Source: Centroscyllium fabricii (taxonomy: Eukaryota). Taken from it: a stretch of 64,000 bases of DNA. Every line of letters starts with the position of its first letter. The first letter of the stretch is position 1. Made by a program: the position numbers and the translations under genes. Positions 1-64,000 of this stretch are shown piece after piece. Location of the stretch: assembly GCA_051313645.2 (NCBI GenBank), contig JBNRSN020000001.1:260896001-260960000 (forward strand), in the 5' to 3' direction. Below the pieces are notes generated by a model. It saw only the letters and a list, made by a program, of their open reading frames with translations. It was not told where the DNA came from and ran no database searches.

Positions 1-285
1 ACCCGCTGCCTGTCCGCTCATTCAGTGGAGAATGCTGGTGAATAACCAAACACTTAACAGGAGAACATCCCCATCCTCAACCACCTGAGTGCAAGAGACA
101 AGGCTGAAGTGGCTTCAGCCAAAAGTGTTGAGTGGACAATCCTACTCGGCCTCCTCCCAAAGTCCCCACCATCACAGGTGGCAGTGTCCAGCCAACTCGG
201 TCCACCCTAAGTGACATTAAGAAGGGGCAGAGTGTACTGGACATAGCAAAGGCTATAGACCCTGACAACATCCCGACTACATGCT
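1..285 (+). mobile_element. Degraded internal fragment of a CR1-group LINE (probably same family as 7040-7655)
   Basis: Translates to ...PPPKVPTITGGSVQPTR...DIKK...LDIAKAIDPDNIP, resembling the pre-RT region (K-A-x-G-P-D-x-I-P) of CR1-group ORF2. Confidence 0.55.
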
Positions 286-985
286 CATTGGAATTTAGAA
301 GAATGAGAGGTGATCTTATTGAAACATATAAGATTCTGAGGGGGCTCGACAAGGCAGATGCAGAGAGGATGTTTCCCCTCATGGGGAAATCTAGAACTCG
401 GGGGCATTGTTCCAGAATAAAGCGTCGCCCTTTTAGAACTGAGATGAGGAGGAATTTCTTTTCTCAGAGGGTCATAAATTTGTGGCCCAGAGAGCCGTGG
501 GGGCTGGGTCATTAAATACATTTAAGGTGGAGATAGACAGTGTGACCGAAATAACGACCTCGTGGACGAGTAGTTAGAAGGGTGAAACAATACGGCTTTT
601 ATTCGCTAAATGGTGGACAGGCACCAGCTAGTCGACCGTCCCCAGGAATGGCTGGGGGATGGGAGACGGCCGCTTATATACCTCCTCCTGGGAGGGAGGA
701 GTCGCGGGCGGAGCCAGCATGCGCATGTCCAGGTAATCGCACAGCAGGTTATATACAACATAGATATAAGTACGATTACAGAGATACATAATGGAGTGGG
801 TATATACAATGGAAACAGTGGTTTACCACAGACAGATTTTTGCAAGATAATGGAGTGAAGGATTATGGGGAGCGGGCGGGGAAGTGGCTTTGAGCCCAAG
901 ATCAGCCATGATCTTATTGAATGGCGCAGCAGGCTCGAGGGGCCAAGTGGCCTATTCCTGCTCCTATTTCTTATGTTCTTACAGT
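286..985 (+). mobile_element. CR1 (HER1-like) LINE 3' end, split by a solo LTR
   Basis: SLEFRRMRGDLIETYKILRGLD...RNFFSQRV ORF2 C-terminus; CR1 tail gatcagccatgatcttattgaatggc...cctatttcttatgttctt. Confidence 0.85.
541..830 (-). mobile_element. Solo LTR related to the Gypsy element C LTR
   Basis: TG...CA ends, 5-bp TSD GACAG (536-540, 831-835); reverse complement closely matches LTR 35793-36092. Confidence 0.92.
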
Positions 986-3069
986 GCGCATGTCTGGTTT
1001 ACTAGAGCTAGCTGCTCCCCTAGCCAAGCCATTTAACCCAGCTAATTACCACTCTATCTGCCTCCTCCTAATCAACAGCTAAGCGACAGAACAAGTTATC
1101 GGTAGTGCCATCCAGCGACACCTACTCAGTAATTACCTGCTCACTTCTATAGTTTGATTCAAAATGTGAAATTATAGTAAACTGTCACTCATTAGCTCAA
1201 AGGGTACCATGTGCAGAGTCTATTCCCACGTGCAAGACACATGAGCTGCATCAGGATTAGCTGATAAACATTATTTATAAGCGGCCTACCATACATGGTG
1301 TTTACATAAAAGCTCTCTACAAAATAATGCTTTGGTCTGCCACGACGTTGGCTTATTACAGCATTTGATTGAATATTGTTTTGTCCTGTCACGGGGCAGG
1401 GGGTGAAATTCATCTTCGGTGGGGTTGCAGAATGCGTGGAGGTGAATCTGCCGCCTATTATACATGCCGCCTGATCTTCCTTTCCACAATGGGTTTGTTG
1501 CGCTATTTGGTACTGTAATTTCTTTAAATGTAGATGTTCATAATTCAAGCAAAACAGCATAAATCTAATCAAAGGTTTAGAGAATCAGAAGAAGGTAGTG
1601 AAGAAAATCTATTGAGCCCATCCCACCCTGCATCCTTATTTATCTTTACGTTTAAGACTCGATTCATTATCACTTTCTCCTATCCTGGCACCAAGTCAAT
1701 ATTCTCTAGTCCTGGCCAATGCGCCTCCTCTTCAGAAAATTCTAAAATATATAATTTCATATGAAAAATGTAATTGGAAATTAGGGACCTTTTTAAACCT
1801 GTTAATAGTAACTCCATATTGCCAAGAAAATTGAGCTGCCCTTTCACTGCAGTGCACATATCCAAATGCTACTTTTGGCCTTGACTCACATTGACCATGA
1901 CCCATAACCTACTAGAAATGTGCCGACTAGTTGGGGATAAGACTTTGTTATTTAACAACCTAGCACCTCAAATAATTCTTTCATTTGCAAAGGAGTTTGA
2001 ATGACCTCTTGCCACTGCATGACACAAGATTAGAACTAGTTACAGATTGGAGTTGCTACTAGACACAATGATGTCAATCATAATCAACACCGATTCCGAG
2101 CAAAGATCAGCAGTGACATCGTCAAGCTGCCTAAGCAGCCAATCACATTGCAGAATTCTCACTGGCCGCAAATCAGGAAATAAAAAGCACTGATTCAATA
2201 CACATTTAATTTTTTTTACAGAGAGCAAAATAAAGATTGGGGCATACACATGGGGCTAAGGTAGAAGCTGAAATATCATAATCAAAGTTAAAATTAATTG
2301 AAAAAAAATCAAATAATTTGGTATCATAAGGAGAAATTTGACATTCCACAAATATATTATTAAATATATTTTTCAGGGCCAGAATGATTGTTCAGCAGTC
2401 AATTTACTGTTAAATCTCCTGTTACACCTCTTCCAACAAGGCTTAACTTTTAAGGGGTGTTTAACAGCGTAATTAGATCGAAAAAGCCCAAGTTTTCGTC
2501 AGTTCAACTGATTTCACTGATTGCTGGCTATGAGGAGTTCCACAGTGCAGTCTGTGGCAGAGCAGTGAATGACTGACCACAACTTCAGAGATAAGGAGGG
2601 GTGAGGCCATGGAGGGATTTGAAAACAAGGTTGAAAATTATAAGAAAAATATCAAAGAAAAATCAAATAAATTGATTCATAATAATTGACAACAGAAATA
2701 AATATGTTAAGAATTTGTCACATTTTATTTTCAATTTGCAAAATGGCAGGTGACTATTTGCAACCACAGTCCCACGTTCTTTTTGCAGAAAACCAGTCTC
2801 TCTTTCTCTTAATGCATCTGAGCTGACACTGTACATGTTTTAATGGTACAGTAAAGTAATTATTTTTAAATATTATCGCAGTACATAACAAGAAGTACTG
2901 AGGAAACCACTACGTTTCTCTTATTTCTTTCTTTCCGTTTCTATGGAAAAATGTTCACATTTGCCCAACTTCACCCTATATTCTAGCGGCTTGTCATCAT
3001 CAAAAGTAACCAGCATCATGGAGTTACAATGGCTTTTAGCCATCACAATATATAAAGGGTGTATATTGA

Positions 3070-4020
3070 TCATCCGCTCAAATTCTCAGCTCATCCGCTG
3101 CTGAAACCCTCATCCATGCCTTTGTTACCTCTAGACTTGATTATTCCAACGCACTCCTGGCTGGCCTCCCACATTCCACCCTACATAAACTTGAGGTCAT
3201 CCCAAACTCGGCTGCCCATGTCCTAACTCGTACCAAGTCCCATTCACCCATCTCCCCTGTGCTCGCTGACGCTCCTCTAACTCTGCCCTCTTGAGCAGCG
3301 GTCCCCAACCTTTTTTGGACCATGGACCATTTTGAGCTAGACAATTTTCACGGACCGGGGGGGGGGTGGGGGGGTGTGCTGCCGGAGTTTTTTTCACTGA
3401 GCGGGGGGGTGGGGGGGGGGGGGGGGGAGGGGGGGATGCTGGCGAGGGTTTTTTGACGGACCGGGTCGGGGGGTGCTGCGGTGCGGGCGGCGAACATTCC
3501 TTCTGCGGCTGCGGCCCGCGGTGGAGGGAGCTGGGGTGCGGGCAGCGAACATTCCTGCTGCGGCCCGCGGCGGAGGGAGCTGGGGTGCGGGCGGCGAACA
3601 TTCCTTCTGCGGCTGCGGCCCGCGACGGAGGGAGCTGGGGTGCGGGCGGCGAACATTCCTTCTGCGGCTGCGGCCCGGTAAAAATGTTCCACGGCCCAGT
3701 ACCGGGCCGCGGCCCGGCGGTTGGGGACCCCTGCTCTTGAGCATTTCTGATTATAATCGCTCAACCATTGGTGGTGGTGCCTTCTGTAGCCTAGGCCCTA
3801 AGCTCTGGAATTCCCTGCCTAAACCTCTCCGCCTCGCTACCTCTCTCTCCTCCTTTAAGATGCTCCTTAAAACCTACCTCTTTGTCCAAACTTTTGGTCA
3901 CCTGCCCTAAATTCTCCTTTTGTGGCTCGGTGTCAAATTTTTTGTCTTTTGATACTCCTGTGCAGCGCCATGTGACGTTTTACTATGTTAAAGGTGCTAT
4001 ATAAATACAAGTCGGCGTTG
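3070..4020 (+). mobile_element. L2-clade LINE 3' end, interrupted by a hAT MITE
   Basis: LIHAFVTSRLDYSNALLAGLP motif; ...GGGAFCSLGPKLWNSLP...LKTYLF; tail aaaggtgctatataaatacaag. Confidence 0.8.
3296..3733. mobile_element. Non-autonomous hAT (Charlie/MER1-like) MITE with an internal ~55-nt GC-rich minisatellite
   Basis: TIRs cagcggtccccaacc / ggttggggacccctg (14/15), 8-bp TSD CTCTTGAG (3288-3295, 3734-3741); about 4 tandem units at 3483-3680. Confidence 0.9.
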
Positions 4021-4685
4021 CTGTAAGATTAAGGTTTCCCTGTTTGCATACTGCACCTTACCTCTTAAACTATTGAGAAACACAATTACATGGTTAAAAG
4101 AATTGTAGATTAAATACTCACAGATCTCCACCAGGTTTTGCCAAGTTTCCTTTTTAGGTTACACCACGGATTAGAGAATCTGGAGCTATTCCAGCAGCCA
4201 TTTTGGCACGCCCGTACGATTGCTGGCAAATATTACTGCAGTTGTATTTGCAAGGTTTTCTATGCAGCATCTTGATTTGCGTAGTAGACAACCGGTGCTT
4301 CTTGGGACCGGGCAGCCTTACAGTTCACTTGTTGACTGCAACAAACTCAGATGATGGGTCAGCGCAGAAGATTGATGTTTTGTAGTTGAAACGGTATCAG
4401 TTTTCCGTGTGATGTAGCATTTTGCACCAGCGCTCTCTGAAAAACAAAGTCATTAAATTCCCAGTGGAATTACCTTTCTCGAAGCAATGAGAATGGCATG
4501 ATTGGGCCTTCCCAGCTGTGTACGAGTACATCATTACATTTCCCCTGGTTACGCCCACAATATTGCACACAGTACCAAACATCACTAATGATCATTAAGG
4601 GAGCACTGGTTGCTTACGTTAAAGCTGCATAATATATATTGATCATCAAACTTCCTACCCCATGAAAAGTTCTCAATGACATTGT

Positions 4686-5090
4686 GGTGGCACAGTGGCA
4701 CAGTGGTTAGCACTGTTGTCTCACAGCACTGGAGACCCGGGTTCAAATCCAGCCTCGGGTACTATCTGCGTGGAGTTTGCAGATTCTCCCCGTGTCTGTG
4801 TGGGTTTCCTCCGGGTGCTCCGGTTTCCTCCCACAGTCCAAAGATGTGCGGGTTAGGTTGATTGGCCAGGATAAATTGACCCTTAGTGTTAGGGGGATTA
4901 AATGTGTGGGGTTACGGGGATAGGGTGGGATATGTGTCACTGCAGGCTCGATAGGGATGGGGGATGCTGGGAGAGTGCAGAGGCGGGGTGCTGGGTTTGG
5001 ATGATCAGGCATGATCTCATTGAATGGTGGAGCAGGCTCGAAGGGCCGAATGGCCTACTCCTGCTCCTATCTTCTATGCTTTTCTATGTT
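4686..5090 (+). mobile_element. HE1-type V-SINE
   Basis: tRNA-like head (tggcacagtgg A box, ggttcaaatcc B box), V-domain gtggagtttgca...cccacagtccaaagatgtgc, CR1-derived tail. Confidence 0.9.
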
Positions 5091-5211
5091 TAACTCGCCA
5101 TTTGTACAAACTGGCAGATGCTTTTTTGGCACTTATGTTAGAATTAAAAAAACCTGAAAACTAAATTGAGTTGCACCATCCAATTTACAGTATAATTTAT
5201 GGAGAATAGTG

Positions 5212-5797
5212 CTATCCATGCCTTTGTTAGCTCTAAACTTAACTATTCCAACGCACTCCTGGCTGGCCTTCCACTTTCTACCCTACGTAAACTTGAAGTC
5301 ATTTAAAACTCGGCTGCCCGTGTTCTAACTCGCACCAAGTCCCGTTCACCCATCGCCCCTGTGCTAGCGGACCTACATTGGCTCCTGGTTAAGCAACGCA
5401 GTGATTTTAAAATCCTCATCTCTGTTTTCAGATCCCTCCGTGGCCTCGCCCCCTCCCTATCTCTGTAATCTCCTCCAACCCCACAACTCCCTCCGAGATA
5501 TCAGCACTTCTCTAATTCCAGCCTCTTGAGCATCCCTGATTTCAATCGCTGCACCATTGGCGGCGTGCCTTCAGCTGCCAAGGCCTTAAGCGCTGGAATT
5601 CCCTCCCTGAACCTCTCGGCCTCTCTACCTCTCTTTCCTCCATTTATGATGCTCATTAAAACCCACCCATTTGGCAAAGCTTTTAATCACCTGCCCTAAT
5701 ATCTCCTTATGTGGCTTGGTGTCAAACTTCATTTGATAACACTCCTGTGAATCGCCTTGGGACGTTAAAGGTGCTATATAAATACAAGTTGTTGTTG
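5212..5797 (+). mobile_element. L2-clade LINE 3' end
   Basis: Homologous to 3070-4020 (IHAFVSSKLNYSNALLAGLP; same 3' tail). Confidence 0.8.
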
Positions 5798-6369
5798 CTA
5801 CTGTGACTGGTTATGTGACAGAAACCTCATATTGAGATTATGGCCTACGAATCACTCCCATAAATTAAATATACACTGTAGATTTGTTAGGGGTATTTAT
5901 ATTTTGTTTTCCCTCTTTGCTTTTTGTGTAGCACGCATTGTGATGGGCATTGATGAGCAGGATTCCCTGCATAGTCATATCGTTACCGAACAATTAATGA
6001 TTGTGATTTATTAATTGCAAGTTTATCAAATGATAAGCTGCAGTTGATCAGCAGGTCACAGCACAGTCATAAATCATTGTATATCAGTAGCAGGTATCCC
6101 ACATGGCATTGCTCACGGTGAGTTAGAAAGTGCGATAAAGTGTCACATCTGAAGTGTGCCAGGAAGTAAATGTAACACTTACAGGAAGTGCTTGTTTTAC
6201 TGCACTATCGGTACTAAAAATACATTATGGAAATGTCAAGGTAAAAATCTAATCTTGGGGATCAAATAACTGCCCTAGTGATTGGGACAGTACAGTTGGT
6301 TTTGGTTTCCACAGTTGGGGAAGGTGGAAAATCAATAATGGTTCTATATGTCTCTATAGGGTATTGAAT

Positions 6370-6820
6370 TTGGATGATCAGCCATGATCTCATTGAATGG
6401 CGGAGCAGGCTCGAGGGGCCGAATGGCCTACTCCTGCTCCTATCTTCTTCTATGTGTCTATATTCTCAATCATAAGAACACAAGAAATAGAAGCAGGAAT
6501 AGGCCACTTGGCCCCTTGAGCCTGCTCTGCCATTCAATAAGATCATGGCTGATCTTGGGCTCAAAGCCACTTCCCTGCCCGCTCCCCATAACTCTTCACT
6601 CCCTTATCTTGCAAAAGTCTGTCTATCTCCAACTTAAATGTTTTTAATGACCCAGCCTCCACAGCTCTCTGGGGCAGAGAATTCCACAGATTTACGAATC
6701 TCTGAGAGAAGAAATTCCTCCTCATCTCAGTTTTAAAAGGGCAACCCTTTATTCTGAAACTAAGACCCCGAGTTCTAGATTTCCCCAACATGGGAAACAT
6801 CCTCTCTGCACCTACCCTGT
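6370..6820. mobile_element. Two CR1 3' ends, tail-to-tail (6370-6460 +, 6470-6820 -)
   Basis: CR1 tail motif on both strands; minus ORF MFPMLGKSRTRG...RNFFSQRFVNLWNSLP. Confidence 0.8.
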
Positions 6821-7039
6821 CTTAATCACTATCCAACAACCCTGCCGGAAAATATGCCAGTATGGACATTGGGTGAAGACAGTGTTGCTCATCTCCCGCC
6901 ATGGTTAGACAACCTGCCAACAGTCACTGTTCAGGTACACACGTGAAGGATGGTCACTTAGATGAGATACTTGTGGGCTCCTGGCACCCATTGCGTAAGT
7001 CATCACCTTTTTTTAAAATCCATTGATGGGATCTGGGCG

Positions 7040-7655
7040 TCGCTGGCTGGCTAGGCCTACATTTAGTGCCCATCCCTAATTGCCCTTGAGAAGATGGTGG
7101 TGAGCCACCTTCTTGAACCGCTGCAGTCCATATGGTGTAGGTACACCCACAATGTTGTTAGGAAGGGAGTTCCAGGATTTTGGCCCAGCGACAGTGAAGG
7201 AGCGGCGATACAGGTCCAAGTCAGGATGGTGTGTGGCTTGGAGGGGAACTTGTAGGTGGTGCTGTTCCCATGCGTCTGCTGCCCTTGTCCTTCTAAGTGG
7301 TAGAGGTCGCGGGTTTGGAAGGTGCTGTTGAAGGAGCTTTGGCGAGTTGCTGCAGTGCATCTTGTAGATGGTACACACTGCAGCCACAGTGCGCCGGTGG
7401 TGGAGGGAGTGAATGTTGAAGGTGGTGGATGGAGTGCCAATCAAGCGGCCTGCTTTATCCTGAATGGTGTCGAGCTTCTTGAGTGTTGTTGGAGCTGCAC
7501 TCATCCAGGCAAGTGGAGAGTATTCCATCACACTCCTGACATATGCCTTGTAGATGGTGGAAAGGCTTTGGGGAGTCAGGAGGTGATACGCTCGCCGCAG
7601 AATTCCCAGCCTCTGGCCTGCTCTTGTAGCCACAGTATTTATATGGCTGGTCCAG
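7040..7655 (-). mobile_element. CR1-group (L2B/Crack-like) LINE ORF2 3' end
   Basis: ORF 7076-7672: WTSHINTVATRAGQRLGILRR...IYKAYVRSVMEYSPLAW...WNSLP. Confidence 0.75.
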
Positions 7656-8045
7656 TTACATGGGGGCCCCACAAGGCTGTGTGCTGAGCCCCCTCCTCTA
7701 CTCGCTCTTCACCCGCGTCTGTGCGGCTGTCCGCGGCTCCAACACGATCAAGTTTGCGGACGACACCACGGTAGTTGGCCAGATTGTGCTAATTGTGTAA
7801 ATACCACTGTAAATAGTTGATGGCACCTTGGTATTGTATTGTAGGCCAGGTCAGCCACACCCCTAACTCCTCCCCTCAGGTCGGAGCATATAGGTGAGGG
7901 CTGCCCTGCCCCCGCTCATTCTTCTCCTTGAACTCATCAGGAGACCAGCTCCATTGTTAGTTAATAAAAGCCTGTAGTTTAGGTAACTACTCGTCTTTGC
8001 GTTTTAATTGACGATACATCAATGTTATTAACTAAATTTTAAAAC

Positions 8046-11000
8046 ATGGAGAGTAACGCAGTGAAACCGGATCGCCTCCACATAAATCCTCAGGCACCCG
8101 ATGCTGCTAACGACTTCGAACACTGGTTTAGCGTGGTTGAGGCCTACATGAAGGCCGTAAAGGCTACGAGTGATGAGGACAAACTCCAGGTACTCTCATC
8201 ACGGATCAGCGGCCGGGTGTACTCTTTTATCCGCGGCCTCAAGACTTACTAGGAAGCGGCCAAGAAATTAAAGGACTGCTACATGTGCCCGGCCCATGTG
8301 GTCTATGCCAGGCATGTTCTGGCGACCAGAAGACAACGACTCGGTGAGTCAAATGAACAGTTTCTACTAGTGCTCCAAGCCCTCGCACGGGCCTGCGACT
8401 GCCAGGCAAGGACAGCGGAGGAAGAGGCGAATCTCCCAATCCGAGATGCCTATGTGGCTGGACTCAGGTCCAGCCAGGCCCGCCAGCGGCTGGTGGAGCA
8501 GGACACACTGTCGCTTGAGTCCGCGATAACGGTTTCTAATGCGGTGGACGGAGCGCTTCGAAAACTGGAGGCGTACGGAGATCACGGCTCCCACTGTACC
8601 CCTGACCCCTGGGTGACACAGCGACAGGCCGAGACCCCCACGATGGCAGCGGCGACTGCGAAGACACCGGCGGGGCACAGATGCTACTTCTGCGGCCAAG
8701 GAAAGCACCCGCGGGCGCAGTGCCCTGTGAAGAATGCGACCTGCGCGCGGTGCGCGAAGAAGGGGCACTACGCGAAGGTGTGCAAATCCAGCCCAGCCTC
8801 CACCTCCAGACCCAACAGCGCGGCCTGCGAGAACAGCGATGCCACTCCATGGCTCCAGGTACGGTGTTGCAGCACGACCCAGCAGCGGTCAGCCGGTGGT
8901 AAATCGCGAGCGCCTCAATCCCCTTTAACTGTACGGCGGAGGCCGGCCGCGCGCGCGGCACAGGTGCTGCCACCTCAAACGCGACCGCGACCGGCCATGT
9001 GCGACCCCCTGGTGCCGCCATCTTGTTCACCGTGTTCGGCCGCGTGCGAACCACGGGCGCCGCCATCTTATCCACAGCGGTCGGCCATGTGCGACCCGCC
9101 GCCGCCGCCATCTTGTCCACCGCTGTCGGCCGCATGCGAACCACGGGCGCCGCCATCTTATCCATAGCGGTCGGCCATGTGCGAGCCCCCGGCGCCGCCA
9201 TCTTGTCCACCGCGGTCGGCCGCGTGCGAACCACGGGCGCCGCCATCTTATCCACAGCGGTCGGCCACATGCGAACCACAGGCGCCGCCATCTTATCCAC
9301 CGGTCGGCCGCGTGCGAACCACGGGCGCCCCGCCATCTTCTCCACAGCAGTCGGACACGTGCGCATTGCCAGCGCTGCCATCTTCTGAGCGGCCATCTTG
9401 CCAACTGCCCCGGCCGGGGCCCCAGCAAGCGGAGGGCCCCCACTCACACACATACACTTCGGCCTCAGCCACCGTCGATCAGGCTAGGCCGCACACCTTG
9501 TCCAACTCCATGATGGGGATTAAGGTGGACGGGCACGCCACTAGCTGCCTGTTCGACACCGGTAGCACAGAGAGCTTTATACATCCCGACACAGTGCGGC
9601 GCTACGCACTGCAGACCCAGCCCACGCACTACCAAGTCTCCCTTGCCTCAAAGTCCCACACGGCGGACGTCACCGGCTACTGCAGCGTCACGCTCACGAT
9701 CAGGGACCGCATTTACCGCAACTTTTAAGTTGTACATACTCCAGCAGCTGTGCGCCCCAGTCTTACAGGGACTGGATTTCCAGTGTCACCTGAAGAGCGT
9801 GACGATGGATTTCGGTTGAACCCTGGCCCCCCTCACCGTCAGTAGCCGGGACAATCGCAACTTAACACGGAGCTCGACTTGCGGCCTGTCCACATTAAAA
9901 GTCGACCCCCCCTCACTGTTCACCAATCTCGACCCTAAATGCAAGCTCATTGCTACCAAAAGTCGGCGTTACAGTGCAGGGGACCGGGCGTTCATCAGGT
10001 CAGAGGTCGAGCGCATGCTGAAAGAAGGGATAATTGAGGCCAACACCAGCCCCGGGCGGGCCCAGGTCATGGTGGTTAAGACGGGCGAGAAACTGCGCAT
10101 GGTCATCGACTATAGCCAGACGATTAACCGCTACACCGGGCTCGACGCCTACGCCCTCCCCCGCATCTCGGATATGGTAAACTAGATCGCCCAGTACAAG
10201 GTCTTTTCCACAATCGACCTCAAGTCGGCGTATCACCAACTCCCCATGCGGAAATCCGACCGCCAGTACACCGCCTTCGAGGCGAACGGCCGGCTCTACC
10301 ACTTTCTCCGGGTCCCCTTCGGTGTGACCAACGGGGTGTCGGTGTTCCAGAGGGAGATGGACCGCATGGTTGACCAGAACGGGTTGCAGGCCACCTTCCC
10401 CTACTTGGACAACGTGACCATCTGCGGCCATGACCAGCAGGACCACGATGCCAACCTCGCCAAATTCCTGCACATGGTGAAACGGCTGGACCTAACATAC
10501 AATAAAGACAAGTGTGTCTTTAGTACGGATTGGCTCGCTATCCTCGGATACGTGGTGGAAAACGGAGTCCTCGGCCCCTACCCACAGCATATGCACCCCT
10601 TGCAAGAGCTGCCCTTACCTCACAACCCCAAAGCCCTGAGGAGATGTCTAGGGTTCTTTTCTTATTACGCGCAATGGGTCCCCCAGTACGCGGATAAGGC
10701 CAGACCTCTCCTCAAGGCCGACGTCTTCCCCCTCTCGGAAGAAGCCCAAACGGCATTCGCTCGGATCAAGGAAGACATCATCAAGGCGACCATGCACGTC
10801 GTTGATGAGTCCATTCCCTTCCAGGTGGAGAGTGACGCTTCGGACTTTGCCCTTGCCGCCACCCTGAACCAGGCAGGCAGGCCCATAGCGTTTTTCTCCC
10901 GGACCCTACAGGGACCCAAAACTCGCCACTCAGCGGTGGAAAAGGAGGCCCAGGCCATCGTGGAGGCAGTGCACTACTGGCGTCATTACCTGGCCGGTAA

Positions 11001-12257
11001 GCGTTTTACCCTGCTCACCGACCAGCGGTCGGTGGCGTTTATGTTTAATAATAAACAACGGGGTAAGATCAAGAATGATAAGATCCTTCGGTGGCGGATC
11101 GAACTCTTGACTTACGAGTACGACATTCTTTACCGCCCAGGCAAGCTCAACGAACCCCCGGACGCACTGTCCAGGGGAACGTGCGCCAGCGCCCAGCTTG
11201 ACCGGCTGAAGGCCCTCCATGATCGCCTCTGCCACCCGGGTGTCACCAGACTCGCCCACTTCGTCAAATCCCTTAGCCTCCCCCTACTCCATCACGGAGA
11301 TAAAGGCTATGACCAAAGAGTGCCCTGTCTGTGCCGAGTGCAAACCCCAATTCTACAGGCCAGACACCGCACGTCATCAAGGCCACCCACCTCTTTGAAC
11401 GCTTGAGCGTGGACTTCAAAGGCCCCCTCCCCTCCACTGACCGCAAATCGTATTTCCTTACGGTCATAGACGAGTTCTTACGCTTCCCCTTTGCCTTCCC
11501 CTGCCCAGACATGACGAGCGCAACGGTAATCAAACACTTCACCATGCTGTTCGCCATTTTCGGTCTCCCCAGCTAAATCCATAGCGACCGGGGGTCGTCG
11601 TTGATGAGCGACGAATTGCGTCAGTTCCTGCTTCAGAAAGGGGTTGCCTCAAGCAGAACGACCAGTTACAACCCCCAGGGGAACGGCCAGGTAGAAAGGG
11701 AGAACTGGACCATCTGGAAGGCGGTCAACCTGGGCCTGAAGTCCAGAGGCCTTCCAGTTTCCCGTTGGCAGGAGGTCCTCCCAGACGCGCTCCATGCCAT
11801 CCGCTCTCTGTTGTGTACCGCCACTAACTCCACACCTCATGACCTGTTGTTTTCCTTCCCCAGGAAGTCGACTTCGGGGACAGCACTCCCGCTGTGGCTC
11901 ACAGCGCAGGGGTCAGTATTACTTAGAAAGCACGTCCGCGGCCACAAGACCGACCCCCTGGTGGAACGGGTGCACCTGCTCCACGCCAACCCGCAATATG
12001 CTTACGTGGCATTCCCGGACGGGCGCGAGGATACAGTCTCGATCATGGACCTGGCGCCCGCCGGGAGCACTGGGGCAGAACCCCCGGTCGAGCCTCAGCC
12101 CGACCAGCCACCACCCACCGAATACTGGCCCCCATATATACACACACCCTCAACACCACCGATCGACGACCCGGGATCGGACACCGTACCGCTGGCACCG
12201 TTGGCGGAGAGCTCGATCCCGGCCCTGCGACTGGCACCACCATTGCCGGCACCCTAG
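8046..12257 (+). pseudogene. gag-pol of element A (several stops and frameshifts)
   Basis: CYFCGQGKHPRAQC and CARCAKKGHYAKVC knuckles, LFDTGS protease, RT YLDN (10402-10413), RNase H ESDAS/EKEA/TDQR, integrase HHCC and VDF..SDRG..QVE. Confidence 0.92.
8990..9400 (+). repeat. 45-nt (15-codon) tandem repeat in the Gag-PR linker of element A
   Basis: GCCATCTT recurs at 9017, 9062, 9107, 9152, 9197, 9242, 9287, 9332, 9377 (exact 45-nt period) and 9392; alternating 90-nt higher-order unit. Confidence 0.92.
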
Positions 12258-14156
12258 CGGTCCCCCAGGCAGACACGACTGCCGGAGAGACTAAGAACGC
12301 AATGCTAATTATTAATGGACATATAGAGTTTTTTTTTACCAGAAGGCACGTTCACCCCGCCGGACTTGTTTTTAAAGAAGGGGTGAATGTGGTAATCGTG
12401 TAAATACCACTGTAAATAGTTTATGGCACCTTGGTATTGTATTGTAGGCCAGGTCAGCCACGCCCCTAACTCCTCCCCTCAGGTCGGAGCATATAGGTGA
12501 GGGCTGCCCTGCCCCTGCTCATTCTTCGCCTTGAACTCATCAGGAGACCAGCTCCATTGTTAGTTAATAAAAGCCTGTAGTTTAGGTAACTACTCGTCTT
12601 TGCGTTTTAATTGACGATACGTCACAGATCACCAACAACGATGAGTCAGCCTACAGGGACGAGATTCAGCGCCTTATGGGATGGTGTGCTGATAACAACC
12701 TGGCACTGAACACCAAGAAAACCAAGGAGATCATAGTGGACTTCTGGAAGACTAAAAGCAGAAGACACACCCCCATCTTCATCCAAGGGGCTGAGGTGGA
12801 AAGGGTGTCCAGCTTCAAGTTCCTCGGGGTCCACATCTCGGAAGACCTCTCCTGGTCACTAAACACCTCCTCTCTGATTAAGAAGGCCCAATAGCGCCTG
12901 TACTTCCTAAGGAAGCTGAAAAAAGCCAAGCTGTCATCCGGCATCCTCACCAACTTCTACCGCTGCACAATCGAAAGCATACTGACAAACTGCATCACAG
13001 TCTGGTATGGGAACTGCACCATCTCGGACCGGATGGCCCTGCAGCGGGTAGTCAAAACTGCCCAACGAATCACCGGCACCCAGCTACCGTCAATCGAACG
13101 CACCTACCTCAAACGTTGCCTACGGAGGTCTCTGAACATTATTAAAGACCCCACACACCCCAGCCACAGTCTGTTTGCCCCCTGCCCTCCGGGAGATGCT
13201 ACAGATCAATCCGTACCCGCACAACCAGATTCAAGAACAGCTTCTTCCCCAGGGCTGTCAGTCTCCTGAACTCTAACAAAAAACTCCAGTATCTGCACAC
13301 CTGAAATGTACTTTAGTGTATGAAATTGCATGTAACTTATTTGCACTACTCTCGGGAGCGGCGAGTCTTCGTTTCGTTGTATTGTACTAGTACTCTGCAA
13401 TGACAAAAAAACTTGAATTGAATTGAGTGGTAACCCCCAGGATGTTCAGAAGTGAAAGTGAGATATTAGACACAGTCAAATTGCAAAGGTATATGGGGAG
13501 TGGGTAGGAGGTGGGTGCTGGATTTGGATGATCAGCCATGATATTGTCAAAATGGCGGAGCAGGCTCGAAGGGCCGAATGGCCTACTCCTGCTCCTATCT
13601 TCTGTGTTTCTGTGTAAGAAAGATAGACCACGAGCAGTGGAAATTGGAAATAGAAACTGAAAACCCACAGTAGGTCAGTCAGCACCTGAAGAAGATTCTG
13701 GGTGAGAATCTTTGTCAGAACTGGGTAAACAAAAGTTACAGTTTCGGCATCAGGACAGCATCTGAGTTGCTTGGATTAGATTAGTCACTCTGAGGAACTG
13801 TTCCTATGTCTGGATCCAGTGGATTGAAATGATTTTCGGCTTTGGCTCAAATAATTGTCAAATGTCTGACAATCACAGCGACCCCTTTGTGTTACTGACC
13901 CCCAAAATTGATGAGAGTGTGGCGGTACGCCGGCTGGCGAATCCGCCTCGGGAGTACTGCGGGGCATAGCCCCGCCCACCGGGTGACGCGATGACGTCAC
14001 CACGTCTCTCGGCGTGATGAGGTCACGAGCGGCGGGTAGTTTAAATAAGCCTGCTCCTCGTGGTTCAGTCTCTTTCTTGTTATGTAGTGTTAATTAAACA
14101 AGTTTTATCTCTCTCTCCGGCTCCTGTGTGGTTCTTGGGTCCTGCAAGCGCTACAG

Positions 14157-14169
14157 TGGTGACCCCGAC
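14157..14169 (+). promoter_or_regulatory. Primer binding site complementary to tRNA-Trp 3' end
   Basis: TGGTGACCCCGAC 1 nt after the 5' LTR of element B. Confidence 0.85.
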
Positions 14170-14246
14170 TTGGAACGTCTTCCAAGGAGAAAACAGCAGC
14201 TACAGGACTGAAAACCAAGCAGCCTCAGAACACTTTCAAAAACAAC

Positions 14247-17200
14247 ATGACTTCCAGAAACCAAGCTTCTCGTTCACAAGGACTTGGCCAGAACCCCGGG
14301 CACAGACTAACTCTACCGGAGTTCTGGGAGCAACGCCCGGCAGCGTGGTTTATGTGTATAGAGACCAGCTGCCGCACACATGGCATCCAGGGGGACGACC
14401 GCTACGACCTGGTCTTTTCGGCCCTACCACAATCGACGATCGATCGGATGTGGTCGAAGCTACAGCGCGTGCCCGCAGCAGGCAGGTATGAATTTCTCAA
14501 GGCCGCGCTACTTAAAAAATTCACCCCCTCCCAGTTCGAGCGCGACTGCCAACTCGTTAACCTCCCCAAACTCGGGGACGCAGACCCATCGGACCTTTGG
14601 GGCCAAATGCAAGTGCTCACCGCCGATCCCGCCTCCCTGTTCGGCACCATATTCCTCCTTAAACTGCCCCCCTCCATCAGACCGGCCCTGGCGGCCTTCT
14701 GCCACCGGAGCGGGGACGAGCTAGCCGAGGAAGCCGACAGGCTCATGGCGGCCGAGCGCACCCGCTCCGCCACGTGCGACCTCACTGCCGCGGCAGTCGA
14801 GCCCACCCACTCGCCCCCCAGGTCCAACCCAACGCCTGAACCCAGACCCCCGCGCCCTCCCAAGCAACCGCTCCATCAAGCACCGGTTGGTGCTACTACC
14901 ACACGCGGTTCGACACCAAAGCGCACCGCTGCGTCCAGCCCTGCACGTTCAAGCCACGGCCCGGCCCAGCCCCCACTATGTCTGTAGGACACACCGGAGC
15001 ACTGCTCTACGTCACAGACAACGGCACAGGCCTCCGGTTCCTCTGCGACACAGGCGCACAGCACAGCATCGTGCCAGCCTCCCCCGCAGAAGCCAAAAAA
15101 GGCACCCGGGGCCCGCCACTCGCGGCGGCCAACGGCTCGGACATCAAAACGTACGGCACCCGCAAGCTAACAATCCAGCTTGCCGGCCACACGTACCAAT
15201 GGGAGTTTGTCACGGCCCAGGTCACTTCACCCCTCCTCGGGGCAGATTTCCTCTGCGCCCACGGCCTCCTGGTCGACATGACCCGGCGCCGCCTGGTCGA
15301 CATTCAAAATATGTCGACCATCCCATGCTCCACAGGGCCCGCACTCCTGGCCCACGCGGCGGCACAATGCCGTGCCCGGAACTCTGACGCGTACGGCTCG
15401 CTCCTCGCTGAGTTCCCAGCCCTTACCAATCCCACCTTCACCGCCCGCACGGCCAAACACGGGGTGGAACACTTTATCACCACCACCGGCCCTCCCGTGC
15501 ATGCCCACGCCCGCAGACTGGACCCGCCCAAGCTGGAGATTGCGCGCACCGAGTTCCGCACTATGGAGCAACTCGGCATAATCTGCCGCTCCAGCAGCCC
15601 CTGGGCCTCTCCCCTCCACATCGCCCCCAAGCCGGGCGGGGGTTGGCGCCCCTGCGGCGACTACCGCCGCCTCAACAATGCCACCACCCCGGATAGGTAC
15701 CCCATACCCCACATCCAGGATTTCTCCGCCAGGCTAGCGGGTTGCACGGTCATCTCCAAGATCGACCTGGTGCGTGGCTACCACCAGGTCCCGGTGCACC
15801 CGGCGGATGTCCCTAAGACAGCCGTAATTACCCCCTTCGGCCTGTTCGAGTTCCTCAGGATGCCCTTTGGACTCAAAAACGCGGCCCAGGCCTTTCAGCG
15901 CCTAATGGACAGTTCATTTTCGTCTACTAAGACGACATCCTCGTGGCCAGCACCTCCCCCCAGGAGCACCTCCTGCATCTCAGGACCCTGTTCCAGCGCC
16001 TGACCGAACACGGCCTCATATTAAGCCCCTCTAAATGCAAATTCGGCCTAGATATTATAGACTTCCTGGGCCACCGCATTTCCAAAACCGGGGCCATACC
16101 CCTGCCCTCCAAAGTGCAGGCAGTTCAGGAATTCCCCCGCCCGCACTCCATTAAGGGCCTGCAGGAGTTCCTCGGGATGGTTAACTTCTATAACCGCTTC
16201 ATCCCAGGGGCAGCCGCTCTCATGGCCCCCCTATACCAGGCCACACGCGGGCAGTCCGGCAAAACTGCGGTCGAGTGGACGGCCGACGCCGCCACCGCGT
16301 TTACCGCAACCAAGACCGCCCTGGCCAACGCCACTCTCCTAGCCCACCCCAGGCCCAACGCCAGAGTGGCCCTCACCACTGACGCCTCCGACCACGCTAT
16401 CGGGGCCGTTTTCGAACAGTGGGTGGGCGGGCAACTCCTGGCAGCCCCTGGCCTTTTTCAGCCGGCAACTATGGCCCCCGGAGGTCAAGTACAGCGCCTT
16501 CGACAGGGAGCTCCTCGCTCTGTACCTCGCTGTGCGCCATTTTCGCTTCCTCCTGGAGGGCCGTCCCTTCACAGCTTTCGTCGATCATAAGCCGCTCATA
16601 TTTGCAATGGCTAAGATCGCCGAACCCTGGTCGGCCAGGCAGCAGCGCCAACTCGCAGCCGTGTCGGAGTTCACTACCGACATCCAACACATCTCCGGCC
16701 GCGACAACGTGGTTGCTGACTGCCTGTCACGTCCCACCATTAACGCCACCCAAATGGCGGTCGACTACGCCAAGCTGGCAGCAGACCAGCTGGCAGACCC
16801 AGACCTGCTCGACCCAGCAGAAAACCTCCCTGGCCTACGCTTGGCCAACATCGCACATGGCCCCGCGGCCACCGTAGTCTGCTGCGACGTATCGTTACCG
16901 CAGCCCAGACCCGTCGTCCCCCACGCATGGAGGCGGCGCATTTTCGAGACCCTCCATGGCCTGTCCCACCCCGGCACCCGTGCCTCCATTAAACTTATTT
17001 CGGCCCGTTTTGTGTGGCGCGGCCTACGCAAAGACGTCCGTGCCTGGACCAACACCTGCATCGCCTGCCAGCGCGCCAAAGTGCACAAGCACATCAAGGC
17101 CCCGCTGGAAACGTTTACCGTGCCGGCCAGGCGCTTCGACCACGTCCATGTCGATCTCGTCGGACCACTGCCGCCATCCCGGGGCCACACACACGTCATG

Positions 17201-18056
17201 ACCATGGTCGACCGCAACACTCGCTGGCCAGAAGCAGTCCCCCTGGTTTGCTACCAACACCACGGACCTGGCCAGGGCGTTCATCGCGACTTGGGTCGCC
17301 CGTTTCGGCGTGCCCACCGACATCACTTCGGACAGAGGTCCCCAATTTACGTCGGCACTATGGGCGGCCATCGCCCATGACCTCGGGGTGACCCTGCATA
17401 GAACCACCGCGTACCACCCACAAGCTAACGGGCTCTGCGAAAGGTTCCACCGCTCCATGAAAGCATCCCTGCGGGCCAGCCTCAAAGATGCATCATGGAC
17501 AGACCGTCTTCCTTGGGTACTGCTCGGACTACGCTCGGCGGCCAAAGAAGATTTGCACGCCTCAGCAGCGGAACTCGTCTACGGCCAGACTTTAAGAGTG
17601 CCGGGCGAGTTTCTCGCCGAATCAAACGCTCCCTGGTCGGCCGACCAGTTCCTCAAGGACTTTGCCAACCCGGCACGAGCGTTCACACCCTTACCGGTGG
17701 CCCGGCATGGAGAGCCGGCGGCACGTGTACCGGACAGCATCAAGCACGCAAAGTACGTGTTCGTCCGGCACAACGCCCATCGTTCACCTCTACGGCCACC
17801 TTACGACGGCCCCTACAGAGTGCTTCGGGCGGGATCCAAAGCTTTTCAGCTACAGCTGGGCAATCGGACAGAAACTGTCTTCATCGACCGGCTGAAACCA
17901 GCACACATAATAGCGGGCGACGCGACAGTCCCCGCCCAACCACCTCAACGCGGACGCCCTCCCGCACCAACACCCGCCCACACTCCACCGCAGCACCAGG
18001 AGCAACGCACGACACGTGCCGGCCGCATCTTACGGCCACCACGACGCCTCGCATAA
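14247..18056 (+). pseudogene. gag-pol of element B (frameshifted; RT motif broken: TAC TAA GAC GAC near 15925)
   Basis: FLCDTGA protease; PWASPLH, GDYRRLN, RMPFGL RT; TTDAS RNase H; HGLSHPG..CIAC, HVDLVGP, TSDRG integrase; GPY motif. Confidence 0.92.
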
Positions 18057-18499
18057 GACTCTTTTTCCTCTCGGACGGATTCTGGGGGGAGCTGTGTGGC
18101 GGTACGCCGGCTGGCGAATCCGCCTCGGGAGTACTGCGGGGCATAGCCCTGCCCACCGGGTGACGCGATGACGTCACCACGTCTCTCGGCGTGATGAGGT
18201 CACGAGCGGTGGGTAGTTTAAATAAGCCTGCTCCTCGTGGTTCAGTCTCTTTCTTGTTATGTAGTGTTAATTAAACAAGTGTTATCTGTCTCTCCGGCTC
18301 CTGTGTGGTTCTTGGGTCCTGCAAGCGCTACAAGAGCATAATTGCCCTCTTCTCCTCTCCCAGTGCAAAATATATACAGGTCTAAGTGGTGCTCTCCCTG
18401 AATATTCTTGTGGATGAAAATAAATTTACGGCTTTCTTATTCGGGAGAAGCAACGTTCCACCTTTGGCATTCTGCAGCTTGGCGTCGACAGAACCATCG

Positions 18500-19486
18500 A
18501 TCTCATACTCACTGGAGTTTAGAAGATTGAGAGGGGATCTCATCGAAACCTATAAAATTCTGTCAGGCCTGGATAGACTAGATGCTGGAAGGATGTTCCT
18601 GATGGTCGGGGAGTCCAGAACCAGGGGTCAGAGTCTAAGGATAAGGGGTAAGCCATTTAGCACAGAGATGAGGAGGAATTTCTTCACCCAGAGAGTGGTG
18701 AACCTGTGGAATTCTCTACCACAGAAGGCAGTAGAGGCCAATTCAATTCAATTCAATTCAAATTGCTTTATTGGCATGACAAGATACATCTTATGTTGCC
18801 AAAGCACAGAAAAAGGACAAATACAATTGAACATACAAACGCAGGTCCAGACATACAGTGAATGGATAAATATGCAAACGTATACATAAATACACCAATA
18901 TAAATCTCATATAACATACAAACGCAGATCTAGACATACAGTGAATGGATAGCTATGCAAACACATACATATATACCCACATATAAATCTCATGTGCTCT
19001 TCTTAGCTTCAGTGGTCACTGGTTGTCCCTCTGCTTATGGCAAGCTGTGACGTAGTTTGCCGCTAATTTTATACAGTCACTCTGTTCCCCCAATAGATAT
19101 GTGAGTTTTTGGTGCTCGTTCAAATTTTTGAATTCAGGGCATGTTTTTACGAATTTTGGGTAGAAATTCCCCCTTTATGTCCTGATAGTTTTCACAAGTT
19201 GTGAGGAAATGCAGCTCTGTCTCCACCACTCCCTGACTGCAGTGGGAGCACAGCCTTTCCTCTCTGGGCAGCCAAGTCTGTCTGTGTCTTATTAAATATT
19301 CATTAAATATATTCAAGAAGGAGTTGGATATATTTCTTAAGGCTAAAGGGATCAAGGGATATGGGGAGAAGGCAGGGACAGGGTACTGGGTTTGAATGAT
19401 CAGCCATGATCTCATTGAATGGCGGAGCAGGCTCGAGGGGCCGAATGGCCTACTCCTGCTCCTATCTTCTATGTTTCTATGTTTCT
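18500..19486 (+). mobile_element. CR1 LINE 3' end, split by an antisense LINE fragment
   Basis: YSLEFRRLRGDLIETYKIL...KAVEA at 18500-18740 resumes attcattaaatatattcaag near 19298 and runs to the CR1 tail. Confidence 0.85.
18741..19295 (-). mobile_element. Non-LTR retrotransposon 3' end with C-terminal zinc knuckle (RTE-X-like)
   Basis: RHRQTWLPREERLCSHC..VETELHFLTTC; minus-strand AATAAA plus (TTGAA)n tail at 18741-18772; clade tentative. Confidence 0.6.
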
Positions 19487-20239
19487 CACGATTCCTGGAT
19501 TACTAGTCCAGTAACATAACCACTATACTACCGTCCTCCTGTTTGCTGCTTCTGTCTTTGACCTGTTGTTGAGAGTTGATTCTCGTGGGCCTTGCTGTAC
19601 AAGGTTTTGCTAAATATCCCCTCTTATTTCGCAGTTGGGAAGAAATGTTCAAAGCGCTGAACTACAAATCACTAACCACGGTTCGAGATTACATCTCCTC
19701 AGTGGAAGGCCCCCCATTTACTTCGGTTCATTTATCACCATAACATTTCATATGCACAGTACCGCTTCCATTATTGTAGCATTTTTCACTCTCTAATTCC
19801 TGTGATTGTAACCACATTGCTGGAGATTTCTAAGAGAAAATGTTCCGCGCTCCTCCGCTGACAGCTGTCTGTGTGTAACTGATGTATGTATGGCTCCTCT
19901 TGCAGAGATACATATGCATTAGCTCTATCGGCACCTGCTGAGTGAGAACCTGGCCTTTGGAAATCTCCAATTGGAAGAAATTATCAGGTGAAAAATGCGA
20001 CAATAAACTGCGGGCCTGCAGTCCTGTAAAAGTATTAAAGTTTGACTCAATCAGGAAATAAGTAGGAATGTGGCTTCCTACCACATAAATCTATCTGTGA
20101 CACTACGCTAAATAGCGCTGAAGATATTATAAGTTGTTTTTTTAGATTTTATGTCGAGATATGCAGATAGTGTAATTTTTTTTCATGTTCTGTACCTTTA
20201 TGTGCTGCATATAAAATGCTGTATCGCAGGTAACTCTCC

Positions 20240-20420
20240 GATCAGGTGCACCCGTCCCACAGGTCGGCCGGTCTCATCCTTTTGCAAAATTAGAAAATGA
20301 CCTCTCTGCGCCATTTTCCCTTACTCACCCGGCGCTGCTCGCTGTCACTGCGCTCCCTGAAGTGCTCGCCTCTCCCCCTCTGCACGTTCCCCGTTGCCAC
20401 TCTGCCTCCTGAGGAACGTG
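20240..20420 (-). promoter_or_regulatory. CpG-rich segment; candidate non-coding first exon of a minus-strand transcript
   Basis: Non-repeat GC-rich patch; minus-strand donor CGG|GTGAGTAA (ttactcacccgg 20321-20332); YY1-type gcgccatttt at 20308. Confidence 0.3.
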
Positions 20421-20785
20421 CAGTGTCAGCCGCGGCTCAGTGGGTAGCGCTCTCGCCTCTGGGTCAGAAGGTCGTGGGTTCACAGCCCCCACTCCAGGGA
20501 CTGGAGCACATAAAGCTAGGCTGACACTCCCAGTGCAGTGCTGAGGGAGTGCTGCACTGTCGGAGGTGCTGTCTTTCGGATGAGACGTTAAACCGAGGCC
20601 CCATCTGCTCTCTCAGGTGGACGTAAAAGATCCCATGGCGCTATTTCGAAGAAGAGCGGAGGAGTTATCGCCGGTGTCCTGGCCAATATTTATCCCTCAA
20701 CCGAAAAAACCCAGATTATCTGGTCATGATCACGTTTGTGGGAGCTTGCTGTGCGCAAATTGGCTGCCGCGTTTCCCACATTACA

Positions 20786-22177
20786 TGCTGTTTGTAGGCT
20801 ATATTAATGATTTAGATATGAATGTAAAAGGCATGATCAGTAAGTTTGCAGATGACACAAAAGTTAGGGGGTTGGTAAATACTGAGGAGGAAATCCGCAA
20901 CATGCAGGACGACATAGATGAGTTGGTCAGATGGGCGGAACAGTGGCAAATGGAATTTAACCCTGAAAAGTGTGAGGTGATGCATTTCGGTAGGTCTAAC
21001 ATGGCATGGGAATACACCATCAATGGTAGGACGCTAGGGAAGACAGAGGATCAGAGGGACCTTGGTGTGCAGGTACATAGGTCCCTGAAGGCAGCAGGAC
21101 AGGTGGATAAGGTGGTTAAAAAGGCATATGGGATACTTGCCTTCATTAGCCGAGGCATAGAATATAAGAGCAGGGAGGTTATGATGGAGCTGTACAAAAC
21201 ACTGGTAAGAACACAGCTGGAATACTGTGTGCAGTTCTGGTCGCCACACTATAGGAAGGATGTAATAGCTTTGGAGAGGGTGCAGAGGAGATTCACCAGG
21301 ATGCTGCCTGGGCTGGGGAGCTTCAGCTATGAAGAGAGACTGGAGAGGCTGGGGTTGTTTTCCTTGGAGCAGAGGAGTCTGAGGGGGGACCTGATTGAGG
21401 TGTACAAAATTATATGGGGAATAGATAGGGTCGATGGAGTGGAACTTTTTCCCTTGGTTGAGGGGTCAATAACTAGGGGGCATAATTTCAGGGTAAGGGG
21501 CAGGCGGTATCGTGGGGATGTGAGGAAGAACTTTTTCACCCAGAGGGTGGTTGGAGTCTGGAACTCACTGTCTGAGCGGGTGGTAGAAACATAGAAACAT
21601 AGAAGATAGGAGCAGGAGTAGGCCATTCAGCCCTTCGAGCCTGCTCCACCATTCAATGAGATCATGGCTGATCATCCAAACCCAGTACCCTGTCCCTGCC
21701 TTGTCCCCATATCCCTCGATCCCTATCGAGCCTGCACCGACACATATCCCACCCTAACCCTGTAACCCCACACATTCAATCCCCCTAACACTAAGGGTCA
21801 ATTTATCATGGCCAATCAACCTAACCTGCACATCTTTGGACTGTGGGAGGAAACCGGAGCTCCCGGAGGAAACCCACGCAGACACGGGGAGAATGTGCAA
21901 ACTCCACACAGATAGTACCCAAGGCTGGATTTGAACCCGGGTCTCTAGTGCTGTAAGGCAACAGTGCTAACCACTATGCCACCGTGCCGTCCATAGAGGC
22001 GGAAACCATCACAACATTCAAGAAGCATTTGGATGAGCACTTGAAATGCCACAGCATACAAGGCTACGGACTAAATGTGGGAAAATGGGAGTAGTATAGT
22101 CTGGGATTGATGGGCAGCACGGACGTGATGGGCCGAAGGGCCTCTTTCTGTGCTGTATTACTTTATGACTCTATGAC
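20786..22177 (+). mobile_element. CR1 LINE (RT C-terminal half) inserted in the DeuSINE
   Basis: YINDLD...ISKFADDTK...[15 protein letters not shown]...LEYCVQFWSPHYRKD; tail (ctatgact)n. Confidence 0.9.
21586..21992 (-). mobile_element. HE1-type V-SINE inserted in the CR1
   Basis: Reverse complement of the full HE1 head, V-domain and tail. Confidence 0.9.
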
Positions 22178-22530
22178 AACAGTGACTCCACTTCAAAAGT
22201 ACTTAATTGACTGTAAAGCGCTTTGAGATGTCTGGTGGTCATGAAAGGTGCTATATAAATGCAAGTCTTTCATTTCGCTGCCCGGTGAGGTGCTTCTGCC
22301 TGTTACCTTGCTTGTAGCAGTGTTCTGCCTTCGTGCTACCCTGGTTCTGGAGTTTCTCTCCCTCTGTGCTGCCTTGATTCTAATGTCCTTGAGTCTTTGT
22401 TATCCTGCTACCTTGATTCTAGCACCATCCTTTGTTGACCTGGTTCGAGAGGTGTTTGAATGGCTGAACTCGACATTGCACTCTAACATTGGTCTCCTAA
22501 TAAAGAAAAGTGTGAAATTCACACTACTGG

Positions 22531-23525
22531 TGTCACGGGGTGCCTGTTCCTTTAAATATTAGAAACTGTTTTTGCTGTTGCTCCACAGCTGTTTCAAGGA
22601 ATAGGTTCCCTTGTTATGTAATTAACTGTTCAATTATCTATGTATGTGCTAGTTGTGCTCTGCTCTCATCCCCTCAGGATTATTGGCTATCACCCAATAG
22701 GGTACTTGCTGGGTTTTGGTATTTAATCAGGAGGTTGGCTGAGAGCAGATGCGGGATCATTTGATGGTAATGCGTCTTGGGACTGGATATCCATTATTCA
22801 TTCTACAGGCCACTGGAAGGAGGTGGTTTACTGCTGTTGTGCTGAGTGGCCGTCAGAGGCAAGGAGGTTGCAGATCGACTGACTCAGCTTGTACTTGTAC
22901 TCTGCTATTTCAGGTGCTCAGGCTGGGTTGCCCAACAGGGGCATTGGGGTGGAACTCATTTCCCTCCACCTTGACAGTGCGCCCTGCTATTGGGAACTCA
23001 GCAATGGACATTCATCTGTTTGGTAAGGGAGTCCCCCTGCCAGTAGACCTGGTGCGCTACTGCCTGATTGCCATGGGGTTAAGTCTCTGTGACGAAGCAG
23101 AAGAAGTAGGTCGGACCCATTTCTACTACTTGGACATTCATTTCTTCATCCGAACTCTGGTTTGGACATTGGTAATCTGGAAGCATAAGCTGTTCCCAAA
23201 TCCTCTACGTAGAGGGTGGATTGAGATGTCATGCTCGCTGAGGAGGACTTGCTCGGTTCTCTTTAGGTTGGACAGTTATGCCTGGACTGGTATTCTTTGG
23301 GAGAATGGCGCGCTGGATTGCGTGGCACCCCTCTATTCATTGCTCGCTGTGTTGGGAAGTCTGTGCCAGTCTGTTTATAAGACTTGTGTTAAATATGTGT
23401 CCAATATAATTGTATGTTTTTGGTATTCGATAGTGTTTTAGTAATAAAGGAGTTTAGTTTTATAGACGTTTCAGTGTCTCTGCATATGGGCCCCGCCTTC
23501 ATTCCACTAACACCCAACCGTTACA
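22531..23525 (+). mobile_element. 995-bp solo LTR
   Basis: tgtcacgg...ccgttaca ends, 5-bp TSD ACTGG (22526-22530, 23526-23530), AATAAA at 23443; related to LTR at 59118. Confidence 0.88.
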
Positions 23526-23605
23526 ACTGGGGCTGGTATACCGAGCACTGTGCGGCCTCCTCATTTTATTAACACATTGGACTTCTTCTCTTTGTATTTC
23601 TGCAG

Positions 23606-23749
23606 CTCCACAACAAAATGTGACACCAGACGGAGATGCTCCTGGGCTGGAACTAAGAAGCTGCAGCAGGCGGACACCATCGAATGCCCAGCAATCTAAG
23701 GGGGCCATTTTGTTAGATTTGTGGCTGAAGTTTTGAACACGGAGCAGAG
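23606..23749 (+). other. 5' UTR part of the STAG2-like first coding exon, with three uORFs
   Basis: Acceptor tctctttgtatttctgcag ends 23605; uORFs ATG-TGA 23618-23623, 23636-23656, 23684-23716. Confidence 0.6.
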
Positions 23750-23793
23750 ATGATAGCAGAACCAGAGCTATCCAGCAGAATCTCCTTCCAAAA
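23750..23793 (+). CDS. STAG2: Cohesin subunit SA-2-like, coding exon 1 (MIAEPELSSRISFQK)
   Basis: 44 nt then GTAAGG donor, phase 2; resembles STAG2 MIAAPE.. start, whose first coding exon I recall as 44 nt. Confidence 0.8.
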
Positions 23794-23987
23794 GTAAGGA
23801 GCTTTGGCTGCATCTTAAAAGAGGACCAGTGTGATTTAATTTGGGTGGGATGGTGGTGGGCGGGGTGGGTGGGGGCGGCGGGGGGGTGCGGGGAAGATTC
23901 TAGTAGAATCAATCCCAGAACAATCTTCTCCTAAAACCTTACTTAAAACCTGTCAGGTTGACCATCTTGGCAAATTGGCATTCCAGC

Positions 23988-24375
23988 TAGGGTTCCCAAC
24001 CAAAGTTCCCTCTAAACGTGGCCGCGCAGTAACGGGAAAGGTGCCGCGCTTTCCGCTTCACCGGCTTTTCCGTTGAAAGTACCGCGCATGGGCAGAAATT
24101 TAAAGGGACCGCGCAGAACAAAGCGCGGCTAACTGGGAACATTGTTCCCAACCCGCCGGGATTACCCTGGGCACACTGCTGGGTGCAAACCAGGAAATAA
24201 AAATTCTAGGTGCTTTAAAAAATTGTCTATTTTTCCTCATTGAACATTTTTGTTTATTAGTGATAAAGAAAATATTGGAGATGGGGGGAAAAAGGTGACT
24301 GGGCGGGGCGGTTGGAGATGGGAGACCATGTGATAGAAACTCCAGGAATACGGCCCACTCGAGTTGGCAACCCTA
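23988..24375. mobile_element. hAT MITE (TAGGGTTGCCAAC-type TIR)
   Basis: tagggttcccaac ... gttggcaacccta; 8-bp TSD ATTCCAGC / ACTCCAGC. Confidence 0.75.
24001..24144. mobile_element. 144-bp hAT MITE nested at the left TIR of the previous MITE
   Basis: TIRs caaagttccc / gggaacattg (9/10); perfect 8-bp TSD TTCCCAAC. Confidence 0.85.
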
Positions 24376-24434
24376 ACTCCAGCAGGTGCTGTACATGCTG
24401 CAACTTTCATTATTGCAGTGAGTGTTCACAATAT

Positions 24435-24988
24435 TTAATGAGATCATGGCTGATCATCCACATTCAGTACCCTGTCCCTGCCTTCTCCCCATATCCCTTG
24501 ATTCCTTTAGCCTCAAGAAATATATCCAACTCCTTCTTGAATATATTTAATGAATTGGCCTCTACTGCCTTCTGTGGTAGTGAATTGCACAGTTTCACCA
24601 CTCTCTGGGTGAAGAAATTCCTCCTCATCTCAGTTCTAAATGGCTTACCCCTTATCTTTAGACTGTGATCCCTGGTTCTGGACTCCCCGCCATTGGGAAC
24701 ATTCTTCCTGCATCTAGTCTGTCTAGTCCTGTTAGAATTTTATAAGTTTCAATGCGATCCCCTCTCATTCTTCTAAACTCTAGCGAATATAAGCCCAATC
24801 GACCCAATCTCTCCTCATACGTCATTCCTGCCATCCCAGGTATCAGTCTGGTGAATCTTCGCTGTACTCCTTCCATGGCAAGAACATCCTTCCTTAGATA
24901 AGGTGACCAGAACTGCACACAATCCTCAAGATGTGGTTTCACCAAGGCCCTGTAAAACTGCAGCAAGACATCCTTGTTCCTGTACTCG
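24435..24988 (-). mobile_element. CR1 LINE 3' fragment
   Basis: LQFYRALVKPHLEDCVQFWSPYLRKD...RGDRIETYKIL. Confidence 0.85.
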
Positions 24989-25166
24989 ACGGCATGGTGG
25001 CATAGTGGTTAGCACTGTTGCATCACAGCGCTCGGGTGACTATCTGTGTGGAGTTTGCACATTCTCCCCGTGTCCACGCAGAGAGGTCCCGGGCCAAGCA
25101 GGATTCGAACCCAGGAGCTCCTTATTGCGAGGCAGCAGTGCTAACCACTGCGCCACCGTGTCGTCC

Positions 25167-25470
25167 TTCAGCTATGTGGCGAGACTAGAGAAGCTGGGAT
25201 TCTTCTCCTTAGAGCAGAGAAGGTTAAAGGGGAGATTTGATAGAGGTGTTCAAAATCATGAGGGGTTTTGACAGAGTAAATAAGGAGAAACTGTTTCCAC
25301 TGGCAGGAGGGTCACAGGGACACAGATTTAAGGTAAATAGAACCAGAGGGGAGATGAGGAGTAATTATAATCCGCAGCGTGTTGGTGTGATCTGGAATGC
25401 GCTGCCTGAAAGGCCGGTGGAAGCAGATTCAATAGTCGCTTTCGAAAAGAATTTGGTTATCTACTTGATT
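25167..25470 (+). mobile_element. CR1 LINE 3' fragment
   Basis: FSYVARLEKLGFFSLEQRRL..IEVFKIMRGFDRV..WNALPE. Confidence 0.75.
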
Positions 25471-25472
25471 AA

Positions 25473-25876
25473 GGGCGGCACAGTGGCATAGTGGTTAGCA
25501 CTGTTGCCTCACAGCACTGGAGACCCGGGTTCAAATCCAGCCTCGGGTGACTATCTGTGTGGAGTTTGCACATTCTCCCCGTGTCTGCGTGGGTTTCCTC
25601 CGGTTGCTCCGGTTTCCCCCCCACAGTCCAAAGATGTGCGGGTTAGGTTGATTGGCCAGGATAAATTGACCCTTAGTGTTAGGGGGATTGAATATGTGGG
25701 GTTACGGGGATAGGGTGGGATATGTGTCGGTGCAGGCTCGATGGGGATCGAGGGATGTGGGGGGTGGGCAGGGGCGGGTACTGGGTTTGGATGATCAGCC
25801 ATGATCTCATTGAATGGCGGAGCAGGCACGAAGGGCCGAATGGCCTACTCCTGCTCCTACCTTCTATGTTTCTATG
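25473..25876 (+). mobile_element. HE1-type V-SINE
   Basis: Full head, V-domain and CR1 tail. Confidence 0.9.
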
Positions 25877-26114
25877 AATGCAGACTAACGTATCTGATAT
25901 TCCACTCGCTGGTAGGGTGGTATCCCGCAGAGCAATTCCAGGGCCGTTCTGCAGGGCAAGTGGTGATGAGGTCATGCCGCGGGTTTGCTTCAGCAGCTCT
26001 ACTGCTGGAGTTCAAATCCGGACCAGACTGATTAGATGACAGTCAACTCTCTATTGTCCCACATCAGATGATTTGGGGGCCAATCTGAACCCAGATGCTG
26101 GTGGGTAGAGTCAT

Positions 26115-26922
26115 GGGGGGGATTTTCATGTCCCCGTGAGGCGGGGTTTTCGGCGGGTCGGCCGGCAAAATAGCGCAACCAGTGGGTCGCGACCGCCCAC
26201 CCCACCCCCCCCTCCCTGCCGGATCCCTGCTGCTTTAACATTTTCTCCCGCCCTGAATCCCCGCCCCGAAACCTTCCCACCGGCGGCCGGCGGGGATGGG
26301 TTGTCACCTCATTAAGGGCCCTTAATTGGCATGTTTAATGCCATTTTAAGGGCCCTTAGCCATTTTTAGCCATTTTCCACCCATTGTCCATCACCTTAAA
26401 CCCCGCTGGGTGAAACCCAGCTTGAGCACAGCGCTGGTCATTACTTTCTCCTTCAAGGTGTGAAGGACATGCTGCAAAATGCTTGGCATGTCTCCAGCAC
26501 CTTAGAGGAGTAAGTTACTCCGTGGTGGGTGCACCAGCTGTGGGCAAAAACTAAGAAATCTCAGCTTTGCACATTTCCTGACAGCCGGTGCCGAGCTGTC
26601 AAGGATTCGGAGCCTGCCCGCCCACCTGTCAGTCACCAGCACTTGACCTTTCCCATTGGTTCCACTCGACTGTGATGTCACAGTGGAGTGTTTCCATGGG
26701 AACTGTCAACAACCAGTGCTGGAACTGTCAATCAAGCTCCTCGCAGCCCGCTACAGCTCCGACTCGATTGAGTCAATTACCTCCTGCTGCCGCAGGCGGA
26801 GATTTAAGAACTCAATTAAATGAAAATTGCGTGGGGTTCCCAGGTCTTTAGGCAGGCGGGACAGGAACCCGCCCCGACCAATCCCTGCCAGGTTCCCGCA
26901 CTTCCGGCAAACGCCCCCCCCC
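26115..26922. mobile_element. ~800-bp non-autonomous DNA transposon, PIF/Harbinger-like (copy 1 of 3)
   Basis: gggggggattttc ... caaacgccccccc ends, 3-bp TSD CAT; homologous to 30331-31118 and 42503-43309. Confidence 0.65.
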
Positions 26923-26924
26923 CA

Positions 26925-27607
26925 TAGAGTCATAGAGTTATACAGCACAGAAAGAGGCCCTTCAGCCCATCGTGTCCGTACCGGCCATCAAGCCCTGTCT
27001 ATTCTAATCCCATTTTCCAGCATTTGGTCCGTAGCCTTGTATGCTATGGCATTTCAAGTGCTCATCTGAATGCTTCTTGAATGTTGTGAGGGTTCCTGCC
27101 TCTACCACCCTTTCAGGCAGTGAGTTCCAGCTTTCAACCACCCTCTAGGTGAAAAAATTCTTCCTCAAATCCCCTCTAAACCTCCTGCCCCTTACCTTGA
27201 ATCTGTGCCCCCTTGTTATTGACCCCTCTACTAAGGGGAAAAAGTTCCTTTCTATCGACCCTATCTATGCCCCTCATAATTTTGTACACCTCAATCAGGT
27301 CCCCCCCTCAGCCTTCTCTGCTCCAAGGAAAACAACCCCAGCCTGTCCAGCCTTTCTTCATAGCTGAAGTGCTCCAGCCCAAGTAACATCCTGGTGAATC
27401 TCCTCTGCACCCTCTCCAAAGCAATCATATCCTTCCTATAGTGTGGCGACCAGGACTGCACACAGTACTCCAGCTGTGGCCTTACCAACGTTTTGTACAG
27501 CTCCATCATAACCTCCCTGCTCTTATATTCAATGCCTTGGCTAATGAAGGCAAGTATCCCATATGCCTTTTTAACCACCTTATCCACCTGTCCTGCTGCC
27601 TTCAGGA
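26925..27607 (-). mobile_element. CR1 LINE 3' part
   Basis: DKVVKKAYGILAFISQGIEYKSREVMMELYKTLVRPQLEYC. Confidence 0.85.
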
Positions 27608-28515
27608 GATGAAGTTGACAATATTGATGCTGAAGAAGGAAGCTGTAGACTGCAGGAAGATATCAATAAATTGGTCAGGTGGGCAGAACAGTGGCAAATG
27701 GAATTCAATCCGGAGAAGTGTGAGGTAATCCATTTGGGGAGGGCTAATAAGGAAAGGGAATACACATTAAATGGTAGGACACTGAGTAGTGTAGAGGAAC
27801 AAAGGGTCCTTGGAGTGCATGTCCACAGATCCCTGAAGGTAGCAGGCCAAGTAGATAAGGTGGTTAAGGAGGCATATGGAATGCTTGTCTTTATTAACCG
27901 TGGCATAGAATACAAGAACGGGGGGGTTATGCTTCAAATGTATAAAACACCAGTGCGTCTCACCTAGAGTACTGCGTGCAGTTCTGGTCACCGCATTACA
28001 GGAAAGATGTGATTGCACTAGAGAGGGTACAGAGGAGATTTACAAGGATGTTGCCGGGAGTAGAGAATCTTAGCTATGAGGAAAGACTGGATAGGCTGGG
28101 TCTGTTTTCCTTGGAACAAAGGAGGCTGAGGGAAGATCTTATTGAGGTGTATATAATTATGAGGGGCCTAGATAAAGTGGATAAAAAGGACCTATTTCCC
28201 TTAGCAGAGGGGTCAAAAACCAGGGGGCACAGATTTAAAGTAATTGGGGGAAGGTTTAGAGGGGATTTGAGGGGAAATTTCTTCACCCAGAGGGTTGTGG
28301 GGGTCTGGAACTCACTGCCTGAGAGGGTGGTTGAGGCAGGAACCCTAACCACATTTTAAAAAGTAGTTGGATGTGCAATTGGGATGCTGTAACCTGCAGG
28401 GCTATGGACCAAGAGCTGGGAAGTGGGATTAGGCTGGATAGCTCTTTGTTGGCCGGCGCGGACACGATGGGCCGAAATGGCCTCCCTTCGTGCTGTAACT
28501 TTCTATGATTCTATA
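27608..28515 (+). mobile_element. CR1 LINE 3' part, abutting the previous copy in inverted orientation
   Basis: WAEQWQMEFNPEKCEVIH...QFWSPHYRKDVIALERVQRRFTRMLPG; tail ctatgattctat. Confidence 0.85.
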
Positions 28516-29544
28516 TTAATATGAACATAAGAAATAGGAGCAGGAGTAGGCCAATCGGCCCCTCGAGCCTGCTCTGCCATTTAACAAGATCATGGCTGAT
28601 CTGATCCTAACCTCAATTTTATTTTTACTCTCCATCCCGCCCAAACCCATGTGATCACCCGGGAGAGGCGAAAAACCAGATAAAAAACCCAATTTGGGAG
28701 AAAAAATCTGGGAAATTCCTCTCCAACCCATCTATTGTTCAGAGAGGCCAGAGGATCGTTGGTGCGTAAAATGAAAACACCTCACATTGGTGGAGTAAAG
28801 GGTACTCTGCTAAAGTTGCTCCTGAGACGCATTGTTGGGAAGCTTTGCTCTAAGCCTGGCTATGCTACACCTGACCCGAGATCGCTTGCTGGTGAAACTG
28901 GAGGCTGCATTTTCCTATAACCCACCCATACAGGGCGCACCTGCGCCCATCCCTTGATGCTGCAATTACCCCGCGACAGTTTCCTGGGTTGGGGGTTTAT
29001 TTGCCCTGTATGATGGGCTCCGCCGTTATCCTCGCCAGCAAGCGGGGAGCCTGCCAGTGGGTCCCAGGAAAATCCAATTGGTGTCTCAGTGGGATTGCCA
29101 CGCAGCACCAGAAGAGGTGGGAGGCCAGGTTAAAGGGGCCACAGCAAATCTTTTACTGAAGGCCCCGGCGATGACTGAGACCGTCAGCAGGTACTGGTCC
29201 AGGATGGAGGGAGAGAGGAGGCGGCCAATAGGCCCACTCCCTCCATCAGAAGACTTTGCAGCCTTTCCACCGCTATCCCAGGGACTGTGGCCAGGTTTCA
29301 CCTCGTGGTCATGGGGACTGGCGCTTAGAGAGCCATTTGGAAATGGCGGGCTGGGAAGGAATGGCCAGTGGCAGTCCTGCTGCGGGAAGAGGGAGGGAAG
29401 TTAAGGTAGGAACAGGAAGCGGCAGTGGGCCTCGCTGCCTGATTTCTCCCGCTGTTTCTGCCACTATCCCACCTGATTTGGAGCAGGATAGCAGAGCAAA
29501 GTCCAGGCCTGGGTGTCTATTGTGGGAAGTTCCGTGCCCTGTTA

Positions 29545-30148
29545 TAGAACATAGAACATAGAACATAGAACACAGAACATAGAACATAGAACATAGAACA
29601 TACAGCACTGTACAGGCCCTTGGGCCCTCAATGTAGTGCCGCGCTTAGTCCGTCTCTGATTTTTCCTGTCCCCCCTACTCTTCCTTCCCCGCCATGTACC
29701 TATCTATCATCCTTTTAAAAGCTCCCAGACTGTCCGCATCCACTATTTCAGATGGTAGCCTATTCCACTCCCCGACCACTCTCTGTGTAAAGAACTTGCC
29801 CCTGCCATCCCTTCTGAATCTTCCTCCTTGAATCTTGTGCTCGTGCCCTCTTGTTGTCGTTCTTCCCACCCGGGGAAACAGTCTCTGCACGTTTACTCTA
29901 TCGATCCCCTTCATCATCTTAAACACCTCTATCAAGTCCCCCCTCTTCCTTCTCCGCTCCAGGGAGAAGAGTCCCAGCTCCCTCAACCTCTCCTCGTACG
30001 ACTTACCCCCATTCCCGGCAGCATCCTGGTGAATCTCCTCTGCACCCTCTCCAGCGTCTCCACATCCCTCCTGTAGTACGGTGCCCAGAACTGCACACAG
30101 TACTCCAAGTGTGGTCTCACCAGTGACCTGTACAGCCGTAGCATGACT
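29545..30148 (-). mobile_element. CR1 LINE 3' end, young subfamily
   Basis: Nearly identical to 43590-44160; (CATAGAA)n tail. Confidence 0.88.
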
Positions 30149-30330
30149 TTTGCTGAACAGAACCCAGGAATACTATCCCCAAAATTCTGGTATAAATCCC
30201 ATATGATAAAAACTGAAGTTGGCTAACTGAGTCTCCATAAGCTCTAATTCTAGGGACTGTCAGCCCTTTATATACTGTTGGCTCGGTCACTGGTTCTCCA
30301 CTACCCCACCCAAATTTGGACTGAATCATA

Positions 30331-31118
30331 GGGGGGGAGTTTCCTGGAAGTGCGGGAACCTGGCAGGGATTGGTCGGGGCGGGTTCCTGTCCCGCCCGCC
30401 CAAAGACCTGGGAACCCCATGCAATTTTCATTTAATTGATTAATCAAATCCCCTGCGTGCGGGGAGCCGGTGGTAATTGACTGAATCGAGTCGGAGCTCC
30501 AGCGGGCTGCGAGGAGCTTGACAGACAATTCCAGCACAGGTTGTTGACAGTTCCCATGGAAACACTGCACTGTGACATCACAGTGGAGTGCAGCCAATGG
30601 GAAAGGCCAAGTGCTGGTGAGTGACAGCTGGGCGGGTGGGCTCTGAATCTTTGACAGCTAGCCACCAGCTGTCAGCAAATCTGGAAAGGTAAGATTTCTC
30701 AGTTTTTGCTCACAGCTGGTCTTGACCCAATGGAGTGACTTACTCCTCCAAGGTGTTGAAGGCCTGGGAAGCATTTTGCTCCAGGTCCTTCAACACCTTG
30801 AAGGAAAAAGTTAGGAAGATCACTGTGCTCCCGTTGGGTTTTCACCAGCTGGGTTTTAGGATGGCGGGGTTAGGTTGGGAAGGGGGTGAAAATTCCTAAC
30901 GGCCATTAAAATGGCATTACACATGCCAATTAAGGGCCCTTAATGAGCTGACAAACCATCCCCGAGGGGCGGGGAGACAGGGCGGGGGAAAATGTCAAAG
31001 CGGCAGGGATCTGGCGGGGGTGGGGGGGGGGGGGGGACCCAACCCGCCAGTTCCGCTATTTTGCCGGCCGACCCACCGAAAACCCCGACTCACGGGGAGA
31101 TAAAAATCCCCCCCCCCC
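30331..31118. mobile_element. PIF/Harbinger-like non-autonomous element (copy 2, inverted)
   Basis: Reverse complement of 26115-26922. Confidence 0.65.
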
Positions 31119-31241
31119 ATTAAGTGCAATCCTCAAAATAATGGTAAAAACAATCCTAGAACACCATTTAATAAGCCAATGGAATTTGGTCACCGTAGGC
31201 CATTAACTCTGGAGATTTGATGTACTTTGTCTCTGTTGCAG

Positions 31242-31314
31242 GGAGAACGAGAGCCGCTCTGAGCCTGACAATGATCTGGAGAATCAGAGAAGGGGAAGCG
31301 GAAGCAACGCATCG
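31242..31314 (+). CDS. STAG2: STAG2-like coding exon 2 (ENESRSEPDNDLENQRRGSGSNAS)
   Basis: Acceptor tttgtctctgttgcag, donor GTGAGT; 73 nt, phase 2 to 0, joins the flanking exons in frame; weak similarity on its own. Confidence 0.65.
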
Positions 31315-31494
31315 GTGAGTCGGAGGAAATTTCCTCTCTTGGCAGCAGGATAGGTGCAAGATTCAAAGCTGGGTTTTTTTTTCGATTTGTTTATGGGATC
31401 AGGGCGTCGCTGGAAAGGCCAGCAGTTGTTGCCCATCCCTAGTTGCCCTTGAGAAGGTGGTGGTGAGCACAACTGAGTGACTTGCTAACAACTA

Positions 31495-31880
31495 GGGCGG
31501 CACAGTGGCGCAGTGGTTAGCACTGTTGTCTCACAGCACTGGAGACCCGGGTTCAAATCCGGCCTCGGGTACTATCTGTGTGGAGTTTGCACATTCTCCC
31601 CGTGTCTGCGTCCGGTTTCCTCCCACAGTCCAAAGATGTGCGGGTTAGGTTGATTGGCCAGGATAAATTGACCCTTAGTGTTAGGGGGATTAAATATGTG
31701 GGGTTACGGGGATAGGGTGGGATATGTGTCGGTGCAGGCTCGATAGGGATATGGGGAGAAAGCAGGGACAGGGTACTGGGTTTGGATGATCAGCCATGAT
31801 CTCATTGAATGGCGGAGCAGGCTCGAAGGGCCGAATGGCCTACTCCTGCTTCTATCTTCTATGTTTCTATGTTTCTATGT
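31495..31880 (+). mobile_element. HE1-type V-SINE
   Basis: Head, V-domain with a small deletion, tail. Confidence 0.9.
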
Positions 31881-32585
31881 AACAACAGAAAATGCTGGAG
31901 AAACTCAGCTGGCCAGGCAGCATCAGTGGAGAGAGAAACAGAGTTAACGTTTCAGGTCGATGACCTTTCTTCAGAACTGGAGAAACCAGGAGAGGGGATA
32001 GATTTGAAAGCTAGTAGGGGTTGGGGAAAGGGGGAGGGGCTGAAAGAACAAAGGGAAGGTCAGCGACAGGATAAAAGGCGGGGAGATTGAGAGACATTAA
32101 GAGAAATTCAAGGAACACAGGATGGCTCGAAAGGTGTGAACGGCTCTGGCAGAGAAGCAAAAAGAAAAAAAGAAATAAGCCCAGGCGAAAGTGTGGATTG
32201 AAAAAGAGAGAAAATATATATATATATATATATATAAAAAAGTGTGGTACGGGCCGAGGTTATGATCTAAAATTGTTGAACTCTATGTTTAGTCCAGAGG
32301 GCTGTAGAGTGCCCAAGCGAAAGATGAGGTGCTGTTCCTCGAGTTTACGCTGGGCTTCCGTGGAACAATGCAACGGGCCACAGACAGTGAGGTCTGAATG
32401 GGAGTGAAGCGGAGAATTTAAGTGACAGGCCACCGGCAGCTCAGGTGTCCCCCCTTACCGACTGAACAGAGGTGTTCCGCAAATCGGTCACCCAATCTGC
32501 GTTTGGTCTCCCCGATGTAATGAGTTTTTGCAGCGTTTTTAGTTGTTGTTTCAGATTTCCAGCATCCGCAGTATTATGCTATCGC
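31881..32585 (-). mobile_element. Penelope-like element 3' portion with inverted terminal piece
   Basis: Minus-strand GETKRRLGDRFAEHL (GIY-YIG region) near 32470-32515; terminal repeat aaaatgctggagaaactcagc... Confidence 0.75.
31942..31978 (-). ncRNA. Minimal type I hammerhead ribozyme motif of the Penelope-like terminal repeat
   Basis: Minus strand AGUU-CUGAAGA-A-AGGUC(AUC)GACCU-GAAA-C-GUU-AACU: stem I, core, stem II, palindromic ACGU stem III. Confidence 0.65.
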
Positions 32586-33694
32586 ATGAGTGACTTGCTC
32601 GGCCATTTCAGAGGGCAGTTAAGAGTCAACCACATTGCTGTGGGTCTGGAAAAAAAACATAGAAACATAGAAGATAGGAGCAGGAGTCAGCCATTCGGCC
32701 CTTCGAGCCTGCTCCGCCATTCAATGAGATCATGGCTGATCATCCAAACCCAGATATAGGCCAGACCGGGTAAGGACGGCAGATTTCCTTCCCTAAAGGA
32801 CATTAGTGAACCTTCTTCCTTCTTCTGAGGCAGTCCCTCGGAACCGAGGATGACTTGCTTCCACATTAAAAATGAGTTCTCAGGTGACTGAGGAATCCAA
32901 TGCAAGCCATGAGGGTCCTGACGTTCCAGGTCCCGAACTTCATTTTAAAGGGTGGAAGCATTCTTGAATTCTTTTAATGTGAGGTGGCCGTTGCACACCA
33001 ACCACCACACGGGCTTGACAGAGCAAGGTCTTGGTCCAATGGCAAGGGGATCCAAGATGACTGGAGACCAGGCTCTGCTACAACGGCCTAGCCCACACAC
33101 ACACAAACATACTCCTACTGTCCTCCTTCCCTCCCGCAGGTCCTCTCCGCCTGGGTCTCGCAGGATGCACTGTGGTCCTCCCGACCTCGCCACCGGCCCG
33201 CGCCGCACCCTGCCTGGGCCCCAACCCCACCGCTGGGCTCGTCCTCGCTCCCGGGACCTTCTCCTCGGACAGGACATGAACGATGTTGTCTCTCACAGGA
33301 TCAAACCAGCACCGATACTCTCACGATCCCTGGCCCCGAGCTCCACTCGTGATCCACTAGTCACTAGATCACCAGTCCAGTGGAGAAGCGTAGACTTGAT
33401 GGCAGCGAGGCACTCCAGCGCAGTGCTGAGGCAACACCCTGTGGGTTAGTAAGACTCTGTCCAGAGCAGTATAAGAAACAGGAGTCGGCCATTTGGCCCC
33501 TCGAGCCTGCTCCGCCATTCAATAAGATCACGGCTGATCATCTATCTTATCACCACTTTCCTGCACTGTCCCCGCATCCCTTGATTTTAATCACACTCTC
33601 CATTAATCACACTCTCCATTAATCACACTCTCCATTAGTGAATCAGATGGGTTTTTACAACAATCTGATAGTTTCATGGTCACCATTACTGGTA

Positions 33695-34210
33695 CAGTCA
33701 AACCTGCGTTAGCGGCCACCTCCACAGAACGGCCACCTGTCCAACACGGCCAGCGGCCACCCGTTCTGTATCCCTCCAGCACTTTCCCACTGCACACAGC
33801 GGTCAGTGGGCTGGGCTCCGAGTGGGCTCCGCTGGGCTGGGCTGGGCTCCAAGTGGGCTCCGATGGGCAGGGCTGGGCTCCGATTGGGCTCCACTGGGCC
33901 GAGCTGGGCTCCGAGTGGGCTCCGCTGGGCTGGGCTCCGAGTGGGCACCCTTGACCGGGCTGGACGCCGCTGCGCCGGGCTGGGCTCCACCGCGCCGAGC
34001 TGCCAACCGGGTCCTACATCTTCCCGGACCGGCCCGGCTGTCTGGCGGAGCTGCGGAGAGTCTCCGTCTCCCTCTCCTCACACGCACACAGCCCGTGTAC
34101 ATGTACATAAAAACAAAATGGCTGCCGTCAACCTGTATAGGAAGGCCACCTGTCTATAAAGGCCACTTTTTGCCTTTCCCGTGAGTGGCCTCTCTGTATA
34201 GGTTTGACTG
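33695..34210. mobile_element. Tc1/mariner (pogo/Tigger-like) MITE with internal GGGCT-rich repeats
   Basis: TIRs cagtcaaacct / aggtttgactg, TA TSD. Confidence 0.85.
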
Positions 34211-34671
34211 TACTAGCTTTATTTATTTAATTTAAATTCCCCAGCTGCCATGGTGGGATTTGAACTCATGACTCTGGATCATTAGTCCAGGCCTTCTGAA
34301 TTACGAGCCCAGTGACATTACCACTATGCTACCGTATCACAACCTCGAGAGTAACGATAAGCAACTTCACTGATAGCACCATAAAGAAAAGAAAAAATAA
34401 ATTTTGGATTCCAGGATCTACTTACTTGGGCGTTGTCTCCCAGGGTTTATGCTGTTAAATCCATTTTATGGGGGGTGGGTCCCAGCCGAAGGCTGATAGA
34501 CCCGAGCAAAAAAAACCCTGCAACCTTCATCGAGTAGTCGCAATGTTAGAAAAGGCTGCGCTGACCTTTTGAGGACAGCATCGGCAACATTTCAGCCGAT
34601 GCAATCAGTGTGGCAACCTTAGCTCTGGAGAGCAATCTTAACATGTTTGTTTTTTTCCTTGCATTTTTCAG

Positions 34672-34836
34672 TCCTGGAAGAGAAGACGAAGGGACCAGTC
34701 TGACATCGGCAGGCGGAGAGCATCATCCTTCGAGTCTTCCCGCCAGATCCGAACGAATGGGCACCGCCAGCCGGATGGAGGCGTTCAGGCCGTCACTCTG
34801 TTTGAAGTGGTCAGGATGGGGAAGAGTGCTATGCAG
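34672..34836 (+). CDS. STAG2: STAG2-like coding exon 3 (SWKRRRR...NGHRQPDGGVQAVTLFEVVRMGKSAMQ)
   Basis: 165 nt, AG/GT bounded; LFEVV.MGKSAMQ is the STAG1/2 motif. Confidence 0.92.
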
Positions 34837-34946
34837 GTACTTGCTGCTCGATGAGAATTCAGATGGTGCGGTAATATCTAACATTCCAGCAAGCCCAGTA
34901 GTCATTAATTCATACAAAAGCAAAATACTGCGGATGCTTAAAATCT

Positions 34947-35117
34947 GAAATAAAAAACCAGAAAATGCTGGAAATACTCAGCAGGTCAGGCAGCATCTGT
35001 GGAGAGAGAAACAGAGTTAACGTTTCAGGTCGATGACCTGAAACGTTAACTCGGTTTCTCTCTCCACAAATGCTGCCTGACCTGCTGAGTATTTCCAGCA
35101 TTTTCTGTTTTTATTTT
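34947..35117. repeat. Near-perfect palindrome built from Penelope terminal repeats
   Basis: Arms of about 80 bp around a GAT loop at 35032-35034 (...tttcaggtc GAT gacctgaaa...). Confidence 0.9.
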
Positions 35118-35297
35118 AGTCCTTAATTCATGTTACTTGTGGGCCTAACAGCCAAACCACTGTCCTCTACTGACATCTATAAGTGCAGGGGTTACTGGAT
35201 CTAGGGGCAGTTGCACTTCCCTAACCCAGAAACTTGAGGCCAGTTGTACCGCCCCCCCCTCCCCACCCCCGGCGCTGGCTGAGATCAACTAACCCAG

Positions 35298-35516
35298 TGT
35301 GGTAATACAGAACAGCTTCTATCTGCTTACATCACTTCCGGGGACCTATGAACTTTTGTATGATGTCACTTCCTGTAACTAGCCCAGTATAAATACTGGG
35401 CTACTCACTATGATTTAGTAAGAGGCATAGTGAAGACCTCTTTTGTATATAGCACCTTTATAAGTTGATTAAAGCTTACCTTAAGTTCCTATCGTGTAAG
35501 TTTCATTCTTACAACA
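35298..35516 (+). mobile_element. 219-bp solo LTR
   Basis: tgtggtaa...acaaca, TSD CCCAG (35293-35297, 35517-35521), TATAAA and ATTAAA inside. Confidence 0.85.
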
Positions 35517-35792
35517 CCCAGTATAGACCTGACGTTACGGGTTAGTGCCGCATCAGACAGTATTAGGCGGTTCTAAGTGCCAAGTCATAAAATGATCGAA
35601 CAATTGACATACAGAAAACTCTTGTTTAAACGGCACCTAACTAATTCTCTATTAACTGGCAAAATTCTCATGCCGAAAACAACACCTCAATAACTACTAG
35701 ATTGATTCCCGGGATGGCCGGACTGACATATCAAGAAAGACTGGATCAGCTGAACTTGTACTCTCTGGAGTTCAGAAGAATGAGGGGGTGAA

Positions 35793-38700
35793 TGTGGTAA
35801 ACCACTCTTTCCTGTATATATCCACCCTGTTATGTATATATTTGTATTACTGTAATCGTACTATTCTCCATGTTGTACCATAGCCCATTGTGTGCGATTA
35901 CCTGGACATGCCCATGCTGGCTCCGCCTGCGACTCCTCCCTCCCGGGAGGAGGTACATAAGCGGCCGTCTCCCATCCCCCTGCCATTCCTGGGGACGGTC
36001 GACTAGCTGGTGCATGTCCACATTTGGCGAATAAAAGCCACATTGTTTTACCCTCTTAACTACTCGTCCACGAGGTCGTTATTTCGGTCACAATTTTATT
36101 CGCTAAATTTGACGATGGACGCAATGCTCAAGCCAGCAACGTTCGAATTGGATCCCCGGACACCAGGCGCATCAAATACATTCTCGCACTGGTTCGACTG
36201 TTTTGATGCGTACATGAGAGCGAACGCAGCGGTCGTCAGGACCGAAGAAGACAAACGGCGGCTCCTCAACGCCCGGGTGGGCCCTCAGGTGTACTCCATG
36301 ATCGTAGACGCATCATCATACTTGGATGCAATCAGGATCCTCAAAGCGGAGTACAACCGGGCACCCAACATCGTCCACGCCAGACACATTCTGGCCACCA
36401 GAAAACAGCAACCCGGTGAGTCCAGCGTGGAATTTCTACGCGCGCTGAGAGTACTATCACGGGCCTGTGACTGCAGAGCGCAATCGGCCCAGGTCCATGT
36501 GGACAGTCTGATCAGAGACGCATACGTGACAGGCCTCAGGTCGGACTATATCAGACAAAGGCTGTTAGAATAGAACGGCCTTGACCTGCAGGCAACAGCG
36601 GACCTGGGCAACGCGCTGGATGTGGCATCACTACACTTGTCGTCATACTCCGGCAACTATACGGGCCCAGCCCCGACAACTTGGACAACGCCGGCACAAC
36701 GGCCGGCGGAAGAAATGATCGCAGCCGCCCACGCTAACACGGCAAAATGCTACTTCTGTGGGCAGCCTCAGCATCTGAGACGCAGCTGCCCGGCAAGAGA
36801 CGCGGCCTGCTCGAAATGTGGCAAAAAGGGACACTACGCTAAAGTCTGCAAGGCGACTGCAGCGCCAAAACCGAAACCGGGCAGTGCCGCGTGTGGGACA
36901 TGGGGGCAGCCATATTGGACTCAGCCATCCCCCACTCAGCTCACCGCGTGGCAGCAGACGCCATATTGGACCCAGCCACCCCCTCCGCAGTACACCACAT
37001 GGCGGCAGCCATCTTGGGACCAGGCCCTGGAGGACTTCTCTTCGGATCAAGAGGAATCGACCGATCCGATATTAGCATCAGTTACCTTGGATCAGAACAA
37101 GGCTCAACCACTCGGGCAGTCGATGATGCCGGTGGGAGTGAACGGACAAGACGTCGAGTGCCTCTTCGACAGCGGGAGCACGGTGAGTTTTGTCCATCCT
37201 GAAACAGTAAGGCGCCTCTCCCTTAAGGTTATGCCAGCGAGCCAAAAGATCTCAATGGCTTCCAAGTCGGAATCTGCGGACGTCTCCGGGCGTTGCGCAG
37301 TGGCTCTAACGGTATGGGGCGTGCACTTTAGTAACTTTAACTTTTTCGTGCTGCCGCAGCTCTGCGCTCCATTGTTATTGGGTCTGGACTTCCAGTGCCA
37401 TCTCCAGAGCGTTACCATGTCGTACGGTGGGCCCCTTCCCCCACTCACGGTCAGCAACCGCCGCTCGGCGCAGCACCCTCGGCGCGCTACCTGTGGCCTC
37501 TCGACCCTTAAGGTCGCCCCTCCCTCACTCTTTGCTAACCTCACCCCGGACTGCAAGCCCGTCGCCACCAAAAGTAGGCGCTACAGTGCTGGGGACATGG
37601 ACTTTATCAAGTCCGAGGTGAAGCGCCTCCTGAAGGAGGGGGTTATCGAGGCCAGTAATAGCCCCTGGAGGGCGCAGGTAGTGGTGGTGAAGACTGGAGC
37701 TAAGAACCGGATGGTAGTGGACTATAGCCAGACCATTAACCGGTTCACCCAGTTAGACGCATACCCCCTCCCCCGGATAGCGGACATGGTAAATCAGATC
37801 GCGCAGTTTCGGGTTTTCTCAACCATAGATCTGAAGTCCGCATATCGCCAGCTCCCCATTCGCCCAGAGGACCGTCTCTATACCGCTTTCGAGGCTGACG
37901 GTCGAATCTACCACTTCCTCAGGGTCCCGTTTGGCGTCACGAATGGGGTCTCGGTCTTCCAAAGGGAGATGGACCGAATGGTCGATCAGTACGGGCTGCG
38001 AGCCACTTTCCCGTACTTCGATAATGTGACCATCTGCGGCCACGATCAGCAGGACCATGACGCTAACCTCCAGAAATTTCTCCACACCGCCAAAACACTC
38101 AACCTGACCTATAACACAGAAAAATGTGTGTTCAGGACCACCCGCCTCGCCATCCTCGGCAGTGTTGTGGAGAATGGGGTCATCGGTCCCGACCCGGACC
38201 GCATGCGCCCCCTCCTGGAGCTCCCCCTCCCCCACTCCCCCAAGGCCCTTAAACGGTGCTTGGGTTTCTTTGCCTATTACGCCCAGTGGGTCCCCAATTA
38301 TGCGGACAAAGCTCGCCCACTGCTTAAATCAACCTCATTTCCCCTGTCCGCAGATGCCCGCGCGGCGTTCTGCGGCATTAAGGACGACATTGCAAAGGCA
38401 ACGATGCACGCTGTGGACGAGTCCGTCCCGTTCCAGGTAGAGAGCGATGCATCGGACTTTGCCCTGGCCGCCACCCTTAACCAGGCGGGCAGACCCGTGG
38501 CCTTCTTCTCACGTACCCTCCAGGGCCCCGAGACCCGTCACTCCTCAGTCGAGAAGGAGGCCCAGGCCATTGTTGAAGCAGTGCGTCACTGGAAGCACTA
38601 CCTGGCCGGCAAACGATTTACCCTGCTGACTGACCAACGCTCAGTCGCTTTTATGTTCAACAACAAAGAGCGGGGTAAAATCAAGAATGACAAGATACTG

Positions 38701-40426
38701 AGGTGGAGAATTGAGCTCTCCGCGTTCAATTATGATATCTTGTACCGGCCCGGGAAATTCAACGAACCCCCAGACGCCCTGTCCCGCGGTACCTGTGCCA
38801 GCGCACAGACAGACCGACTACAAACCCTGCACAATGACCTCTGCCACCCGGGGGTCACCAGGTTGGTTCACTTTGTGAAGTCCCGCAACCTCCCCAACTC
38901 CATCGAGGAGGTCAAGACCATGACCAGCAACTGCCAGGTCTGTGCGGAGTGCAAGCCGCACTTCTATTGGCCAGACCGGGCGCATCTGATCAAGGCCACC
39001 CGCCCCTTTGAACGACTCAGCGTCGATTTCAAAGGGCCCCTTCCCTCCGCCAACAGGAACGTGTACTTCCTTAACGTCATTGACGAGTACTCCCGCTTCC
39101 CCTTTGCCATCCCCTGCCCGGACATGACCTCCGCCACCGTCATCAAAGCCCTCCACAGCATCTTCTCTCTGTTCGGCTACCCCAGCTACATCCATAGCGA
39201 CCGGGGGGGCCTCCTTTATGAGTGACGAGCTGCGTCAGTTTCTGCTAGCCAAAGGCATCGCTACTAGCAGGACTACCAGCTATAACCCCCGGGGGAACGG
39301 ACAGGTAGAGAGGGAGAACGCCACTGTCTGGAAGGCCATCCTGTTAGCCCTACGGTCTAAAGGCCTCCCAGTCTCCCGCTGGCAGGACGTCCTCCTGAAG
39401 TGCTCCACTCCATCTGGTCCCTCCTTTGTACGGCCACTAATGCCACCCCTCAGGAGCGACTTTTTGCCTTCCCTAGGAAGTCGGCTTCCGGGACCTCGCT
39501 GCCATCGTGGCTACTATCCCCGGGACCAGTCCTACTCCGGAAGCATGTGAGGGGCCACAAGGCAGATCCCCTGGTCGAACGGGTCCACCTCCTGCACGCC
39601 AATCCCCAGTACGCCTACGTAGCGTACCCCGACGGGAGGGAGGACACCGTGTCCATCAAGGACCTGGTGCCAGCGGGAGCCCCCAAACCCAGCCCCGCCC
39701 AGCAGCCCGCACCCCCACGACGGCCAGCCACTCCACCCGGGCCACCGACGCCAAGGTACGCTCCGCGGCACGAGAATCCAGCACCACGGTTCGTCCACCC
39801 GGCACCTGTAGGCAGCACGGCATGGCCTCCAGCATGGCTCCACAGTACACGCCTCCTAGAGTCAGACGACGAGGGAGAGAGCGCGCCACCTACTGTCACC
39901 GCAAGGGCACCAACGAGGAATCAACCAACGCAACCGGCCATCGCTCGTCCACCGGCATCATCACCAATGGTGCAACCAACCCAACCGGCCATTCCACGAC
40001 CGCCGACACCACCAGCGGTGCGCCGATCAACCAGGATTACCAGGCCGCCTGAGCGACTTAATCTGTAAATTAAAAGAACTGTCGCGTTCACCCCGCCGGA
40101 CTTTTGTTTTAAAGAAGGGGTGAAATGTGGTAAACCACTCTTTCCTGTATATATCCACCCTGTTATGTATATATTTGTATTACTGTAATCGTACTATTCT
40201 CCATGTTGTACCATAGCCCATTGTGTGCGATTACCTGGACATGCCCATGCTGGCTCCGCCTGCGACTCCTCCCTCCCGCGAGGAGGTACATAAGCGGCCG
40301 TCTCCCATCCCCCCTGCCATTCCTGGGGACGGCCGACTAGCTGGTGCATGTCCACCTTTAGCGAATAAAAGCCATATTGTTTTACCCTCTTAACTTCTCG
40401 TCCACGAGGTCGTTATTTTGGTCACA
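35793..40426 (+). mobile_element. Ty3/Gypsy element C (same lineage as A), full length, in a STAG2-like intron, inserted in a CR1
   Basis: LTRs 35793-36092 and 40126-40426, TSD GGGGG (35784-35788, 40427-40431), PPT aaagaaggggtgaaa. Confidence 0.96.
36115..40068 (+). pseudogene. gag-pol of element C (one TAG at 36571-36573, frameshifts near 39205 and 39397)
   Basis: 867-aa open stretch with two CCHC, LFDSGS, RT YFDN (38014-38025), RNase H, integrase. Confidence 0.93.
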
Positions 40427-40820
40427 GGGGGATCTCATAGAACCGTTTAAAATCCTGACGGGTTTAGACAGGTTAGATGCGGGTGGACTGTTCCCAATGT
40501 TAGGGAAGTCCAGAACCAGGGGCAACAGACTAAGGATAAGGGGTAAGCCATTTAGGACCGAGATGAGGAGAAACTTCTTCACCCAGAGAGTGGTGAACCT
40601 GTGGAATTCTCTGCCACAGAAAGTTGTTGAGGCCAGTTCACTAAATATATTCAAAAGGGAGTTAGATGTAATACTTACAACTAGGAGGATCAAGGGATAT
40701 GGCGAGAAAGCAGGAATGGGGTACTGTTGTAGCATGTTCAGCCATGAACGTGTTGAATGGCGGTGCAGGCTCGAAGGGCCGAATGGTCTACTCCTGCACC
40801 TATTTTCTATGTATCTATGT
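40427..40820 (+). mobile_element. CR1 3' end (continuation of 35750-35788)
   Basis: SLEFRRMR | GDLIEPFKILTGLDRLD... Confidence 0.85.
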
Positions 40821-41189
40821 ATAACCGGCAATGTTGCCGAGTCTGAGTCTCCCGCGGTGGCCGAGTTAAACAGTGGGGGTAGTTCTCCAAACTGCCACTA
40901 CTCGGCTTCTTGGCGCTGTTGGGAGTCGGAACACCTCAATCCCCTTGTAACAGGAGTCTGACTCTCCTGCGCTGCCGGTAGTCTCTTCTGATCCGCCATT
41001 TTACAGGGGTACTGTGCGTCTCCCACGCTGCTGGTAGTCATTGCATTGCATTACCCTCAACTGGCAGTACTGCACTTAATCAAGCATCTTCCACCATCCA
41101 TTTAACACAACATCCTGTAGGCGAGTACCCAATTACTGTGTACTGCACATTTCTTGATTTTTTTCTTTTTCTTTTAAAAAAATAGCCTC

Positions 41190-41440
41190 ACAGAAACACA
41201 GAAACACAGAAGATAGGAGCAGGAGTAGGCTATTCAGCCCTTCGAGCCTGCTCCGCCATTCAATGAGATCATGGCTGATCATCCAAACCCAGTACCCTGT
41301 CCCTGCCTTGTCCCCATATCCCTCGATCCCTATCGAGCCTGCACCGACATATATCCCACCCTATCCCCGTAACCCCACATATTCAATCCCCCTAACACTA
41401 AGGGTCAGTTTATCCTGGCCAATCAACCTAACCCGCACAT
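41190..41440 (-). mobile_element. HE1-type V-SINE, 3' half
   Basis: Tail and body only. Confidence 0.8.
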
Positions 41441-41589
41441 CCTCGGTAGATAACCCTCTGCGTCATCCGGAATTTTTGATCAACCAGCAACACGCCGGTC
41501 CCGTCGGTGCCGGATACCAAAGAGTTTCCTGTATATTAAAAAAAACAGGAGTGGAGCATTTTAACTGACAGGTCACATTAACTGAGATT

Positions 41590-43535
41590 GTTACAAGAAA
41601 TACAAAGCCCTAGTTAGACCACACCTGGAGTACTGTGTTCAGTTCTGGCCTTGGCGGGAGTGCAGCGTAGATTTACCAGAATGATACCCGGACTCCAAGG
41701 GTTAAATTACGAGGAGAGATTACACAAACTGGGGTTGTATTCCCTGGAACTTGGTAGGCTAAGGAGTTTTCAGGAAATTAAGGGGAACAGAATGGGGTAG
41801 ATAGAGGAAAACTATTTCCGCTGGTTGGGAATTCTAGGACTAGGGGTTATAAGAACATAAGAACATAAGAAGTAGGAGCAGGAGTAGGCCAATCGGCCCT
41901 TCGAGCCTGCTCCGCCATTCAATAAGATCATGGCTGATCTGATCCTAACCTCAATTTTATTTTTACTCTCCACCCCGCCCAAACCAATGTAATCACCTGG
42001 GAGAGGTGAAAAACCAGACATGGCCGATCTCAACCTAGCCTCACGTCCACTTACCAGCCCGTTCACCATAACCCCTAATTCCCTTTAATTCCAGGAAACT
42101 GTCTATCTCAGTTTTAAATTTATTCAACGTAGTAGCTTCTACAGCTCTCTGGGGCAGCAAATTCCACAGCCGCACCACCCTTTATCCACCCTATATGTTA
42201 TGTCCTCAAAGAACTCCAGCAAATTTGTCAAACATGACTTCCCCTTTGTAAAACCATGCTGACTTTGTCCTATTAAATGGTGTTTATCCAAATGCCCTGT
42301 TACTGTTTCCTTAATAATAGATTCTAACATTTTCCCAACCACAGATGTTAGGCTAACTGGTCTATAATTTCCAGCCTTCTGTCTATTACCCTTTTTAAAT
42401 AAGGGAGTTACGTTAGCAGTTTTCCAATCTGCCGGAACCTTTGCCTAAAAATTAGAGCCAGACCTTTCAGGAATGAAATTAGGAAACACTTCTGCACATA
42501 AAGGGGGGGATTTTCATGTCCCCGTGAAGCCGGGTTTTCGGCGGCCGGCAAAATAGCGCAATCGGCAGGTCCCACCCCTCCCCGCCGTATCACCGCCGCT
42601 TTCTCATTTTCGCCCGCCCAGATTCCCCGCCCTGAAACCTTCCTGCCGCCGACCGGTGGGGATGGGTTGTCACCTCGTTAAGGGCCCTTAATTGGCATCT
42701 TTAATGCCATTTTAAGGGCCGTCAGCCATTTTGCTCTGTTTTCCGCCCTAACCCTGCCACCTTAAACCCTGCTGGGTTACAGCGCTGCTTATTACTTTTG
42801 GACTATAACCTGGTGTTGTGTGACTTCTTGAATTCATTACTTTCTCCTTTAAGGTGTGAAGGACATGCTGCCAAATGCTTGGTATGCCTCCAGCACCTAA
42901 GTAACTCCGTTCTGGCTTAAGCAGCAGCTGTTAGCAGAAACTGAGCAATCTCAGTTCTGAACATGTCCTCACAGCCGCTGCAAGTTGTGAGCGATTCTGA
43001 GCCCGCCCGCCCACCTGTCAGTCACCAGCACTTGGCCTTTCCCATTGGCTCCACTCCACTGTGATGTCACAGTGGAATGTTTCCATGGGAACTGACAACA
43101 ACCACTGCTGGAACTGTCAATCAAAGTGCTCGCAGCACCGCTGCAGCCCGACTCGATTGACCTAATTACCTCCCGCTGCCGCCGACGGGGATTTAGCGAC
43201 CTAATTAAACTAAAATTGCGTTGCCTTCCCAGCTGTTTGGGCGGGCGGGACCGGAAGCCGCCCAGACCAATCGCCGCCAGGTTCCCGCCCTTCCGTCAAA
43301 ATTTCCTCCAAAGGGTGGTAGAGGTTTGGAACTCTCTTCCACAAATGACAATTGATGCTCGATCAATTGTTAATTTTAAATCTTGAGATTGATAGATTTT
43401 TGTTAATCAAAGGTATTAAGGGATATGGGGCAAAGGCGAGTACATGGAGTTAGGTCACAGATCAGCCACGATCTCATTGAACGGTGGAACAGGCTCGAGG
43501 GGCTGAATGGCCTCCTCCTGTTCCTATATTCCTAG
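41590..43535. mobile_element. Cluster of CR1 fragments on both strands
   Basis: LVRPHLEYCVQFW (+, 41600), [21 protein letters not shown] (-, 42139-42342), 3' tail (+, 43310-43535). Confidence 0.75.
42503..43309. mobile_element. PIF/Harbinger-like non-autonomous element (copy 3)
   Basis: Homologous to 26115-26922; 3-bp TSD AAA within a CR1. Confidence 0.68.
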
Positions 43536-43589
43536 GTTTTCAAGGTGGACAGGAAATGAACAGCCACAGCTTTCGACTAATATGCATGA

Positions 43590-44868
43590 CATAGAACATA
43601 GAACATAGAACATACAGCACTGTACAGGCCCTTGGGCCCTCAATGTAGTGCCGCGCTTAGTCCGTCTCTGATTTTTCCTGTCCCCCCTACTCTTCCTTCC
43701 CCTCCATGTACCTATCTATCATCCTTTTAAAAGCTCACAGACTGTCCGCATCCACTATTTCAGATGGTAGCCTATTCCACTCCCCGACCACTCTCTGTGT
43801 AAAGAACTTGCCCCTGCCATCCCTTCTGAATCTTCCTCCTTGAATATTGTGTTAGTGCCCTCTTGTTGTCGTTCTTCCCACCCGGGGAAACAGTCTCTGC
43901 ACGTTTACTCTATCGATCCCCTTCATCATCTTAAACACCTCTATTAAGTCCCCCCTCTTCCTTCTCCGCTCCAGGGAGAAGAGTCCCAGCTCCCTCAACC
44001 TCTCCTCGTACGACTTTCCCCCCATTCCCGGCAGCATCCTGGTGAATCTCCTCTGCACCCTCTCCAACGCCTCCACATCCCTCCTGTAGTACGGTGCCCA
44101 GAACTGCACACAGTACTCCAAGTGTGGTCTCACCAGTGACCTGTACAGCTGTAGCATGACCTCCCGGTTCTTAAACTCTATTCCCCTGTTGATGAAGGCC
44201 AATACACCATAGGCCTTTTTTACTGCCTTATCCACCTGGGTGGCAGCCTTCAATGATCTGTGTACATATACTCCCAGATCCCTTTGCTCCTCTGCTTCGC
44301 TCAGGACCCTGCCATTGACCCTATATTCCCTATTCCTATTTGCCCTACCGAAGTGCATCACCTCGCATTTCCCGTGTTGAACTCCATTTGCCATTCTTCA
44401 GCCCAGCTCTGCATCCTATCTATATCCCTCTGAATCCTTCTACTTACTTCCTCCTCATCCACTACTCCCCCAATCTTTGTGTCATCTGCAAATTTGCTGA
44501 CCCACCCCTCAGTCCCCTCCTCCAAGTCATTGATAAAGATTACAAATAGTAGTGGCCCCAACACCGACCCCTGTGGCACCCCACTGGTGACCGGTCTCCA
44601 ACCCGAGTATTGGCCCTCTACCACTACCCTCTGCTTTCTCTGAGCCAGCCATTTCTCTATCCATCCCACTACTTCTTTGTTTACCCCGCAACTCCTTACT
44701 TTCTTCATGAGTCGACCATGCGGGACCTTGTCGAACGCCTTGCTGAAGTCCATATATATGACATCAACCGCCTTTCCCTCGTCCACACACTTGGTCACCT
44801 CCTCAAAGAATTCTATCAGGTTGGTCAGGCACGATTTGCCCTTAACAAATCCGTGCTGACTGCTCCGC
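43590..44868 (-). mobile_element. CR1 LINE, RT domain to 3' tail
   Basis: [38 protein letters not shown]; one frameshift near 44370. Confidence 0.92.
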
Positions 44869-45168
44869 AAAAAATCTGCTTATCTTTCAACATTATACCT
44901 AGCATCTAAAAAGATTACAACGTGGAATAACTCCATCACAACCTTTGTAGTGTGTCTCTCTTTTTTCCATATTACTATGGTCAGTCTTCGATACAGTGGT
45001 GTCAATAGTCACTCCAGATAAAATACCGGGATTAAGCCCATCAACCTTTGAATAGAATCCAAGAATCTTTCACTGGTTTGCAGGAGTTGTATCCATTCTT
45101 TTTTTAAGAAGGTTTCTTTTTTGGAATGCTGCATTCGATTGTGTGACTGTTGTTTTCTCCCTTTGCAG

Positions 45169-45265
45169 TCCGTGGTTGATGACTGGATTGAAGAGTATAA
45201 ACTAGACAGAGATACTGCGCTCCTGGATGTCATCATTTTCTTTATTCAGTGCTCGGGATGCAGAG
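45169..45265 (+). CDS. STAG2: STAG2-like coding exon 4 ([33 protein letters not shown])
   Basis: 97 nt, ttctccctttgcag / GTAATC; unmistakable STAG-family motif. Confidence 0.95.
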
Positions 45266-45519
45266 GTAATCGGCTCTGATTTGTCATTAACGTGCACTGT
45301 ATTTTCTATGATACATTACCCTGTATTTTACTAAATGCTCTTGAATACAACTGGGTGATTTCATATTTTCCAGACATCCCATTTCTCACCTTTGTGATTG
45401 AAGCTAGGCTTACATTCTAAAAATGTGCCTATTTGGAATGATTGCTAGGCTTACTTTAATTTTTTTAATTTATAATGATAATCCCCTTATCCACCCAATT
45501 TCCACCCCTTTTCAGCCCT

Positions 45520-47810
45520 TTACATAGAAACATAGAAGATAGGAGCAGGAATAGGCCATTCGGCCCTTCGAGCCATTTAACGAGATCATGGCTGATCTTA
45601 CAAGTTCAGTACCCAGTCCCTGCCTTCTCCCCATATCCCTTAATCGCTTTAGCCTGAAGAAATATATCCAGTTCCCTCTTGAATATATTCAATGAACCGG
45701 CCTCCACCGCCCTCTGTGGCAAAGAATTCCACAGGTTCACCACTCTCTGTGTGAAGAATTTCCTCCTCATCTCAGTCCTAAATGGCTTTCCCCTTATCCT
45801 TAGACTATGCCCCCTGGTTCTCGACTCCCCCGCCATCGGAAACATCCTTTCTGCTTCTAACCTGTCCAGGCCTGACAGAATTTTATAAGTCTCGATGAGA
45901 TCCCCTCTTAATCTTCTAAACTCCAGCGAGTATAAGCCCAGACTACACAATCTCTCCTCATAAGTCATTCCTGCCATCCCAGGTATCAGCCTGGTGAATC
46001 GTCGCTGCACTCCCTCCATGGCAAGAACATCCTTCCTCAGATGAGGCGACCAAAACTGCACACAATACTCAAGGTGTGGCCTCACCAAGGCCCTGTACAG
46101 CTGCAGCAAGACATCCCTATTCCTATACTCAAACCCTCTTGATATAAAGGCCAACATACCATTTGCCTTTTTAACCACCTGCTGCACCTGCATGCTCACC
46201 TTCAGTGACTGGTGCACAAGAACACCCAGATCTCTTTGCACTTCCCCATCTCCCAATCTATTGCCGTTCAAATAATAATCTGCCTTCCTGTTTTTGCTAC
46301 CAAAGTGGATAACCTCACATTTATCCACATTATAGTGCATTTGCCATGTATTCGCCCAATCCCCCAATCTGTCCAAATCGTACTGGAGCTTCCTGACATC
46401 CTCCTCAGAGCATACTCCCCTCCAAGCTTAGTGTCGTCTGCGAATTTGGAGATGTTACATCCAATTCCCTCATCCAGGTCATTAATATATATTGTGAACA
46501 GCTGGGGTCCCAGTACAGACCCCTGTGGTACCCCACTAGTCACTGCCCGCCAATCAGAGTTTATCCCAACTCCCTGTTTTCTATCTGCCAACCAGTTTTC
46601 TATCCACATCAATACCCTGCCCCCAATCCTATGAGCCTTAATTTTGCATGCCAATCTCCTATGAGGGACCTTGTCAAAGGCTTTCTGGAAGTCCAGATAA
46701 ACCACATCTACTGGCTCTCCCCTATCTATTTTATCAGTTACATCCTCAAAGAATTCCAATAGATTAGTCAAGCACGATTTACCTTTTGTAAATCCATGTT
46801 GACTCTGTCCGATCCCATCACTATTTGTCAAGTGATCTGCTATTACATCCTTAATAATGGACTCTAGCATTTTGCCCACAACTGATGTAAGGCTTACATA
46901 ATTCCCCACTTTCTCTCTACCCCCCTTTTTGAATAGTGGGGTAACATTAGCCACCCTCCAATCCATGGGCACCGTTCCAGAGTTTATTGAGTTCTGGAAA
47001 ATGATCCTCAAAGCATCTGCTATCTCCAGGGCCACTTCCTTAAGCACCCTAGGATGCAGATTATCAGGCCCTGGGGATTTGTCGGCCTTTAATCCCTTCA
47101 ACTTCCCGAACACCATATCCTTAGAAATATTGATTTCTTTCAGTTCCTCCCTTGCATTAGTCCCTATGTTTCCCGACATCTCTGGGAGGTTATTTGTGTC
47201 CTCCTTTGTGAAGACAGAACCAAAATATGAATTTAATTGGTCCGCCATTTCCTTGTTCCCCATTATATATTCTCCTGATTCGGACTGCAAGGGCCCGACT
47301 CTGGATTTCACCAGTCTCTTCCTTTTAATGTATCTATAAAAGGTTTTGCAGTCAGTTTTTATGTTTGCCGCAAGCTTTCTTTCGTAATCTATTTTCCCCC
47401 TCTTAATTAATCCCTTTGTCCCGCATCATCTGAGTTAATATCTGTCTTTTCAATTGAGTTAATCCCCTCCTTCACCAGTAATGCTACCCCACCTCCCTTT
47501 CTTTTTTGCCTATCCTTCCTAAATATTGTATACCCTGGGATGTTAAGTTCCCAGCCTTGTCCACCCTGCAGCCATGTTTCTGTAATCCCAACCAAATCAT
47601 ATTCGTTTGCCTCTATTTCCACAGATAATTTATCTACCTTGTTCCGAATGCTTCTTGCATTAAGATACAAGGCTTCCAGGCTTGTTTTTTTCACGTTCCC
47701 CGACCATTGTACATTTTTATTACCTGCGATCCTGTTTGATTTTACCCGTTGATCTCCCATACTTTTGCTTTTCTCCTTTCTGTCTTTAGCTTTTTTTCTC
47801 GTTTCCCTTT
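45520..47810 (-). mobile_element. CR1 LINE with endonuclease start, internal deletion and full RT
   Basis: YLNARSIRNK..GITETWL..GGGVALLVK (APE); 347-aa and 256-aa RT ORFs. Confidence 0.92.
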
Positions 47811-47892
47811 CTTCCTGACATGATGAAAGTGACTGAACCTCAAACGTAACCCATGAGTTGTAAAATGTTTTGGGAAGTCTTATTGAAACATA

Positions 47893-48275
47893 CAGGTTGA
47901 GCACCGTTAATCCGTTACCCGAAGAACCGGCAGCTTCAGATGCCTGGCAACGTTTTCCCCGACTGCCCTGCGCATGTGCAAAATGGCCACCGCGCATGCC
48001 CGGGCCTCCCCGACTGGTCTGCGCATGCGCAACATGGCCGCTGTGCTTGGCTGCGCATGCCCGGGCCTCCCCGAACGATTGATGCTATGGCGCAGACCAT
48101 TCAAAATTTCGCAGTGGCCATTTTGAATGATCTGCGCTTGTGCCGCAGAACGGCGAGCGCATGCGCAGACCATTCAGACTTCGCGGCAGCCATTTTGAAT
48201 GACCTGCGCATGCGCCGCTGAACGGTGAGCGCATGCACAGAGCATTGAAAATTTCACGGCGGCCATTTTGAATGG
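47893..48275 (+). mobile_element. Truncated Tigger-like MITE (same family as 55875-56569) inside a CR1 fragment
   Basis: ta-caggttgagcaccgttaatccg left TIR only; repeated GCGCATGCGC and GCCATTTT. Confidence 0.75.
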
Positions 48276-48593
48276 GGCATTTCGGAGGGAAATCAGGAAG
48301 CACTTTTTCACACAAAGATTAGTGGAAAACTGGAACTCTTTCCCCCAAAAGGCTGTGGATACTGGGACAATATGGAGTTTTCAAATCTGAGATCGATAGC
48401 GTATCAAAGGATATGGAGAAAAGGCGGGCAGATTGAGATGAGGTACAGATCAGCCATAATCTCATTGAATGGCGGAACAGGCATGAGGGGCTGAATGGCC
48501 TACTCCTGTTCCTATGTTCCTATGATAAGGCACAGTAGAAATACAAAGTCTTATCTTACTCTCACTCCAGAACTACTTTCTACAAACCAACTA

Positions 48594-49194
48594 CAGGTAC
48601 ACAATCCTTTATCCGCAACTCCAAAAACCGAAAAGCTCTAAAAACCGAAATTTCAAAATGACCCGAGTTGCGCCAAACCTGACCCGTTTTGAAAGCTAAT
48701 TTGAATCATACCGGTGTAATAAGTATTACATTCCCATTCCATCCCTTGCACTGCTCGATAGGAAATGTAAAAACCGCAGGGTGAGCCCTCCCTCAGCTGA
48801 GCCCGGCACTTCCCCCGAGTACCGGGCTCGTTCCGCGGCCCGCGGTCCCTCGGCAGCCGCGCTAGGCCCCTCCCCTTTGATGGGAGAGGACGGCCTGCCG
48901 TTCCGTGAGCCGCTGCTGCGGCCTCCCTCGCAGAGCGCTGCGCCCGAGCCCCGGTATCAATGAAAAAAGGCCTTCCACCTGAAACGTCAACTCTGCTCCT
49001 CTCTCCACCGATGCTGCCTGGCCTGCTGAGTTTCTCCAGCGTTTTCTGCTCTTAGCCCACAATCTCCTACCGTTTCAGAGGCGCAATCGGACGGCAATGC
49101 GCATGCGCACTGGGCACCATCCCGAAAACCGAAATTATCCGAAAACCGAAGACCGCCCGGTCCCGAAGTGTTAGGATAAAGGATTGTGTACCTG
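48594..49194. mobile_element. Tigger/pogo-like MITE
   Basis: Perfect 21-bp TIR caggtacacaatcctttatcc, TA TSD. Confidence 0.9.
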
Positions 49195-49959
49195 TACCAT
49201 GTTGGCAGAAAAGGCCTTTTCTTCTTCATCAAAACCTCTTGCTCCAAATTTCTTGAGTTGGTAGAGGGTGGAAAAGGAGCTTATCCGCTGCTCAAAGGCC
49301 GGCCTTAAATTCCACTAGGCGGGTGGGGTGGGGGGGGGGGGGAAAGAGGGGTTTAATTTCCTCTGTTAGTGCAGTGCTTAGCTTGGAAAATTCTTAATTT
49401 AATCATTTATCAACTCATTGGCTTGGAAAATGTACTGGGGTGAGGTTGGATGGGGTGGTGGTGGTGGGGGAGGGGTGGTGGTGGGATGCAGTGCGGTCCC
49501 AGCCATTGTGCCAGCCATCCTGCCTGCTACGTAACACTGCCACTGACCCCGCTGAAGGTCATGGGGTGGAGGGGCAGCGGGGAATCTCGCTTTTGGTGGC
49601 ACCCCCATTCCAAAGGCCCAGGAAATGCCGGTGGTAGCTGGTCGGTTCCTGAAGGATGCTGAAAAAAACATGCCAGATGCCCGAGTGAGGAGCTGCGTTA
49701 ACCCCTGCCAACAGTTCTTGGGCTCCTTATCTTCAGGGGTCCAAGCTGAGGGACGGGATGCAGGAACTCCCATCATAGGGAGCCCCCTTCACCCAGCCAA
49801 GCCCCCTTGGCATCACTGGTCTTGTAAAAGGTGGGCGGAGATTACGTCCCTTACTAGTCCCAGTGGTAAACCCCATCGGGACCTGGCGTATACAACTTTA
49901 AAAATCATCCACATTAAATAAGGCAACAGAATCAATCAGATAACGGGGATAGGGTGGGA

Positions 49960-50540
49960 ATATTTCAAAACTGAGATGAGAGGGAACTTCTTTACTCAGA
50001 GGGTGGTGCGGCTGTGGAATTTGCTGCCCCAGAGAGCTGTAGAAGCTACTACGTTGAATAAATTTAAAACTGAGATAGACAGTTTCCTGGAATTAAAGGG
50101 AATTAGGGGTTATGGTGAACGGGCTGGTAAGTGGACGTGAGGCTAGGTTCAGATCGGCCATGTGATCTCCTGGACCAGTTTTCGATCGCCTAGATGGGTC
50201 AGAGAGGAATTTTCCTGATTTTTTTTCTCCCAAATTGGCTACTGGGTTTTTTAATCTTGTTTTTCGCCTCTCCCAGGTGATCACATTGGTCTGGGCGGGG
50301 TGGGGTGGAGAGTAAAAATAAAATTGAGGTTAGGATCAGATCAGCCATGATCTTGTTGAATGGCAGAGCAGGCTCGAGGGGCCGATTGGCCGACTCCTGC
50401 TCCTATTTCTTATGTTCTTATGTTCTTATGTAATAGGTGGGGTTACGGGGATAGGGTGGAATATGTGTTGGTGCAGGCTCGATGGGCCGAAATGGCCTCC
50501 ATCTGCACTGTAGGGATTCTATGATTCTACGATTCTATGA
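49960..50540 (+). mobile_element. CR1 3' ends
   Basis: FKTEMRGNFFTQRVVRLWNLLP; tails (cttatgtt)n and (ctatgatt)n. Confidence 0.75.
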
Positions 50541-50799
50541 GAACAGACATATGTATAAATTCTCTTGAATCAATGTTTTGTGTTTAACGACAGCTCATGT
50601 GTTACATAAAATAACGATTAACCAAAATAATTGGTCCACACCAGGGTTCATTGGTGACAGGAATCTCAGTGTTAACTGCCACAATAAGTCGAGCACACTG
50701 CTATTGAGCTGGTTGTGCGACTCCTTCTTTTGGAGCATTTACGATTCCTAGTCAATCCTGGCATTTCCATTTCAACATGGTTGACCACTCTATCCTCAC

Positions 50800-51180
50800 C
50801 CATCGTTTCTCTTCTTCGCCGCTGGACGAAGGAATGGCAGGCAGCAGATCAATCAAGGCTGCACAGATTTGTGGAGGAGCCGGATGAACTACTGGGCATG
50901 GACCTCCCTCGCCGGCAGTGGACAATGCTCAACCGCCTCAGGACTGGTGTCGGCCGTTTCGCCGCGACCATGAAAGGATGGGGACTCAGGGACTCGGCTG
51001 TCTGCGACTGTGGTCACCCTGAACAGACAGTCGATCACATCATCGAGTCATGTCTAAAACATCGACCACCCAACGGCGAAGCCGGCATAGCTGCTCTAGA
51101 CGACGAAACGCTAGCATGGCTTTCCTCAACCGAGCTGGTGATCTGACAACGGGATACTGAAGCAAACGAAAGAAGAAGAA
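50800..51180 (+). mobile_element. Ingi/Vingi-like LINE 3' end
   Basis: WTMLNRLRTGVGRF..WGL..CDCG..QTVDHIIESC zinc knuckle; (GAA)n tail; clade tentative. Confidence 0.6.
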
Positions 51181-51184
51181 GTTT

Positions 51185-52020
51185 CTCTTCTTTAACTCTG
51201 GCCTCTGAACATCCCTGATTATAATCGCTCCACCATCGGTGGCCGTCCCTTCAGCTGCCCAGGCCCGAGGTTCTGGAATTCCCTCCCTCAACCTCTCCGC
51301 CTCGCTATCTCTCTTTCCTCCTTTAAGATGCTCCTTAAAACCTACCTCTTCTTGACCAAGCTTTTGGTCACCTGCCCTAGTATCTCCTTATGTGGCTCGG
51401 TGTCAAATTTTGTTTTGTAACGCTCCTGTGCAGCGCCTTGGGATGTTTTACTATGTTAAAGGTGCCATTCCATTCCTACCTGTTCCAACGCACCCAACAT
51501 CTCTCTACCAATGGCTCTTTGTCTCGCTCCCAAATAGCCACCTTGCGTCTGTCCCAAGATTTCATTCTTGCCCCATTCCTATCTTTATCTATTGGCTGCA
51601 GCTTGGTGGTATCGTTCATGGGGGTGGGGTTGGTTTCCACGTGTCTGCTAATAGCACCTCTCCACTCTCCACCATCGCTCTTTAGTTCATGACCAGCTCT
51701 ATGCCATCTGACTGTTTGTCCGTCATCAGCAAGAATTTTCTTCAACTTAACATGGGAAAGACTAAAGAAAACCCGTTTATCTGCTGCCAGAAACCCCTCA
51801 TCCCAGTTCCCAATTCCATCAGACGCAGCCTCAGTGTCCTGTTTGACCCTGAGCTGAGCCCCACAGCAAAGCCATCACCAAGACTGTTTATTTCAAGCTC
51901 GGAAACATTGCCTGCCTCTGCCGCATCTCACTGCCATTGACACCCTCATCCATGCCTTCATCATCTCCTGGTTCAACTATTCCAGTACTCTCCGAGATGA
52001 CCTTCCAAGTTCCACTTTAT
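51185..52020 (+). mobile_element. L2 fragments
   Basis: 51185-51465 matches the L2 3' end at 3742-4000; 51500-52020 degraded RT (NFLQLNMGKT, LIHAFIIS). Confidence 0.65.
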
Positions 52021-52670
52021 TTTAAATGAGAACTTGTCCACCTGCATCCTATCATAGAATCATAGAGTGGTTGCTCCTCAATATTACCGCTTGGACCTTG
52101 CCTTTGGCCACATTCTGGAATCTTCACTACCTGGTCTCCAGTTTTGTCTTTGTGAAACATTCTGGGACAATTTGTTTCATTAAAGGTACTTAATAAATCC
52201 AAGCTGTTGCTCTTGTTGTCATAGTCAGTCCAAAACCGGGCAGTTCTGTCCAAAACCATGACATCAGTTCAAAATGGCCGTAATGGCCCAAAACTGGGCT
52301 GTCCTTTCTCTGGGCTGTCCCATCCCCTGGGCTGTCCTGTCCGAACACAGATTGTGCTGTTGAAAACTGGTCCAAAGCCGTACCTTGCTGTCCAAAACTG
52401 GACTACGTTGTGCAAAAACATGGACCAAAATCAGACTGTCCCATTTAAAACTTGACACGCAACAACTCCTTGTCACAAGCAGAATGGGTTAATCTGGGGA
52501 CCTGGAATTCCTGACCAGCAGAGTCTTAGTGTGGGTACATTTATCATTCATACATTCTGCTTTATGAGAGCATTCCTTTTGTCAAAATGTAATGTATTTT
52601 ATTCTCATGCATGAATATTTTTAAGTAATGTGTTTTATTCTAAGTGGTTTTTTCTCTCCTGTTGTTGCAG

Positions 52671-52747
52671 GGATGGTTACGGCGGAGGTCTTTCAAAATA
52701 TGCACAATCCTGACATTAGGAGAAAAATGACTGAGGAATTTGATGAG
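52671..52747 (+). CDS. STAG2: STAG2-like coding exon 5 (MVTAEVFQNMHNPDIRRKMTEEFDE); gene continues beyond the window
   Basis: 77 nt, ctcctgttgttgcag / GTGAAA, phase 1 to 0; RKMTEEFDE STAG1/2 motif. Confidence 0.95.
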
Positions 52748-53162
52748 GTGAAATAAGGTTTTTGAGATTGATTTTAAAACACGGTTTTCATCCTGTGCTG
52801 TATATTCAATCTTCTTCAACACATATATTGTGGATTTGAATGCTGTATAAGCAGCAATTTCACAGCAGGCAGGATACATGCAGGGAGTCAACACATCAGA
52901 CAGCTCGCCGAGACAGTTGTCTTAGGCTGACACAGCTAAAAGGTGCAATGGCAGCTCCCCCAGTGCCTTGGTAGGAAATGCACCGTGTGCACCTAAGAAT
53001 ATAAGAGATAGGAGCTGGAGTAGGCCATTCGGCCCCTCGAGCCTGCCCCACCATTCAGTAGGATGATGTCTAATCTTCTATCCACAACTCCACTTTCCTG
53101 CCTGATCCCCAGATCCCTTGATTCCCTCAGTGTCCAAAAATCTATCGATCTCAGCCTTGAGT

Positions 53163-54125
53163 ATTCAATTCAATTCAAGTTTTATTGTCATTGCAGAGTA
53201 CTAGTACAATACAACGAGACGAAGACTCGCCGCTCCCGAGAGTAGTGCAAATAAATTACATGCAAATTGCATACAGTAAAGTACATTATCAAGTGTGCAG
53301 GTACCGGAGTTGATTTTTAGAGTTCAGGAGGCTGACAGCCCTGGGGAAGAAGCTGTTCTTAAATCTAGTCGTGCGGGTGCGAATTGATCTGTAGCGTCTC
53401 CCGGAGGGCAGGGGGGCGAACAGACTGTGGCTGGGGTGTGTGGGGTCTTTAATAATGTTCAGAGAACTCCGTAAGCAGCGTTTGAGGTAGATGCTTTCCA
53501 TTGACGGTAGCTGGGTACCGGTGATTCGTTGGGCAGTTTTGACTACCCGCTGCAGGGTCTTCCGGTCCGAGATAGTGCAATTTCCATACCAGACTGTGAT
53601 GCAGCTTGTCAGCATGCTTTCGATTGTGCAGCGGTAGAAGTTGGAGAGGATGCCGGATGACAGCCTGGCTTTCTTCAGCTTCCTTAGGAAGTACAGGCGC
53701 TGTTGGGCCTTCTTAACCAGAGAGGAGGTGTTTAGTGACCAGGAGAGATCTTCCGAGATGTGGACCCCGAGTAACTTGAAGCTGGACACCCTTTCCACCT
53801 CAGCCCCTTGGATGAAGATGCGGGGGTGTCTTCTGCTTCCAGTCCACCGGAAGTCCACTATGATCTCCTTAGTTTTCTTGGTGTTCAGTGCCAGGTTGTT
53901 GTCGGCACACCATCCCACAAGGCGCTGGATCTCATCCCTGTAGGCTGCCTCGTCGTTGTTGGTGATCTGGCCAACCACCGTGGTGTCATCCGCAAACTTG
54001 ATGATCGTGTTGGAGCCATGGACAGCCGCACAGTCGTGAGTGAAGAGGGAGTAGAGGAGGGGGCTCAGCACACAGCCTTGTGGGGCCCCCGTGTTCAGGA
54101 TAATGGGGGGGAGGTGAGGTTGCCT
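53163..54125 (-). mobile_element. Rex1/Babar-type LINE, 5' truncated, RT C-terminal ORF intact
   Basis: 285-aa ORF: NTGAPQGCVLSPLLYSLFTHDC..IIKFADDTTVVG..; (TTGAA)n tail. Confidence 0.9.
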
Positions 54126-55230
54126 AACTTCACAATGACTGAGCATCCACAGCCCTCTGGGGTAGAGAATTCTCTGCAGCTAACCGATCGAGTCCTTTTA
54201 ACATCTTAAACACCTCGATCAGATCGCCGCTCCATCTTCTAGGGAGGAAATTCCAGAATGTGGGGCCTAAGCAACTGACGGCGTATCTGCCAATGGTGGA
54301 GAGAACAGGGAGAAGATGCACAAGAGGCCATTTGGTGCTTTGGCCCAAAGCCATGTAGAGCAGGAGGTTCTCCGTTTTGATCCCTGGTCTCTGCTGAGTT
54401 AGACGACCTCTTCCAGGGTAAAGACCTAGGATGCTACAGTTGGCCTCAATGTTTCTGGGGCAGGGAGAGGAAAAAGAACAAGCCAAGGTTCCTGCTCCTA
54501 ATTGCTGTCTAGCGATGTGTGCTGGAAAGTGCATTTATCTGCGTGGATGCCAGTTGCGTGGTGTCCTCTATACTTAAATAGCCTGGTTGCACTCAGTCTA
54601 AGCTCACATATGAAGTAAAGCTATCGTATGAAGTAAAGCTGCTTAGACGTGCTATCAGGAAGCATTCATAGAGCCAACCCCATTAACATTTGGTACCTCA
54701 GGAGAAGGGGGTGCGGGAGGGGGCAAATAGTGGGCAGGAGTTACAACAGAAAATGCTGGAGAAACTCAGCAGGCCAGGCAACATCCGTGAAGAGAGACAC
54801 AGAGTCAGCGTTTCGGGTCGGGACCCTTTATCAAAACTGAAGAAGCAAGGAAATGAAACAGATTAGCAGGCCAGTAGGGGGCTGGGAGAGAGCAAAGAGA
54901 AGAGAGAACAAAAGTGAAGAGATAACAAAAGAGAAAAGAGGTATTCAAAAAGAGACAAGATGGTGATGGGGTTATTGGGGACAGAAGACAGCTCTAGATT
55001 AGGTGTGAAATGCGCTGGCAGAATGGGAGACAGCTGCGGTGTGGGAGAGAAATAAAAAGGGGGGGGGTCCAAATAAAGGTGTGGATAAAAATAAGTAAAA
55101 ATATAATGGGGGCCAAGGTTATGATCTGAAATTGTTGAACTCGATATTGAGCCCGGAGGGCTGTAAAGTGCCCAATCAGAAGATGAGGTGCTGTTCCTCG
55201 AGTTTACGCTGAGCTTCTGAGGAACAATGT

Positions 55231-55634
55231 AATAGAAACATAGAAACATAGAAACTAGGAGCAGGAGTAGGCCATTCGGCCCTTCGAGCCTGCTCCGCCA
55301 TTCAATGAGATCATGGCTGATCATCCAAACCCAGTACCCCGCCCCTGCCCTCTCCCCATATCCCTCGATCCCTATCGAGCCTGCATCGACACATATCCCA
55401 CCCTATCCCCGTAACCCCAGCTATTCAATCCCCCTAACACTAAGGGTCAATTTATCCTGGCCAATCAACCGAACCCGCACATCTTTGGACTGTGGGAGGA
55501 AACCGGAGCACCCGGAGGAAACCCACGCAGACACGGGGAGAATGTGCAAACTCCACACAGATAGTCACCCGAGGCTGGATTTGAACCCGGGTCTCCAGTG
55601 CTGTGAGACAACAGTGCTAACCACTGTGCCGCCG
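55231..55634 (-). mobile_element. HE1-type V-SINE
   Basis: Full-length reverse complement. Confidence 0.9.
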
Positions 55635-55874
55635 TAATAGGCCAAGGACAGAGAGATCAGAGTGGGAGTGAAGTGGAGAATTAAAGTGACAGTGAGGTCT
55701 GAATGAGAGTGGAGTGGAGAATTTAAGTGACAGGCTACCGGAAGCTCAGGGTCACCCTTGCGGACTGAATGGAGGTGTTCCGCAAAGCGGCCACCCAATC
55801 TGCGTTTGGTCTCCCCAATGTAGAGGAGACCGCATCGTGAGCAGCGAATACGGTATACTAGATTGCGAGTAGTA

Positions 55875-56569
55875 CAGGTTGGGCACCGTTAATCCGGCAC
55901 CCGAAAAACCGGCAGCTTCAGTCGTCCGGCACGGATTTTCCCGACTGCCCGGTGCATGCGCAGACCATTCAAAATGGCCGCCGTCGGGCCTGGGCTTCCC
56001 TTTCACCTCACAGATACTCACTGGATCCCGGCTTAGTGACCACCCTGATGCCGATGGTGAATCCCAGACCCAGACGTTGAGCTGTTGTGTCAGCCGCCTT
56101 TCACAGGACGCGGTACAGCCAAAACCCGGTGCCCAGGTCTGCCATCGCTGCCGGAGGTTCCTGCCTAGCTGCGTGCTGACGTCACCGCGTTCCGAAGCTG
56201 GCGTGCGGTGGCATCGCGTGAGCCGCGCATCGGGCCTCAGGCCCGCTGGAGCCGTGCAGCCCGCTCCCTGATCCGCCATGGGCAGCAGAATCGAGTGCGT
56301 CTTGAGTTCCACCCGACCCTTGGACCGAAAATCACCTTCCAGGTACCGGCGAGTGCATGTGCAGACCATTTTAAATTTTGCGACGGCCATTTTGAATGGT
56401 CTGTGCATGCGCCGCCAAACGGCGAGCACATGCACAGACCATTCCAAATTTCGCGGCGGCTATTTTGAAAGGTCTGCGCATGCACCACCGAAGCTTCAGT
56501 CGTTCGGAGTTTTCACTTTTCCAGCACGGTCCTGGTCCCGACCGTGCCGGATTAACGGTGCTCAACCTG
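55875..56569. mobile_element. Tigger/pogo-like MITE
   Basis: ~26-bp TIR caggttg(g/a)gcaccgttaatccggcac, TA TSD. Confidence 0.9.
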
Positions 56570-57027
56570 TACAAGTAAATCGCTGTGGGTAGGAGCTGTT
56601 GTGTGATGGCCCAGCGGCTTTCAAATGTGACAGCTTGTGGTAACTGCTCTGGTAATTTTTTTCAACTAATTTAGCACTTGTTCCACCCCTATCGCCCTCA
56701 ATTAACCAGGGTTCAAGGTTTGGTGCTCTGCTTTTGTGAACAGGAATGGGCAAGTATCCTTAAATTTAACATATAAAAGGTTGGTAATCAGGAATTTTTA
56801 AAAATCACTTTGATGATGGATCTTGCTCTTCAGGCTGAGGGATAGATCTTTATTGCTGGTGAATGAAACACTTTATACATATCCTGCCACCACCAGACAC
56901 TTCCACATCAGCAACACCACAGTTTGGCACAGAATTTAGCTCCGCACTTTAAAAAGTAAATAAAAGACATTGGCCCAGAAATTAGCCTTGGAGCCTTTGT
57001 GCGAGTGCAGGGCTCCTAGTTACACTT

Positions 57028-59117
57028 TGACGTATCGTCAATATCTCTTAATAAAAGACTGGACGAGTAGTTACCGTAACTATAGGCTTTTAATAACTTA
57101 CTTTGGAGCTACCCTCCGAACGAACATCAGAACAGAATGAGGGAGCCTCGGTCAGTCCTCACCTATAAAGGCCTCACCTGGGGGAGGAGTTAGAGGTGTG
57201 GCTGACCTGGCTCCACAACAGTATTACAGGCTGTGTATCCCACACAGCCAATTGTTGGCAACAATAATGCAGTGGTAAATATATACAATATGGGTTACCA
57301 CATTCACCCCTTCTTGAAAATTTTAAGTCCGGTGGGGTGAATGGACCGAGCAGTTCAATATGAGCTTGTCCAGCGGTCGTGTCAGCCTGGAGGACTGCCG
57401 GAGTTTCGGTGATGGTTTCTCGTGGTCCGTGCTGCTCGAGTCCGTTGGTGGTGACAGCGGCTCTGGTGCCGTGGTTTCAGATGATGGTGGTCTCAGATGG
57501 TCCGAGCTATCGGAGTGGTGGTCTTGGGCTGGCCACGGCTGGGGCTCTGGAAACCTCGGAGGCCATCGTAGGTGTAGGGGGTGTTCTGGGTACTGTGGCT
57601 GGGCGGGCTGCTGCCCGACCAGGGGCTCTGCTGCGGTGCTTCCTGCGGGCGCCAGGTCCCTGATGGATACGGTGTCCTCACGCCCGTCCGGGAACTGTAC
57701 ATATGCGTATTGTGGGTTCGCATGCAGGAGCTGCACCTTGTCCACCAGGGGGTCGGTCTTGTGACCACGGACGTGTCTCCTAAGGAAGACCGGCCCCGGT
57801 GTCGTGAGCCATGGAGGAAGAGCTGTCCCCGAAGTCGACTTCCTGGGGAAGGAAAAAATCAAGTCATGAGGGGTGGCGTTAGTGGCCGTACACAGGAGAG
57901 AGCATATAGAATGCAGCGCGTCTGGGAGGACTGCCTGCCAATGGGCCACTGGAAGGCCTGTGGACTTCAGAGCCAGGGTGACCGCCTTCCAGATGATCCC
58001 ATTCTCCCTTTCTACCTGGCCGTTCCCCCGGGGGTTATAACTGGTCGTTCTGCTCGTGGCAACCCCTTTCTGGAGCAGAAACTGACGCAGTTCATCGCTC
58101 ATGAACGATGACCCCCGGTCGCTATGGATGTAGCTGGGGAGACCGAAGATGGCGAACAGCGTGGTGAAGTGTTTTATCACCGTTGCGCTCGTCATATCTG
58201 CGCAGGGGAAGGCGAAGGGGAAGCGGGAGAACTCATCTACGACCGTGAGGAAGTATGAGTTGCGGTCGGTGGTGGGGAGGGGGCCATTGAAGTCCACGCT
58301 GAGACGTTCAAAGGGGCGGGTGGCCTTGATGAGGTGCACCGTGTCTGGCCGGAAAAATTGGGGTTTGCACTCGGCGCAAACAGGGCACTCTCGGGTCATA
58401 GCCTTGATCTCCGTGATGGAGTAGGGGAGGCTACGGGATCTAACGAAGTGGGCGAGTCTGGTGACACCCGGGTGGCAAAGGCGGTCGTGGAGGTCCTTCA
58501 GCCGGTCTAGCTGGGCACTGGCGCACGTTCCCCTGGACAGTGCGTCCGGGGGTTCATTGAGTTTACCTGGTCGGTAAAGAATGTCGTACTCGTAAGTCGA
58601 GAGTTCGATCCGCCACCGCAGGATCTTATCATTCTTGATCTTACCCTTTTGTTTATTATTAAACATAAACGCCACCGACCGTTGGTCGGTGAGAAGGGTA
58701 AAACGCTTACCGGCCAGGTAATGACGCCAGTAGCGCACGGCCTCCACGATGGCCTGGGCCTCCTTTTCCACTGCAGAGTGGCGGGTTTCGGGTCCCTGTA
58801 GGGTGCGGGAGAAAAACGCTACGGGCCTGCCTGCCTGATTCAGGGTGGCAGCAAGGGCAAAGTCCGAAGCGTCGCTCTCCACCTGGAAGGGAATGGATTC
58901 ATCAACAGCGAGCATTGTTGCCTTGATGATGTCTTCCTTTATCCGGGCGAATGCCGTTTGGGCTTCTACCGAAAGGGGGAAAACGGCAGCCTTGAGGAGT
59001 GGTCTAGCCTTGTCCGCGAATGTGGGACCCATTGTGCGTAATAGGAGAAAATTCCTAGGCATCTCCTCAAGGCTTTGGGGTTGTGAGGTAGGGGCAGTTC
59101 TTGAAGGGGTCGCATAC
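57028..59117 (-). mobile_element. Ty3/Gypsy element D (close to A): 3' LTR 57028-57302 plus RNase H-integrase; rest displaced beyond the window
   Basis: 579-aa ORF 57323-59062; LTR tgtggtaac...gatacgtca; PPT aagaaggggtgaa on minus strand. Confidence 0.93.
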
Positions 59118-60042
59118 TGTCACAGGGCGCCTTTCCCTTTAAGGATTCAAGAGAGCTAGGTTGTGTGCCACACACCTGTTTTGAAGACTTGTTCCCCTGT
59201 TATTCAACTATTATATCAATTAATGGTTTCACATGCCTGTGTGTTCCTGGTTCTCATTGCCTGCAGCTTATTGGCTAACACTAAATAATCTGTTTGCCTG
59301 TTTGGGCTTATAAGCTGGATGCTTTGACCAGGCAGGTGCGGGATCATTGATTGGATTGACTTACTACAAACTACTGGAAGAAGTGGTTGCTGTTCTGAGC
59401 TGTTGGAGAGGCAATGGGTTTGGGCTTTCCCCTGCCCTGTGGATGACGTATTCTCTTCGGGAAACTCGGTTAGAGTGAGACTAGCTGTGGAGCGGACTTC
59501 TGAGAACTACAGTTGTCAACATTCTGGACATTGCGTTCTGCCACCTGAAGCTCAGGTTTGGACATTCCATCTGTTAAGTAAGGGCGTTCCCCTGCTAGTA
59601 GATCAGGTATTCTCTTCCTCAGAAGACTCCGTTGGAGTGAGTCTCGACCGTAGGGCGGACTCGGAAGAGATCCAGAATCTACTCCTTGGACATTGGTCGT
59701 TATTACCCGAACTGAGGTTTGGACGTTTCAGTAGGGTATGTGAGGAGTCTCAATGTTTGAGGATGGATTCTTTCCTTCTGAAGACTCTGAAGAGATGGGT
59801 TCCAGCTTTAGGGCGGACTCTGGGAGAGTTCCATTACTCATCCAAGACATTGCTCGCACCCACCTGGATTCAGGGTTGGACATGTATTCCACTATACTAT
59901 AATGCGCTTGGCTGCGTAGCATTCCACGCAACTATGGGAAGTTTGTACCAGTTCTGAAAGGAACTTGTTTTCTGTTTCTATCTTTGTATGTAGCAACTGT
60001 AATAAGCTAGTGCCAGTTTTCCGTCGAAGACTTGTTTAGATG
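59118..60042 (+). mobile_element. Long LTR (related to solo LTR 22531-23525) inserted in element D and itself interrupted by element E
   Basis: Starts tgtcacagggcgcctttcccttta; shared blocks tattggcta, tgcgggatcatt, tggacatt.catctgtt..gtaaggg. Confidence 0.75.
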
Positions 60043-63000
60043 TGTGGTGATATTGGCTATAACACCAACTATGTGTATGTACATGCCTTAGGGCGTGTCT
60101 ACTCTTGCCCAGCCAGACTTGGGAGACCTGTACCTGGAGGACCTCGGGTAGGCCACGCCTCTGACCCTGGGGGTATAAAGGTCAGCACTCGTGGGTTCTG
60201 ACCTCCTCTCTACTGTACTGTACTAACGATACCTGTGATCCCTTACGCTTGTTCTAAGTTTATTAAAGCCTATGTTAACTCGCTCTCTGACTCAAGTAAT
60301 TGATGGTATCAATTTAATAAACTTAGATCGTCGCTAAAATCCAAAAATGGACCGAATTCTGGCTGTCCCGATCTTGGAAATTGATGCGACTGCTCCCGAT
60401 GCCGAACGCCGGTATAAACACTGGGAACAACAGCTAAGGAGCTATATCGACGAAGTGAAAGAGACCGCTTCAACTGATCAGCAGAAGAGCCGAATTCTAC
60501 ACTGCAGAATCAGTGCTGACCATTACCACCTCATCGAAGGGGAGTCAGATTACGAACAGGCCATGAAGAAGCTGAAAGAACACTTTGTGCCAGCAGCCAA
60601 CGCTGTTCACTTAAGGCACTTGTTGACTCAGAGGGCCCAGAGCGCCGAGGAACCGGGCGCCAAATTCGTGAAAGAAATTTGTGCGCTGACCCGAGATTGC
60701 GCCCCTGGCCCCCTGACGGCGGACGAACACTACAACGAACTGGCACTGGACGCTCTGGTAAGAGGGGTATACTCCCCATATATCAGGGCCCGACTGCTAG
60801 AACGGGATGAGCTAACGTTAAAAGAAGCAGCCTCCCTGATTGTAAATCTGGACAATGCAGATCGGAGATCCACCACGTATGGCTAACCAAGCGCGCCTAC
60901 GTGGGCATCCCCAGCCCCAACTCCTACCCCAGCGCTAACGGCAGCGGCAGGAAGAAGCAGGCCTGAAACCAACCAAAAGTGTTTCTTTTGCGGAAAAGCT
61001 AGGCACTCTAGACTGCGCTGCCCAGCCAAAGATGCTACGTGCTCGGGGTGTGGAAAGAAGGGGCACTATGCCGCGATGTGCCGCGCAACAGGGCAGAAAA
61101 AGAAGGCAGCCCCCATCTGCAGCGGAGCGAGAGCGGCACCACGTTCCTACTACACGGAGGTAGATGACCGCGAGGGAGCACCACGAGGCGGCGGCCATCT
61201 TGAGGCCACAGCTAGGAGGAGCGGCCATCTTAGTTCATTACCACGAGGCAGCGGCCATTTTGAGGCCACAGCTAGGAGGAGCGGCCATCTTAGTTTATCA
61301 CCACGAGGCAGCGGCCATTTTGAGAGTCTTCGACTTGACTCCGACCCCGAATATTCGGATGAAGACGACTCATCAACCGTGCTGGCGTCCATCACTTTGG
61401 ACCAATCAAAACCCCATGAACTGCAGAAATCAATGATGGACGTCCAGGTAAACGGACAAAACTGTAACTGTTTATTTGATACGGGTAGTACTGATAGTTT
61501 TATTTCCCCCGAGACTGCTGACCGTCTTCACCTGTCGATCCGCCCCTGTTTAAAACGCATCGCCTTGGCGGCGGACTCAGAATCGGCGCAGGCCGTGGGG
61601 TGTTGCGTAGTATCACTTGTAGTTCGCGGGGTAAAATACTGTAATTTTAAACTGTTTGTGTTACCCCACTTGTGCGCCCCTGTGTTATTGGGGCTCGATT
61701 TCCAGAGCCACCTGCAGAGTGTCACCTTGGCATACGGCGGCCCTCTCCCACCCCTGACGGTCGAGTCGAGTACCCCCCGTGAGCGCCCGCTTTGTGGGCT
61801 CACCACTTTACGGATCTCACCCCCGAAACTGTTCGCGAACCTCACGCCGGACTGCGCACCGATTGCCTCAAAGAGCAGGCGGTATAGTGCTGCAGACCGG
61901 GCGTTTATTGGCACCGAGGTGAAGCGACTGTTGGCAGAGGGGGTGATTGAAGCCAGCCGCAGCCCCTGGAGGGCCCAAGTAGTAGTGGTAAAGACGGGGG
62001 AGAAGAACAGGATGGTGGTCGACTACAGTCAGACCATAAACCGGTTTACACTCCTCGATGCGTACCCCCTTCCCCGGATCTCGGACATGGTAAATGAAAT
62101 TGCCCAATACAAAGTCTATTCGACTATAGACCTTAAAGCGGCATATCACCAGGTCCCAATCCTCAGAGAGGAGCGCCCCTATACCGCTTTCGAAGCGGAT
62201 GGTCGCCTCTATCAGTTCCTTCGGGTTCCCTTCGGAGTGACGAACGGAGTGTCCGTCTTCCAGAGGGAAATGGATAGAATGGTAGACGAACACGGGCTCA
62301 GGGCCACCTTTCCCTATCTAGATAACGTCACTATCTGCGGCCACTCGGACGAGGACCACGACGAGAACCTCGCTAAATTTTTGAAAACAGCCAAATCCCT
62401 GAATTTGACCTACAACAAAGAAAAATGTGTTTTCCGCACCAGACGCCTGGCTATTTTGGGCTGTGTGGTGGAAAACGGGTTAATCGGCCCGGACCCTGAC
62501 CGAATGCGCCCGCTGATTGAGTATCCCCTTCCCAAGACACCCAAAGCTCTAAAGCGGTGCATGGGGCTGTTCGCGTATTACGCGCAGTGGGTCCCGAAAT
62601 TTGCGGACAAAGCCCGGCCTCTGATGCGGGCCACTGTTTTTCCCCTGTCGGCAGCGGCGCTAACGGCTTTTAAGCAACTTAAAGCCGATATAGTAAAAGC
62701 TACAATGTCCGCCATTGATGAGGACGTGCCTTTCCAAGTGGAGAGCGACGCGTCCGACTTCGCCCTGGCGGCGACCCTGAACCAAGCAGGCAGACCCGTT
62801 GCCTTCTTTTCCCGTACCCTCTCGGGCTCGGAAGCACGGCGTTCCTCCGTGGAAAAAGAGGCCCAAGCCATTATCGAAGCGGTGCGCCACTGGAGACACT
62901 ACCTGGCCGGTAGAAAATTTACCCTGCTCACCGATCAGAGGTCGGTAGCATTTATGTTTAGTAACACACAGCGGGGAAAAATTAAGAACGATAAGATCTT

Positions 63001-64000
63001 GAGGTGGAGGATCGAATTGTCCACCTTTAATTATGATATTTTGTACAGGCCAGGTAGACTCAACGAGCCGTCCGATGCACTGTCCCGCGGGACCTGCGCC
63101 AGCGTGCAGGCGGGCAGACTGCAGGCTCTGCATAATAACCTCTGCCACCCGGGGGTCACCCGCTTCTATCATTTTATCAAAGCCCGCAATCTACCGTATA
63201 GTATTGCGGAGGTTAGGGAGATAGTCAGGGATTGTCCGGTCTGTGCGGAATGCAAGCCGCAGTTTTTCCGACCGGACAAGGCACACCTGATTAAGTCCTC
63301 TCGGCCCTTCGAACGCCTTAGTATCGATTTTAAGGGCCCACTCCCGTCCACCGACAGGAATGTCTACTTCCTCACAGTCGTGGACGAATACTCTCGTTTC
63401 CCATTTGCGATACCCTGCACTGATATGACTGCTGCCACAGTCATCAACGCCCTCGCCCCGATATTCGCAATATTCGGCTTCCCCTCATTCATACACTCTG
63501 ACCGGGGGTCTGCTTTTATGAGCGACGAACTGCGCCAGTTCCTACTCGCGAGAGGAATCTCGTCGAGCAGGACAACGAGCTACAACCCCCGGGGCAATGG
63601 CCAAGTAGAGCGCGAGAATGGCACTGTCTGGAAGACGGTCCACCTGGCACTCAGGTCCAGGGGCCTTCCAGCCTCACGCTGGCAGGCGGTTCTCTCGGAC
63701 GCTCTACACGCCGTACGGTCGCTTCTTTGTACAGCGACCAACGCAACGCCGCACGAACGGATGTTTTCCTTCCCCAGGAAGTCCGTCTCGGGGATGTCGC
63801 TGCCGTCGTGGCTAGCCTCCCCGGGCCCAGTACTGTTGCGGCGCCATGTACGGCACTATAAGACCGACCCACTGGTCGACAGGGTACTCCTCCTCCATGC
63901 TAACCCGCAGTACGCCTATGTGGAGTTCCCTGATGGCAGGAAGGACACAGTCTCTATTAAAGACCTGGCGCCCGCAGGCGCCCCTGCGACCACAACTCCG
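60043..64000 (+). mobile_element. Ty3/Gypsy element E (A/C lineage), 5' LTR 60043-60311, runs off the window
   Basis: tgtggtga...gtatca LTR with TATAAA and ATTAAA; Gag starts 60347. Confidence 0.93.
60347..64000 (+). CDS. Single-frame gag-pol of element E, open except for one TAA at 60884-60886
   Basis: Gag ATG, CFFCGKARHSRLRC, CSGCGKKGHYAAMC, LFDTGS, YLDN (62315-62326) and terminal KDLAPAG all in the same frame. Confidence 0.85.

Follow-up and report, generated by a model that had tools for sequence, protein, structure and literature searches.

YxDN as the likely normal motif of an animal Ty3/Gypsy reverse transcriptase clade with a predicted self-priming leader

Working palm polymerases with a natural Asn in place of the second Asp of motif C are known among viral RNA polymerases, in which the motif reads GDN in mononegaviruses and ADN in birnaviruses. 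For reverse transcriptases (RTs), a three-aspartate rule has been taken as universal (PMC2148107). In Ty1 RT, the D211N mutant polymerizes and the D211E mutant does not; with D211N, kpol falls 223-fold, Mn2+ is preferred and transposition is blocked, and suppressors that map to RNase H restore transposition to 5–10% (PMC2148107). D211 was placed at the A-site metal, and Ty3 RT showed similar or greater flexibility at these sites (PMC2148107). A preliminary description of the DNA studied here had stated that the equivalent D-to-N change cripples HIV-1 RT and that in Ty1 it permits polymerization but blocks transposition, in agreement with that article. Tf1 and Tf2 encode an RT that cuts the self-primer out of R (PMC5341516, PMC4600332). 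Cigr-1 has two CCHC knuckles, an integrase after RNase H and a TANG protease flap, without GPY/F, chromodomain or env (PMC2774666).

In the open-access literature, to which our search was confined, no account of a naturally occurring YxDN clade of Gypsy elements came to light; the Ty1 article was the one relevant paper on the motif, and the literature on self-priming that we found consisted of fungal, plant and general papers. The motifs of the clade described below were not found in the searched supplements of PMC6238403, PMC8556966, PMC6317226, PMC2774666 and PMC3601003, as far as these were accessible. Here we follow three YxDN elements from one stretch of Centroscyllium fabricii DNA (64,000 nucleotides; hereafter the window) into the rest of the genome and into other animals. 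Taken together, the results make it likely that the motif normally reads YxDN in a large animal Ty3/Gypsy clade that has been spreading recently, whose RT would work with either Asn or Asp and for which self-priming is predicted with either residue.

Three YxDN elements in one window

Three elements on the forward strand, A, C and E (Table 1), carry the motif in the pol frame: YLDN in A (TACTTGGACAAC at 10402–10413), YFDN in C (TACTTCGATAAT at 38014–38025) and YLDN in E (TATCTAGATAAC at 62315–62326), just as the preliminary description had reported. The motif Asn aligns with the second Asp of the YLDD of Ty3 RT (PDB 4OL8), and the remaining two catalytic Asp are intact in all three RTs. An AlphaFold model (pLDDT 87), whose top structural match is Ty3 RT 4OL8, would place the Asn at the start of the palm strand following the motif turn. 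Over 160 RT codons, A, C and E share 72–75% of their DNA, 78–82% of their protein and 43–48% of their third codon positions. Because of this low identity they are separate families, which bears out the earlier view of three divergent families; the similar LTR pairs and clean target-site duplications (TSDs) that had been noted for A and C were likewise found (Table 1).

By all structural criteria tested except the motif, the clade is Ty3/Gypsy: its elements have TG...CA LTRs, TSDs of 4–5 bp, a polypurine tract and the order protease–RT–RNase H–integrase; A, C and E lack the canonical three-aspartate YxDD. Among solved RTs, that of E is closest to Ty3 (3.6e-44). Pfam recovered the full pol order in C and E and, in the pieces of A that were scanned, the protease, RT and RNase H domains. 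Element E is complete past the window, with its 3' LTR at window-equivalent positions 64348–64616, a single mismatch in 269 LTR bases and the TSD AGATG. Element A, inserted within a LINE RT, has pol stops at 9511, 9817, 10183 and 11404; in C the frame changes near 39210, beyond a stop at 36571; and E has a stop at 60884. As all three window copies are broken, they are on their own no proof of function, which we therefore judged from the family. Element D belongs to the same clade and lacks the RT motif region.

Table 1. Positions of elements and element features in the window
Feature	Position	Strand	Details
Element A, Ty3/Gypsy	7785..12624	+	LTRs 7785–8021 and 12388–12624; TSD CAGAT; LTR pair 97.0% identical
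A, predicted self-primer end	7957..7969	+	LTR segment with AATAAA; ends before GCC
A, leader, predicted primer-binding site	8023..8035	+	complementary to 7957..7969; 11 bp, one mismatch near junction
A, first catalytic Asp (FSTIDLK)	10216..10218	+	intact
Element B, different Gypsy clade, in-window control	13918..18332	+	broken Y*DD at 15925–15936; TGG-type primer site
Element C, Ty3/Gypsy	35789..40426	+	LTRs 35793–36092 and 40126–40426; TSD GGGGG; LTR pair 97.3% identical
C, LTR segment with AATAAA	36022..36036	+	pairs with leader; 15 bp, one G-U
C, leader, predicted primer-binding site	36094..36108	+	complementary to 36022..36036
Element D, same clade, 5'-truncated	57028..59110	-	RNase H, integrase, 3' LTR 57028–57302; 5' end approximate
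Element E, Ty3/Gypsy	60043..64000	+	5' LTR 60043–60311; extends beyond window edge
E, LTR segment with ATTAAA	60253..60267	+	15 Watson–Crick pairs with leader
E, leader, predicted primer-binding site	60313..60327	+	complementary to 60253..60267

Several other features of the window were recorded. In element C, four extra bases, TGAA (35789–35792), lie between the TSD GGGGG and the LTR TG; they are the same bases as the end of the polypurine tract, which suggests that the integrase of C may have used an outer TG/CA end. A simple motif check of 35 own-genome loci gave no second clear case of this type. The spacer between gag and protease contains coding tandem repeats, of 45 nt in A (8984–9363) and of 30/60 nt in E (61179–61324). 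Many CR1-like LINE 3' ends (repeat families D1 and D8) are spread over the window, for example at 31788–31882, together with several LINE RT fragments with FADD motifs.

Asn and Asp in the genome and across animals

We counted the motif throughout the 7.2-Gb genome with a pattern in which only the fourth codon varied. Asn occupied this codon in 212,968 matches, Asp in 295 and Ser in 456, giving Asn 99.6% of the three together. The Ser count served as a mutation control, Asp and Ser each being one A-to-G change from Asn; with Asp matches fewer than Ser matches, Asp copies are at the mutation background. The genome thus lacks an amplified YxDD master with this motif context, the pattern being blind to a helper in another context. 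Most of 30 Asp copies compared were 89–98% identical to a sampled Asn copy, and most were at least as close to such a copy as to another Asp copy, the best Asp–Asp identity among the 30 being 97.0%. If all of the roughly 213,000 matches were full length, they would amount to up to roughly 1 Gb, which is an upper estimate.

A second Gypsy clade of this genome, which resembles element B and has the motif FVYLDDILVAS, served as a control. It gave 89,397 matches, 87,154 with Asp (97.5%) and 2,243 with Asn (2.5%). Its YLDN codons, mostly GAC AAC among 100 matches listed, most likely arose by CpG decay, and their 2.5% share can serve as a yardstick when a single YxDN call has to be judged.

The family of element E is young. 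All 150 scored matches to its 160-amino-acid RT core, E itself among them, were 100% identical, and 27 of the first 30 lay inside open frames of at least 1237 amino acids. In 15 copies chosen by hand from the 150 (plus strand, long frames), the motif was YLDN throughout, the LTRs were 98.9–100% identical and perfect 5-bp TSDs were present in 14. With 4,465 exact E leaders in the genome, this Asn family made thousands of insertions. Two of its copies (L043:1-899 and L045:1-1092) are inserted within pol of a different family belonging to this clade.

These data bear on the possibility that YxDN copies are dead, with CpG decay of GAC GAC as one route, or owe their spread in trans to a YxDD master. 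The window copies are indeed broken, all three of them, and decay of this kind does yield YLDN in the YxDD control clade, but there it accounts for 2.5% of matches, against the near-exclusive Asn of the YxDN clade in this genome, in which Asp is rarer even than Ser. The GAT AAY codons of C and E can be reached from Asp by no CpG route, most of the sampled Asp copies are no closer to one another than to a sampled Asn copy, and the Asn family of E retains long open frames and near-identical LTRs. We consider this explanation largely refuted and give it very little credence. The preliminary description had read the motif as a functional variant rather than decay and had asked whether an active family with a YxDD consensus might have mobilized these copies; no amplified YxDD master was found, and the genome counts, the control clade, the young Asn family and fixation at the level of families strongly support its reading. 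That YxDN is real and functional at the family level seems to us very likely.

Homologues from other animals carry both residues. The first 120 had YxDN in 100 cases, YxDD in 18 and a broken motif in 2, and 218 cluster representatives had Asn in 171, Asp in 45 and Lys in 1 (1 not covered), with the other two catalytic Asp retained in 215 and 217 of them. Named hosts of Asn elements include sharks, rays, corals, an anemone, a gorgonian and a fluke, and those of Asp elements a damselfly and a whipworm; the nearest named relatives come from sharks and rays. Ten clusters at 90% identity were checked, of which eight had Asn, two had Asp and none was mixed, indicating that Asn and Asp are both family-level states.

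For phylogenies we used FastTree on query-anchored rows with the motif column left out and one outgroup, a design that leaves the direction of change unfixed. For the first tree, 13 of 211 rows were dropped (low coverage or broken motif) and the remaining 198 were reduced to 140 at 90% identity. N/D changes numbered at least 12 on a 139-row tree and at least 14 on a 220-row tree, compared with a mean of 52 for shuffled labels, and Asp groups were nested among Asn groups. Asn is thus near-fixed in this genome, whereas other animals have multi-member families fixed for Asn and others fixed for Asp, the two states alternating on the tree. A search of viral contigs gave no match, and the ESM Atlas returned generic RT clusters only. 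Seven matches (L187–L193) lay in contigs filed as bacterial metagenome-assembled genomes; most of these are evidently animal retrotransposon contamination.

Pairing between leader and LTR

No TGG tRNA-type site was found in the leaders of A, C and E, and each leader is instead complementary to a segment of its own LTR (Table 1). In these three elements the LTR segment ends at AAA^GCC, and clade-wide the junction reads AAA^RCC. The duplex begins one base past the LTR CA in nearly all cases, and its length ranges across the clade from 11 to 17 bases. Among 20 further loci of this genome, 12 had an LTR pair; in a shuffle test, pairing was significant in 8 of these (p<=0.03) and not in the other 4 (L198, L203, L207 and L213). 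Most LTR-defined loci of the invertebrate type were also significant, and neither of the two control elements showed significant LTR–leader pairing (p=0.12 for element B).

Across 40 distinct leaders, positions 1–13 were paired in 36–40, with several pair types at each position, as left by compensatory changes, and at positions 5–13 pairing reached 8.75 of 9 within an element versus 5.7 between elements; these counts are inflated, as 15 of 47 elements were admitted because a scan had already found pairing in them, with the register set to give the most pairs. AATAAA or ATTAAA was present in 30 of the 40 paired segments, the other 10 having no canonical signal.

Two loci that are 98.4% identical (L119:3006-3250 and L121:2990-3250) differ by a matched change on both sides of the duplex: the two LTRs and the leader all carry it. 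Such a pattern would arise if the primer site is templated by the primer, or under tight selection. When we looked for such primer copying in the E family, one paired base yielded 0 variants against 4,465 exact leaders, in a comparison that had no unpaired-base control. A short hairpin often starts at the AAA^RCC junction (for example in L107, L113, L125 and L148) and is possibly part of a cleavage structure.

Of 13 own-genome leaders, 10 have a TATA-like box 81–85 nt upstream of the junction; in the E family the distance is 93 nt, and in 2 leaders no box was found. Outside this genome, no fixed TATA spacing was seen. From the own-genome spacing, RNA would start about 50–55 nt before the junction, which predicts a primer of about 50–55 nt.

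Drawing on the analogy with Tf1, we propose that the leader folds back onto the LTR and pairs with the segment that has its end at AAA^RCC. Cleavage at the junction or no more than a base away, probably by the element's own RNase H as in Tf1, would free a 3'-OH, and minus-strand strong-stop DNA would then extend back only to RCC. In the 5' LTR, the poly(A) signal would be hidden by this duplex as well. We predict Tf1-like self-priming at AAA^RCC with good, though not full, confidence.

Tolerance of Asn and comparison with known systems

The preliminary description had suggested that YxDN may be linked to the unusual priming, a link that found no specific support here. A looser pairing scan was positive for 28 of the 44 Asn loci scanned, for 7 of the 17 Asp loci and also for 9 of 63 reversed controls; many of the loci in which no pairing was detected (16 of 44 with Asn, 10 of 17 with Asp) may be truncated. 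Six paired Asp loci (L118, L135, L137, L153, L156 and L167) come from three separate Asp lineages; in all six the junction is the conserved one, and so is its distance from RT. As these YxDD lineages share the self-complementary primer site, the type of priming appears to be a clade trait that is independent of the residue; this is the unlinked outcome that the preliminary description had named as counting against its view. Judged from the aligned leaders, pairing with compensatory changes is present in Asn and Asp lineages alike, and the residue seems to toggle while the predicted priming structure stays, both traits being found in one clade. A historical role of priming in allowing Asn is conceivable.

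The same change blocks transposition in Ty1, so tolerance here must have another source. Of the 14 columns with the strongest N/D association, not one changed together with the residue on 8–9 independent pairs, a comparison of low power, which makes any compensation likely to be clade-wide. Associations of columns with N/D in Fisher tests vanished on the independent pairs. Certain residues hardly vary, whether a row has Asn or Asp, and differ from those of Ty3 and element B, the two comparators. Relative to Ty3, E has PWRAQ (Ty3, CSSP), DYSQT (DYRT), TNGV (NAP), a Thr two past the Asn (Leu), Ile/Leu at the primer grip (Phe) and TDQ in RNase H (H of TDH); in DYSQT a conserved Arg is lost and one residue is inserted. 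The TDQ change is of interest because the Ty1 D211N suppressors map to RNase H. Of the compensatory changes that the preliminary description had postulated, candidates thus exist as clade-wide signature residues, and none that switches together with N/D was seen among the 14 columns.

We lean slightly towards a mechanism in which the two essential Asp carry out the metal chemistry, the Asn side-chain oxygen still makes contact, less strongly, close to metal A and the end of the primer, and clade-wide changes older than the toggling (PWRAQ, DYSQT, TNGV, Thr, Ile/Leu and TDQ) make Asn tolerable. By analogy, the natural D/N alphabet would fit the behaviour of Ty1 D211N and D211E.

Three further explanations concern the residue or the duplex. 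Asn might need no compensation at all, the enzyme simply being slower, Ty3/Gypsy RTs tolerating Asn and the state drifting or attenuating the element itself. The similar or greater flexibility of Ty3 RT (PMC2148107) and the absence of a residue that switches with N/D agree with this, but the 97.5% Asp of the other Gypsy clade in the same genome argues that tolerance is not general, and about 213,000 motif matches speak against strong attenuation; we consider it unlikely. A specific adaptation of Asn to self-priming, such as extension of an A-rich RNA primer in the fold-back, would account for two rare traits in one clade with Asn in the majority there (171 of 218). It sits badly with the six YxDD loci, which pair at the same place, and with a residue that changed at least 14 times, and we hold it to be quite improbable. 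The duplex, finally, might only hide the 5' poly(A) signal or aid packaging, with priming by something else. The canonical signals in 30 of 40 paired segments are in keeping with such a role, as is the predicted place of the segment, some 50 nt into the RNA rather than at its first bases, with cleavage itself a prediction. Against it stand the start of the duplex one base after the LTR CA, which is primer-site geometry, the position of the duplex in place of a TGG-type site, the fixed AAA^RCC junction and the retention of the duplex in the 10 leaders without a canonical signal. We give it a minor chance and favour self-priming.

The clade offers many natural Asn/Asp sister enzymes in one background, so that no engineered mutants are needed to ask what the residue does, and it bears on the open mechanistic question of why Ty1 D211N polymerizes yet cannot transpose. 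A pipeline that takes YxDN as the mark of a dead copy would give a wrong picture of an element that ranks among the most abundant in this genome. In a more far-reaching version, which we put forward tentatively as possible rather than probable, a pan-animal, non-chromovirus Gypsy clade would have an RT for which two carboxylates suffice for full efficiency in vivo, its third Asp freely exchangeable with Asn, and a form of self-priming of its own, in which a single duplex first covers the 5' poly(A) signal and is afterwards cleaved at that signal to give a capped primer of about 50 nt; this clade would be a major builder of a 7.2-Gb vertebrate genome. Apart from this version, the self-priming predicted here would be an animal, non-chromovirus example.

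Compared with Cigr-1, the clade shares two CCHC knuckles (86 of 95 relatives), the absence of GPY/F (0 of 132), of a chromodomain and of env, and an integrase after RNase H, a set that also fits an Osvaldo-clade element (PMC2774666). By a heuristic parse, the protease flap matched xANG in 0 of 108 relatives and read mostly MAST, MATS or LAST. On these table features, of which the shared ones are not diagnostic, we do not file the clade with Cigr-1.

A primer site complementary to its own LTR rather than to a tRNA is shared with Tf1, Tf2 and sushi, Tj1 and the plant elements Tcn1 and TAR (PMC5341516, PMC4600332, PMC6317226). Unlike the Tf1/sushi chromoviruses, the clade has no chromodomain detected by Pfam in the window elements or in the precomputed domains of relatives, and we do not file it as a member. 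Whereas the Tf1 self-primer is the first 11 nt of its RNA, the partner segment here usually includes the poly(A) signal, with a predicted end about 50–55 nt into the RNA.

The mononegaviral and birnaviral polymerases, in which Asn is fixed, are RNA-dependent RNA polymerases; here it is an RT and the Asn toggles. Ty3 RT is the best match in sequence and fold, and the Asn lies at the position of the catalytic motif at which Ty1 RT tolerates D-to-N, and not D-to-E, for polymerization (PMC2148107). In Ty1, however, D211N is a laboratory mutant that blocks transposition (PMC2148107), whereas in the clade described here Asn is the natural majority state, with about 2 x 10^5 motif matches in this genome.

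Follow-up and report, generated by a model that had tools for sequence, protein, structure and literature searches.

A helix between R and a site behind the 5' LTR points to self-primed reverse transcription in a clade of animal Gypsy retrotransposons

How does a retrotransposon that carries no site for a tRNA primer begin reverse transcription? For element C, a Ty3/gypsy element in the stretch of Centroscyllium fabricii DNA analysed here (the window, 64,000 nt), the likely answer is that a ~52-base segment from the 5' end of the element's own transcript, ending at the poly(A) hexamer, serves as primer. We read this segment as a self-primer because of the position of the slot behind the 5' LTR with which it pairs, the co-variation of slot and R, the lack of a tRNA site, and genomic relics that run across the LTR end and a spacer A into a reversed copy of R.

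Element C is assigned to the Ty3/gypsy LTR retrotransposons by its TG...CA LTRs, its target-site duplication, its polypurine tract and the domain order PR-RT-RH-IN. The 300-bp 5' LTR (35793-36092, on the plus strand like the rest of the element) shares 97% identity, with 8 differences, with the 3' LTR (40126-40426), which is preceded by the polypurine tract. The gag-pol frame (36115-40068) encodes zinc knuckles, protease, reverse transcriptase (RT), RNase H and integrase, but is that of a dead copy, interrupted by a stop within gag and by an integrase frameshift; neither a chromodomain nor an env was found for the element in the reading frames of the window. GGGGG flanks it on either side. Between this duplication and the 5' LTR, at 35789-35792, sits an extra TGAA, the end of the polypurine tract, and the same is seen at locus L295; it is possibly the trace of an incompletely removed plus-strand primer, a failure that has been reported for Tf1.

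Four further elements of the window serve for comparison: a solo LTR of a related subfamily (541-830, minus strand, with CTGTC at either flank), elements A and E, which have the same architecture as C, and element B, a control from another Gypsy lineage, which we take to be CsRN1 with a tRNA-Trp site. The site of B (14157-14169, plus strand) is of the TGG type and forms no helix with its own LTR, the best match being 9/13. Rfam returned nothing over 35700-36400 at E-values up to 1. A 45-nt tandem repeat in 8 copies (8942-9392) lies within the gag-protease junction of element A, and ARAGORN calls a tRNA-Thr-like sequence, perhaps the head of a SINE, at 34244-34339 on the minus strand.

The initial annotation had proposed an LTR:PBS helix in element C, and this helix is confirmed as a real feature of both the family and the clade. 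The 14-mer TTTTATTCGCTAAA (36094-36107) is, as annotated, the exact reverse complement of 40357-40370 in the 3' LTR and of 597-610, the R arm of the minus-strand solo LTR; within the window these are its sole exact complements. It starts one base past the terminal CA of the LTR, where a primer-binding site is expected, and pairs with the element's own R instead of a tRNA 3' end. The intervening spacer base at 36093 is A in 23/23 family representatives. Its partner in the 5' LTR, the R arm at 36023-36036, contains AATAAA (36030-36035) and lies at a distance of 56 nt from the site, while the R arm of the 3' LTR has no downstream partner. When the leader is folded from 35985, the helix is predicted to form, with probabilities of 0.94-1.00 for 13/14 pairs and 0.41 for the outermost, in a fold with z = -2.5 (3/200 shuffles). 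The sequence of the stem varies among element A (7957-8035, plus strand; R arm 7957-7969, site 8023-8035, one base decayed), element C and element E (60253-60327, plus strand; 15 bp, in which TTTAAT matches the hexamer ATTAAA), yet it stays paired.

What did not hold up was the suggestion of a selected, wobble-preserving change in the 5' arm; priming, for its part, was absent from the roles that had been considered. An A>G that leaves a G-U pair is indeed present at 36026. However, this G is private to the 5' LTR of element C (1/54 distinct family-C junctions), the 3' LTR has A, and the change is one of the 8 differences between two LTRs that, like any LTR pair, were identical when inserted. 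The complement is present family-wide, 42 of the 54 junctions pairing 14/14. Among the 12 imperfect ones, 3 differ by G-U only and 9 contain a pair-breaking change, and 8 of the 14 transitions that the R arm could undergo would still pair as G-U. Given these two counts, the A in the 3' LTR and the dead state of the copy, the change is no sign of selection; it is neutral decay. Compensated variants do occur within the 54 junctions, namely nine of the CA:TG type and one transversion pair.

How general is the pairing? We assembled 42 elements, of which 7 come from 464 kb surrounding the window and 35 from contigs belonging to other animals (89 loci fetched, 41 of them reaching the start of gag, 6 of these without a readable 5' junction), and found that in 35 of the 42 the slot forms 10-19 uninterrupted Watson-Crick pairs with the element's own LTR. 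Twenty-three family representatives were chosen, each a well-preserved copy, omitting L112 and L115 at contig ends and the decayed L142 and L154. They carry 23 different 13-mer sites, of which 20, under one fixed rule, pair 13/13 with their own LTR; the same pairing to another family's LTR occurs in 0/506 cross-family pairs, placing the helix far beyond chance. A TGG at the start of the site, and with it the TGG-type site shared between families that marks tRNA-primed elements, was found in none of the 23. Internal tRNA fragments as primers are excluded solely because the site sequences vary between families.

Where the helix is clear, in 22 representatives, TAAA or TAAAA closes the R arm, and RCC almost always comes next. 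The arm finishes with AATAAA or ATTAAA in 17 of them and with GTTAAA, TTTAAA or GATAAA in 5, and 4 families leave the AATAAA/ATTAAA hexamer in the loop. The LTR end, judged independently from the 3' LTR where available, mostly agrees within 0-3 bases. As to the three-duplex 'pretzel' that surrounds the site in the Tf1/sushi group, an RCC..GGY stem just past the arm is predicted, by eye, in about half of the 23 loops; pairing of upstream R with the start of gag is predicted for C alone.

The closest named homologues of element C come from rays and catsharks (81-84%), then from corals, anemones and Trichinella (60-63%), and viral contigs contained no relatives. In an RT tree built without Tf1/sushi rows and subject to long-branch warnings, 25 rows of the clade form a group (100/99) to which none of the 8 other Gypsy rows belongs. 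At the RT active site, 92/120 homologues have YxDN instead of YxDD, as does element C (~37990-38001), and families bearing it have been recently active despite the motif; a search of the open literature (PMC, bioRxiv) for this motif gave unrelated papers only and no name for the clade. A chromodomain was found in 0/20 relatives by Pfam scan, and none is listed among the 120 homologues. Loci L183 and L185-L187 are animal retrotransposons whose contigs are filed under bacterial genomes, a sign that these bins are contaminated with host DNA.

Where would the primer begin and end? A motif scan places a TATA-like box (TATATAAG in the solo LTR) at 35954-35961 on the plus strand, 31 nt upstream of an initiator A at 35985 (CCA+1TTC), and the spacing is equal in element A (7887, 7918). 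We infer a start at 35985 because of this spacing of TATA box and initiator, which is matched by the end points of the relics described below; the prediction was set down before the larger relic sets were collected. From the initiator A to the end of AATAAAA, the predicted self-primer would span 52 nt (35985-36036, plus strand), and in A-like subfamilies the initiator lies 51-53 nt upstream of the arm end. The paired arm begins 38 nt past the predicted start, leaving 38 primer bases unpaired. The R arm is thus predicted to lie at the 3' end of a piece of ~52 nt, whereas in Tf1 it forms the 5' end of the RNA.

Copies of this primer are present in the genome behind the LTR. A neutral family-C pattern, the junction followed by two bases other than TT, separated 9 from 1863 ordinary copies among 1872 exact junctions, and 9/9 continue as reverse R; in these relics, LTR and R copy have decayed independently. 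The same type of search in family E gave 6/7. Wider patterns returned 370 C-like and 445 A-like matches, the reversed pattern 0. We analysed 61 relics, comprising the first-listed 30 of each of the two wider sets and L197. Seventeen of them extend to the LTR start, 3 of these continuing into the polypurine tract, and 44 end inside the LTR. Twenty of the 44 interior ends fall within -1 to +2 of the initiator A, 11 exactly on it, with different sequence following each; the clustering has a binomial p of 6e-21 against a uniform distribution over 163 positions and of 1.5e-9 over 31. Another 8 lie beyond the predicted start and 12 fall 10-17 nt short of it. Among the six relics of family E none stops at the start site: 5 reach the LTR start and 1 passes the polypurine tract, so that 4 relics in all pass U3 into the tract.

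A reciprocal search, for R starting exactly at the initiator A, gave 41 matches, and 22 of the 30 examined read as R + T + reverse U5, the joint of primer and strong-stop DNA; they represent ~19 distinct events, 3 of which are common to the set of 61. One relic consists of a 3' LTR trailed by an R copy. Among nine relics with flanks, 5-bp target-site duplications are perfect in 3, carry one mismatch in 1, are doubtful in 1 and not visible in 4. Because such duplications enclose them, the relics arose before integration, and their sequences indicate reverse transcription as the process that made them, with a template RNA beginning at the predicted start.

Several features of the relics admit other routes. 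Those running through U3 need a second jump or a fold-back, and occasional priming or templating by the RNA 3' end would also explain them. Start-site relics could also come about if plus-strand DNA paired by mistake with the 5' end of another RNA molecule that is uncut; this route still needs a primer matching each family's R. The fate of 38 unpaired primer bases in plus-strand transfer and the ends 10-17 nt short sit outside the self-primer account and count against it. A cap-templated extra C at the exact ends was considered and is unconvincing (5/11), G being rare before the start. One relic pattern matched ordinary subfamilies (3574 matches), and 30 of its loci were reused as an LTR panel.

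The survey also brought up some unusual copies. At L352, L353, L370, L366, L345 and L266, a full 52-nt primer copy stands between the LTR and a normal leader and gag start, creating a perfect hairpin of 52 bp; three of these copies have one junction in common and may be duplicated or replicated. L316 and L317 are LTRs with the R arm deleted, the right break lying exactly at the predicted cut. A repeat ending in ..CATT is repeatedly joined at fixed LTR points, 3 nt past the helix in A-like and at the start site in C-like copies (L326-L328, L334, L335, L337; L357, L360, L361, L368), and is possibly an element with a target preference.

How could the predicted primer work? The leader would fold so that the 5' R arm pairs with the site behind the LTR, and a cut at AAUAAAA|GCC, suggested by the register, would yield the 3'-OH, RNase H being a candidate for the cutter by analogy with Tf1. 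A cut directly after AAUAAAA is weakly supported by fragment ends: 4/20 truncated LTRs start within -3 to +2 of it, and fragments starting exactly there number 5 among A-like copies (with a boundary there in 5/5) and 1 among C-like ones, against 44 for a +3 control, which is confounded, as the 20/44 read are mostly insertions, slippages and small deletions. RT would then copy the spacer A and continue through U5 as far as the cut; the first (minus-strand) jump would rely on the short sequence that separates the cut from the 3' poly(A) site. Relics could originate when plus-strand synthesis crosses the LTR end into the R primer. As a side effect, the 5' poly(A) signal would be concealed in the helix and the 3' signal left accessible: the hexamer has a predicted probability of being unpaired of 0.01 in the 5' context and 0.70 in the 3' context, with the same direction in 10/10 other elements folded.

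Could the primer instead be supplied in trans? R-only transcripts, polyadenylated early at the 5' LTR or at a solo LTR and trimmed to the helix edge, might prime a genomic RNA that stays uncut. Solo LTRs of a tapeworm TRIM are reported to give such transcripts (PMC4558846), which offers a precedent; the 5' end would likewise coincide with the start site, 17/22 clear-helix representatives have the poly(A) hexamer at the end of the arm, and the cut site is not firmly supported. However, the cis helix is predicted to form immediately in the nascent leader, and mis-jumped strong-stop DNA should start at the start site, where 0/30 fragments combine a normal LTR with the element's own internal sequence; a few fragments start at the predicted cut instead. 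We consider a trans primer unlikely. Pairing of the site with the 3' R, which the initial annotation had offered as an alternative role, is possible by sequence, since the 3' arm pairs equally well (predicted energies of -14.5 and -14.2 kcal/mol for the 3' and 5' arms). A trimmed RNA 3' end might then prime, or the end-to-end pairing might merely aid strand transfer, and the 17/61 relics that cross U3, as well as the 4 (3 of these and 1 of family E) that reach the polypurine tract and need a template with the RNA 3' part, would be accommodated. Yet a primer from the 3' end has U3 upstream and no reason to stop at the start, where 20/44 interior ends lie and beyond which only 8 extend, most copies stopping at or before the predicted RNA 5' end, and the 5' arm is just 56 nt away. 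This poorer fit makes circularisation improbable, more so than a trans primer.

Slightly lower still do we rate the idea that the helix solely masks the 5' poly(A) signal while some other RNA primes. The polyA hairpin of HIV-1 (PMC2645353) is a precedent, and in 11/11 elements folded the hexamer is predicted to be buried in the 5' context and mostly open in the 3' context. But masking has no need for an arm that begins exactly one base past the CA of the LTR, 5/22 arms lack AATAAA/ATTAAA, 4 families leave such a hexamer in the loop, any alternative primer would have to change along with each family's R, and the relics are left unexplained. Masking cannot be the sole role of the helix; as a second function, suggested by the predicted folds, it is possible, if somewhat short of an even chance. 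This leaves the view that erroneous template switching at a chromosomal inverted repeat produced the extended copies and that they are uninformative on priming. A 14-bp inverted repeat could seed a fold-back, and the copies reaching the LTR start fit a fold-back of DNA, but target-site duplications surround whole rearranged molecules, DNA has no end at the transcription start, and LTR and copy decayed independently. The duplications and the start-site end points largely refute this view, which we regard as barely credible. The most likely reading is self-priming in cis.

To our knowledge, experimental proof of self-priming exists for fission-yeast Tf1 only, and the trait is regarded as a mark of the Tf1/sushi group. 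The present clade is very abundant in this genome, where family C alone accounts for the 1863 ordinary junctions, and has relatives in rays, catsharks, corals, anemones and a nematode. If the self-primer reading is true, a large animal Gypsy clade needs no tRNA and would escape silencing by tRNA fragments, its primer would be about five times the length of that of Tf1, and the same helix may solve the problem of telling the 5' from the 3' poly(A) signal. The relics provide a means of mapping primers and start sites from genome sequence alone, and genome-wide mapping of end points together with target-site evidence for primer relics is what is new here. More tentatively, and with less confidence than in the second function alone, we may be looking at an independently invented, animal-wide form of tRNA-free priming in a clade of chromodomain-less Gypsy elements, in which a capped ~52-nt primer is delimited by the very helix that hides the 5' poly(A) signal. 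Processing of the 3' end would then be coupled to the onset of reverse transcription, and the dead-end products in the genome would map primer and start at single-base resolution.

How does this compare with known systems? An earlier description of the helix was not found in open-licence PMC and bioRxiv, the scope of our search. In HIV-1, the polyA hairpin holds AAUAAA in its stem and is reported to repress 5' polyadenylation (PMC2645353). Both ends of the HIV-1 RNA carry that hairpin, which is contained entirely within R and has no relation to the tRNA primer. In the helix described here, by contrast, the partner arm serves as the primer site and occurs behind the 5' LTR alone. The Saci2/lennie elements of flatworms are likewise compact Gypsy elements with a single ORF, and their site is described as differing from family to family (PMC12471100); they are reported to differ in being tRNA-primed and in having 4-bp duplications. 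For the plant TAR-lineage copia elements Houba and Osr-1 and for Tcn1, self-priming has been predicted from site-LTR complementarity (PMC6317226). This complementarity is shared with the present clade, while the elements belong to another superfamily or lineage, with plants as hosts, and the case made in that source is one of prediction alone.

Closest in mechanism are the self-primed Ty3/gypsy elements Tf1/Tf2 of S. pombe, Tj1 and the Tf1/sushi chromoviruses, as reported in PMC7175516, PMC4600332, PMC11042837 and bioRxiv 10.1101/2022.12.06.519325. As in Tf1, there is no tRNA site, the slot that follows the 5' LTR is complementary to the transcript of the same element and pairs with its R, and a cut must free a 3'-OH, a step for which RNase H is reported as the cutter of Tf1 RNA (PMC7175516). 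That the primer comes from the RNA 5' end is indicated here indirectly, by the end points of the relics. The cDNA of Tf1 is reported to keep a single-stranded copy of the self-primer (PMC11042837), and a primer copy that can likewise remain at the cDNA end is seen here as genomic relics. Unlike in Tf1, where the first 11 bases all pair according to these accounts, the paired 13-19 bases would close a ~52-nt piece whose 3' end is the poly(A) hexamer; and unlike in Tf1/sushi, a chromodomain is absent, the RT motif is mostly YxDN and both the cut and its enzyme are so far predictions. The clade would thus work like Tf1 while departing from two features that define the Tf1/sushi group, the 11-base 5' primer and the chromodomain.

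Follow-up and report, generated by a model that had tools for sequence, protein, structure and literature searches.

Pairing of a poly(A)-signal arm with the primer-binding site in a Ty3/gypsy retrotransposon clade of Centroscyllium fabricii: a likely variant of self-primed reverse transcription

The window analysed here, a stretch of 64,000 nucleotides, contains most of an LTR retrotransposon, element E, in which a segment of the 5' LTR faces its own reverse complement directly behind the LTR, and the question raised by this locus is what purpose the resulting helix serves. The two segments, TCTAAGTTTATTAAA (60253-60267) and TTTAATAAACTTAGA (60313-60327), are exact reverse complements separated by 45 nt and form a 15-bp stem, as the initial annotation of the window had stated; the ATTAAA hexamer, which that annotation placed ahead of the helix, lies inside it, at the 3' end of the 5' arm (60262-60267). 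A perfect 15-bp inverted repeat with a loop of at most 100 nt was found in 0 of 40 composition-matched simulations of the window, and the real window has only two other spots with such a repeat (~34970-35090 and 56394-56445). The folding energy of the whole region of E is not unusually stable (z = -1.39, not significant). The helix pairs the poly(A)-signal region of the LTR with the primer-binding site (PBS) of a Ty3/gypsy retrotransposon, the features of which are collected in Table 1 together with those of the other elements in the window.

Table 1. Positions of the features of element E and of the neighbouring elements, numbered within the window.
Feature	Position	Strand	Remarks
Left TSD of E, AGATG	60038..60042	+	Repeated past the 3' LTR, beyond the window
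E 5' LTR	60043..60311	+	269 bp, TG...CA
E 3' LTR	window-equivalent 64348-64616 (L031:5348-5616)		1 of 269 bases differs from the 5' LTR
TATA box, TATAAA	60174..60179	+	Predicted
Arm 1	60253..60267	+	R-region sequence ending in ATTAAA (60262-60267); putative 3' end of the self-primer
GCC right after arm 1	60268..60270	+	Putative cut site between 60267 and 60268
Spacer A	60312..60312	+	From LTR end to PBS
Arm 2 (PBS)	60313..60327	+	Complementary to arm 1, without TGG
E gag-pol frame	60347..64000	+	Capsid-like region, protease, RT, RNase H, integrase
Two CCHC knuckles	60980-61021, 61040-61081	+	
RT motif YLDN	62315-62326	+	
Element A	7785..12624	+	Same clade as E; LTRs 7785-8021 and 12390-12624, TSD CAGAT
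Element A helix	7957-7967 / 8025-8035	+	11 bp, with AATAAA
Element B	13918-18332	+	CsRN1-type Gypsy; TGG PBS one base after the LTR, 4-bp TSD, frameshifts
Element C	35793..40426	+	Same clade as E; arm ending 36036, PBS from 36094, with AATAAA
Element D	57028..59119	-	Same clade, 5'-truncated; RNase H, integrase, PPT, 3' LTR; no PBS left
Element D 3' LTR	57302-57028	-	With ATTAAA

Element E is a young Ty3/gypsy element. Its Pfam domains follow the gag-PR-RT-RH-IN order of the Ty3/gypsy superfamily (Metaviridae) between the LTRs, the best PDB match of its protein is Ty3 Gag-Pol (E 8e-59), and the LTR features of the superfamily are present as well, with TG...CA termini, a polypurine tract (PPT) preceding the 3' LTR and a target-site duplication of 5 bp. 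This copy carries an in-frame stop at 60884-60886, and the first 200 codons are free of stops in 28 of 29 siblings. The reverse transcriptase has YLDN at the place of the YXDD motif of the superfamily, and among 120 homologues YxDN was found in 97 and YxDD in 21, with no motif found in the other two. YxDN is a clade-wide variant and no argument against membership in the superfamily, because the clade is evidently mobile, with LTRs that differ at one of 269 bases and thousands of near-identical copies. A literature search for YLDN together with retrotransposon returned no paper. No chromodomain was detected in the pol tail of E or of three homologues at E values up to 0.1, nor among the 120 homologues.

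The nearest named proteins are from sharks and rays (72-79% identity), followed by those of cnidarians and a nematode, and many matches lie on unnamed marine contigs. The PPT/LTR motif of the clade has 169,842 matches in the genome, against 65 for the control, and the 200-kb neighbourhood of E holds one further element (L046). In 28 of 30 family-E insertions (L001-L030) a G stands directly before the LTR, which suggests a target-site preference. The protein atlas returned only generic Gypsy clusters for the clade, and five candidate stretches among viral contigs were unrelated to it. The clade RT words RAQV, DYSQ, DNVT and DNIT had no match in a supplement with RT sets of 80 and 418 elements, in which gapped rows can hide words; the motif words of the clade had none in the searchable supplements of two mollusc/annelid clade papers and of the Saci2 paper, and a word search of PMC8556966 gave none either. 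The full-text literature searched contained no paper describing the PBS of the clade, and subscription journals, Repbase and figures (Saci2 Figure S6, clade trees) may hold one.

Of the other elements in the window, element B serves as an internal control for tRNA priming, its PBS and TSD fitting the CsRN1 description in the part of PMC2582038 that was used. A PPT-like GGGGGTGAA (35783-35793) stands before the 5' LTR of element C, where the target has a G-run, and GGGGG is found to the right of the element; the left end of element C is possibly unprocessed and inserted by microhomology. The gag-pol frame of element A contains a 45-bp tandem array (8942-9392), and shorter repeats with the same GCCATCTT/GGCGGCCAT core stand at the corresponding place in elements C and E. 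Long perfect inverted repeats at 34960-35110 and 56394-56445 are MITE-like or hairpin repeats unrelated to E, and a tRNA-Thr(CGT)-like gene reported by ARAGORN at 34244-34339 (-) may be the head of a SINE.

A pairing confined to this copy, the outcome that the initial annotation had named as fatal to its reading, is not what is found. The same arms are present in 29 of 29 siblings, which were picked by similarity to the query and are not an unbiased sample, and the exact LTR/PBS junction of E occurs 4,485 times in the genome (control 0). The initial annotation had also regarded the joint change of hexamer and partner as the strongest covariation evidence in the window and had proposed an alignment of family copies. 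That alignment was uninformative; within E's own family no covariation is seen because the arms of the copies are identical, and the covariation is real across the other subfamilies. These were sampled as the first 80 PPT/LTR sites in genome order, of which 27 had no paired LTR within 6 kb; of the 53 with paired LTRs, ten lacked a TSD or a whole LTR and 43 passed this filter, giving 46 elements with the addition of E, A and C, the last without a TSD check. Over pairs 1-13, 581 of 598 cells are Watson-Crick, 2 are G-U and 15 are mismatches, the 46 elements being related, so that the cells are not independent events. Compensatory changes occur at pairs 4, 6, 7, 8, 9, 10, 11, 12 and 13 (pair 6, for example, is A-T in 28 elements, T-A in 17 and mismatched in one), and pair 14 is matched in 18 of 46 elements only.

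The geometry around the helix is fixed to a similar degree. The spacer A is found in all 46 elements and GCC follows the arm in 42, the loop between arm 1 and the PBS measures 40-61 nt, and the hexamer inside the arm is AATAAA in 27 elements and ATTAAA in 19. None of the 46 has a PBS starting with TGG, as in the tRNA-primed Gypsy clades (CsRN1, Mag and others), and no TGG lies within 8 nt of the LTR in any of them; canonical TGG sites in other copies were the further finding that the initial annotation would have taken as contrary. In the control flank, which follows the 3' LTR, matches to the LTR do not exceed 7 nt. The summed length of a second stem that begins at the putative cut is 102 over 25 elements, related ones included, versus 73 in shuffled sequences (1 of 2000 shuffles reached 102); in E this stem comprises only 3 bp. 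In LTRs of the A/D group (e.g. L118, L125 and L132) a second complement of the hexamer is present inside the LTR, in U5, about 30 nt after the hexamer; it covaries with the hexamer in 21 of 23 carriers (11 ATTAAA/TTTAAT and 10 AATAAA/TTTATT), and 20 LTRs are without it. This internal complement, absent in E, could form an alternative hairpin in both LTRs.

The helix was also followed into metagenome loci, 80 of which were kept out of 341, with 38 that include upstream DNA being scanned. In 23 of the 38 (16 families) a helix, mostly of 12-19 bp, was found at offset 0-1, the LTR end of ten of these loci being placed from CA and the distance to gag and not from paired LTRs. Six loci gave chance-like matches only, away from the LTR end, and nine gave no match, none of these nine having been shown to include a 5' LTR. 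AATAAA and ATTAAA are missing from the arm in six of the 16 families (L161, L162, L163, L167, L213 and L226), with the hexamer of L161 and L162 lying outside the arm, in the loop; RCC after the arm is found in most of the distant families and varies less than the hexamer does. In L163 a long near-perfect palindrome with 21-bp arms and an inner stem (-62.7 kcal/mol) lies upstream of the element (~600-700).

Self-priming in one form or another, by a 5' or a 3' copy of the arm, is highly probable. The best explanation, which we consider reasonably likely, is that minus-strand DNA is primed not by a tRNA but by a 5' fragment of the element's RNA, which pairs with the PBS and is released by a cut. 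Priming would take place at arm 2. This arm occupies the position of a PBS, a single A past the LTR end, and throughout the clade it is the complement of arm 1. With an RNA start about 40 nt before the arm, as suggested by aberrant genomic copies in sister families, the primer would measure about 52 nt, of which no more than the last ~13-15 nt would be paired. A cut between the A-run and the conserved RCC would free a 3' OH, the likely nuclease being the RNase H of the element, by analogy with Tf1. Plus-strand synthesis would then copy the primer into the new PBS, a step that has been shown for Tf1 (PMC11042837), and keep the arms strictly Watson-Crick, and an overrun of this copying would leave extended copies in the genome. 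The same helix is predicted to hide the poly(A) hexamer in the 5' LTR, the copy in the 3' LTR having no partner. Normal copies stopping after ~13 nt are left unexplained by the 5'-primer model.

Extended copies of this kind were sought with a pattern fixed beforehand, consisting of the LTR end, the PBS and the reverse complement of the upstream R motif, which is blind to extensions under ~24 nt. It gave 675 matches in the genome (control 0), corresponding to 0.56% of 120,142 junctions, with 237 and 37 matches in two other families and six in E's family; extended copies make up 0.13-0.56% of the junctions. The first 90 of the 675 in genome order, which belong to the A/D group, were read and aligned to natural LTRs: in 21 the extension stops within R, in 19 it reaches the initiator A to within one base, in one it stops four bases past that A, and in 49 it runs into U3. 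Of the 19 stops at the initiator, 14 fall exactly on the initiator A and they lie 28-30 nt after TATA; they use nine distinct landing sites (P ~4e-4 for the pile-up against the rate inside R), and nine share one landing site in gag with short microhomology, so some may be clonal. Most of the shorter extended copies then land in internal sequence of the element, whereas nearly all of the 49 U3 copies reach the LTR start, 13 of them with perfect 5-bp TSDs and eight running onward into the PPT. In family C, of which 30 of the 237 were read, 12 copies stop on the initiator A or on the next base and differ in their landing sites, eight run into U3, one stops a few bases past the initiator and nine stop earlier or are unclear, two rows having been reclassified by eye; in the third family (30 of 37 read) about four stop close to the initiator and about 21 continue into U3.

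The extensions in the sister families reach 51-54 nt to the initiator A, and from these positions the RNA of these families would start at an initiator A 28-31 nt after TATA and ~40 nt upstream of the arm. For E the start is extrapolated from them, because all six extended copies in its own family (still six when two mismatches are allowed) run through U3; a clear initiator was not found in E at the expected distance from TATA. Reverse transcriptases can copy the cap G, and at 12 of 21 distinct landing sites the base after the stop is a C (P ~0.005), which fits copying of the cap G but is suggestive only. As genomic fossils, the extended copies show that DNA ending in the PBS was extended on a plus-sense template carrying arm 1; this template may have been either the primer or intact RNA reached by a mis-jump, and the fossils are no proof of a primer. 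The U3 copies are beyond what a 5'-fragment primer can supply and need a 3' LTR copy or a fold-back of DNA. Fold-back elements of ~500 bp, composed of a whole LTR, one A and an inverted U3-R copy with perfect 5-bp TSDs, are present at L242, L251, L254, L256, L260, L267, L301, L306, L322, L327, L334, L337 and L339, and are apparently integrase-inserted by-products. At G000:C335:139983542-139984709 four extended family-C junctions stand 378 bp apart in a tandem array of an aberrant LTR unit.

The existence of such fold-back insertions with TSDs also lends something to the view that the complementarity is a by-product at the DNA level, arising by fold-back or gene conversion in replication with no role in the RNA. 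We judge this extremely unlikely, since products at 0.13-0.56% of junctions are not frequent enough to uphold a rule that holds across the clade, the element would have no primer at all, and fold-back gives no reason for a stop at the initiator. A role confined to masking the poly(A) signal of the 5' LTR, with a host RNA or tRNA fragment as the primer, accounts for the hexamer within the arm in 46 of 46 elements here and in 10 of the 16 distant families, and for its predicted pairing: the mean unpaired probability of the hexamer is 0.10 at the 5' LTR versus 0.52 at the 3' LTR (higher at the 3' LTR in 43 of 46), and in E the values are 0.03 and 0.74. Two genomic copies have a terminal A-run, 11 and 16 nt past the hexamer, which agrees with its use as a signal, the search for poly(A)-tailed copies to map the RNA 3' end having given three matches at two places only, a weak result. 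This account is nevertheless very unlikely, because masking has no need of a partner one base from the LTR end nor of the near absence of G-U pairs, and a host primer would have to track 29 distinct arm/PBS 12-mer variants among the 46 elements. Masking as the conserved core of the helix is likewise unlikely: since six of 16 distant families keep the helix without AATAAA or ATTAAA in the arm, and two of these have the hexamer elsewhere, the conserved role is probably priming, with masking, as the folding predictions suggest, a probable second one.

Within self-priming, the main rival to a 5' fragment is a 3' copy of arm 1, from the same or a partner RNA, which would pair with the PBS, be cut or trimmed after the A-run and prime; in that case the first strand transfer would make use of the 40-nt R leader, and the primer would be shortened by RNase H to ~13 nt. 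The U3 copies speak for it, as 49 of the 90 extended copies and all six of E's family run through U3, including those with TSDs or PPT sequence, and it accounts for the sharp 13-bp limit and for an arm ending near the RNA 3' end. It must, however, treat the 40 of 90 A/D copies and most family C copies that stop at or before the initiator as mis-jumps onto the 5' end; moreover, the local 5' arm should outcompete a partner 4 kb away, and the U3-type products carry two ends for the integrase and are likely to be over-represented. Recombinant LTRs, compared as a test of the 5' against the 3' primer, yielded two weakly discordant pairs and no usable chimeras among 59 LTRs. On balance we regard the 3' primer as unlikely and retain the 5' fragment as the preferred reading.

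A wider picture built on the 5' fragment seems to us evenly poised between being right and wrong. It holds that self-priming arose in a large, unnamed lineage of animal Gypsy elements whose reverse transcriptase has YxDN, and did so independently of the chromoviruses, that a single helix conceals the 5' poly(A) signal and, through a cut where the signal ends, yields a capped ~52-nt primer, that re-copying in each cycle generates the compensatory changes automatically, and that overruns preserve the start of transcription, the position of the cut and perhaps the cap. If true, this would be a second design of self-priming, in which a long primer ends on the poly(A) signal; the lineage using it is non-chromoviral, numbers on the order of 100,000 copies in a single vertebrate genome, and is related to elements of cnidarians and a nematode; tRNA-free priming would be widespread in animals, would probably have arisen more than once, and would be coupled to the control of premature polyadenylation. 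The extended copies may offer a readout of the priming mechanism and of RNA start sites from genome sequence alone, LTR annotation based on the PBS would miss or mislabel the clade, and the clade-wide YxDN active site poses a separate question of enzymology.

Among known systems, the poly(A) hairpins of retroviruses such as HIV-1 occlude AAUAAA with both strands within the LTR and are combined with tRNA priming, whereas the partner in E is the PBS and is present only after the 5' LTR. The Kuafuorterviruses (Troyka), as described in part of PMC11673190, resemble the E clade as animal LTR elements with an altered YXDD motif that are abundant in cnidarians, but their motif is IADD, VADD or LADD and the Troyka TSD is reported to be 3 bp, in contrast to YLDN and 5-bp TSDs in E; an assignment of E to Kuafuorterviridae/Troyka was rejected on the motif. 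Skipper of dictyostelids is like the E clade in having no TGG PBS, and unconventional priming has been proposed for it, but according to the part of PMC5006619 used here it has a polypyrimidine stretch without an LTR complement, whereas the complement in E is exact. Self-priming has been predicted for two plant lineages, the chromoviral Ty3/gypsy lineage Tcn1 and the Ty1/copia lineage TAR, by a PBS that starts 0-5 nt after the LTR and has its complement in 10 nt or more of the 5' LTR, as is found in the E clade; one of these lineages is chromoviral and the other copia, and the part of the source used mentions neither an overlap with a poly(A) signal nor a primer length (PMC6317226).

The closest likeness is to Tf1/Tf2 of Schizosaccharomyces pombe, Tj1, Tosmo and the Tf1/sushi chromoviruses, which, in the parts of the cited reports drawn on here, share with the E clade the Ty3/gypsy domain order, the lack of a tRNA PBS, a PBS right after the CA of the LTR that is complementary to the LTR, and the need for a cut to free the primer (PMC7175516, PMC4600332, bioRxiv 2022.12.06.519325). 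The PBS of the E clade is complementary to its own 5' LTR, as in this group. [quoted passage not shown] Unlike in Tf1, the paired part in the E clade would lie ~40 nt inside R, as mapped from fossils in sister families, and usually ends on the poly(A) hexamer; the self-primer of Tf1/sushi is the extreme RNA 5' end of ~11 nt, whereas the sister-family fossils point indirectly to 51-54 nt. The RT motif also differs, being mostly YxDN in the E clade (97 of 120 homologues). In Tf1/sushi three duplexes form a 'pretzel' around the PBS; in the E clade the second stem at the putative cut has modest support over the 25 elements and little in E. The E clade would work like Tf1/sushi self-priming but departs from it in the chromodomain after the integrase, which was not found, and probably in the 5'-terminal 11-nt primer, and is likely to represent a variant of this known mechanism.
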